This document shows, one piece after another, positions 1 through 33,913 of a DNA stretch of 33,913 nt. The stretch is taken from positions 1 through 33,913 of the forward strand of contig CAZUJC010000006.1 of assembly GCA_964620245.1 (NCBI GenBank), read 5' to 3'. Position 1 is the stretch's first letter; each line of letters opens with the position of its first letter. Origin of the DNA: an uncultured Pseudomonadota bacterium (GTDB lineage: Bacteria; Babelota; Babeliae; Babelales; JACPOV01). Under the pieces are notes generated by a model. That model ran no database searches. It was not told the DNA's origin and saw nothing but the letters and a program-made list of their open reading frames with translations. The translations under genes and the position numbers were made by a program.

Positions 1-46
1 CTCTCTTTTTGCCGTTACACTTGTGTTTAATACACAAGGAGAACGT

Positions 47-1075
47 GTGAAAATTCTTTTTTTTGAACTTGAACCTCAACATGAACAGTTAATGCGCAGT
101 TCATTTCCAACCGATGAACTCTTTTTTTTTAAACAACCGTTAACAATTGATGCAATTCCTTCACAAGCACGCGACGCGGATATTATCAGTATTTTTATTT
201 GTTCGTGCATCACTGCTCAGGTTATAGATAGTTTGCCAAACTTAAAATTAATTGTGACGCGCTCAACCGGTTGTGATCACATTAGTCTGAAAGTTGCAAA
301 CAAAAAAAATATCGTTGTATGCAATGCTCCGACTTATGCTGATATTTCGGTTGCAGAATATACGTTTGCACTTTTACTTTCTCTTTCTCGACACATTAAC
401 AGTGCATGGTTTAGAACCGCACATGAATCATCATTTTCTCTTGATAATTTACGTGGCTTTGATTTGCACGGTAAAACTATCGGTGTCATTGGCACTGGCA
501 ATATTGGAAGCAAAATAATAAGCATCGCCCGCTGCTTTGGCATGAAACCAATTGCCTATGATCTCTACTCAAATAATCAACTTGCTCAAGAACTTGGTTT
601 TACCTATGTTCCCTTTGAACAACTCTTACAACAATCTGATGTTGTTACACTTCACGTTCCGCTCAATAATTCAACGCATCATTTAATTAACAAAAAAAAC
701 ATTTCACAGATAAAAAAAGGTGCTTATTTAATCAACCCAGCGCGTGGTGGCATTGTAGAAACTGAAGCGCTGCTTTTTGGTTTACAAAAAAATATCATTG
801 CTGGTGCAGCGCTCGATGTTCTTGAAGAAGAATGTTTTATACAAGATCCATTATTATTACTCAAAGAAGCACATCCGCAAGAAGAACAACTCAAAATTCT
901 TCTGGAAAATCATGAACTGATTAAACATCCCCGTGTTATTATTACTCCCCATAATGCATTTAATTCTGAACAAGCAATCGAACGACTCTTGAAAACAACA
1001 ATCAATTCAATCGCTTCATTTAAAAATGGCACGTACATAAATCAAGTACGCGTGACAAAAAAACTTAATAAATAA
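47..1075 (+). CDS. D-isomer-specific 2-hydroxyacid dehydrogenase (D-lactate dehydrogenase-like)
   Basis: Rossmann GVIGTGNIG, LINPARG, catalytic ALDVLEEE and TPHNA motifs. The GTG at 47 has AAGGAG at 36-41, so it is preferred over the ORF-track start at 23. Confidence 0.9.
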   Translation: MKILFFELEPQHEQLMRSSFPTDELFFFKQPLTIDAIPSQARDADIISIFICSCITAQVIDSLPNLKLIVTRSTGCDHISLKVANKKNIVVCNAPTYADISVAEYTFALLLSLSRHINSAWFRTAHESSFSLDNLRGFDLHGKTIGVIGTGNIGSKIISIARCFGMKPIAYDLYSNNQLAQELGFTYVPFEQLLQQSDVVTLHVPLNNSTHHLINKKNISQIKKGAYLINPARGGIVETEALLFGLQKNIIAGAALDVLEEECFIQDPLLLLKEAHPQEEQLKILLENHELIKHPRVIITPHNAFNSEQAIERLLKTTINSIASFKNGTYINQVRVTKKLNK

Positions 1076-1089
1076 AGAGAGCTCGAATA

Positions 1090-3768
1090 ATGACGCAACA
1101 ATTTCCTTATCAACAATCAACTGAAACAGTTGAACAACAATTTAAAACAAAAAGCGCAACTGGTTTGACAACAAAAGAAGCGCAAGAGCGGTTACGGTTT
1201 CACGGACTCAATGAATTGGCACACAAAGCGCCACCTTCAATATTACGTATTTTCTTACGACAGTTTGAAAGCCCACTCATTTATGTTTTGTTAATTGCTG
1301 CCGGTATTATTGTTATTCTTGGCAGTGGTCTTGATGCGCTTATTATTAGCATCATTTTATTTTTTAATGCAATTATTGGTACGGTCCAAGAAGGTCGTAC
1401 ACAAATGTTGCTTGAAAGTTTAAAACACTTTTTAAAATCAGATGCGCTTGTTCTACGCGATAACACTGAACAGATTATTTCTAGCACAAGCATTGTACCT
1501 GGCGATGTTATCATTTTACAACAAGGTGAACGCGTACCAGCCGACGCCCGCTTGATTACTGCACATTTGTTACTTGTTGATGAATCAATGCTCACCGGTG
1601 AAACAATCGGTGTGAGAAAATCTGCTGAAATTATTGATCGTGAAGTACCTATTCATGATCAACAAAACATGGTGTTCAAAGGAACCTACGTTCTTTCAGG
1701 TACCGCCAAAGCACTTGTCACCGCAACAGGAATCGAAACGCAAATAGGCCAAATTGGTTCACTTGCACAAACAATCCGTGAAGAAATTCCACTCAAAAAA
1801 GATTTAGATGTTGTTTCGTGGTGGGTGCTTATTTTTATTGCCGCCTCCTGTACATTTTTATTCATTGTTGGTTGGTGGCATGGGCGATCGATTAACGATT
1901 TATTAATCACACTCAGCGCACTTTTTATTTGCGTTGTCCCGGAAGGATTACCAGTTGTTTTCACGCTCACACTCGTCAATGGTGCGTACCGAATGGCAAA
2001 AGAAAATGTTGTGGTGAAACAACTTCATGCAGCTGAAGGCCTTGGCCGCACAACTACCATTGTCATCGATAAAACAGGTACTCTCACTAAAAATGAAATG
2101 ATGGTTACCTCAATTTATTCTGGCGGCAATCTTTACACCGTAACCGGTCAAGGATATCAACCTAAAGGCACTATCGAACTGGATGGGCAATTACTTTCTT
2201 CACTCAAAGAACACCCAACACTTGATCTCATGGCGCAAGCTGCCTCGTTGTTGAATCGAACCAAAATTGAAATAGACCCACAAACCGGTTTGTTTGCTCT
2301 CAAAGGTGATCCAACCCAGGCAGCTTTGAGTGTTGTTTCACAAAAAGCACGTTATGAACAAGCGCAACTAAACACACAATATAGTTTTGTTAACGAAATT
2401 CCATTTCAAGCTGACTTGCGTTATCAATCAGATTTTTATTTGAAAGACAATAAACTGATTGCTTTTATTGTTGCCGCTCCAGAACATGTGATTACCCATT
2501 CTAAAAATATTACTGCTCAGGATAAAGATGCATTTGAAAAACTCCTTGGGCAAGGCTTGCGTGTTATTGGTGCCGCATATAAAGAGTTTGATCCGCATAC
2601 TGTTTCCACAAAAACAACCCCCGAAGAATTTAAACAATTAATTCAAGATGATTTTATTTTTCTTGGGTTTTTTGGTTTACAAGATACCATTCGATCCGAA
2701 GTTCCCAAAATGGTTAAAGATACGCGAGATGCCGGTTTTCGTGTTGTGATGGCAACTGGTGATCACAAAGATACTGCTTTATTTGTTGCGCGCACGGTTG
2801 GTATTTTTAATCCAGGAGATGCGGTAATTGATGGATCTGAAATCAAAACAATGACCGATTCACAATTGCTTGCCGCATTGCCAACTACTACTGTTTTTTC
2901 ACGTCTTTCGCCAGAATACAAATTGCGGCTGATTGATTTATATCACAAAACAGGTGCAATTGTTGCAATGACTGGTGATGGGGTCAACGACGCACCTTCG
3001 CTCGTGGCAGCAGACATTGGCATCGCTATGGGAATTATTGGCACCGAAGTTGCAAAAGAAGTTGCCGATATTATTTTGCTCGATGATTCTTTTGGAAGTA
3101 TTATCAATGCAATCGCCTATAGCCGCCATATGTTTACCACGCTGCGCCGCGTTATTTTATATTTTTTTGCCACTAATTTAGCAGAATTACTACTCATGCT
3201 CACTGCAGTGCTCATCAACTTTCCCGTTTTGCCACTCGTTGCAGTGCAAATTTTTTGGTTAAACTTGATCACTGATGGATTTTTAAATGTTGCTCTGGCC
3301 CTTGAACCTCAAGAAGACAGTGCACTCAATGCCATAAAAACAAACAAACAGCTATCACTTATTGATAAACGGTTGATGATCAAAACATTTTATTTAGCAT
3401 GTGTCATGGCAATTGGTTCATTCGGTGTATTTTGGTACTATGAATCAATTAACATCACGCTTGCACAAACCATGACACTTGTTACGATGGCACTATTTCA
3501 GTGGATGAATGCGTGGAACTGCCGATCTGAAACACGCACCAATTTTCAGCTGGGTATTGCAAGCAATCGTTGGCTTGTAGCAGCAACTATTTTTGTATTG
3601 ATTCTGCAAATAGCGTTGGTTCATGTACCACTTTTTCAACATATTTTTCACACCATGCCGCTGACTCTTTCACAATGGGCTTTGATTTTTGTTCTGACTA
3701 GCTCAATCCTCATTATTGAAGAAATACGTAAATATTTTTTATCCGCTTTTACGCGTGGTCAACGTTGA
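1090..3768 (+). CDS. P-type cation-transporting ATPase (type II, Ca2+-ATPase-like)
   Basis: DESMLTGE, PEGL, phosphorylation motif DKTGTLT, MATGD, TGDGVND, QIFWLNLITDG; about 10 TM segments. Confidence 0.95.
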   Translation: MTQQFPYQQSTETVEQQFKTKSATGLTTKEAQERLRFHGLNELAHKAPPSILRIFLRQFESPLIYVLLIAAGIIVILGSGLDALIISIILFFNAIIGTVQEGRTQMLLESLKHFLKSDALVLRDNTEQIISSTSIVPGDVIILQQGERVPADARLITAHLLLVDESMLTGETIGVRKSAEIIDREVPIHDQQNMVFKGTYVLSGTAKALVTATGIETQIGQIGSLAQTIREEIPLKKDLDVVSWWVLIFIAASCTFLFIVGWWHGRSINDLLITLSALFICVVPEGLPVVFTLTLVNGAYRMAKENVVVKQLHAAEGLGRTTTIVIDKTGTLTKNEMMVTSIYSGGNLYTVTGQGYQPKGTIELDGQLLSSLKEHPTLDLMAQAASLLNRTKIEIDPQTGLFALKGDPTQAALSVVSQKARYEQAQLNTQYSFVNEIPFQADLRYQSDFYLKDNKLIAFIVAAPEHVITHSKNITAQDKDAFEKLLGQGLRVIGAAYKEFDPHTVSTKTTPEEFKQLIQDDFIFLGFFGLQDTIRSEVPKMVKDTRDAGFRVVMATGDHKDTALFVARTVGIFNPGDAVIDGSEIKTMTDSQLLAALPTTTVFSRLSPEYKLRLIDLYHKTGAIVAMTGDGVNDAPSLVAADIGIAMGIIGTEVAKEVADIILLDDSFGSIINAIAYSRHMFTTLRRVILYFFATNLAELLLMLTAVLINFPVLPLVAVQIFWLNLITDGFLNVALALEPQEDSALNAIKTNKQLSLIDKRLMIKTFYLACVMAIGSFGVFWYYESINITLAQTMTLVTMALFQWMNAWNCRSETRTNFQLGIASNRWLVAATIFVLILQIALVHVPLFQHIFHTMPLTLSQWALIFVLTSSILIIEEIRKYFLSAFTRGQR

Positions 3769-3792
3769 CGGAACCAGCAAATGGGCTAGACT
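3765..3792 (+). promoter_or_regulatory. Putative sigma70 promoter for skp-pth
   Basis: TTGACG (3765-3770), 16-bp spacer, TAGACT (3787-3792), about 40 bp upstream of the ATG at 3832. Confidence 0.45.
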
Positions 3793-3831
3793 GGTGGTGT
3801 TAAAAAAAATTATTTGCAAAGGAAGAGGCTC

Positions 3832-4509
3832 ATGAAATTGAACCATCTCACAAAAATTACTCTTTTTTCATTTCTTACTGTTGGTGCACAATTAAATGCA
3901 ATGACTGCAGCACCCGATACACGCAAGGTTGCCGATTTAACCATTGCACAATTGCAAGAAGTTATCCGCACTACCGTAAGTAGCATGTTTGCATTCGTGG
4001 ACCCTTATTTTGTGCTTTCACAAATTGATGAAGTAAAAGATGCCGAAAAGAAATTGAAATCGGATCTTGAACTTAAAGAAAAACAAATTATGGATATTCA
4101 ATACAAAATTAAAGAAAAAGAAGATGAATTGCGCATGAAAGCATCAGCACTCAGCCCCGATGCGCGAGAACGCTACAATGCAGAAATCTTGAGCTTGCGT
4201 GCACAAGGTCAAACTAAATATGAAGGACTGCAAGCATTCGTACAACAAGCGCAACAACAACTTGAAATGGGTTTCCTTAAAAAGATTCAAGAAGCGGCTG
4301 AAGAAATTGCAACCGAAAATAATATGATTCTTGTGTACGGCGCAGGCATCGTTTACGGACATAAAGGCCTCAACATATCTGAAAAAGTCGTTTCTCGACT
4401 CAACAAAAAATATACCGACGAAAAACGTAAATCGACAAAACCTGCAACTCCTGCGCAAACAACCGAACCAAAAAAAGAAGCACCAAAAGCTAATGGCGCC
4501 GCAAAATAA
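3832..4509 (+). CDS. skp: OmpH/Skp family periplasmic chaperone
   Basis: Signal peptide, AFVD..VL N-terminal strand, long coiled coil, and C-terminal 'IQEAAEEIA..NNMILV....IVYG....NISEKVVSRLN' typical of OmpH. The ATG at 3832 follows GGAAGAGG. Confidence 0.8.
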   Translation: MKLNHLTKITLFSFLTVGAQLNAMTAAPDTRKVADLTIAQLQEVIRTTVSSMFAFVDPYFVLSQIDEVKDAEKKLKSDLELKEKQIMDIQYKIKEKEDELRMKASALSPDARERYNAEILSLRAQGQTKYEGLQAFVQQAQQQLEMGFLKKIQEAAEEIATENNMILVYGAGIVYGHKGLNISEKVVSRLNKKYTDEKRKSTKPATPAQTTEPKKEAPKANGAAK

Positions 4510-5023
4510 AATTAGTGCACTTATTGGGCTTGGCAATCCAGGCCCAAAATTTGTTTATACTCGACACAACATTGGTTTTCGTGTGCTCGATGCTTTAGCT
4601 GAAAAATATCACGCTTCGTGGCATACCAAGGGCAACGCTGAAATTGCACACACTGCCATCAACGATCGTACGATTTTACTTGTCAAACCAGTTACGTTTA
4701 TGAACTCATCTGGTCAAGCGTTGCCGCAGCTGGCAAAACAGGGAATCAAAAAAGAAAATATTCTGGTGGTGCATGACGAACTTGAACTGCCATTTGGTAA
4801 ATTAAAAGTACGCACTGGCGGCAGCGCAAAAGGCCACAATGGATTGCGTTCAATCATCGAAACAATCGGCCCTGAGTTCATGCGATTATCGGTCGGCATC
4901 GATCGCCCTTTAAATCGCGAAGAAGTTCCCGATTATGTTCTTTCGCGGTTCCGCGAAAATGAACAGCAAGTTGACCAGATGATCCAAGAAGCAGTTGTTG
5001 AATTAGAAAAAATCATTTCTTAA
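4493..5023 (+). CDS. pth: Peptidyl-tRNA hydrolase
   Basis: GLGNPG, TRHNIGF, KPVTFMNSSG, VVHDELE, GHNGLRS. Likely start is the ATG at 4493, overlapping the end of skp. Confidence 0.96.
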   Translation: MAPQNKISALIGLGNPGPKFVYTRHNIGFRVLDALAEKYHASWHTKGNAEIAHTAINDRTILLVKPVTFMNSSGQALPQLAKQGIKKENILVVHDELELPFGKLKVRTGGSAKGHNGLRSIIETIGPEFMRLSVGIDRPLNREEVPDYVLSRFRENEQQVDQMIQEAVVELEKIIS

Positions 5024-5051
5024 TTTCTTTTTTTATATTTCTTCATTCAAT

Positions 5052-5079
5052 TTGAAACCTTCTCCAGATTTGCTATTCT
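5052..5079 (+). promoter_or_regulatory. Putative sigma70 promoter with extended -10 for the WD40 gene
   Basis: TTGAAA (5052-5057), 16-bp spacer, TGcTATTCT (5071-5079). Confidence 0.4.
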
Positions 5080-5130
5080 TTAATTTGAACACACAAATCA
5101 ATGCTGATTTCCACTAAAGAAATGTTTCAA

Positions 5131-6861
5131 ATGAATATACTCTTTTTTCTCATTATTTTTTTTGCACCACTGCTCAATGCAATGGGAAAAAATAATTTCA
5201 AAATTGTATGCGAGAACCATGATGAATTAATTATCAATAAAGAAAAATGGGAACTGCTACGCACAAAATCTGCAACAATCAAAAACATGTTTAAAGATTT
5301 AGAACATTCCAATTGCAGTAACCAATTAGAATTGCCTATTGCAAAAAAAGACATGGAGGCAATTATTTATTGTTTGCCATACTTGCGCACTAATGAAGAA
5401 TTAATTTCTTATCTTAAGACATTGTCTCCGCAAGAAATCGTATCGCATTTCGTTTCACCTCTTTCCGAACCCAAAACAGCACAACATTTGAATTGGGCAA
5501 TGCGTATCAAGTTTTCTGAGAACCCGCATACATTATGCCATGATTTTTTGAAAGAGCATTTGCAAGATCTTCAATCCACAAATAATTTGCACATTCTACA
5601 AAAGATAGATGAATTAAAAACTCAAATTAATTTGTTATCAGTTGATCAGATTGCTTCATTTCTTAATGCATCCGATTTTTTGGAAATTAAAAAATTCAAT
5701 ACAATCGGAACAAAACTTTATGCACAAAAAATAGTAGCATTGGAAGAACTCAAAAAATTCACTCAAGGCAATGCAATACTCCCCTATCTAAATACAAACA
5801 TTGATCGATTAATTGCTAAGAAAATTGTAAAAAATCATCCTAATCTGCTAGCCAATTTATGCAAACACATTCCGGTTCCTAACAAGATACTCACTGGTAA
5901 CACTAGTAATGTTATACCAATTGCATGGAGTCCTGATGGAACAATGCTTGCAGGCGGTTGTTCGGATGGCGCGGTATATTTATGGGATAAAACAACTGCT
6001 AAAGTTATTAACAGAATCATTGGTCATACTGAGCATGTGAATTCAATTGCATGGAGTCCTGATGGCTCCATGATTGCGAGTGGTTCTCAAGATAAGACAA
6101 TTCGGTTATGGGATTCAAAAACTGGTAATCTGTCAAGAATCATTGAGCATAAAGAATACATTCATGATGTTGAATTCTGCCCTGATGGCACAACGCTTGT
6201 AAGCCGCAGTAATTTTAGCTCTCCATGTTTATGGGATTTAAAAACAGGTCACTTCTTAAAGGAACTCGAGTACCATAATTTCGGTTCGTTAATTCACCGG
6301 CAGGAAGAATCATTAAGTTCTGATGGTACGATGAAGGTGCATAGCTCAAATAAAGGTCTCTATTTATCGAATACAAAAACGCATAAATTTACAAAAAAAC
6401 TTCCTGACGACCATTGTTGGTCAGTAGCAATGAGTCCCGATGACAAATCGTTTGCAAGTAGTTCTAATGATACCAAAGTATACGTATGGGATATAAGATT
6501 GTTTAATAAACTGCAGCATTATCTACTGAATGAACTCACAGTGCAGCAAGCTCTTGGATTAATTCATTTCGTACAGCAATGGGCAAAACTTGATATTACC
6601 GACAACCAACTCTTGCAACGTATAACAGCATCACTCGACCATGAGGTGCAAGATATTTTAGTTGAACACTACATTCATACCACACCACACATAAAAATGA
6701 TTAATACGATAAAAAGCTTGTATAAGAAAAATTTAATAAATTCACTTGTTTCTGGAAGCAATGCATCATTTTCTTATCCAGGATACACAAATGGATTGAC
6801 TGAGTTTAAAAAAAATATGCAAATAAGCACAGTGAAAACAGAAGAATCCACAATCGATTAA
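5131..6861 (+). CDS. Secreted Skp1/BTB-like domain + WD40 repeat protein
   Basis: Signal peptide MNILFFLIIFFAPLLNA (alternative start 5101). Skp1-like segments SATIKNMFKDLE and VDQIASFLNASDFLEIKKF. About 5 WD40 repeats (GHTEHVNSIAWSPDG...SGSQDKTIRLWD). Confidence 0.8.
   Translation: MNILFFLIIFFAPLLNAMGKNNFKIVCENHDELIINKEKWELLRTKSATIKNMFKDLEHSNCSNQLELPIAKKDMEAIIYCLPYLRTNEELISYLKTLSPQEIVSHFVSPLSEPKTAQHLNWAMRIKFSENPHTLCHDFLKEHLQDLQSTNNLHILQKIDELKTQINLLSVDQIASFLNASDFLEIKKFNTIGTKLYAQKIVALEELKKFTQGNAILPYLNTNIDRLIAKKIVKNHPNLLANLCKHIPVPNKILTGNTSNVIPIAWSPDGTMLAGGCSDGAVYLWDKTTAKVINRIIGHTEHVNSIAWSPDGSMIASGSQDKTIRLWDSKTGNLSRIIEHKEYIHDVEFCPDGTTLVSRSNFSSPCLWDLKTGHFLKELEYHNFGSLIHRQEESLSSDGTMKVHSSNKGLYLSNTKTHKFTKKLPDDHCWSVAMSPDDKSFASSSNDTKVYVWDIRLFNKLQHYLLNELTVQQALGLIHFVQQWAKLDITDNQLLQRITASLDHEVQDILVEHYIHTTPHIKMINTIKSLYKKNLINSLVSGSNASFSYPGYTNGLTEFKKNMQISTVKTEESTID
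5918..6065 (+). repeat. 22-bp exact direct repeat inside adjacent WD40 repeats
   Basis: CAATTGCATGGAGTCCTGATGG at 5918-5939 and 6044-6065, 126 bp (42 codons) apart. Confidence 0.85.
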
Positions 6862-6862
6862 T

Positions 6863-9454
6863 TTATTGATTTTCAATCAACGTTTTTAATTGATTCATCA
6901 ACTTATGCGGTTCAACAGCAGGTCCGCCACCTTGCAGCAAATCTGCTTTACCACCACCGAAAAGCCCAAAATTTGTTTTAAGCCATGTGCTCAATTCTTT
7001 TGAGTTGATGTTCGTTTTAATTGTTGGTGACAACAATGTAACAAATGAAGATTGATTACCGTTCACATTGAGCACAAAATAAAAACCTGGTTGCGTTTTT
7101 GCAAGCTCTTGCGCAATGTCACGCAATTCATCCACCGAATAATCGGTAAACGATAAAAAGAGAAATGGCACATCATTGATTTTTTCAATGCGTGAACGCC
7201 ATTGTGGCAGCTGGAAATGCCAGAGATTTTTTTTGAGTTGTCGAATGGTGTCATGTGCTGTTTTGAGTTGTTCACGTTGTTTTGTAACTGCCTGTTCAAC
7301 GTGATCAACTGGCACTTTAAAATCGGTGCTTAATTGTTTCATTGTTGCATAATTGTGTTGAAACAGTTCGATCGCTTGAGGTCCAGTAAGCGCAACAATT
7401 CGTTTTTGCCCTGCTGACAGTGCCGTAAGTTCGGTAATTTTAAAACAACCAATATCGCCCGTTGCACGAACATGAGTGCCTCCGCACAGTTCAGCAGAAA
7501 AACCGGGCACATCAACAACGCGTACTTTTTCTGGATTATATTTTTCACCAAAAATTGCCATCACGCCACGTTCAGTTGCTGCTTTGTAACTTGTTTGCGT
7601 GGTACTGACCGGAATATTTTCACGAATTTTTTCATTAACCAGATCTTCGATCTGTTTTATTTGTTCGTTGCTCACCAGTTTGTGGTACGTAAAATCAAAA
7701 CGTAAATAATCGGGTGCTACCAGCGAACCTGCTTGACGCACTTCGTTGCCCAGAATTTTGATTAACGCTGCTTGCAGCAAATGGGTCGCGGTGTGATTGT
7801 ACATGGTGTTTAAACGCAACTGTTTATCAACCGTGCACACAACTTCGTCACCAATTTTAAGCGCTACTGGTGCTTTGATTTGTGCAGCAATTATTTCATT
7901 GAATCGTTTCAATTTTAATACGGGAACTGTAGTGCCCTGAATTTCGATTGAACCTTGATCACTGATTTGGCCACCACGTTCAACATAAAATGGCGTTTGA
8001 GCCGTAATTACCCAGCACTCAATGCCTGCTTTAATTTCTTTTACTTCTTGATTATTTTCAACAAGCGCAACAATGTTGGTTTTTGTTTGCATTTCATCGT
8101 AACCGGTAAATACCGATTTTATCGATTCAGCTAAGTGCACATCGTGCGTTTGTTCTTCTTTTTTTCCTGATCGTTCTCGTTGCACATTCATTTCTTGCTC
8201 AAAACCAGGAATATCAACTTCAAATCCACGTTCATGCGCAATAATGCGCGTAATTTCGAGTGGGAAACCGTAGGTGTCATAGAGTTTGAATGCAAACGAA
8301 CCGGAGACCGTATCTTTATTTTCTTTAAAATATTTTTCTAAAATGAGTTGGCCTTGCACCAAGTTATTTGCAAATTTTTCAACTTCGCTCGTGAGCAGTG
8401 CAACAATGCGTTCGCGATGTTTTTGCAATTCAGGATACATAGTTCCCATGTCTTCAATGACTGCATCAACAAGCTGCGGAAAAATAGGCTCAGGAGTTAA
8501 TTTTTTTGAAAAGAGTGCAGCACGACGAATCACTTTACGCAGTACATAACCACGCCCTTCATTTGACGGTGTCGCACCATCGGCAATTAAAAAAGTCGAT
8601 GCACGAATATGATCAGCAAGCACATGAAATGCTGCGCGGTTCTCTTTATTTTCTTTTGCATAGATGCGATTGGTTAATTGTTCAATTCGTTTAATCACAT
8701 GCGCAAAAACATCGGTTTCAAAAACGTTGTTTTTTCCTTCAACAAGGAGCGCTAATCGTTCAAGGCCCATGCCGGTATCAACACCAACCGCTTTGAGCGG
8801 CTTATCGGTGCCATCTGGTTGGCGATCATATTGCATGAACACCAAATTCCACACTTCTAAATAGCGGTCGCATGAACACCCAGGAGCGCAGGTTGGTTTA
8901 CCACAACCGTAAGTAGCACCACGATCAATGTAAATTTCAGAACACGGGCCACACGGACCTGTTTCACCCATTTGCCAGAAATTGTCAGCTTCACCAAGGC
9001 GATGAATTCGTTCTTTAGGCAACCCAATTTCTTTGTTCCAAATATCAAACGATTCATCATCTTTATAAAAAACTGAAGCGTGCATTACTTCAGGCTTAAA
9101 TTTCATCGCATCGGTTAAAAATTGCCATGCAAACAAAATCGCTTCTTTTTTAAAATAGTCACCAAATGAAAAATTGCCCATCATTTCAAAAAAAGTCAGA
9201 TGGCGCGCCGTAAAACCAACATTATCAAGATCGTTATGTTTGCCACCTGCGCGCATACATTTTTGAATGCTCACCGCTCGCTTGTAGCTTCGTGTTTCTT
9301 TACCCAAAAAAACATCTTTAAATTGGTTCATGCCCGCATTGGTGAATAGAATGGTAGGATCTTGTGCAGGAATAAGTGATGAACTTGCCACTTTTTCATG
9401 GCCACGGCTCGTAAAAAAATCGAAAAATTTCTGACGAATTTCAAGCGATTTCAT
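6863..9454 (-). CDS. alaS: Alanine--tRNA ligase
   Basis: LFTNAGMNQFK, HLTFFEMMGNFSFGDYFK, GPCGPCSE, DTGMGLERL, editing motifs HTATH and ELCGGTH, C-Ala domain. Confidence 0.99.
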   Translation of the reverse strand: MKSLEIRQKFFDFFTSRGHEKVASSSLIPAQDPTILFTNAGMNQFKDVFLGKETRSYKRAVSIQKCMRAGGKHNDLDNVGFTARHLTFFEMMGNFSFGDYFKKEAILFAWQFLTDAMKFKPEVMHASVFYKDDESFDIWNKEIGLPKERIHRLGEADNFWQMGETGPCGPCSEIYIDRGATYGCGKPTCAPGCSCDRYLEVWNLVFMQYDRQPDGTDKPLKAVGVDTGMGLERLALLVEGKNNVFETDVFAHVIKRIEQLTNRIYAKENKENRAAFHVLADHIRASTFLIADGATPSNEGRGYVLRKVIRRAALFSKKLTPEPIFPQLVDAVIEDMGTMYPELQKHRERIVALLTSEVEKFANNLVQGQLILEKYFKENKDTVSGSFAFKLYDTYGFPLEITRIIAHERGFEVDIPGFEQEMNVQRERSGKKEEQTHDVHLAESIKSVFTGYDEMQTKTNIVALVENNQEVKEIKAGIECWVITAQTPFYVERGGQISDQGSIEIQGTTVPVLKLKRFNEIIAAQIKAPVALKIGDEVVCTVDKQLRLNTMYNHTATHLLQAALIKILGNEVRQAGSLVAPDYLRFDFTYHKLVSNEQIKQIEDLVNEKIRENIPVSTTQTSYKAATERGVMAIFGEKYNPEKVRVVDVPGFSAELCGGTHVRATGDIGCFKITELTALSAGQKRIVALTGPQAIELFQHNYATMKQLSTDFKVPVDHVEQAVTKQREQLKTAHDTIRQLKKNLWHFQLPQWRSRIEKINDVPFLFLSFTDYSVDELRDIAQELAKTQPGFYFVLNVNGNQSSFVTLLSPTIKTNINSKELSTWLKTNFGLFGGGKADLLQGGGPAVEPHKLMNQLKTLIENQ

Positions 9455-9537
9455 TTTTCAAAGTTCCTTTTGAAGCGAACAAATAAACCAATGCTTTTTT
9501 TAGATTAGCACAAATGCACCAGTTCATCTAGCACGCT

Positions 9538-10050
9538 TTACGCATCCAAAAACGCAAAAAGTGGCTTTAGTTGCCGGTAAATTTCATGCAAATCAACACC
9601 CACTTGCTTTGTGTCAGCAATCAAGGGCATAAAATTGGTGTCTCCGGTCCAACGCGGCAAAACATGCAAATGAAAATGCGCTGGAATTCCAGCGCCTGCA
9701 GCTTTTCCTAAATTAGCACCAATATTAATACCTTCTGCTTTAAGTTCTTTTTTTAAAATCGTTGTTGCTTGAGCCATAAGCTCAATGAGCTCCGCGCGTT
9801 GTTCGGGCAAAAAATCCTCAATCGATGGAAGATGCTGATTAGAAACAATCAAAAGATGCCCGCCGTTATAGGGATACAAATTGAGCATCACAAAAAAGTG
9901 CTTCGCGCGTGCTAAAATAAAATAGTTTTCATCATTATTTGCTTCAAGCTGCTCACAAAAAACACATTCTTGCGTGTGCGCTTTTTCATCTTTACCATTG
10001 TGCACACCACGTACATAGTTGGTTCGCCACGGAGCATAAAGTCGATTCAT
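9538..10050 (-). CDS. HIT family hydrolase/phosphorylase (FHIT / Ap4A phosphorylase-like)
   Basis: LYAPWR N-terminus, CVFC, NLYPYNGGH, histidine triad HFHLHVLPRW.GD.NF. Start at ATG 10050, 2 bp after the upstream stop. Confidence 0.92.
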   Translation of the reverse strand: MNRLYAPWRTNYVRGVHNGKDEKAHTQECVFCEQLEANNDENYFILARAKHFFVMLNLYPYNGGHLLIVSNQHLPSIEDFLPEQRAELIELMAQATTILKKELKAEGINIGANLGKAAGAGIPAHFHLHVLPRWTGDTNFMPLIADTKQVGVDLHEIYRQLKPLFAFLDA

Positions 10051-10052
10051 TT

Positions 10053-11537
10053 TTAGCGTACTTTCATTTCTTGTACATTTTTGTTGCGTTGATATATAAA
10101 CCAAAACCAAAAACTGAGTGACAAAATCACCAGCAGTGGTTCTGCCGGCATGCGCAAACGCGCATATCCAAATCCACCCGTCATCACTAATAATCCACCA
10201 ATCATCAAACTTAATTTTACCCATAAAGCGTTCATTATTCTAAACAAATCGGCCACGTGCATTTTTTTGGACCAGCTATAAAAAATAAAAAGCGCTGCAC
10301 CGCACAACAAACCAATCCAGAGTAAAACCATGTACAGCAGTTCCAAGAATGCAACCACACGCATCCACCATGAAAGTTGTTCTGCATAAAAACAATCGGC
10401 TATTTTTTGTGTAAGAAATTCTTCAATTGGATCCCATTTGTAACAATTTTTTGCAATTGCTACAAGCTGATAGCTATACAAATCAAACGTCGTTTTGAGA
10501 ACTTCTTTTGACCAGTCAGCTATAAAATAGAACGGATGCTTTGCCACTAAAGGCCAGGCAATGTGCATGCAAAATAATTCCTGGCACACAACATGAGGCG
10601 AACCGATAGCACGATTAATAATCTCTTGTTCTTCGGTAATAGTTTTTGCTTGCATAAACATATATTTTAAACAATTTTCTAATTTTTCATTACTAATTTT
10701 TCTCAAAATTTTTGGTGCAGAAAATGCCATTAAATAGGGTCCACTCATTGGGCAAAAAAACCAATTTCCCGTTAATTGGTAGTTGCGCACATACCATGGA
10801 CCAATTACTACAAAAAAGCACAGAGCAAAGAGTAGAATTTGTACTCCTTTGCGTGAAACTCTCGCTCTACTGATAGCAATAATAAATAAACTTAATAATG
10901 CAATAAATTCACCATTAGGGCGCAGCCACGTAAAAATACCCAGAAACAATGCTGCAGCAAAAGTATTTGCTACCCAATAGCGACGTTCAGTTGCCGGATC
11001 AAACCACCAATCAAGTGCGTAATAAAAACAAATTAAAAATCCTAGAAAAAAAAGGAGCGCAAGTGCTTCAGTAAGCAAAAAACCCGCTGCCAAAATAAAT
11101 CCAGGGTGAAACACAAAAATCCATGAGGCAACATAGGAAAGCGAAACTAATCCGGTTAGTAAAAGTGCAAGAAAAAAAACAAGAAGTGGCACACATGCAC
11201 TCAACACAATTTGCACCCAGAGTGCTGCTTTTTGCGCATGCTCGTTTGCGCTAAATTGTGGATTTTCGATACCAAAAAAACGATAGAAAAGAGAAAGATA
11301 GAATGGATAACCTGGAGTACGCCAAAAAATTGGTTTTTGTGTGTCAAAACGGTGCATACCAGTGCCATGTGCAATGCATGCGGCAGATAAATGATAATCC
11401 ATCGTATCTGCTTGACAGTATCTTTCTTGATATTGACCAAAAAAGTAAAACGTCGCAGAGCGCGCACACAATCCAACCAGAAAAATTAATGCTAAATGAC
11501 GATACGAACTATTTTGAATCCAACTCATGCTCACCAC
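10053..11537 (-). CDS. Polytopic GT-C fold glycosyltransferase (ArnT/PMT-like)
   Basis: N-terminal TM followed by loop D...Y, RTPGYP motif, LLTE, LRP, PWYVRNY, C-terminal ARLRMP; more than 10 TM segments. Confidence 0.7.
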   Translation of the reverse strand: MVSMSWIQNSSYRHLALIFLVGLCARSATFYFFGQYQERYCQADTMDYHLSAACIAHGTGMHRFDTQKPIFWRTPGYPFYLSLFYRFFGIENPQFSANEHAQKAALWVQIVLSACVPLLVFFLALLLTGLVSLSYVASWIFVFHPGFILAAGFLLTEALALLFFLGFLICFYYALDWWFDPATERRYWVANTFAAALFLGIFTWLRPNGEFIALLSLFIIAISRARVSRKGVQILLFALCFFVVIGPWYVRNYQLTGNWFFCPMSGPYLMAFSAPKILRKISNEKLENCLKYMFMQAKTITEEQEIINRAIGSPHVVCQELFCMHIAWPLVAKHPFYFIADWSKEVLKTTFDLYSYQLVAIAKNCYKWDPIEEFLTQKIADCFYAEQLSWWMRVVAFLELLYMVLLWIGLLCGAALFIFYSWSKKMHVADLFRIMNALWVKLSLMIGGLLVMTGGFGYARLRMPAEPLLVILSLSFWFWFIYQRNKNVQEMKVR

Positions 11538-11613
11538 TCGTTCCTTTTTTTAAAGTTACTTGAGCGTCAGCATAAAATAGGAATGATTATTTGTGAATGT
11601 ATAGAGTACGTGT

Positions 11614-11646
11614 AAAAAAAAAAGCCGCTCTCATTTGGGAGCGGCT
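11614..11646 (-). terminator. Rho-independent terminator after the 119-aa gene
   Basis: Hairpin AGCCGCTCTC-ATTT-GGGAGCGGCT (one mismatch on the minus-strand RNA) followed on the minus strand by a 10-nt T tract. Confidence 0.85.
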
Positions 11647-11670
11647 CGTGGAATTTGTCTAGAATTGTTG

Positions 11671-12030
11671 TTAACCAACGAACTCTTCAAAAACTTGTTC
11701 TTCTTTTTTTTGTGTATCTTCTTCTTTATTGAAATCTTCTAATTGCTGATTGAGTTGATCTTGCTGATTAAGCTCATCGTCAATTGAAGAATCAAATTTT
11801 TTGTCTTCAACCGGTTGCTGCAATTGTTGTTGGGCTAGTGCTTCTTGTTCTTGTTTTTTTCGCAACTCTTCTAACTCTTTTTTAATATCATCAGGAATAG
11901 CAATTGAAAATTCAGGCAAATCTTTTAAAACATCTGATGTCATTTCAGATTCATCAAACGTAACATCTTGCGCGAACACATTAATTCCTGAAAAAAGGGC
12001 AAACACCAGTGCAAATATCATGATATTCAT
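11671..12030 (-). CDS. Small secreted acidic, Gln/Glu-rich hypothetical protein
   Basis: Signal peptide ending VFA, very D/E/Q-rich low-complexity mature part, AGGAG RBS, own promoter and terminator. Confidence 0.8.
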   Translation of the reverse strand: MNIMIFALVFALFSGINVFAQDVTFDESEMTSDVLKDLPEFSIAIPDDIKKELEELRKKQEQEALAQQQLQQPVEDKKFDSSIDDELNQQDQLNQQLEDFNKEEDTQKKEEQVFEEFVG

Positions 12031-12073
12031 AAATTACTCCTAAATATTATTTCAAAGTTAAGCTTACTCTATA

Positions 12074-12102
12074 ATAATAGCCAATTTGTAAAAAAATGTC
12101 AA
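12074..12102 (-). promoter_or_regulatory. Near-consensus sigma70 promoter
   Basis: Minus strand TTGACA (12102-12097), 17-bp spacer, TATTAT (12079-12074). Confidence 0.8.
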
Positions 12103-12177
12103 TAAAATGCTCTGGGAGCCACTTGACGAAAAAATGCCTGATGACAATTGTGTAAAATTAGTCTAATTTAACAGAGT

Positions 12178-13185
12178 ATGAAAAAAACACACTTATTATC
12201 TTTCTATTCTTGGTTGATACGCTATCTGGAGATTCAGCTTTTTCTCAATCTCGCCTCACTTCCATTATTAATCGGATGGGGCTTACCATTTTCACTTATG
12301 ACACCGGTAAGTAATCTTATTTTTAATCCTTTTTTATTTGCTATTTTGTTTCTCTCATCACTCATTTTTTTTAGTGAAATTTTTTGTATACCAAATTCAT
12401 GGCTCATTTTTTTGTTTGAAAAAACAACGCTACTGTGCAGAAAAATTTTTTCTTGGAGTTCACCTTCATGGTTGATTGAATTACCAAACACACATCCATT
12501 GCTGCTGCTTCTTTTTCCCATGAGTGCACTCTTTATTTTGCATTCACCCTATTTTAATTCGCAACTCAAAAGAGTTATTGCTTTTTTAGGAGCGATGATC
12601 ACACTGATGACAATTCTTGTGTATATGCAACCACGCACTTCTTCAGTCAATTGCATCGAGCACAATAAAGGAGAGCTCGTTGTAATGCGTGCTCACCATC
12701 AAACAACAATTATCGATCCCGGTTGCATCGGCCAACGACTTTCAAGTGTCAATTGGGTTGAATATAATCTCATTTCCTATCTCATTGCACAGTATGGCAC
12801 AAGCACCATTGATCATTTTGTTATGTTACAACCAAATAAATTGTCGCTTGAATGCCTCGTCAAATTATGCCAGTTGGTTGATGTAAAAAAAATATCTTTG
12901 CCCTATTGGAGTGGTGAAACACCAAAGCCGTTTTTGCATCAATTTATGAAATTGCGCAGTGTATTAAAAGAGAATAATGCAACGCTGCTTCGACTCGGTA
13001 CGCATAAACAGCACCTACGCTTTGGTGACAGCGCATGTGTTACCATTTCTTCCGCTCCATCAAAAATTTCGTACAAAACTATTACCTATCCAGCCTTCCA
13101 TTTTGATGCAACAGTGCACGAAAAAAATATCAAGGGACACTCTCTCAAGAGCCCAGAAATTGACAACCCTGTACCAAGCAATTAA
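12178..13185 (+). CDS. ComEC/Rec2-related membrane protein (C-terminal part only, degenerate MBL-like domain)
   Basis: IQLFLNLASLPLL...FSLMTPVSNLIFNP resembles the end of the Competence domain. TTIIDPG and IDHFVMLQP occupy the positions of the MBL motifs. Confidence 0.55.
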   Translation: MKKTHLLSFYSWLIRYLEIQLFLNLASLPLLIGWGLPFSLMTPVSNLIFNPFLFAILFLSSLIFFSEIFCIPNSWLIFLFEKTTLLCRKIFSWSSPSWLIELPNTHPLLLLLFPMSALFILHSPYFNSQLKRVIAFLGAMITLMTILVYMQPRTSSVNCIEHNKGELVVMRAHHQTTIIDPGCIGQRLSSVNWVEYNLISYLIAQYGTSTIDHFVMLQPNKLSLECLVKLCQLVDVKKISLPYWSGETPKPFLHQFMKLRSVLKENNATLLRLGTHKQHLRFGDSACVTISSAPSKISYKTITYPAFHFDATVHEKNIKGHSLKSPEIDNPVPSN

Positions 13186-13220
13186 GATCCAGATTATCCA
13201 ATCGAAAAAGGAGCACTCCA

Positions 13221-13769
13221 ATGAACGTAGTACATGGCAAAAAAGTAGTTTTAATTGTTGCAAGTGAAGGTTACCAACCACTTGAATACGAAATCACCAA
13301 AAATGAACTTGAAGCAAACGATGTTGAAGTTCTCACAGCAAGTGATCGTGCAGGCGGTGCGGTTGCAACCGATGGTTCAACAACTCCTGTTGATTTTACT
13401 ATTGATCAACTGAATGTAGGGAGCTACCATGGAATTTTTTTCATTGGTGGTTCCGGAGCACTTGATTGCCTTGATCATTCAACGAGTTATCATTTAATTG
13501 CACAAGCAAAAGATCGCAAGGTTCCGTATGGAGCCATTTGCATTGCCACACGTATTTTGGCGAAAGCTGGCGGCCTCACTGGAAAAAAGGCTACCGGATG
13601 GGATGGAGATCATGCGTTAGAAGTCATCTACAAATTAAATGGTGTGACCTATGAAGAAGGCAAAGAGATGGTAGTTGATGGATTAGTAGTCACCGCAGCT
13701 GGACCCAAAAGTGCCAAAGAATTCTCGCAAGGAATCATTCGCGTTCTTACCATAAAGGCACTCGCATAA
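13221..13769 (+). CDS. DJ-1/PfpI family protein
   Basis: EGYQPLE, FFIGGSGA, nucleophile elbow GAICIA, VVDGLVVTAAGP; GGAG RBS. Confidence 0.93.
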   Translation: MNVVHGKKVVLIVASEGYQPLEYEITKNELEANDVEVLTASDRAGGAVATDGSTTPVDFTIDQLNVGSYHGIFFIGGSGALDCLDHSTSYHLIAQAKDRKVPYGAICIATRILAKAGGLTGKKATGWDGDHALEVIYKLNGVTYEEGKEMVVDGLVVTAAGPKSAKEFSQGIIRVLTIKALA

Positions 13770-13773
13770 ACTT

Positions 13774-14397
13774 TCACCCAATTAAAATTGCACGTGCTGG
13801 AGCAGCATCGATGCCGGGAATTAAGAGCGGTAAACACACCAATTGATAGGCACCTTGCGCAACAAGTGCTAACCGCAATCCTTCAACAATGGTAATACCT
13901 GCATTGAAAAAAAATGTATGTGTTTCGTGTTGGGGTTGATTGCGTTCAATTCCTAAATAATCGATACCAATAGTGCGTATTTTTTTCTCAGCACAATAGA
14001 CGGCCGTTTCTTTACTCACATACACAAATTGCGCATCAAACAATGCATCGTTTGCTAAAAAACTATTGCGTGTTTTTAATAAAATGCGCTCACCTGCACA
14101 CAATGCATGTTTTTCAAGATGCTCAGGAACAATCATTTTTTCAACTTCAGTCAAATCAATGACGCGACAGCTGCCAACAACCGAATCTAAATCAACGTGT
14201 TCAATCGATGCACCATTTTCAAGAAAATGACTCTGCGCATCAATGTGCGTGCCAGTATGCGAATGAAAACTAATTACCGATTCACGCACCAAATCAGACT
14301 CAAAATTTTTAACAGCGCTTATACGCACCGATTTACGATTTTTGTATTCAGTCATCGATACACTGAGTGGCCAACTGATATCAATTATTTTCATCAC
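13774..14397 (-). CDS. Cyclase family metal-dependent hydrolase (kynurenine formamidase KynB-like)
   Basis: IIDIS, HSHTGTHIDA..H, IGIDYLGI, IVEGL, DAAPARAIL. Confidence 0.92.
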   Translation of the reverse strand: MMKIIDISWPLSVSMTEYKNRKSVRISAVKNFESDLVRESVISFHSHTGTHIDAQSHFLENGASIEHVDLDSVVGSCRVIDLTEVEKMIVPEHLEKHALCAGERILLKTRNSFLANDALFDAQFVYVSKETAVYCAEKKIRTIGIDYLGIERNQPQHETHTFFFNAGITIVEGLRLALVAQGAYQLVCLPLLIPGIDAAPARAILIG

Positions 14398-14405
14398 TTC
14401 CCCTT

Positions 14406-15830
14406 TTAAAACGATTGAACAATTTCTCGTTCACTAAAATAGGTTTTTGTCCCATTTACCAACTCATATTCATCAGGTCCCTTACCCAAAAGCGCAATAA
14501 TTGCACCTTTTGTTGAAAATGAATAGGCACGGCGAATTGCTATTTCGCGATCGGTAATCACACATACTTTGTGTTTATTTTTTTCATCAATGCCAATCAA
14601 AATATCGTCAATAATTGAACACAACGACTCCGATCGCGGGTTATCTGAAGTAATAACAACAAAATCTGCGTACTCTGATGCAATCGATCCCATTGTAGGG
14701 CGTTTTGTTTTGTCGCGATCACCACCTGCTCCAAATACCACAATGAGTTGATCAGTTAGCGAACGCAGTGTTGATAACACTGCTTGAAACGAGGACGGAT
14801 TGTGTGCTTTATCAATCACACAACGTGCTTGATTTGGTAATTGATACAATTCTAATCGACCAGGAACCCCTGCAAATGTACCACTCGCATTTTTAATAGT
14901 TTGCAAATCAACGCCAACTGCATGCGCAAATGACATTGCTGCAATTGCATTGTATGCATTAAATGCGCCAATTAACGTAGGAAATTGTATACACTCGGTA
15001 TTGTTAATAACAACATTAATGCCGTTCCAATCACATGAATTCAGCGTTGCGTGCAAAAATGAATTTTGGTTATTCAGCGCAAAAATCTGCGCTTGCGGAT
15101 AGCGAGAATAAATTTTCTCAAAGTGTTTATCGTCTGCATTAATAAAAATGGGGCAACTTTTTTTTGTCTGCGCAAGCAAATCACATTTTGCATCAAAATA
15201 CGATTCTATTGTTGAATAAAATTCTGCATGTTCTGATGAAAAATTGGTAAAAATAAAACCATCAAATTCAATACCAAAAACACGATCAAGAGAAAGTGCT
15301 TGTGCTGCAACTTCCATCACTACAAATTCAATATTTTTTTTAACGCATGCATCAAAAAACAAGTGCAAATAATCAGGATGTTGCGTCGTTAATTCTGTAG
15401 GCAACGGAACGTCGTCAATTTGATTGTGCACAGAACTGAGCAGCGCAACTTTTTTTCCTGCTGCACGTAAATAATGTGCAAGCAAAAAACAGGTAGTAGT
15501 TTTTCCTTTTGTGCCAGTGACACCAATAATTTTCAGTTTTCGGGCAGGATACCCAACTGCATGCGCGCTTAATTGTGCCAATGCGCGGCGCGTATTTTCA
15601 ACCTTGAGCAGCAACACTTTTTTTTCTTGTATTTTTTTTTGTGCGCTCTCTAAAAGTTCTGCATTTTGATCTATAACAATAATTGCAGCGCCACGATCAA
15701 CTGCTGTGCCAACATAGTTAATGCCATCTTCTTTTTTTCCTTGAACTGCAACAAAAATGGAGTTAATTGCAACATGATCAGTGTGGCAACATACCGGATA
15801 ACCAGCGGGAATTAATTCCTCCATAAACAC
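14406..15830 (-). CDS. murE: UDP-MurNAc-L-Ala-D-Glu--diamino acid ligase
   Basis: GVTGTKGKTTT, VMEV, FTNFSSEH, VPGRLE, D.AHNP, FGAGGDRD..KRP.MG, DNPR (meso-DAP signature), GKG. Confidence 0.95.
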   Translation of the reverse strand: MFMEELIPAGYPVCCHTDHVAINSIFVAVQGKKEDGINYVGTAVDRGAAIIVIDQNAELLESAQKKIQEKKVLLLKVENTRRALAQLSAHAVGYPARKLKIIGVTGTKGKTTTCFLLAHYLRAAGKKVALLSSVHNQIDDVPLPTELTTQHPDYLHLFFDACVKKNIEFVVMEVAAQALSLDRVFGIEFDGFIFTNFSSEHAEFYSTIESYFDAKCDLLAQTKKSCPIFINADDKHFEKIYSRYPQAQIFALNNQNSFLHATLNSCDWNGINVVINNTECIQFPTLIGAFNAYNAIAAMSFAHAVGVDLQTIKNASGTFAGVPGRLELYQLPNQARCVIDKAHNPSSFQAVLSTLRSLTDQLIVVFGAGGDRDKTKRPTMGSIASEYADFVVITSDNPRSESLCSIIDDILIGIDEKNKHKVCVITDREIAIRRAYSFSTKGAIIALLGKGPDEYELVNGTKTYFSEREIVQSF

Positions 15831-15842
15831 CTTTCACAATTT

Positions 15843-17153
15843 TTAATCAACCGATTTTGCAATAAGAGGGAGCAGCCACAGTATACCACACAGATTCAAA
15901 ATAAGGAGGCCAGCATTTGCTATGTCAACCAAATGCCATACAACTTCAACAGCACCCAGTGCGCCAGCAAATGCCATGCAACAATAAATGAGTTGGAATA
16001 CAAATTCAAATCGCCCTCCTGTTAAAAAAAGCCAGCATGCATTGGCAACATATGAATACGAAACTAAAACACCAAGCCCAAAAATAAGTGATAAAAAAGT
16101 AACAATCCATCCACCAAAAGAACCAAATACGGTTTCATACGCAGCAATCGTGAGCGCCAAGCTGGTCTGGCCTGTTGAAATAACACCAGTTGCAACAATC
16201 ATGAGAACCACTAAAAAACAAACTAAGTTAGCCGAAATAAAAACACTCAACATAGAAATCAGTGCGCTTTTTTTTGCTTCGTGGCTATTGGTCCCACCAA
16301 AAAATACGGCAGCTGAACCCAGGCCCGCTTCAGATGCATTGATTGACCGCGAAAAACCGTAGCGCATTGCTTGCTGCACACTGTACCATGCACACCCACC
16401 CGCAAAAGAGCGAGCGCAAAATGCACTTTTAAAAATCGTGTACAGTGCCGGAATAATAGCTTTATAATGATACCCAAGCACAATAAATGCTGATCCAAAA
16501 AAAATAACCACTTTCAGCGGTACGATCGCATCTGATATTTTAACAATGCGGTGCGCACCGCCAGAAACAACGTATGCAGTAAAAAGAAAAAGAAATACCG
16601 CAACAACCACAGCCGAAACACCAAATAAATGCATGCACCCAATGCACATTGAATTTGATTGCATTCCTGCACTTGCTGCGAAGCCCAAAAACAACAAAAA
16701 AAATGCATAGAGCGTTGCCCACACTTTACCAGCTGGCAACTGTTGCAAATAAATCATCGGTCCACCAAGCCGCATTGTTGCAGTTTTATCTGATGGAAAA
16801 TAGGTGCCCAAATAAACTTCCGCAAACCGGAGTGCCATGCTCAATAATCCAAGCACAAAAACCCACACAGCAACTCCTGGTCCACCTGCATAGACTGCGG
16901 TCGCCATTCCTGCCAAGCTGCCATTACCTAAACTGACACTCAACGCATTAAGTAACGCCTGAAATGGGCTCATATCACCTTTAGTTTTCATCATCTCAGG
17001 TTTTAGAGCCAGTTTTAATGTTTTTACAAATGAACGAAATTGGACAAAATGAAACCGAACGGTACTTATAACAGAAACACCCAAAACAAATAAAATAAGT
17101 GGCCATCCCCATACCTTATTTGCCACTATGGTAATTAACTCACCGATATTCAT
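15843..17153 (-). CDS. alsT: Alanine/glycine:cation symporter (AGCS, AlsT family)
   Basis: SPFQAL, G.G.LAGMATA...GGPG, GGPMIY, ASEAGLGSA, D..NA; about 11 TM segments; AAGGAG RBS. Confidence 0.9.
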   Translation of the reverse strand: MNIGELITIVANKVWGWPLILFVLGVSVISTVRFHFVQFRSFVKTLKLALKPEMMKTKGDMSPFQALLNALSVSLGNGSLAGMATAVYAGGPGVAVWVFVLGLLSMALRFAEVYLGTYFPSDKTATMRLGGPMIYLQQLPAGKVWATLYAFFLLFLGFAASAGMQSNSMCIGCMHLFGVSAVVVAVFLFLFTAYVVSGGAHRIVKISDAIVPLKVVIFFGSAFIVLGYHYKAIIPALYTIFKSAFCARSFAGGCAWYSVQQAMRYGFSRSINASEAGLGSAAVFFGGTNSHEAKKSALISMLSVFISANLVCFLVVLMIVATGVISTGQTSLALTIAAYETVFGSFGGWIVTFLSLIFGLGVLVSYSYVANACWLFLTGGRFEFVFQLIYCCMAFAGALGAVEVVWHLVDIANAGLLILNLCGILWLLPLIAKSVD

Positions 17154-17216
17154 CTTTTTCTCTCCTTGTAGTTCATCATCAGACGGTGTACCCTATCAAA
17201 AAAAAGGAGTCTATAC

Positions 17217-17258
17217 ATGAACTACATTTTTAGCTACAAAGAATACAATTACTCATGA
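17217..17258 (+). other. Candidate 13-codon upstream ORF (MNYIFSYKEYNYS) coupled to ruvX
   Basis: AAGGAG at 17204-17209, ATG at 17217, TGA at 17256-17258 overlapping the ruvX ATG (ATGA). Confidence 0.4.
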
Positions 17259-17680
17259 AACTACTCGCTCTCGATCTTGGTGATCAATGGACTGGAATGG
17301 CGTTATCCGACACACTTTTTTTTACCGCGCGACCGTACAAAACAGTCGCAACAAGCGCCCTGCAATCGGCACTGCAAGAAATCATAGCCGCTGAAAAGAT
17401 TAAAACTATTATTATTGGTTTGCCCATTACTCTGCGCAATACCGAAAGTGCACAAACCAATAAAGTTCAGCTCATGAAAAAAAATCTTGAGCAACAATTT
17501 CCTACCATTTCGTGGGTATTGTGGGACGAGCGATTAACGAGCAAAAAAGCAACCTCACTTAAAAAAACACGAACTAAAGAAGAAAAATTGCACAGTCATG
17601 CAATCGCGGCAGCCTTTATTTTGCAATCGTATCTTGATTATTTGCATTATCAAAAAAATATTACAAAAGAGAGTACGTAA
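17255..17680 (+). CDS. ruvX: YqgF/RuvX family nuclease (pre-16S rRNA maturation)
   Basis: LLALDLG..WTGMALSD, IIIGLP, WDERLTS, AAAFILQSYLD. Confidence 0.93.
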   Translation: MKLLALDLGDQWTGMALSDTLFFTARPYKTVATSALQSALQEIIAAEKIKTIIIGLPITLRNTESAQTNKVQLMKKNLEQQFPTISWVLWDERLTSKKATSLKKTRTKEEKLHSHAIAAAFILQSYLDYLHYQKNITKEST

Positions 17681-17763
17681 AATAGTCAAATTTTCTTACT
17701 CATGTGCTATACTTAAAAAAAAGGAAGAGTCTGAGTACTACGAAAAAAGAGGGAGGTAGTATT

Positions 17764-17946
17764 ATGAGGTGCAAAAAATGTGCAGGTCTCATGGTTTTGC
17801 AATCTTTTTTTGATCATTTTTTAAATTTTGAAGGGTGGAAGTGTTTAAACTGCGGCAAGGTAATAGCAAAAAAAGAAAAAACAATTGAATATGACGCATT
17901 TAGCATTTTTCATCAACAACAGAAGTGTAAAAACAGAAACAAATAA
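17764..17946 (+). CDS. Small zinc-ribbon protein (60 aa)
   Basis: MRCKKCAGLM...GWKCLNCG with two CxxC pairs. Strong GAGGGAGGT RBS; extended -10 TGcTATACT at 17705-17713. Confidence 0.8.
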   Translation: MRCKKCAGLMVLQSFFDHFLNFEGWKCLNCGKVIAKKEKTIEYDAFSIFHQQQKCKNRNK

Positions 17947-18626
17947 TGAATACGCTTTTTTTAATTGTGCAAGCAACGTACACCCACGTTGAAATTGGTC
18001 TTTTTAATGGATCAAAAATTCTTGCGCAACAGAGGCTTGAAAAATCAAGTGCAACCCAATTACTCATTAAAACGATTGATCAATTATTATTGATCAACAA
18101 CTGCTTGTTAAATGATCTTTCGTTTATTGCGGTCAACCGAGGACCAGCACCATTTACTACACTGCGCGTCGTCCTTGCTACCATGAACGGAATTTCATTT
18201 GCATCAGGAATTAAACTCATTGGTATTGATGGATTGCGTACATTCGTCCTTGAGAATGCTGATACACAGTGGCCCTACACCGCTTATCTGCTCAATGCGT
18301 TTAATAATGATGTGTATTATGCACTAGAGAACCCCAACTGCCCACTCGAATTTGGCTGTGTTAACATTGATCAATTAATTGCGACCCTTGCCTCTTTTAA
18401 AAACGTTCAATGGCGTTTTTTGGGCAATGGCGCTTCACTTTTTAACGAAAAAATAAGAGCACGGTTTACCAATTTTCATTTCCCGCTACCAATGGTTGAT
18501 TATTGCTCTCTTCAATTTCTTGCACAACAAGCAATTGAACACTTCCAACATAATCAGTTTTGCGGTCATCAGGTTTTACCACTCTATTTAAAAGAAACTT
18601 CTTACAAAAAAACGGTTCAACAGTAG
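17946..18626 (+). CDS. tsaB: tRNA t6A biosynthesis protein TsaB (YeaZ)
   Basis: LL..IDQLL.....LNDLSFIAVNRGP..FT.LRV..A..NGI, LNAFNNDVY, FLGNGA, C-terminal PLYL. Confidence 0.88.
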   Translation: MNTLFLIVQATYTHVEIGLFNGSKILAQQRLEKSSATQLLIKTIDQLLLINNCLLNDLSFIAVNRGPAPFTTLRVVLATMNGISFASGIKLIGIDGLRTFVLENADTQWPYTAYLLNAFNNDVYYALENPNCPLEFGCVNIDQLIATLASFKNVQWRFLGNGASLFNEKIRARFTNFHFPLPMVDYCSLQFLAQQAIEHFQHNQFCGHQVLPLYLKETSYKKTVQQ

Positions 18627-18709
18627 GCAACTTCTTGATTTTCTACAAATAAGCCCATTATGTTATTTGATGATGTCTAGTAACATTTTTTAAAAATGGG
18701 AACAGAGCT

Positions 18710-18913
18710 ATGTTTAATGAATTGATGACACGTTTAACCGATTATTTTTCTTCGCACGTTATTTTGGCTAATGCGATACACTTTGCAGGTGGATTTGGTC
18801 TCGCAATTATCTTGCAACATTATCTTAAAGGAAAAGAATTTTTACCAGTGCAGGTTGGTTGGATCTTAGTTGCAATTTCAGTAGCAGTGCACCTTATGGC
18901 ATTAATGAGCTAA
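18710..18913 (+). CDS. Small two-TM membrane protein, paralog A
   Basis: 67 aa, two hydrophobic segments, clear homology to the next gene. Confidence 0.75.
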   Translation: MFNELMTRLTDYFSSHVILANAIHFAGGFGLAIILQHYLKGKEFLPVQVGWILVAISVAVHLMALMS

Positions 18914-18939
18914 CATCAAAAAAAAATAACTGTATTGCT

Positions 18940-19194
18940 ATGAAAAAACTACTAACGCGCTATATTTTTGATCTCATAATAAGTACATTTTTTTCGCGTC
19001 ATTACAAAAATGCTCGTGCATTTTATCAAGATCGTCCAGCACTGGCATTAATCACTCATTGGGTGGAAGGGTTTGGAATGGCATTACTATTGCAGCATTA
19101 TTTTCAGGGTACCTCTTTTTTACCACCAGCCGTTGGCTGGATATTGGTTTGCATACCAATCGGTTTGCACGTTATTGCGCTTATCAAAAAATAA
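18940..19194 (+). CDS. Small two-TM membrane protein, paralog B
   Basis: Start at ATG 18940 (84 aa). Shares H...GFG.A..LQHY..G..FLP..VGWILV.I....H..AL with paralog A. Confidence 0.75.
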   Translation: MKKLLTRYIFDLIISTFFSRHYKNARAFYQDRPALALITHWVEGFGMALLLQHYFQGTSFLPPAVGWILVCIPIGLHVIALIKK

Positions 19195-19197
19195 TTG

Positions 19198-19959
19198 CTA
19201 GTGATCGGTTGCTGGAACTTCGGTTTGCATTGGCCCTTCAGAAAGCCCACGAATAAATTGATAAATATAAGGATTATCTGATTCCCACACCGTCTTTGCA
19301 CTACCAAAATAACGAATTTGGCCATCATGCAACAATGCAACATTGTCAGCATATTTGAAAATTTCAACATCGTGAGAAATCACAACTGATGTAATAGAAA
19401 GACGTTGCTGCATATCATACATCAATTCATGAATAAGACGTGCTGTAATGGGGTCTAGCCCAGTTGTCGGCTCATCATACAGAATAATTTGTGGTTGGGT
19501 GATTAATGTGCGTGCCAAGCCAACACGCTTTTTCATACCACCGGAAAGCTCTGAAGGATATTTGTACAAAACATCGTGAGATAAATTAACTAAATTTAAT
19601 TTTTCTTTCACGATCGGCAACACTTTTTCAGGCTCAACACCTTGCTCAAGTAAAGTAATGCCAATATTTTCAAATACATTTAATGAATCAAGTAATGCTG
19701 CAAACTGAAATACGTACCCAAAGGTGCGAAAAACGGTTTCAAGTTCGTCATCAGATATAGTAGTAATATCTTTGCCGTTAACAAGAATTGATCCCGAAGT
19801 TGGACGAATGAGACCAACAATTTGTTTGAGAAGGACAGATTTTCCTTCACCCGAACGACCCACGATACAGGTCATTTGATGATCAGGAATTGTTAAATTG
19901 ACCCCTTTGGTTACCCTATGGCCGTCAAATTCTTTGCGTAAATCGATAATTTCGATCAT
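19198..19959 (-). CDS. mlaF: MlaF/Ttg2A family ABC ATPase
   Basis: Walker A GRSGEGKS, FQFAALLDSL, PSELSGGMKKRVGLAR, YDEPTTGLDP, SHD, QFIRG..EGP. Confidence 0.93.
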   Translation of the reverse strand: MIEIIDLRKEFDGHRVTKGVNLTIPDHQMTCIVGRSGEGKSVLLKQIVGLIRPTSGSILVNGKDITTISDDELETVFRTFGYVFQFAALLDSLNVFENIGITLLEQGVEPEKVLPIVKEKLNLVNLSHDVLYKYPSELSGGMKKRVGLARTLITQPQIILYDEPTTGLDPITARLIHELMYDMQQRLSITSVVISHDVEIFKYADNVALLHDGQIRYFGSAKTVWESDNPYIYQFIRGLSEGPMQTEVPATDH

Positions 19960-19972
19960 GGTGCCCTTTATT

Positions 19973-20746
19973 TCAAAATAAGAATGCGGTTAAGAAATAG
20001 TTGGCAATCAAAATCATAATTGATGAAATAACAACGCTTTGCGTTGTTGAACGTCCAACACCGCGCGCTCCACCAACCGTTTTGTATCCTTTGTATGCGC
20101 CGACCCACGATAAAATAAGCCCGAAAACACCCGCTTTAAACAACCCTTTGGTAATATCTGAAAACTCAACATACCGTTGAATACCAGTGATGTATTGTTC
20201 TCCATTTAAACCCAGAACGTACACCGCAATCATGTACCCACCAACAATACCAAAGAGAGTTGCAAACAACGAAAGAAACGGCAACATAATTGTCGTTGCA
20301 ACAATGCGCGGCACCACCAAATATTGCCAGGTGTTAATACACAAGGTACGTAATGCATCAATTTGTTCGGTAATGCGCATAGTCCCAATCTCGGCAGCAA
20401 TTGCTGAACCAGCACGGCCAGTGACCATTAATCCGGTTAGCACAGGACCTAATTCACGCGCAAGTGCCAACGCAACAACCGGACCAATAAATTCTTGCCC
20501 ACCAAAACGCTTAAACCCAATATAACTTTGAAACGCAAGCACCGCACCTGCAAATGTGCCGGTTAACAGCACAATACTGAGTGAATCGACGCCCAATGTT
20601 TGCATATGAGCAAATGTTTTACTCACTTTTAACCGAGTGGTAACCATTGTTTTGAGTGCTATAAAAAGAAATATGACAAACGATCCAAACCGATTGCATA
20701 GATTGAGTACATACCGACCAATATCATCAATAAATTGCATGATCAT
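19973..20746 (-). CDS. mlaE: MlaE family ABC permease
   Basis: RELGPVLTGLMVTGRAGSAIAAEIGTMRITEQIDAL, GGARGVGRSTT.SVV. Start probably at ATG 20746 or 20740 rather than 20797. Confidence 0.95.
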   Translation of the reverse strand: MIMQFIDDIGRYVLNLCNRFGSFVIFLFIALKTMVTTRLKVSKTFAHMQTLGVDSLSIVLLTGTFAGAVLAFQSYIGFKRFGGQEFIGPVVALALARELGPVLTGLMVTGRAGSAIAAEIGTMRITEQIDALRTLCINTWQYLVVPRIVATTIMLPFLSLFATLFGIVGGYMIAVYVLGLNGEQYITGIQRYVEFSDITKGLFKAGVFGLILSWVGAYKGYKTVGGARGVGRSTTQSVVISSIMILIANYFLTAFLF

Positions 20747-20775
20747 AAGGTCTTCTACTTCCCTTTTTATCAAAT

Positions 20776-21069
20776 TTATAGAGTAGGTTTTTGCCACACT
20801 ATAGATTGTTGTTGGTTAAGATAGCGTGATGAACGATAATTTGACGTTTTCATAATTGAAAGCGCAAGAGAACCTCCCATAAAAAGTGCTCCAAAAACCC
20901 ACGTAATTTTTTGAAACAGATCTTGACCGCCAGATCCACCAAACAATAACTGTGCGCCACCGCCCAGGTTACCAAGCCCCATACTTCCTTTGCCTTTTTG
21001 CAACAAAATGAGCAAAAGCAGAAGTAGGCAGAGGAAAAAATAAAGGGTGACGAGCAATCCAAAAATCAT
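20776..21069 (-). CDS. secG: Preprotein translocase subunit SecG
   Basis: ILLQKGKG..GLG..GG....LFG......F.KIT motif, two TMs, conserved tpiA-secG order; GGGAG RBS before ATG 21069. Confidence 0.93.
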   Translation of the reverse strand: MIFGLLVTLYFFLCLLLLLLILLQKGKGSMGLGNLGGGAQLLFGGSGGQDLFQKITWVFGALFMGGSLALSIMKTSNYRSSRYLNQQQSIVWQKPTL

Positions 21070-21093
21070 AAGCACTCCCGTTGTGTAATACCG

Positions 21094-21864
21094 TTATTCT
21101 CTTGTTGATAATACAATTTTTTTTAGTAATTGAAAATCGGTGCTTGCTTTTCCTACCAAAAAGCCGGCTATTTGAGGAATTTGCCACAATCGAGCAGCAT
21201 TATGTTCATTAACACTGCCTCCATAAAGCAACACTACCGAATGTAAGTCTTTGTACGATTCAAAAATAGCCTCAAGCTGCTCAAAAACATCCTGCAAATA
21301 TGCATTATCTGCCACGATTCCGGTTCCAATCGACCAGAGAGGCTCATAGGCAATACATACCATTTTGGATTGTTTTTGACGATCAAGTGCCAGCTGGATT
21401 GGTTTTAATTGCTCAACTATTTTTTCCAACTCATTTTTTGATTGATATTCTTGAAGAGTTTCACCAACACACACAATGGGAGTAATGTTGTTTTTTAACA
21501 GCTGCTCTATTTTCGCGCTTATTGTTTCATCATTTTCAATGCACGCATGCCGCACTTCACTGTGACCTACAATGCACCACCTGCACCCAATTTCATGCAA
21601 CGATCGTGCCGCAATTTGCCCCGTATAAGCACCTGTTTCGTGTGCTGAACAATTTTGTGCACCAAGCGCCAGCTGAGTGTTTTGCAAATTTTGGGCAGCT
21701 ATTGAAAGTGATTCAAACGATGGGCACAAAACAACGGTTGTTGAAGAGGAAGTAGCAAGTTGTTGCAACTGACTACTATTTTTTTCTAACCATGAACACG
21801 TTTCATTGAATGAAAAATACATTTTCCAATTAGCTACTACAAAACGTTGCATAGTGCGCTGCAT
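21094..21864 (-). CDS. tpiA: Triosephosphate isomerase
   Basis: ANWKM, GAQN, GAYTG, GHSE.R, AYEP.W.IGTG, YGGSV, GFLVG.AS. Confidence 0.97.
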   Translation of the reverse strand: MQRTMQRFVVANWKMYFSFNETCSWLEKNSSQLQQLATSSSTTVVLCPSFESLSIAAQNLQNTQLALGAQNCSAHETGAYTGQIAARSLHEIGCRWCIVGHSEVRHACIENDETISAKIEQLLKNNITPIVCVGETLQEYQSKNELEKIVEQLKPIQLALDRQKQSKMVCIAYEPLWSIGTGIVADNAYLQDVFEQLEAIFESYKDLHSVVLLYGGSVNEHNAARLWQIPQIAGFLVGKASTDFQLLKKIVLSTRE

Positions 21865-21942
21865 ATGATTTACCTTTTTGTAAAAAAATAGAGCAATCTT
21901 CTAACTAGTGTATACATTTTTTATGCAGTTAAGGAAAAAAAC

Positions 21943-22968
21943 ATGAACTACAATTTTTGTGCAATTCTTATTATTTTGATTCCTGTGCAGCTTTTTGCCA
22001 TGTCGGCAAACGATCAAGCAAAACAATGCCGATTGTACCAAAATGCTGAAATCACTTCTCAAAATTTGTATTCCTTGTCACGTAAAATGTCTCCAGAATT
22101 GCAACAAGCGGTCAATTCATGGGCAAAAGAGCATGGCCAATTTTTGCATACCGCTCTACCACTCACGCAAGATACAATCACCGACAAAGATGAAATTACC
22201 ACTGAGCAACAAACATTTAAAAAAATAATTAATGAAAAATTTGTCAACAAATCAGAAAAAAATGCATCATTTGATGTTATGCTCAATAATGAAAAATGGT
22301 TCATTAAATTTGTAGGCCCCGAACGAAGAGCTCACGCTATTTTACATGCAAATAACTTCTTTCAACAATATACTCAATTAACCAAACATTTGACGCGTAA
22401 ACATACCTATATGACTCCCAGTCATGTAGCAGGTTATTTACGAGCAATTGAAATAATCAAGGCAAAAAAACTAACTAAATTCAAGGTACCTGCAACCTAT
22501 TTGGCTCAAATTCCCGAAAGAACTGACATAACCACTCAAGTAAATGATGAAAATTGTTTTGTTATACAAGAAAATCTTCCACAAATGGAATTCTTAGACA
22601 AAAATTCAAAACTCATAACAGACATTGATGAACACACTCTCTATGAACTCTACACAATTATTAAAGCAGTACCTTTGTGGGATGTAGCTGCAAATCTTTT
22701 GTTTGACCAAAATGATGGTTCTTATGCAGTGTGTGATTTAGAACAATCATGGGAAGAACCAGATAAGTTTTTTAATAGAGACGCTGAATTGGTAAAACTA
22801 AAAATAAGCAATGGAATTGAAGAATTGGGTCTTCTTATTAAATTAAGTGCCAAGCGGGGATTTGAAGTACATGAACAACATACAAACTTTGTAAAATTCG
22901 TTCAAAATGATGATTATTTTCAAAAACTAGGCATTCCGGATCGTATAAAAAAAACACTCATCTTATAA
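21943..22968 (+). CDS. Secreted hypothetical protein, possible protein-kinase-like fold
   Basis: Signal peptide ending QLFA; spaced motifs WFIK, FKVP, FVIQE, WDVAAN, VCDLE. Confidence 0.6.
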   Translation: MNYNFCAILIILIPVQLFAMSANDQAKQCRLYQNAEITSQNLYSLSRKMSPELQQAVNSWAKEHGQFLHTALPLTQDTITDKDEITTEQQTFKKIINEKFVNKSEKNASFDVMLNNEKWFIKFVGPERRAHAILHANNFFQQYTQLTKHLTRKHTYMTPSHVAGYLRAIEIIKAKKLTKFKVPATYLAQIPERTDITTQVNDENCFVIQENLPQMEFLDKNSKLITDIDEHTLYELYTIIKAVPLWDVAANLLFDQNDGSYAVCDLEQSWEEPDKFFNRDAELVKLKISNGIEELGLLIKLSAKRGFEVHEQHTNFVKFVQNDDYFQKLGIPDRIKKTLIL

Positions 22969-22976
22969 TTTTCTAC

Positions 22977-23011
22977 AAATAGAGGCAGGAAATCTCCTGC
23001 CTCTATTTTTT
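22977..23011. terminator. Bidirectional intrinsic terminator between convergent genes
   Basis: Perfect 14-bp inverted repeat AAATAGAGGCAGGA-AATC-TCCTGCCTCTATTT followed by further Ts. Confidence 0.88.
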
Positions 23012-23026
23012 GCACTGTTATTGTTT

Positions 23027-23149
23027 TTATTTTTTCATTCCTTGCAATGTTGCTGTTAGTTGAGTTAACTGATCAAGCAGTTTTTGCATTGAGGCAACAA
23101 GAGGTTGCATACCCACTGGGCCTGGCGCGGGTGACGGTGTTGGTGTCGG
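23027..23149 (-). repeat. 123-bp direct repeat copy 1 (3' end of ANK-1)
   Basis: Ungapped match to 25655-25777 with 14 mismatches by manual count. Confidence 0.92.
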
Positions 23150-24211
23150 TGCAATCGCAAAATTTGTAAGTGGTAACGCTTGCGCTTTTTCAAGTGCATT
23201 GATAATTCGTTGGAACTTGATCTTCCCCTGTCCGGTTTCTGCTTTCTCTTCCTCGCGCGCCATATCAAGCGCCATTTTTCCACTGATTTGTCCGACCAAA
23301 TTAGCACCTAATTCAATCAATGCTTCAACAACTCCCAAAGAACCGTTTTTTGCAGCAGCTGCAATCGGGGTGAACCCCGCAACAATACCATTTTTATCAG
23401 CACCTGCTGCAATTATCGCTTGTGTAAATTCTTTTGCATTCATATCGCTAATGTCTGAATTCATAGCCACCGCCATTAAGGGTGTATATCCTGTATCAGG
23501 ATCAGAAAAAGTCGGATTGAATGGTTTTTTAAGCAATGTTCTGATTGCTTCAATATTGCTCTGTGCAATGGCCGCGATCAGATCTGTAGCGTTTTTATTA
23601 GCATTAAAAAACTCTGGTCCCGGCATTGGTGGCGCTGATGGCTGCTTTGACTTTGCATCTTGAAGTTTTTTTACTAACGCATCAAGTTTTTTATCACGTG
23701 CAATTTTTATTTCAGCATCTGTTACTTGTGCACCATTTGCTAAAAGAAAATCAATAACATCTCCATATCCACCGTTAGCAGCAGCCCATAATGCTGACAC
23801 ACCAAACATATCAATTGCATTTACATCGTTATCGTTAGTGAATAATAATTTCACTAAATCCAAATCACCTTTTTCTGCAGCATTCATAAGTGGCGTTTTA
23901 CCTACATCATCAGCAATTTTTAATGCACCTGCTGGAAGAACCTGAAGAAAAAACTCAATTATATCTCTATATCTTTTATCAGATTTATTGTAGTTTTTGG
24001 TTAAATAACCAAGAGCTGTTGCTCTATCCGGTCCACCTGTATATGATAAAAGACCTGGAAATTGGCCTACGTTGCCCTTATTAATTACCATCTGTGCAAT
24101 CATATTTTCTTCAAACGGCTTCAGCCATTCTTGTTTTTGCTCATTGGTCATGGCCACCATTGCATTTCCAGAGAATAAACAACTTATAAGTAATATTAAT
24201 TTAGTTCTCAT
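23027..24211 (-). CDS. Secreted ankyrin repeat protein (ANK-1, 394 aa)
   Basis: Signal peptide; GKTPLMNAAEKGDLDLVKLL, GVSALWAAANGG, GYTPLM, GFTPIAAAAKNG; Pro-rich linkers; C-terminal heptad helix. Confidence 0.92.
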   Translation of the reverse strand: MRTKLILLISCLFSGNAMVAMTNEQKQEWLKPFEENMIAQMVINKGNVGQFPGLLSYTGGPDRATALGYLTKNYNKSDKRYRDIIEFFLQVLPAGALKIADDVGKTPLMNAAEKGDLDLVKLLFTNDNDVNAIDMFGVSALWAAANGGYGDVIDFLLANGAQVTDAEIKIARDKKLDALVKKLQDAKSKQPSAPPMPGPEFFNANKNATDLIAAIAQSNIEAIRTLLKKPFNPTFSDPDTGYTPLMAVAMNSDISDMNAKEFTQAIIAAGADKNGIVAGFTPIAAAAKNGSLGVVEALIELGANLVGQISGKMALDMAREEEKAETGQGKIKFQRIINALEKAQALPLTNFAIAPTPTPSPAPGPVGMQPLVASMQKLLDQLTQLTATLQGMKK

Positions 24212-24226
24212 GTTTTTCCTTTTTTT

Positions 24227-25540
24227 TTAACTTATTGCCATTATGGCTGTTTTCAATGACTCAATCTGTTTGTTCAGATTGTTCATTGATAGCTGCACAC
24301 TAGATTGTTGCATTTTTTTCTTAAGCAACTCAATAATTGCTTCCATTTTTTCTTTATTACGTCCCGCTTTTAACTCACCTTGTGCCCACACAAGAACATC
24401 AATTGCGCCAGCTTTAGGGTCAGCACCAGCTTGTAAAAGCATATCAACCGCATCTACATGCCCCGCAGTAACCGCAAGCATAAGCGGCGTATGACCTACT
24501 TCATTGATTGCATTAACATCACTATTTTCAATTAAAAGACGCAAAAGTTTTTGATTTTCTCGTGAATCAGGGATTGTTTTAAGGAATAACATCAGAGGAG
24601 TCATACCTGCTTGATCACGTTGCTCAAAATCAATCATCTTTGGATCAAGTGCAAGAAGTTCTTTAATCAATGATATTCTTTTTTTGATAATTGCACTCAG
24701 CAAGCTGCGCCCTCTATTTACACGTTCTTCCTGCTCTCTACCAACATCAGGACGTTCTACCGGTTGCTGATAGCCGATTTTTTCTTCAACTAATTTTAAT
24801 ATTGCACGAGCTTTGCGATTTAATTCGCGCATTGCCAATGTTTCGCGAACACGATCTCGCGCTCTTTCAAGAAGATTTTCTTTAGAAGCGATATCGCCTT
24901 TGAGCAGTTCTTTTACTAACTGTTCATTGCTTGCATAAATTGCACCAATGAGCGCAATCTGCTTGTCGGTCAGCAAGCGAACAATATCAGAATATTTTTG
25001 CGCCAGTTGCTTATTTTCTTTTTTTACTTTTTCGTTTGCCCGCGGATTATTTATTGCATTTGTTGCTTGTGTTATTTCATTTCGTGCTATTTCAAGCGCA
25101 GTTTGACCTTTTTTGTTTTTCAGCTGCACATCAGCACCATGCACAATGAGAAACTCTGCAGCAGGAACTGCGCCGACATTAACCGCAACCATGAGGGGTG
25201 TATTGCCATCTTTATCCACAGCATTGATATTGGCACCTTTTGCAACTAATTCGCGCATTAATTTTTGCGCTCGGGCAGTACCAGTGATGGTGCGATATGA
25301 GCTAATCAACCACATTAATGGTGTTGCACCCTGTTTGTTATCCTGCACATTAACATCAATTTCATTTGACCCAAAACGTAACAACTTCTCAACTTCATCT
25401 AATTGACCAGGAGTGACAATTGCACGAATAAGGTCGACACCTCTTTGTCGAGCAGTTGCGCCTGACTCTTTTTGCATACTATTAAGCAACGGCACAATGC
25501 ATAACAAACCACTTAACGCTACTATTTTTTTTCGCATCAT
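24227..25540 (-). CDS. Secreted ankyrin repeat protein (ANK-2, 437 aa)
   Basis: Signal peptide; GATPLM, GANINAVDKDGNTPLMVAV, GQTALEIA, GMTPLM, GHTPLMLAVTAGH; AAGGAG RBS. Confidence 0.92.
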   Translation of the reverse strand: MMRKKIVALSGLLCIVPLLNSMQKESGATARQRGVDLIRAIVTPGQLDEVEKLLRFGSNEIDVNVQDNKQGATPLMWLISSYRTITGTARAQKLMRELVAKGANINAVDKDGNTPLMVAVNVGAVPAAEFLIVHGADVQLKNKKGQTALEIARNEITQATNAINNPRANEKVKKENKQLAQKYSDIVRLLTDKQIALIGAIYASNEQLVKELLKGDIASKENLLERARDRVRETLAMRELNRKARAILKLVEEKIGYQQPVERPDVGREQEERVNRGRSLLSAIIKKRISLIKELLALDPKMIDFEQRDQAGMTPLMLFLKTIPDSRENQKLLRLLIENSDVNAINEVGHTPLMLAVTAGHVDAVDMLLQAGADPKAGAIDVLVWAQGELKAGRNKEKMEAIIELLKKKMQQSSVQLSMNNLNKQIESLKTAIMAIS

Positions 25541-25598
25541 TTCTCCTTATTTAATTTATTTTTTTTGAGAATATAGAAAAATCTACATCTATTTGCAC

Positions 25599-25635
25599 AA
25601 AAAAAACAAGGCAAGCGAACAAATCGCTTGCCTTG
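25599..25635 (-). terminator. Rho-independent terminator after ANK-3
   Basis: Perfect 12-bp stem CAAGGCAAGCGA-ACAAA-TCGCTTGCCTTG followed on the minus strand by an 8-nt T tract. Confidence 0.88.
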
Positions 25636-25654
25636 AAAATTATTATTCCGTTTT

Positions 25655-25777
25655 TTATTTTTGCATTCCTTGCAATGTTGTTGTTAATTGAGTCAACTGA
25701 TCAAGCAGTTTTTGCATTGAGGCAACTAGAGGTTGCATACCCACAGGCCCAGGCATTGGTGAAGGTGTTGGAGTTGG
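25655..25777 (-). repeat. 123-bp direct repeat copy 2 (3' end of ANK-3)
   Basis: Ungapped match to 23027-23149. Confidence 0.92.
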
Positions 25778-27724
25778 TTGCGGCATTGGTTGCGGTAGTG
25801 TTCCACCCAGTTTTTGAATAAATGTGCCATAATCTTGCTTCTTAGAACCAGCAGCGCTCGCGTAAGCTTTCTGAGCCAACGTTAATGCCGTTTCATTTTC
25901 TGTATTAATAACCCTCGAGTCTGCACCTTTTTCAACTAAATATTGAGCGACGCCCAACAACCCCTGCTTAACAGCCATTATCAGAGGAGTATCTCCTTCC
26001 TCATCAGCAGCATTTAAATTCGCTTTTTTTCCTAAAAACAGGTCAATATCTTTTTTTACTGTTTCGAGTGACGGTACACTTTCAGCAAAATAAAAAATGT
26101 ATGCAGCAAATGGTGTTAATCCATAGGTACCTTTGAAACTCATATCAATTGGCTCAACGTTAAATGCATTCATAAACGCATCTCTATTTTTAGTTCTAAT
26201 AGCGTCATAAAGAACTTTAGCATTTCTTTGAGCATCTCCACTTGGAACGGGAATCGGTTCTGGTTCAGGTGTTGGTTGTGGTGCGGGTGCTTTTTCTAGT
26301 AATATTTTAACAATTCTATTCAATATAATTTGCTCAGCAAGGTTTTTTGTTTCTTTTTCTAATTTGTTGGCAATTTGTAAAGCCGTCATACCTCGATAAT
26401 CGCCACTGGTTGCTACTTTATTCACATCAGCTCCAGCATCGATAAGATATCGTGCCCCATTTTCTGTTTTTGTTATAGCAGCACCCATTAGCGGCGTAAT
26501 TCCTTGATCATTTTCCAAATTAATATCTGCTCCAAATTTTGTAATAAGTGTATCTATAAAATATTTTATAGCGTTTAAATTTTGACTTGAAGCAATTCTG
26601 CCAACATACTCGATTAAGATTCCATTCCCTTTGCGTCCACGGTAATTCCCATTTATTTTACCAGCGGGCAATCCGAGTAATTCCACTATTTTATTATTGT
26701 CGTTATCCATGATTGCTTTGATAAGATCTTGCGCATATTCATCTGGTGTTCTATCAACTGGAACCGGAACTGGGATTGGTTCAATTCCAATCGCACTTTC
26801 GATCATTTTATAAATATTGATAGTAGCTTGCGTTGGACCTGCATCACGAAGTTGTTTTGCATATTCAATTAACGGTTTTCCCTGAAAATCTCTTTTTGCA
26901 TCGGCACCTTTTTCTAAGAGATATTTAACCGCAAACTCAGACTTATTTTTGATCGCATCACTTAAGGGAGTATTTTTATTATTATCCTCTTCATTTATTC
27001 CTGACCGTTTGCCAATAGGACGCTTAAAAATAAGATCAAAAATTTGTTTAAGTTGGTTTTGATTATCTGAAAAACCATCTATTGCCCAATGGAGCGATCC
27101 AGCTCCTGCAGCATCTTTTACCGTAATATCTATTTTATCATCAGGCAACTTAAGTAACCCAAGAGAAGAATTGAAATCTTTTTCTTCAAGAGCTTTTAAC
27201 AATTTTTGACCATTGTTCAGACGAGTTGTTGTACCATCAAGAATTTTAATAATATTTTGATAATCTTCAATTTTTTGATCATCAGTTTCAGCTCGATATC
27301 CATCTCGTGCCATATCAAGCGCAGTTTTACCCTGGCTTCGCATGCTTACATCGGCACGTTTATCGAATAATATTTGTACTGCTGGTAAATTGCCATTTCG
27401 ACTTGCAACCATAAGCGCTGTTACACCGTTATCATTTTCGGCATTGAGCACTCCTTGTGAAAGAGCGTCAATAGCTTGCCTTAACATGTCTGGAGCAAAT
27501 TTCAAACGCGTAAAACCATCAAGATAAGCCATCAATGGTGTCATACCATCAGTCCCACGATACGCAGGATCAATTTGATTTACATTTTTTAATAATGCTA
27601 GTGCTTTTCTGCTGTCACCCTTTCCAACTGCTTCAATAAAATCGGCCGCATTTTTTTGCTTTGGGTCCATGCCGATTAATAGCGAGTGTACACAAATAGT
27701 CAGCATTAATAACTTCAGTCTCAT
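25655..27724 (-). CDS. Secreted ankyrin repeat protein (ANK-3, 689 aa, four modules)
   Basis: Signal peptide; many G.TPL/TAL ankyrin repeats; Pro-rich linkers PIPVPVP, PAPQPTPEPEPIPVP, PQPMPQPTPTPSPMP; GAGGAG RBS. Confidence 0.92.
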   Translation of the reverse strand: MRLKLLMLTICVHSLLIGMDPKQKNAADFIEAVGKGDSRKALALLKNVNQIDPAYRGTDGMTPLMAYLDGFTRLKFAPDMLRQAIDALSQGVLNAENDNGVTALMVASRNGNLPAVQILFDKRADVSMRSQGKTALDMARDGYRAETDDQKIEDYQNIIKILDGTTTRLNNGQKLLKALEEKDFNSSLGLLKLPDDKIDITVKDAAGAGSLHWAIDGFSDNQNQLKQIFDLIFKRPIGKRSGINEEDNNKNTPLSDAIKNKSEFAVKYLLEKGADAKRDFQGKPLIEYAKQLRDAGPTQATINIYKMIESAIGIEPIPVPVPVDRTPDEYAQDLIKAIMDNDNNKIVELLGLPAGKINGNYRGRKGNGILIEYVGRIASSQNLNAIKYFIDTLITKFGADINLENDQGITPLMGAAITKTENGARYLIDAGADVNKVATSGDYRGMTALQIANKLEKETKNLAEQIILNRIVKILLEKAPAPQPTPEPEPIPVPSGDAQRNAKVLYDAIRTKNRDAFMNAFNVEPIDMSFKGTYGLTPFAAYIFYFAESVPSLETVKKDIDLFLGKKANLNAADEEGDTPLIMAVKQGLLGVAQYLVEKGADSRVINTENETALTLAQKAYASAAGSKKQDYGTFIQKLGGTLPQPMPQPTPTPSPMPGPVGMQPLVASMQKLLDQLTQLTTTLQGMQK

Positions 27725-27774
27725 CTCTTCTCCTCTTTTAAAAAATATTTATTGCATTTAAATTTCAACGCCCT

Positions 27775-28737
27775 TTAGATTTGTAAAATTAATTCCTGGC
27801 TTTCGCTGCGTTTTTTTAATTGCTGAATATACGATTCATATGTTTTTTTCAAACCGGCACCAATAGAAATTTGTACCCTCCAGCCAAGATTATTTATTGG
27901 TGTACAGTCAAGCAATTTTCGCGGTGTACCATCAAGTTGTTTATCAAAAACAATCGCACCTTGGTACCCTACAATTTCTTTTACCATTTGTGCAAGATCA
28001 CGAATAGTAATTTCCTGCCCACTGCCAATATTAATTAGTTCAGATTGATTATATTTTTGCATTAAGAAAACGAGCGCTCGCGCGCAATCATCAACATACA
28101 AAAATTCACGCAAAGCATTTCCTGTACCCCACAAAATAACATGTGAAAGACTCTCTTGCCTTGCATGATCAATTTTTAAAATAAGCGCAGGAATTACGTG
28201 CGATCTTTCTGCATCAAACGTATCTCCAGGGCCATAGAGATTGGTGGGCATGCACGCAATAAAATTATTCTTATATTGCTTGCGGTAGGCTTCGATCATT
28301 TTTATCCCAGCAATTTTTGCAATTGCATACGGTTCATTTGTTTGCTCTAAGGGACCGGTGAGCAAATGTTCTGGCTGCATTGGTTGCGGGCAGTTGCGCG
28401 GATAAATGCATGAAGAACCAATAAATAATAATTTTTTTACTTTCTGCAGATGTGCAGCGTGAATGACGTTTGTTTGAATCATAAGATTGTCGTACAAAAA
28501 CGTAGCTGGATAATTGTTATTTGCTTTAATGCCACCGACCGTTGCTGCAGCTAAAAAAATATAGGCCGGTTTTTCTCGCGCGAAAAAATTTTCTACCATT
28601 TGTTGATTGCGCAAGTCCAGTTCAGTTTTTGTCGCAAAAACCAAATTTATATACCCATGTGCTTTCAACGCACGGACAAGAGCTGAACCAAGCAATCCTT
28701 CATGGCCAGCCACATAAATTTTTTCATTTATATTCAT
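27775..28737 (-). CDS. fcl: GDP-L-fucose synthase
   Basis: IYVAGH.GL.GSAL, AA.VGGI.AN, GSSCIYP, YAIAKIAG, PTNLYGP.D.F...SHVIPAL, REFLYVDD, DGTPRK. Start at ATG 28737. Confidence 0.96.
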   Translation of the reverse strand: MNINEKIYVAGHEGLLGSALVRALKAHGYINLVFATKTELDLRNQQMVENFFAREKPAYIFLAAATVGGIKANNNYPATFLYDNLMIQTNVIHAAHLQKVKKLLFIGSSCIYPRNCPQPMQPEHLLTGPLEQTNEPYAIAKIAGIKMIEAYRKQYKNNFIACMPTNLYGPGDTFDAERSHVIPALILKIDHARQESLSHVILWGTGNALREFLYVDDCARALVFLMQKYNQSELINIGSGQEITIRDLAQMVKEIVGYQGAIVFDKQLDGTPRKLLDCTPINNLGWRVQISIGAGLKKTYESYIQQLKKRSESQELILQI

Positions 28738-28741
28738 TACT

Positions 28742-29851
28742 TTACTCAAGTTCGACAAAACGATGTGGTGCTTGATAAAATACCGCTCGTTGCGCGCGCA
28801 ACGATTGTTCAACTACATGTAAATCGTGTTGCACCATTAATGAAACCAATCCACTAAAATCAACAGTTGGTTGCCAACCCAATAGTTGATGCGCTTTTGT
28901 TGCATCACCGCACAGCTGCTCAACTTCAGTCGGCCTTAAATACCGTTTATCAACCGCTACTAATGGCAAACTAGTTGCACCAAAACGATTATCGTACGCT
29001 TTTTGTTCGACACCAACTCCGTGCCATTCGAGTTTAATGCCAACTTGTTCGAATGCGCATTCAATAAACTCTCGCACTGAATGCATTTGGCCGGTCGCAA
29101 TAACAAAATCTTGCGGTTTTTCTTGTTGCATCATCAACCACATTGCATACACATCATCTTTTGCATAGCCCCAATCTCGTTTTGCATCAAGATTGCCTAA
29201 ATAGAGCGTTGTTTGCAATCCGTGTGCAATATGCGCAACAGCGCGTGTGATTTTGCGCGTTACGAACGTTTCACCACGCAATGGAGATTCATGATTAAAT
29301 AAAATACCGTTGCATGCAAACATGCCATAAGCTTCTCGATAATTAATCGTAATCCAATGTGCATACAATTTAGCAACCGCATATGGAGAGCGAGGATAAA
29401 ACGGAGTCATTTCATTTTGCTTTTTTGATAAAACTTTACCAAACAGTTCGCTTGTTGAAGCTTGATAAAATCGCGTTGTTTCATTTAAATCTGTCAACCG
29501 AATTGCTTCGAGCAAACGCAAAGTTCCGAGTGCATCACACTGAGCTGTGTATTCCGGCGTTTCAAATGAAACTTGTACATGACTTTGTGCCGCTAGATTA
29601 TAGAGTTCATCTGGCCTAATTTCTTTTATCAATCGAACTAAATTTGTCGTATCGGTTACATCACCATAGTGCAAAATAAATGGCGCATCATGGTTTTCAT
29701 TTCTATCTTTATATAAATGATCAATGCGACTTGTGTTAAAAGATGAGGAGCGTCGTTTAATTCCGTGTACTTCATAACCCTTAGAAAGCAAAAGTTCGAC
29801 TAAATATGCACCGTCTTGCCCGGTCACTCCAGTAATCAGCGCTTTCTTCAT
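28742..29851 (-). CDS. gmd: GDP-mannose 4,6-dehydratase
   Basis: [65 protein letters not shown]. Confidence 0.98.
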
Positions 29852-29865
29852 ACGTTCTCACTTTT

Positions 29866-30900
29866 TTACGTATAGGTGGTACCAAATTTTTGTTCAAGCT
29901 GGTGTACCAACTGTTTTACTTTCTCAACTTGCGATCTTTTGACAATTAATAATGCATCGTCTGTTTCAACAACACATAAATCATCAACACCGATTAATCC
30001 CACAACTTTTTTATTTGATAAAATTAAATTGTGATTTGCTTCTACGGTAACTACATTGGCTGCTTGTTTGACTGAATGCAGTAATAAAAATGTTTCAATA
30101 TTGCCAACATCTGACCAGCCAAACTGCACTGGAAGAACATACACATTTTTGCTTTTTTCAAGTACTGCATAATCGATTGAAATAGATTCGCACAGCGCAT
30201 ACGCATTTTTATCGCCCGCATCGTATTTTGCAATATTTTTTAAAATTGAAGGTGCATAGGTGGTAAAATCATTAATAAATGAACGAACGGTGCCACAAAA
30301 AATGCCAATATTCCACAACAGGTGCTGACTTTTGACATAGTGCTCGGCGGCATTTTTATCAGGTTTTTCGTGAAATCGCACCACCGAACACACTGCGGTT
30401 TGTCCCGTTAATGGAATCGGTTTGTATTCTATATAACCATAGCCAGTTGCCGGATGAGTCGGGTGCAAACCAAGTAACGCAATTCCTTCATGATGCGCGG
30501 CAAAAGTTGCAGCAGTATTAATGTTTTCAATAAATTGATGAGAATCGGCAACAAAATGATCAGCTGGAGTAAATACAATTACTGCATGCGGATCAATTTT
30601 TTGTATAAATAAACAGGCAAGTGCAATTGCAGGTGCGGTGTTGCGCGAAATTGGTTCTGCGATAATGTGTCCAACTCGAGCACCAACTTTTTTTGCAATT
30701 TCTTTTTCTTGTTGTGCGGTGGTAATAATAATGAGTTGCTCTCGGGGTATATAGTGCACAAAACGATCAATTGTTTGATCAAGCAATGAACTTCCGTTCG
30801 TAAATGGCAGCAATTGTTTTGGTCGCGCGGAGCGACTCAGTGGCCACAACCGTTCCCCTTTTCCTCCTGCAAGAATCACGACATAGACGGATGGTTGCAT
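29866..30900 (-). CDS. manC: Mannose-1-phosphate guanylyltransferase
   Basis: ILAGG.GERLWPLSR..RPKQLL, EP.SRNTAPA, PADH, TGYGYI, F.EKP, SIDYAVLEK, WSDVG. No C-terminal PMI cupin. Start likely at ATG 30900. Confidence 0.95.
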   Translation of the reverse strand: MQPSVYVVILAGGKGERLWPLSRSARPKQLLPFTNGSSLLDQTIDRFVHYIPREQLIIITTAQQEKEIAKKVGARVGHIIAEPISRNTAPAIALACLFIQKIDPHAVIVFTPADHFVADSHQFIENINTAATFAAHHEGIALLGLHPTHPATGYGYIEYKPIPLTGQTAVCSVVRFHEKPDKNAAEHYVKSQHLLWNIGIFCGTVRSFINDFTTYAPSILKNIAKYDAGDKNAYALCESISIDYAVLEKSKNVYVLPVQFGWSDVGNIETFLLLHSVKQAANVVTVEANHNLILSNKKVVGLIGVDDLCVVETDDALLIVKRSQVEKVKQLVHQLEQKFGTTYT

Positions 30901-30910
30901 AATTGAAGCC

Positions 30911-31651
30911 TTATTTTTTTTTGCTATTAAACAGGCGATCATACCACAGCGAACAAAACTTTTTTGCAGCTTCAGTCATAATATGTGTTGATAATTTTGA
31001 TTCACCATGCAAACGGTTTTGTGCCTGAATTGGAATTTGGCCGATTTCAAGTCCTGCTTTTTTGAAAAAATAGATAGATTCCATGCAAAATGAAAATCCA
31101 CGAGAATCGAGATTTTCAAAAATGGCTGGATTAAGCGATGAAACTCGATACAACCGATATGCACCAGTACAATCGTAGGGCATACCAAGACACGTACGAA
31201 TCATCCACCGCCAAAAATAAGTAAACGGTAAACGTAATTTACCCCATCCACTCATACCGCCACCGCTGATGTACCGTGAACCAATAACAATATCATTATT
31301 GGTTTCGTGGGCCACTAGTTGCGGAATATATTTAGGGTCATGCGTAAAATCGGCATCCATGGTAATAAGAAAATTATAATTATTTTTGCGTGCGTAGCGA
31401 AAAGCCTCGATATGTGCTGTTCCGAGTCCTAATTTTCCGGATCGATGCAACACCTGCACACAACTATCAAGCGCTGCAATGTCGTCTAATACCTCACCAG
31501 TGCCATCGGGAGAATTATCATCGATAAAATAAAAATCTATTGGTAATTGCAAACTTTTAATCGCTTTATAGAGCAGCGAAACATTGTCACGTTCATTGTA
31601 GGTCGGAATCGCAACGAGAATTGTATTTTTTTGTACCATGCATAGTTCCAA
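30911..31651 (-). CDS. GT2 polyprenol monophosphomannose synthase-like (Dpm1/Ppm1)
   Basis: IPTYNERDN, IDDNSPDGTG, R.GKLGLGTA, MDADFTHDP, IGSRY, DCTGAYRLYR, R.HGESKL. Start may be at 31639. Confidence 0.9.
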   Translation of the reverse strand: MELCMVQKNTILVAIPTYNERDNVSLLYKAIKSLQLPIDFYFIDDNSPDGTGEVLDDIAALDSCVQVLHRSGKLGLGTAHIEAFRYARKNNYNFLITMDADFTHDPKYIPQLVAHETNNDIVIGSRYISGGGMSGWGKLRLPFTYFWRWMIRTCLGMPYDCTGAYRLYRVSSLNPAIFENLDSRGFSFCMESIYFFKKAGLEIGQIPIQAQNRLHGESKLSTHIMTEAAKKFCSLWYDRLFNSKKK

Positions 31652-31731
31652 TGAGGTTCAGACGATATTTTTTTACTTACTACCACTATACCAAGCGCCG
31701 CAAAAAAAGCAGCCTTCAACTTTTCTCTCTT

Positions 31732-33912
31732 TCAAGCAGTAAATTCTCTGCTACCACCACCTGCACAGGCAAGTTGATCAACAACAAGCGTAATATGCGC
31801 GACCTTATATAAACGTTCAATAGTAATTGGCGGTGTAAATTTTTCTTTTTTTAATTGTGCAAAGAATTGTGCCAATAAAAATTCATGCCCTTTGTCTGGA
31901 GCGTTGGTAGTTTGATTAAATGAGCGAGACAATCCGTGACCAGTTAATGTTTTATAATCATCCATAACGATCGCTTTTGAATCAAAAAAAAGTTCCATCC
32001 GTTCTTTTCCAAGTTGTGAATGACCGAGCGCCGTGTACAACAGTGTACACACCGATCCATCAGCAAAACTAAATTGCGCACTAAAATTATCGGTAGGAAA
32101 AAGATCGTCAGTTGATGGTTTTATCGATTCAACTGAAACAGCAACGGGAAATGAATCGGTTAAATAACAAAACAAATCAAAAATATGGCACGCTTCTCCA
32201 ATAATGCGCCCTGCTCCAACTTCGGTTTGAACCCAATGATCTTTTGGAATAAAACCAGCGTTCATACGATAGTGAACCACCAGTGGAGAAGTTCGTTTTA
32301 CAATACTTTTTTTGATTTTTTGCATGAATGGTGCAAATGAACGATTGTAATCAACGCAGAAAGGTATTTGTTGATGTTTTTTTAAAAAATCGTACATACG
32401 TTCAAGTTGTTCAAAATCGGTAACCATCGGTTTTTCTAAAAATACTGCCTTGCCACGTTCAAGTGCTTGCAGCGCTTGGTCACAGTGATATTTATGCGGA
32501 GAAGCTATGACAACTGCATCAACTAAATCACGCTCAAATAAATAATTTTCGTGCGTAAATGAACCTTGTGCTTGATACAAATTTGAAATATTCATGCTCG
32601 AAGCTACATTTGGTTCGACAACTGCGTTAATTTTTACATTTTTCATGCGTGCAATAAAAGGAAGCAATTTTATTTTTGCAAATCCACCAGCACCAATAAC
32701 ACCGACTCGCAACGTATCTTTTACCGCAGGAATAAATTTAATTTCTTGTGCATCAACTATACTATTTTTTTGCTCTTGAATAATTGGTGCGTCTTGAGCA
32801 TTCGACACAAAATCAATAACAACGCCAATTGCTTTTTTTTCTCTCAAGAGCTTATAACCGTCAGCTGCTTGATCGGCAGGCAGCAACGCATCCATGAGCG
32901 GCTGCATCGTAATTTTTTTTGATTCAAGTAATGAAACAAACGCCTGCATATTTCGATTTTCAGTCCAACGAACGTAGGCATAGGGATAGTCAATGCCTTG
33001 TTTTTCATAACTTGCATCGTAGCGTCCCGGGCCGTATGAACACGAAATTAAAAAATCGATCTCTTTTTCATAAAGCGGTGCTCGTTCAAGACCAAGGCCA
33101 ACATCACCTACAACAACAACTTTCCCTTTTTTTCGCGTCATTTCCATCGCTTGTTGAACTAACTCATTACTGCTGGTTGCTGCAGTAATTAAAGTACAAT
33201 CAACACCATGGTGCCCAGTAAGTGATGCAATTTCATGGGTCACTGTTTGGTCTGCGCTATTAAATATATAATCGGCGCCAAATTTTTGTGCCAACTCCAA
33301 CCGCTCTTGAATTAAATCAACACCAATAACAATACATCCTGCATTTTTGAGCAACTGCACCGTAATTTGGCCAAGTAATCCAAGACCGACAACAGCAACA
33401 AAATCGCTAAGTTGCGGTTGAGCGCGACGAACTCCTTGCAATGCAATAGCCCCAAGTGTGGTATAGCTTGCTTCTTGCAAAAATTCAGCATCTGAAACAC
33501 AAACCACCAAATTTTCAGGAACGCATACAATATCTGCATGGTTGGCAAGTCCAGCACCCGCACACGCTACGTAATCGCCTGAACGAAATTTGGTAATTTT
33601 TTTTCCAACCGCTATTACTTTTCCTGAACATGAATAGCCAAGTGTTTGTAAATTTCCTTGCAATCGCTCACGAATGAGCGCTTTTGTCCCTTGAATTCCA
33701 TGAGTTGCAATCGATTGCAAAACTTTAGCAACTTTGATCGGAATATTTGAAAGCAACATGCTTTTTTTAGTAGAACCTGCAATAGTGGCATTTTCTGTTC
33801 CAGGGCTGATGCATGAATAATGAACTTGCACCATTACCAAATGATCATCAAGTACCGGCTCACAAACTTCTTTGAGAGTAACAACGCCCTGATCAAGAAA
33901 TACCTGTCTCAT
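31732..33912 (-). CDS. Bi-domain oxidoreductase (MDR/Zn-ADH-like + Gfo/Idh/MocA) of polysaccharide biosynthesis clusters
   Basis: S.ISPGTE, LGYSCSG, LGAIALQGVRR, GLGLLGQ, SYGPGRYD..YE..G.DYP..YVRWTE.RN, then GVIGAGGFA, EKP, NR.F, GGR-like GRIIGEACH, DKGH. Confidence 0.9.
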   Translation of the reverse strand: MRQVFLDQGVVTLKEVCEPVLDDHLVMVQVHYSCISPGTENATIAGSTKKSMLLSNIPIKVAKVLQSIATHGIQGTKALIRERLQGNLQTLGYSCSGKVIAVGKKITKFRSGDYVACAGAGLANHADIVCVPENLVVCVSDAEFLQEASYTTLGAIALQGVRRAQPQLSDFVAVVGLGLLGQITVQLLKNAGCIVIGVDLIQERLELAQKFGADYIFNSADQTVTHEIASLTGHHGVDCTLITAATSSNELVQQAMEMTRKKGKVVVVGDVGLGLERAPLYEKEIDFLISCSYGPGRYDASYEKQGIDYPYAYVRWTENRNMQAFVSLLESKKITMQPLMDALLPADQAADGYKLLREKKAIGVVIDFVSNAQDAPIIQEQKNSIVDAQEIKFIPAVKDTLRVGVIGAGGFAKIKLLPFIARMKNVKINAVVEPNVASSMNISNLYQAQGSFTHENYLFERDLVDAVVIASPHKYHCDQALQALERGKAVFLEKPMVTDFEQLERMYDFLKKHQQIPFCVDYNRSFAPFMQKIKKSIVKRTSPLVVHYRMNAGFIPKDHWVQTEVGAGRIIGEACHIFDLFCYLTDSFPVAVSVESIKPSTDDLFPTDNFSAQFSFADGSVCTLLYTALGHSQLGKERMELFFDSKAIVMDDYKTLTGHGLSRSFNQTTNAPDKGHEFLLAQFFAQLKKEKFTPPITIERLYKVAHITLVVDQLACAGGGSREFTA

Positions 33913-33913
33913 A

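Follow-up and report, generated by a model that had tools for sequence, protein, structure and literature searches.

Intracellular bacteria are known to hijack host cullin ligases by means of F-box and U-box proteins and, in the case of Chlamydiae, BTB proteins. In amoeba hosts, AnkB and other F-box effectors of Legionella mimic SCF substrate receptors; they supply the F-box and borrow the host's Skp1. A bacterial protein that brought the Skp1 adaptor pre-joined to a target-binding domain would represent another strategy, and we asked whether a gene in one Dependentiae genome encodes such a protein. The gene lies in a window of 33,913 nucleotides, the whole stretch of DNA that we analysed, where an initial annotation had proposed a secreted fusion of a Skp1-like module with WD40 repeats.

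Layout and genomic setting of the gene

The open reading frame occupies 5101/5131..6861 on the forward strand and encodes 586 or 576 amino acids depending on the start. The coordinates and Skp1-like strings first reported for it were correct, with FKIVCENHDELII running from residue 23 (nt 5197) and LSVDQIASFLNASDFLEIKKF from residue 169 (nt 5635). In the product of window positions 5131-6861 (+), a signal-like hydrophobic N-terminus leads into a Skp1-like domain, which is followed by a WD40 propeller of five blades and then by a conserved helical tail:

5101..5181, forward strand: start region and signal-like N-terminus, with in-frame ATGs at 5101 and 5131 and the hydrophobic core ILFFLIIFFAPLL followed by LNA/MG (residues 1-17 from 5131)
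5194..5862, forward strand: Skp1-like domain, residues 22-244, a BTB/POZ core (three-strand sheet plus helices) followed by helices corresponding to Skp1 H5-H8 and by a further helix
5386..5631, forward strand: helical insertion, ~80 residues long (86-167), C-terminal to helix A3 and missing from every aligned relative (alignments A1 and A2)
5794..5832, forward strand: helix TNIDRLIAKKIVK, residues 222-234, initially read as an F-box start; a diverged version of the family motif LPxEIxxxIAxxI
5878..6495, forward strand: WD40 beta-propeller with five blades, residues 250-455, Pfam WD40 E 2.1e-29, 20 strands in the model
6496..6669, forward strand: conserved helical tail, residues 456-513 (alignments A3 and A4), four helices with pLDDT ~90
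6670..6861, forward strand: C-terminal extension, residues 514-576, and stop codon; low confidence, with pLDDT <50 over 534-576; partly common to one relative (P0007)

The full-length protein was modelled with a pLDDT of 82 and a pTM of 0.73. A structure search with this model matched propellers only, and is thus uninformative on the domain arrangement. Two observations bear on the gene's distribution. In the nearest species pth faces alaS with no gene in between, and in the contigs of an independent run position 5023 is joined directly to 6876, indicating that the gene is accessory and strain-variable. A look for RNA data covering the gene found none.

Homology of the N-terminal domain to Skp1

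Searched as a single sequence, the N-terminal 250 residues gave no Skp1 or BTB match in Pfam or the PDB; the window protein alone matched neither the Pfam Skp1_POZ model (PF03931) nor the BTB model (PF00651). One relative from the same genus reached 19.6 bits against Skp1_POZ, where the cut-off is 21.9, and among 22 N-terminal pieces of proteins from other genera 14 passed it, the best at 66.6 bits. The Skp1 C-terminal model (PF01466) matched neither the window protein nor any of the 22 relatives.

Profiles were more informative. A profile built from 11 relatives of the genus (A2) retrieved Skp1 in all of its best 28 PDB rows (E 2e-10 to 3e-4), ahead of rows for yeast Skp1 (E 0.14), a BTB-kelch protein as the best BTB (0.19) and Elongin C (0.49-1.9). 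Its counterpart for canonical Dependentiae Skp1-like domains (A5) matched Skp1 at E 7.4e-27 and Elongin C at ~1e-10. When the two profiles were aligned with hhalign, they matched over 137 columns with a probability of 99.4 and E 6.7e-22. The Skp1 motifs S-x-T-I-K-x-M and (D/N)-(Y/F)-L-D are retained throughout the Dependentiae family. The likeness to Skp1 exceeds chance, and it is visible at the family level only.

We compared the AlphaFold model of the domain (pLDDT 80.9) with 48,161 chains using VIA-align. The three best chains were all Skp1, led by Arabidopsis ASK1 (Z 10.9, rmsd 4.0, 133 residues aligned) and followed by human Skp1 (Z 9.7, rmsd 3.4, 114 aligned) and a further Skp1 (Z 9.6, rmsd 4.3, 126 aligned). 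The best BTB chain scored Z 9.0 and Elongin C Z 7.2; the gap between Skp1 and BTB is below 2, and ranks 2 and 3 are tied with BTB rows. Foldseek was weaker. Against the PDB it returned no match at E <=0.001, with the BTB domain of SPOP as its top row (E 8.9e-3) and Skp1 chains at a probability of 0.99-1.00. In the viral fold library (BFVD, Foldseek) giant-virus Skp1 proteins ranked first with weak E-values, none at E <=0.001. A canonical relative has a TM of 0.72 to eukaryotic Skp1 in the protein atlas. In the comparison with Skp1, Elongin C and BTB folds that the initial annotation had suggested, the profile and VIA-align rank Skp1 first and Foldseek places a BTB domain on top. The Skp1-like reading itself stands for the family (A2, A2 against A5, and the fold Z of 10.9) but not for the single sequence. 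Taken together, the profile searches and the fold model support the N-terminal domain being a true Skp1 homologue and not a generic BTB domain or Elongin C.

The fold alignment covers Skp1 residues 4-150, and helices occupy the H5-H8 positions up to ASK1 residue 150. Given that PF01466 finds no match there, the fold element is present while its sequence signature is absent. The resemblance to eukaryotic Skp1 (PDB 1LDK chain D, 6V88 and 9O4K chain D) therefore extends to a homologous BTB/POZ core, the S-x-T-I-K-x-M-x-x-D and (D/N)-(Y/F)-L-(D/E)-I motifs, the H5-H8 equivalents and a variable insertion C-terminal to helix A3. A passage in Stogios 2005 (PMC1257465) places the variable insertion site of Skp1 proteins at the position where the window protein carries its ~80-residue insertion, which is predicted to form five helices (block pLDDT 58-81). 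Unlike eukaryotic Skp1, the window protein has a signal-like N-terminus, a fused propeller and tail, and 80 helical residues in this insertion, and it has neither a PF01466 match nor a PxPN motif.

The last of these differences concerns the surface through which Skp1 meets its cullin. Stogios 2005 (PMC1257465) assigns Cul1 contact to the B3 'PxPN' motif, and this statement alone was found when we searched the literature for a list of Skp1-Cul1 contact residues. The window protein has LELPI at the PxPN position and 'DF' at the H5 'NY' position. A regular expression for the full motif matched 0 of 28 proteins of the genus vs 5 of 22 from other genera; the second domain of L032 adds another by eye. 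The initial annotation had envisaged direct docking on a host cullin, a reading that the loss of PxPN weakens for this copy. Canonical relatives retain PIPLPN, suggesting that, in the ancestor of the family at least, Skp1-type contacts were under selection. We infer that the window protein may bind a cullin and support ubiquitination.

The protein might alternatively be a decoy or inhibitor that reaches the host without forming an active ligase, sequestering the protein bound by its propeller or blocking the cullin adaptor site. The degenerate PxPN across the genus, the reduction of the propeller to five blades and the 80-residue insertion within the Skp1 core all fit such a role. However, the S-x-T-I-K-x-M and (D/N)-(Y/F)-L-D motifs are strongly kept family-wide and PIPLPN persists in canonical relatives, and we regard a decoy as unlikely.

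The propeller, the tail and the F-box reading

The WD40 identity of the central domain is certain. PF00400 matches in three stretches (E 2.1e-29), and many propeller families also match residues ~250-465. In the full-length model 20 strands form five blades, mostly with pLDDT >90, and in VIA-align the fold scores Z 25.0 to 2ymu_B, 24.1 to WDR5 and 20.0 to 1p22_A. Some five WD40 repeats fused in one chain to a Skp1-like module, as first described, are therefore confirmed. Relatives have seven blades where the window protein has five, suggesting that this copy may be decaying.

A segment ahead of the propeller, L.TNIDRLIAKKI, had been read as weakly like an F-box start, and this we reject. The helix is real and conserved: TNIDRLIAKKIVK aligns by hhalign with LPLDILKLLVQKI of a canonical relative. 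Profile and structure alignments both place residues 222-234 at the position of the last Skp1 helix, H8, which the helix replaces. No F-box model matches it: even with E as high as 10 allowed, PF00646 and PF12937 hit neither the first 250 residues of the protein, nor its last 116, nor the tails, and at E <=0.01 they hit none of the 22 relatives.

In Skp1 itself, the region of the last helices receives the F-box. The tail that follows the propeller is conserved as L-(S/T)-x-x-Q-x-L-x-L ... F-x-x-L-(D/P)-x-x-x-K-x-L-L, with Q473 nearly invariant (alignment A3 excludes the tandem-domain proteins L052, L055, L057, L059 and L060, and also L058). The second half of this motif, as F-x-x-L-P-x-x-x-K-x-L-L, may resemble a Cul-box. 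The tail profile A4 reached E 0.31 at best in the PDB and matched no recurrent Pfam family and no SOCS-box; calling the tail a SOCS-box or an F-box is without sequence support from the A4 searches of Pfam and the PDB, and stays speculation.

Modelled as a complex, the tail and the end of the Skp1-like domain reached an ipSAE of 0.71 (median of three runs) vs 0.00 for the best of 3 controls, with contact agreement of at least 84%, partner pLDDT of at least 69 and the tightest contacts between residues 225-234 and 469-475. Among solved complexes 116 of 157 attain this ipSAE mark, as do 2 of 215 mismatched pairs, a calibration that holds only roughly here, as we used our own alignments. Both predicted chains belong to one polypeptide, so that passing the mark shows packing and not F-box mimicry. 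On this model, the tail is predicted to pack on helix 222-234 and may stand in for the F-box.

The same arrangement bears on whether the module could act as a free Skp1 and capture host F-box proteins. Skp1 homology in the A2 and A5 profiles and a fold alignment spanning Skp1 residues 4-150 are what such a competitor would show, but its H7/H8-equivalent region is predicted to be covered by its own tail, the PF01466 match is absent and the fused propeller already makes the protein a receptor. We consider this role highly improbable.

A parallel is offered by F-box/WD40 receptors bound to Skp1 (beta-TrCP1-Skp1, PDB 1P22; Fbw7; Cdc4), which likewise unite a Skp1 module with a WD40 propeller. They do so in two chains where the window protein uses one, and the window protein has no F-box by any model. 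In addition, the helical element predicted to contact the end of its Skp1 module follows the propeller, whereas theirs precedes it.

Possible export, family spread and proposed role

The N-terminus has a basic residue, then a 12-residue hydrophobic core and LNA/MG, with a best 12-residue Kyte-Doolittle mean of 3.02; this is a hydrophobicity heuristic and not a trained predictor. By the same heuristic, hydrophobic N-termini occur in all 24 N-terminally complete relatives of the genus and all 22 from other genera (46/46). By this heuristic the signal peptide initially claimed is plausible. A Sec signal alone does not carry a protein into the host cytosol; we infer that the protein would pass the bacterial envelope and enter it. 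A passage in Deeg 2019 (PMC6561590) gives 44% of coding sequences in one Dependentiae isolate signal peptides and proposes these products as host effectors.

A Sec-type signal as the sole visible export feature would also suit an envelope or surface protein whose Skp1/BTB fold has been turned into a scaffold or a module for oligomerisation, unconnected to ubiquitin. That PF01466 does not recognise the F-box-binding half of Skp1 points the same way. However, inspection of the sequence by eye found no anchor, barrel or lipobox; Skp1 is otherwise eukaryotic or giant-virus; and the partner domains are those of F-box proteins. An envelope function thus seems improbable to us.

Those partners in relatives from other genera are WD40, LRR (2) and ankyrin (1). 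This matches the repeat repertoire of F-box proteins, and we count it in favour of a ubiquitin-ligase reading. Skp1-like domain matches occurred in 54 of the 261 Dependentiae genomes sampled, with up to 12 copies in genomes of ~1 Mb, suggesting that these parasites invest heavily in the family; the window's own genome, for which a paralog count had been suggested, has 7. We dropped L061, one of 20 regions, which held only a gatB-like ORF, and also L037, L041 and L044, which had no ORF of the expected size. Word-index protein searches retrieved the window protein itself alone, and nothing useful with a canonical relative as query, while an exhaustive representative search retrieved three proteins, namely one near-identical fragment and two relatives. 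Across the whole genome we found no Cullin, U-box or F-box-like (PF12937) match and a single sub-threshold PF00646 match of 17.7 bits, in a frame with three stops. With no gene for a cullin or U-box and no credible one for an F-box found in the genome, the host would have to contribute components to any active ligase.

We propose that the gene, which varies in presence between strains of a Babeliales (Dependentiae) protist parasite, would give rise to an exported protein of eukaryotic origin. Its Skp1 module, diverged but complete, would be joined directly to a small WD40 propeller, and the conserved tail would fold back on the module's last helices. As the tail would cover the F-box-receiving region, the whole resembles a pre-assembled unit of Skp1 and an F-box-type substrate receptor, made as one chain. 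The propeller would have a host protein as its target, and the Skp1 module would bring this target to a host cullin of the Cul1 type for ubiquitination, or would at least keep it in a Skp1-like scaffold. That the window protein is such an exported single-chain receptor, acting in the host cell through a Cul1-type cullin or as a scaffold, we hold to be about evenly balanced between right and wrong. More tentatively, and with doubt somewhat outweighing belief, Dependentiae may have made of Skp1 a secreted family of self-contained CRL1 receptors, with WD40, LRR or ankyrin repeats and a tail replacing the F-box, that plug into host Cul1 to retarget it.

Other parasites offer partial precedents. 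Vaccinia A55, a poxvirus BTB-kelch protein (PDB 6I2M), is a parasite-encoded single-chain adaptor and propeller but is of the BTB type and binds Cul3. The Skp1 proteins of giant viruses (Pandoravirus, Fadolivirus; BFVD) share the parasite-encoded cullin adaptor fold and gave the top viral fold matches, but the ones listed stand alone as short proteins of 154-254 aa rather than as fusions. Unlike AnkB-type effectors of Legionella, which Domman et al. 2014 also name, the window protein supplies the Skp1 part from the bacterial side, and we detected no F-box in it. Domman et al. 2014 (PMC4209131) propose the PEX1 BTB-LRR family of Protochlamydia as a hijacker of host cullin ligases. By their account PEX1 is likewise expanded, fast-evolving and amoeba-associated, with an N-terminal BTB-fold adaptor and C-terminal repeats, but it pairs a Cul3-type BTB with LRR and type III signals, while the Dependentiae family is Skp1-type, mostly WD40, Sec-type and from another phylum. 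Our literature search, which excluded many subscription papers and all supplements, found no paper tying Dependentiae to Skp1 or BTB domains.

The window protein would extend known ubiquitin-adaptor mimicry with a new form. If our proposal is true, it would represent a hijack route distinct from bacterial F-box, U-box, NEL and BTB effectors, and a natural single-chain SCF receptor of relevance to engineered protein degradation. The family provides testable candidate effectors in a phylum for which hardly any functional data exist.

The gene and its Skp1-like domain

The gene (window 5101/5131-6861, + strand) encodes a product of 586 or 576 residues, depending on the start, and we count residues from the ATG at 5131. 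It is flanked by housekeeping genes, with a P-type ATPase, an OmpH-like ORF and pth on its 5' side and a convergent alaS downstream, the stop codons lying 1 base apart. Two calcium pumps of eukaryotic type, PMR1 and SERCA, supply the best NCBIfam models for the P-type ATPase (window 1090-3768), each under its cut-off (531 versus 798 bits). The initial annotation had described the gene product as a secreted Skp1-like and WD40 fusion, and the strings it quoted are found at their coordinates.

As a single sequence, residues 1-250 hit nothing of Skp1, BTB or Elongin C type among Pfam models or PDB chains. Beyond the protein itself, large protein searches turned up just one near-identical fragment and two relatives. 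At this level the Skp1 resemblance is indistinguishable from chance. Searching the genome and its relatives recovered paralogues and genus-mates of the same layout, and a profile of 11 N-terminal domains from the genus (A2) gave a different result. Its top 28 rows against the PDB were 28 Skp1 sequences (E 2e-10 to 3e-4), followed by yeast Skp1 (E 0.14), a poxvirus BTB-kelch protein (0.19) and Elongin C (0.49-1.9). This genus profile aligned by hhalign to a profile of 12 canonical Skp1-like domains from other Dependentiae genera (A5) with a probability of 99.4 (E 6.7e-22, 137 columns), and the canonical profile matched Skp1 6v88_A in the PDB at E 7.4e-27, human Skp1 near 3e-25 and Elongin C near 1e-10. 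Given the link between the two profiles and the match of the second to Skp1, the domain belongs, in diverged form, to a family clearly derived from Skp1.

The AlphaFold2 model of residues 19-250 (pLDDT 80.9, pTM 0.73) was compared with 48,161 representative chains. ASK1 ranked best (Z 10.9, rmsd 4.0, 133 aligned), followed by human Skp1 (Z 9.7) and yeast Skp1 (Z 9.6), with BTB domains from Z 9.0 down and Elongin C at 7.2. Foldseek against the PDB returned no row at E 0.001, the top one being the SPOP BTB domain at 8.9e-3; Skp1 chains scored a probability of 0.99-1.00 with target TM 0.53-0.59. Giant-virus Skp1 proteins led in a viral structure library, with weak E-values. As the gap from Skp1 to BTB is less than 2 Z units, the fold alone would place the domain in the BTB superfamily with Skp1 as its closest member; the choice of Skp1 in particular comes from the sequence profiles. 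The Skp1-like half of the initial annotation is borne out only at the level of the family, by both profiles and by the top three folds. An 80-residue helical insertion (86-167), missing from all aligned relatives, is located at the variable-insertion site of Skp1, in which such insertions follow A3 (Stogios et al. 2005, PMC1257465).

Propeller, tail and the supposed F-box start

All Pfam matches of the complete protein were to beta-propeller families (WD40 PF00400, E 2.1e-29, residues about 250-465), and the full-length AlphaFold2 model, built from an alignment of 23 relatives (mean pLDDT 82.0, pTM 0.73), places 20 strands within 251-454, or five blades, in keeping with the WD40 repeats first proposed. 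The best solved matches to this model were WD40 propellers (2ymu_B, Z 25.0, rmsd 2.1, 207 aligned), and beta-TrCP1 (1p22_A) scored Z 20.0. Close relatives such as P0006 have seven repeats by eye, so the propeller of this protein is shortened. The modelled propeller (window 5878-6495) matches seven-blade propellers with low rmsd (2.0-2.5), and for that reason its ring may be open. The Skp1-derived module is fused directly to this propeller.

Between the two, the segment L-N-T-N-I-D-R-L-I-A-K-K-I (residues 220-232) had been noted as weakly resembling the start of an F-box, a reading that found no support. It is the local version of a family motif, LPxEIxxxIAxxI, that follows the equivalents of H5 (NYLDI), H6 and H7 and occupies the position of Skp1's last helix, which starts T-P-E-E-E in the profile alignments. 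The structural alignment with ASK1 extends to ASK1 residue 150, and no Pfam F-box model matched the segment or any relative examined. Read most simply, these alignments make the helix the H8 of the Skp1 module itself rather than an F-box.

The propeller is followed by a helical tail (residues 456-513, pLDDT about 90) with the motif L-(S/T)-x-x-Q-x-L-x-L, then F-x-x-L-(D/P)-x-x-x-K-x-L-L. The motif is conserved across the genus, with Q473 nearly invariant, and is recognisable by eye in several other genera; a tail profile found no match in Pfam or the PDB (best E 0.31). The Skp1-like domain and the tail were modelled as a complex of separate chains, from alignments that we built ourselves. The median score of three runs was 0.71, against 0.00 for the highest-scoring of 3 controls. 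Of 157 solved complexes, 116 score at least this high, as do 2 of 215 mismatched pairs. Contacts agreed between runs to at least 84%, with partner pLDDT of at least 69. The predicted interface joins residues 201-248 to 457-481, 492-495 and 506-513, the closest contacts being 225-234 (DRLIAKKIVK) with 469-475 (LTVQQAL). The model supports binding without demonstrating it, and as both chains belong to one polypeptide and the alignments were our own, the result is limited to predicted intramolecular packing. Such packing is predicted to join the two most conserved non-Skp1 motifs and to cap the end of the Skp1 module; judged by alignment, it would cover the H7/H8 end, part of the F-box-binding surface. 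In Skp1, the F-box is bound by the two extra C-terminal helices (Stogios et al. 2005, PMC1257465).

Spread of the family and turnover of the gene

The genus profile matched 54 of 261 Dependentiae genomes, spread over 36 of 145 genera. A single genome can have as many as 12 matches, often placed in tandem; the genome of this gene has seven, answering the paralogue count called for at the outset. From 25 loci in other genera we recovered 22 ORFs. Fourteen of the 22 N-terminal pieces reached the Pfam Skp1_POZ gathering score (best 66.6 and 64.6 bits), one more matched at E 0.006, and none matched the Skp1 C-terminal model PF01466. Their fused partners were mostly WD40, with LRR at two loci (L038, L039) and ankyrin repeats at one (L036), target-binding modules also used by eukaryotic F-box proteins. 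At seven loci (L026, L032, L052, L055, L057, L059 and L060) a tandem pair of Skp1-like modules precedes the propeller, and at G000:C29:1398-3708 two adjacent same-strand members (ORFs of 674 and 564 aa) form a small tandem array.

By a hydrophobicity heuristic, a basic-then-hydrophobic start is present in every one of the 46 proteins whose N-terminus is complete, and the signal-like start claimed for this protein is likewise present. The hydrophobic core very often precedes A-M-E or A-M-D (LNA|ME, LQA|ME, VRA|ME), which may be a lineage-typical signal-peptidase site.

The site of the gene varies within the genus. In the nearest species (pth 86% identical), pth faces alaS across 120 bases with no gene, and in two other species the spot holds different genes, one with a tail resembling the family tail.

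Contents of the pth-alaS spacer by genome
Window 5024-6875, with loci L071-L074: spacer filled differently in every species of the genus
Window, + strand: this gene
G001: a 300-aa gene
G003, opposite strand: a family-like gene
G004: nothing

The gene is absent from contigs of an independent freshwater run that connect 5023 to 6876 and 5115 to 6905 directly; other contigs from that run, at lower depth, do cover it. A 40.7-kb contig of another run carries the gene at about 96% identity, except that 5194-5319 is replaced. This segment, which comprises strands B1-B2 and the S-x-T-I-K helix, is represented there by 133 unlike letters, suggesting a local hypervariable or recombined stretch. Absent, replaced or altered across species and runs, the gene is accessory and fast-changing. 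Effector genes often are both. It was found in none of the RNA runs. The family as a whole is phylum-wide, expanded and variable.

A proposed host-directed receptor

The family proteins would be host-directed, single-chain counterparts of Skp1 plus an F-box-protein receptor, with the Skp1 module docking on a host Cul1-type cullin. Cullin, F-box-like and U-box models all went unmatched in the genome (1.04 Mb, 94% complete), and its sole F-box match was sub-threshold, in a frame with three stops.

On the cullin-facing surface, the 'NY' of Skp1's H5 reads 'DF' here; N108 and Y109 of human Skp1 touch Cul1. The B3 strand of Skp1 carries a distinctive PxPN motif serving Cul1 contact (Stogios et al. 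2005, PMC1257465). Canonical Dependentiae members retain PIPLPN or a near variant: a regex detects it in 5 of the 22 proteins from other genera, and one further second domain has such a motif by eye. In the genus of this gene PxPN occurs in 0 of 28 proteins, the present one reading LELPI. The rival readings are a non-catalytic decoy, an envelope protein merely reusing the Skp1/BTB fold, and a Skp1 competitor. For this gene, we hold the idea of a host-directed receptor docking on a Cul1-type cullin to be evenly balanced, weakened as it is by the lost PxPN, the shortened propeller and the route of a Sec-exported protein into the host cytosol. On that route, what is reported for one Dependentiae isolate amounts to a Sec system, abundant signal peptides and budding vesicles (Deeg 2019, PMC6561590). 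The initial annotation stands as an observation and in part as an interpretation: the Skp1-WD40 fusion is retained and the F-box start is not.

Our search of open-access main texts on Dependentiae Skp1/BTB or bacterial Skp1-like effectors did not find the family described. WD40 and F-box were among the domains sought in TM6 genomes, and neither 'Skp1' nor 'BTB' occurs in the main text of that study (Yeoh 2016, PMC4776705). Among bacteria, the closest precedent is the Protochlamydia BTB-LRR family, and Parachlamydiaceae were the only prokaryotes then known with BTB domains (Domman 2014, PMC4209131). Viral parallels are the poxvirus BTB-kelch proteins and giant-virus Skp1 copies. Legionella-type F-box effectors are the converse, with the F-box supplied by the bacterium and Skp1 borrowed from the host. 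Parasite mimicry of cullin-ligase adaptors is an already known kind of system, and the Skp1-fused form is a variant of it.

Follow-up and report, generated by a model that had tools for sequence, protein, structure and literature searches.

Three neighboring ankyrin-repeat genes, ANK1, ANK2, and ANK3, raise the question of why proteins with divergent bodies and an apparent export signal should end in an amphipathic helix of the same design. They lie on the minus strand of the window, that is, the whole stretch of 33,913 nucleotides that was analyzed. The source organism is an uncultured Dependentiae parasite with a 94%-complete genome, denoted G000 in the comparisons. A preliminary description had suggested that the helix is either a second export signal or an assembly zipper. 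The three open reading frames (ORFs) are present as described, with strong Pfam ankyrin matches in all of them (Table 1), and the proposed architecture is supported: a Sec-type N terminus is followed by cargo that varies, then by a flexible linker rich in Pro, and last by an amphipathic heptad helix at the C terminus. The claimed signal peptides were recovered as signal-peptide-like starts, called here and in all comparisons by a crude charge-plus-hydrophobicity rule only.

Table 1. Coordinates of the ankyrin genes, their tails, and the adjoining hairpins in the window
Feature	Coordinates	Strand	Basis
ANK1, ankyrin-repeat protein, 394 aa	23027..24211	-	ORF; Pfam Ank_2 4.5e-27; AlphaFold2 model
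ANK1 signal-peptide-like N terminus, 21 aa, ending in a small residue then Met	24149..24211	-	Translation; crude signal-peptide rule, Met motif
ANK1 tail tract: Pro-rich linker, three-heptad helix, and stop, homogenized with the ANK3 tract	23027..23149	-	14/123 nt differ; identity limited to tract
ANK1 heptad helix core, 22 aa, a/d all Leu or Met	23036..23101	-	Heptad analysis; AlphaFold2 helix
GC-rich hairpin 3′ of the ANK1 stop, probable terminator	22982..23003	-	Alignment
ANK2, ankyrin-repeat protein with divergent C-terminal heptad helix, 437 aa	24227..25540	-	ORF; Pfam Ank_2 2.6e-34
ANK2 C-terminal heptad helix, 22 aa, stopping 1 residue before the C terminus	24233..24298	-	Register as in ANK1/ANK3; homology unproven, missed by profile built without ANK2
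ANK3, four ankyrin modules with Pro-rich linkers between them, and tail, 689 aa	25655..27724	-	ORF; Pfam Ank_2 4.4e-35; linkers located
ANK3 tail tract: linker, helix, and stop	25655..25777	-	DNA alignment, substitution count
ANK3 heptad helix core, 22 aa	25664..25729	-	Heptad analysis
Strong terminator-like hairpin past ANK3, 12 pairs then T-run	25607..25635	-	Hairpin

ANK1 consists of the signal-peptide-like N terminus, two ankyrin modules with a Pro-rich linker between them, and the tail. ANK2 lies upstream of ANK1 with a gap of 15 nt, and the hairpin 3′ of ANK3 indicates that ANK3 is probably a transcription unit of its own. The AlphaFold2 model of ANK1 contains two helical-repeat blocks and, outside the ankyrin fold, an isolated tail helix (residues 369 to 392 of 394) on a disordered tether (linker residues 354 to 371, pLDDT of <50).

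The hydrophobic residues reported at positions 1, 5, 8, 12, 15, 19, and 22 of the helix (L, M, L, L, L, L, and M) were confirmed and fill every a and d position of the heptads; in all 11 tails compared, these positions hold L, M, I, or V. The tails thereby show what defines coiled coils and leucine zippers, namely, at least three heptads with hydrophobic a/d residues in a predicted helix. A six-layer heptad window occurs approximately 0.003 to 0.004 times per protein C terminus in this genome, and a chance origin of the pattern is negligible. The e and g positions carry uncharged polar residues (Ser, Gln, and Thr), with an invariant Gln at the central g position, and a stripe of Ser, Asn, and His is conserved beside the hydrophobic face. 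Species differ mainly at positions b and f, which point outward. Between G000 and G004, some of the residues that face outward are conserved as well. The extreme C-terminal residues vary.

ANK1 and ANK3 share 37 of their last 40 residues, whereas their bodies are only approximately 30 to 35% identical. As previously described, the 123 bp encoding these residues and the stop differ at 14 nucleotides, 10 of them in synonymous codons; the other 4 lie in three nonsynonymous codons. The selection on the peptide that was proposed from these counts is borne out by a Nei-Gojobori estimate (S = 30.3, N = 89.7, dS = 0.43, dN = 0.046, dN/dS = 0.11), and the excess of synonymous changes has a binomial P value of 3.8e-4. 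The DNA similarity sets in abruptly at the Pro-rich linker and stops about 5 nt beyond the stop codon. Moreover, tails cluster by genome and bodies by orthology: the tails differ at 4 of 69 nucleotides between the G000 paralogues, at 15 of 69 between the G004 paralogues, and at 19 to 23 of 69 between orthologues, whereas body identity runs the opposite way (48 to 51% between orthologues and 23 to 30% between paralogues). Since the tails are homogenized and the bodies are not, the tails within one cell are kept alike, and the tail tract is, judging from these alignments, a gene-conversion tract within the genome. The tail of the third ankyrin gene of the G004 locus, a Trp-rich amphipathic helix, is not homogenized with its neighbors, and neither is that of ANK2.

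Between species, the tails retain 78 to 83% identity against about 50% for the bodies, despite the 19 to 23 nucleotide changes. Compared with its orthologue, the ANK3 tail is the best-conserved 23-residue window of the protein (18/23), with none of 639 nonoverlapping windows scoring higher; for ANK1 the tail reaches 19/23, and 11 of 344 windows are higher. Taken with the dN/dS ratio, this pattern of substitution indicates that the tail peptide is under purifying selection.

The position of ANK2 in this picture is doubtful. The claim that its tail keeps the same register was upheld, with S-M, L, Q-[LI], and L as the residues in common, but homology to the ANK1 and ANK3 tails has no statistical support. 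A profile built without ANK2 missed the ANK2 tail, which fell outside the top 8 of 954 C termini; the only ANK2 match was to its N terminus, at rank 13 of 178 rows. Kinship of this tail with the other two thus relies on position and pattern. In a word-based search of 5.8 billion proteins, the ANK2 tail matched only ANK2 itself.

To what extent the tail is shared beyond this locus bears directly on its role. Within this genome it is confined to the tandem paralogues, being found on 3 of 13 ankyrin ORFs, and several ankyrin ORFs that lack it have signal-peptide-like starts. Of 261 Dependentiae genomes, 5 have strong matches to the tail, and in 4 of these 5 the tail-bearing genes are in tandem. 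Among 1.84 billion representative proteins, there are 10 true tail matches, all of them C-terminal. The confident copies all lie 0 to 3 residues from the C terminus of proteins with a signal-peptide-like start. The tail is portable to some degree: non-ankyrin signal-peptide proteins of other Dependentiae carry the same or a similar tail, 11 non-ankyrin paralogues in one genome bear it, and in another family the ankyrin, HD-like, and unknown bodies end in longer zippers rich in Lys and Leu. Of what the preliminary description had anticipated from related genomes, C-terminal placement on signal-peptide proteins with some non-ankyrin bodies was therefore found, and conserved neighboring machinery was not. 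Restriction to paralogues with gene conversion, which it had named as evidence against its proposal, holds inside this genome but not across genomes. The kinship of the ankyrin tails with the G052 tails has moderate support from sequence matching, which retrieved the two G005 tails (E values of 0.006 and 0.056 among 4,155 ORFs) and left the G000 tails unretrieved.

Weaker resemblances were discarded. Genome matches of marginal significance (E values of 1e-4 to 1e-2) fell at internal positions or in nongene frames at 8 of 10 and then 11 of 11 loci, and a further scan yielded 11 marginal matches, 7 of them internal and another in a frame of 39 aa. A regular expression for the motif matched 6 times in 3,955 ORFs, versus 1.2 expected. 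Three of the matches are the ankyrin tails; the others fall in the DnaG primase (its C-terminal helix), in a membrane protein, and in a short frame. The pattern alone is thus not diagnostic and is partly generic.

Searches of structure and family databases returned no relative of the tail. A PDB profile search with the tails gave no significant match, the best (E value of 0.077) being a coiled-coil stretch of a Mediator subunit, and a search of the ESM Atlas for look-alikes of the tail gave no usable match. Five tails were scanned against Pfam (45-aa tails of G000, G005, G052, and ANK2 and a 65-aa tail of G151): those of ANK1 and G005 had no match, those of ANK2 and G052 had noise only, and the longer G151 tail had only subthreshold matches to generic coiled-coil or trimerization families. 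The G052 cargo had no match in the PDB at an E value of ≤0.001 in a fold search, with a best TM score of 0.31. No published description of such a tail was found, although the protein-family tables of Babela (Additional file 9) might list one.

Several known systems resemble the tail in part. It is like coiled-coil and leucine-zipper tails in its Leu-type a/d residues throughout and in being one terminal helix joined by a flexible linker to folded domains, and unlike them in having only three heptads, uncharged polar e/g positions with an invariant Gln, and no sequence match in Pfam or the PDB. Ankyrin repeats are combined with a small C-terminal adaptor in the ANK proteins of poxviruses and Orientia (PRANC or F-box) and in eukaryotic ASB proteins (SOCS box). 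In these proteins, too, a short helical module stands C-terminal to the ankyrin repeats and is better conserved than they are; however, the tail is one helix of approximately 24 aa rather than a three-helix box, the N termini are of Sec type, and the F-box, PRANC, and SOCS-box models had no match to the five tails at E values of up to 10. The S-domain of secretins has a C-terminal helix that rides on a pilotin lipoprotein. It works like the tail could, as a C-terminal amphipathic helix on a Sec-exported protein that docks on a partner, but nothing like a pilotin turned up as a partner here, and the cargoes, unlike secretins, are soluble repeat proteins. With type IX secretion, to which the tail had been likened, it shares the concept of a Sec signal, a cargo, and a C-terminal tag. 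The type IX C-terminal domain is, however, a β-sandwich of roughly 70 to 100 aa, whereas the tail is a 24-aa helix in the AlphaFold2 model and occurs on only 3 proteins in this genome. The whole proteins had no Pfam match beyond the Ank families, hence none to Por_Secre_tail-type domains, and the ANK1 tail had none at E values of up to 10. Sortase, exosortase, and rhombosortase signals (LPXTG, PEP-CTERM, and GlyGly-CTERM), in which a short motif precedes a transmembrane helix and a C-terminal basic cluster, were rejected, given the amphipathic helix (mean Eisenberg hydrophobicity of −0.24 to 0.21, with polar residues at every turn) and the nonconserved terminal residues. The C-terminal signals of type I and type IV secretion, whose substrates have no Sec signal peptide and whose machinery is of the TolC/ABC/MFP or VirB4/VirD4 kind, were rejected as well, given the signal-peptide-like N termini and the lack of OEP or VirB4 family matches in the 94%-complete genome.

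The reading that we tentatively favor is that the tail is a tethered coiled-coil association module, paired or bundled with the tails of sister proteins. On this reading, the three genes encode Sec-exported “beads on a string,” that is, ankyrin modules on flexible Pro-rich linkers, the last bead being a three-heptad amphipathic helix of 22 to 24 residues, of coiled-coil type and with little net charge. In ANK1 and ANK3, linker and helix form a 123-bp cassette that gene conversion keeps nearly identical within a genome and purifying selection conserves between species. We infer that the tails of sister proteins pair or bundle with one another and so bury their exposed Leu faces, which would give homo- or hetero-oligomers of the coexported paralogues. 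Such oligomers may bind with greater avidity or bring the binding specificities of the ankyrin modules together. Against this, a stable coiled coil would normally be longer than three heptads, gene conversion alone could homogenize the tails without any interaction between them, and the e and g positions lack the usual salt-bridging residues of zippers. A complex prediction with three copies of the 30-aa ANK1 tail, run without controls, gave no answer (a score of 0.06, with the mark set at 0.42) and counts neither for nor against association.

A rather unlikely but substantial alternative is docking: the helix would bind a single shared partner without a tail of its own, which could be a protein of the host or else a receptor or pilot of the bacterium, and would thereby tether different cargoes to the same site. 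The invariant Gln and the conserved polar stripe, which adjoin the hydrophobic face, would be just as consistent with a specific groove on a partner, and the conserved outward positions, the strictly terminal helix on a long flexible tether, and the similar tails on different cargo families agree with docking. So does the covariation of tails within a genome, which is expected if they track one coevolving partner. Nevertheless, no candidate partner was found, and self-association would explain the all-Leu a/d core just as well. The conserved neighboring gene at 21943-22968 was rejected as a tail-specific partner, its family being present in 4 of 5 tail-less relatives tested; a search for related loci with its product gave one distant, irrelevant locus only. 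It is improbable that the tail is a functionless remnant at the protein end that tandem duplication and gene conversion have spread. Such an origin would suit its confinement in this genome to tandem paralogues with evident gene conversion and the partly generic pattern shared with DnaG, but the low dN/dS between paralogue tails, their excess conservation over the bodies between species, and the strict C-terminal position of the database matches speak against it.

It is quite improbable that the tail is a membrane-binding helix by which the proteins are held at a membrane of the bacterium or the host. The tail is amphipathic, with an uncharged polar face rich in Ser, Thr, Asn, and Gln; the third G004 ankyrin gene ends in a Trp-rich helix, and the f11 tails are Lys-rich. 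The hydrophobic moment is nevertheless modest (0.33 to 0.47, at a mean hydrophobicity of 0.0 to 0.2), values that we take to fall below the surface-seeking region of the Eisenberg plot. Also, the G000 tails have a net charge of 0 and no aromatic residues, and specific residues (Gln and Ser) are conserved rather than physicochemical character only. The original proposal of a second-step export or sorting signal, which would carry Sec-exported cargo across or onto the outer membrane, did not hold up as a general explanation and is very unlikely. It draws on the extreme C-terminal position of the confident copies on signal-peptide-like proteins, on the unrelated cargoes, and on the genome content, which includes two secretin genes, with TolC-type and VirB4-type genes not found. 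However, most ankyrin ORFs here lack the tail, including others that are signal-peptide-like, and C-terminal heptad helices are not enriched on signal-peptide-like ORFs (3 of 239 versus 5 of 623 others). In addition, secretin genes are ordinary in this group while strong tail matches are confined to the 5 genomes, no machinery gene is conserved beside the tail loci, and the extreme C-terminal residues are not conserved. There is similarly little likelihood in a narrower version, in which the helix is a portable tag, tethered to folded Sec-exported cargo, and is recognized by a dedicated receptor or pilot that delivers selected effectors to the only secretin-type system of these bacteria, for passage through it or placement on it; the homogenization within a genome would then reflect coevolution with the receptor.

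To our knowledge, no linear recognition signal is known for the type II-like pathway. If the tail were such a portable tag, it would supply this pathway with a linear recognition signal that can be transplanted; a true targeting tag would bear on how type II-like systems choose their substrates, which is unlikely on present evidence. The tail does not look like a general export signal; it looks like a small association module specific to this lineage. Dependentiae have small genomes and spend a large share of them on exported ankyrin proteins. Babela is reported to have 126 ankyrin proteins, 79 of them with signal peptides (PMC4378268), and Chromulinavorax 98, of which 78% have signal peptides (PMC6561590). 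A selected module, homogenized by gene conversion and present on a subset of ankyrin proteins, offers a concrete handle on this repertoire, since the tail would point to those effectors that work jointly or share a site of action.

The final 40 residues of ANK1 and ANK3, two of the three adjacent ankyrin-repeat proteins of the window, are identical at 37/40 positions and comprise the end of a Pro-rich linker and an amphipathic helix of three heptads, here called the tail. At the DNA level, similarity of the two genes has a sharp onset at the Pro-rich linker and extends to ∼5 nt past the stop codon, and the bodies of the proteins are only ∼30 to 35% identical. The 123 bp of the tails contain 14 nucleotide differences, 10 in synonymous codons and 4 in three replacement codons. 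All of the numbers that the preliminary description gave for these tails were reproduced on recomputation, and its claim of selection on the peptide is upheld by the Nei-Gojobori estimates (dS of 0.43, dN of 0.046, and a ratio of 0.11) and by the synonymous excess (binomial P = 3.8 × 10−4). Hydrophobic residues occupy positions 1, 5, 8, 12, 15, 19, and 22, which are every a and d position of the heptads. The AlphaFold2 model of ANK1, obtained with a five-sequence alignment, predicts two helical-repeat blocks, followed by a disordered linker (residues 354 to 371, pLDDT of <50) and a terminal helix (residues 369 to 392 of 394, pLDDT of about 59 to 65). The tail of ANK2 keeps to this register, and Ser-Met, Leu, Gln-[Leu/Ile], and Leu are common to all three tails, but a profile built without ANK2 does not retrieve it; its homology, plausible from position and context, is therefore unproven.

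In the source genome (1.04 Mb in 63 contigs, 38% GC, 94% complete), the ankyrin cluster is flanked by secG-tpiA and the gene of a 341-aa exported protein at one end and by a set of GDP-fucose genes at the other. Three ORFs of the latter, directly upstream of the cluster, resemble GDP-L-fucose synthase, GDP-mannose 4,6-dehydratase, and mannose-1-phosphate guanylyltransferase (putative names), and their synteny extends to G004, a genome from the same genus. The 341-aa protein also has a homologue adjoining the ankyrin cluster of G004, and its family is present in 4/5 other relatives tested, with 1 to 3 copies each at 28 to 34% identity. Pfam gave strong ankyrin matches for ANK1, ANK2, and ANK3 and no other family. 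ANK2 and ANK1 are spaced by 15 nt, and a strong terminator-like hairpin follows ANK3, with a second hairpin after ANK1.

Coordinates of the features described in the text
Feature	Location	Strand	Remark
ANK1	window 23027-24211	-	394-aa ORF
ANK2	window 24227-25540	-	437-aa ORF
ANK3	window 25655-27724	-	689-aa ORF
Pro-rich inter-module linkers	window 23615-23644, 26243-26290		also in orthologues at L011 (syntenic G004 locus)
341-aa protein	window 21943-22968	+	signal-peptide-like start, no Pfam family
Putative GDP-fucose ORFs	window 27775-30942	-	
Ankyrin protein N-termini with Met motif	window 24149-24211, 25475-25540, 27668-27724	-	
341-aa protein N-terminus with Met motif	window 21943-22002	+	
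Third G004 ankyrin gene	L011 5724-6734	-	
G052 array	L022 and L060-L067, G052:C3 ∼45.4-56.8 kb		∼10 paralogues, plus one on C4
Longer Lys/Leu-rich C-terminal zippers, family f11	L069, L072, L076, L016		exported proteins
Internal heptad helix	L039, G051:C6 ∼150155-150238		
DnaG primase	G000 (source genome):C8:12665-14503	-	

Signal peptides were assigned by a crude rule only, and the N-termini are thus called signal-peptide-like. In the source genome they end in a regular motif of a small residue, Met, and then Glu, Asp, Gln, or Asn. [AGSTC]M occurs within 14 residues after the hydrophobic core in 73/239 signal-peptide-like ORFs, versus 14/239 in a downstream control zone and 72/623 other ORFs at positions 17 to 30. 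ANK1, ANK2, ANK3, and the 341-aa protein all carry it.

The syntenic locus of G004, with tpiA, the 341-aa protein homologue, three ankyrin genes, and the GDP-fucose genes, bears on how the tails evolved. A tail of the same kind closes two of its three ankyrin proteins. Bodies are 51% (ANK1 versus a 551-aa protein) and 48% (ANK3 versus a 366-aa protein) identical between orthologues, versus 23 to 30% between paralogues. The tails differ at 4/69 nucleotides within the pair of the source genome, at 15/69 within the G004 pair, and at 19 to 23/69 in any pair between the genomes. Bodies thus group by orthology and tails by genome, a pattern of concerted evolution in which gene conversion acted on the linker-plus-helix cassette, most recently in the source genome. 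Between the two genomes the tails show ∼30% nucleotide divergence, yet only 4 to 5 of 23 residues changed. Against its orthologue, the tail of ANK3 is the top 23-aa window (18/23; none of 639 others scores higher), and that of ANK1 is among the best (19/23; 11/344 score higher). Pro-rich linkers also connect successive ankyrin modules in ANK1 and ANK3, and module number is unlike between orthologues (394 versus 551 aa and 689 versus 366 aa), a difference suggestive of module gain and loss at these linkers. The third ankyrin protein of G004, only ∼28 to 33% identical to ANK2, ends in a Trp-rich amphipathic helix and not in the Gln/Leu tail. A related tail is found in G005, which represents a second genus of the family, on the products of two adjacent ankyrin genes at another locus, and tail, Pro/Ala linker, and preceding residues are nearly identical between these two paralogues.

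Among 3,955 six-frame ORFs of the source genome, the ANK1 tail retrieved only ANK1 and ANK3 (next best E of 0.21), and a seven-tail profile gained no members there beyond its own. Restriction to these paralogues, which was to count against a signal, therefore holds inside this genome but not outside it, where other Dependentiae carry the tail. The 35 Ank_2 matches of the genome fall in 13 ORFs, 3 of which (ANK1, ANK2, and ANK3) have a tail; several of the other ten start signal-peptide-like, as read by eye. Filtering for six-layer heptad helices of any kind that end ≤6 residues from the C-terminus selected 3/239 signal-peptide-like ORFs (among them ANK2 and ANK3, with ANK1 not listed) versus 5/623 others, so this architecture is not general in the genome. 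The C-terminal helix of DnaG primase also satisfies a simple expression of the motif (Ser-Ile..Ile..Gln-Phe..Leu...Leu), with the match 6 residues from the end of the protein; because this protein is cytoplasmic, the simple pattern alone is not specific.

Across 261 genomes of the phylum, all of one order, strong matches (E < 1e-7) to an 11-tail profile were restricted to the source genome (3), G004 (2), G005 (2), G151 (1), and G052 (11), and matches at E ≤ 0.01 occurred in 16 genomes. Each of the 11 marginal loci inspected was either internal or in a non-gene frame. L039, in G051, is a motif-like heptad helix with Pro-rich stretches on both sides, ∼500 residues before the end of an open frame of >800 aa (E of 0.0013 per genome, a marginal score). 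Against 1.84 billion representative proteins, the profile returned 11 matches at E ≤ 0.001: four ankyrin proteins of the G000 (source genome), G004, and G005 types, six of the G052 family, and a repeat-protein false positive. The confinement to C-termini foreseen for such a scan was observed, with all ten true matches ending 0 to 3 residues from the C-terminus.

In G052, the tail closes every member of a tandem array of ∼350-aa paralogues, whose N-termini are signal-peptide-like. These proteins match no Pfam family, and their body is confined to this genome within the phylum (1/261). AlphaFold2 predicts an all-alpha fold (pLDDT of 83) with a low-confidence hinge ahead of the terminal helix, and the fold has no PDB match at E ≤ 0.001. 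A profile of G052 tails alone ranks the two G005 tails first and second of 4,155 ORFs (E of 0.006 and 0.056) and finds one G004 tail at E of 1.3, with no tail of the source genome among its best 19 matches; these scores support, with moderate confidence, a relationship to the ankyrin tails. In G151, of family f11, an ankyrin gene broken by a 10-N assembly gap runs on through a Pro-rich linker to a C-terminal zipper of greater length. Searching the phylum with this tail gave weak matches in 8/35 f11 genomes, and the 11 loci inspected comprised three C-terminal zippers, one 39-aa frame, and seven internal matches. The three zippers end 1 to 4 residues from the C-terminus, after Pro/Ser-rich or short linkers, in proteins with signal-peptide-like starts: an ankyrin protein, a borderline HD-domain protein (21.6 bits versus a cutoff of 22), and one without a Pfam family. 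The arrangement of exported cargo, linker, and terminal coiled-coil helix is thus found in at least three families of Dependentiae, with sequences that are specific to each lineage. Unrelated cargoes, which were to support a signal, do occur, with an only moderate link between G052 and ankyrin tails.

The tail had been proposed as a second export signal, by analogy with type IX C-terminal domains, or as an assembly zipper. Its modeled structure, a single helix, rules out a type IX-like domain, and its amphipathic character (mean hydrophobicity of ∼0 to 0.2) rules out a transmembrane or sortase-type signal. With the Pfam threshold relaxed to E of 10, no model gave a meaningful match to the tail, those for F-box, PRANC, SOCS-box, and secretion tails included, and a PDB sequence search gave none either. 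The source genome encodes two secretins, and a TolC-type or VirB4-type gene was not found in its 94% complete sequence, in agreement with the report on Babela, where the only secretion system detected is of type II (PMC4378268). A general second export signal is unlikely, because just a small fraction of exported proteins, and few of the genomes, carry the tail, and tail loci have no conserved machinery gene next to them; a sorting role of any kind is the least probable of the readings considered.

The uninterrupted Leu/Met/Ile stripe at the a and d positions must be buried somewhere, and the helix sits on a long flexible tether and stays similar across all proteins of a cell that bear it. Together with the strong purifying selection, this makes a tethered association module the simplest reading. 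We infer, tentatively, that tail-bearing sister proteins pair or bundle through coiled coils; this self-association and its consequences would go beyond the anatomy, selection, conversion, and distribution observed here. Docking on one common partner, our second choice, is rather doubtful, although the uncharged polar flank with its invariant Gln and the partly conserved outward positions speak for it. A tail devoid of function is improbable, and membrane binding slightly more so. Coiled-coil association among sister proteins is thus the reading that we favor. In the portions available of the literature on Dependentiae ankyrin proteins or effectors, no description of the tail was found. The tails make up a sequence family that is undescribed and restricted to its lineage, whereas the structural element itself is very common; they are not surprising in kind but offer a useful handle for the study of Dependentiae effectors.
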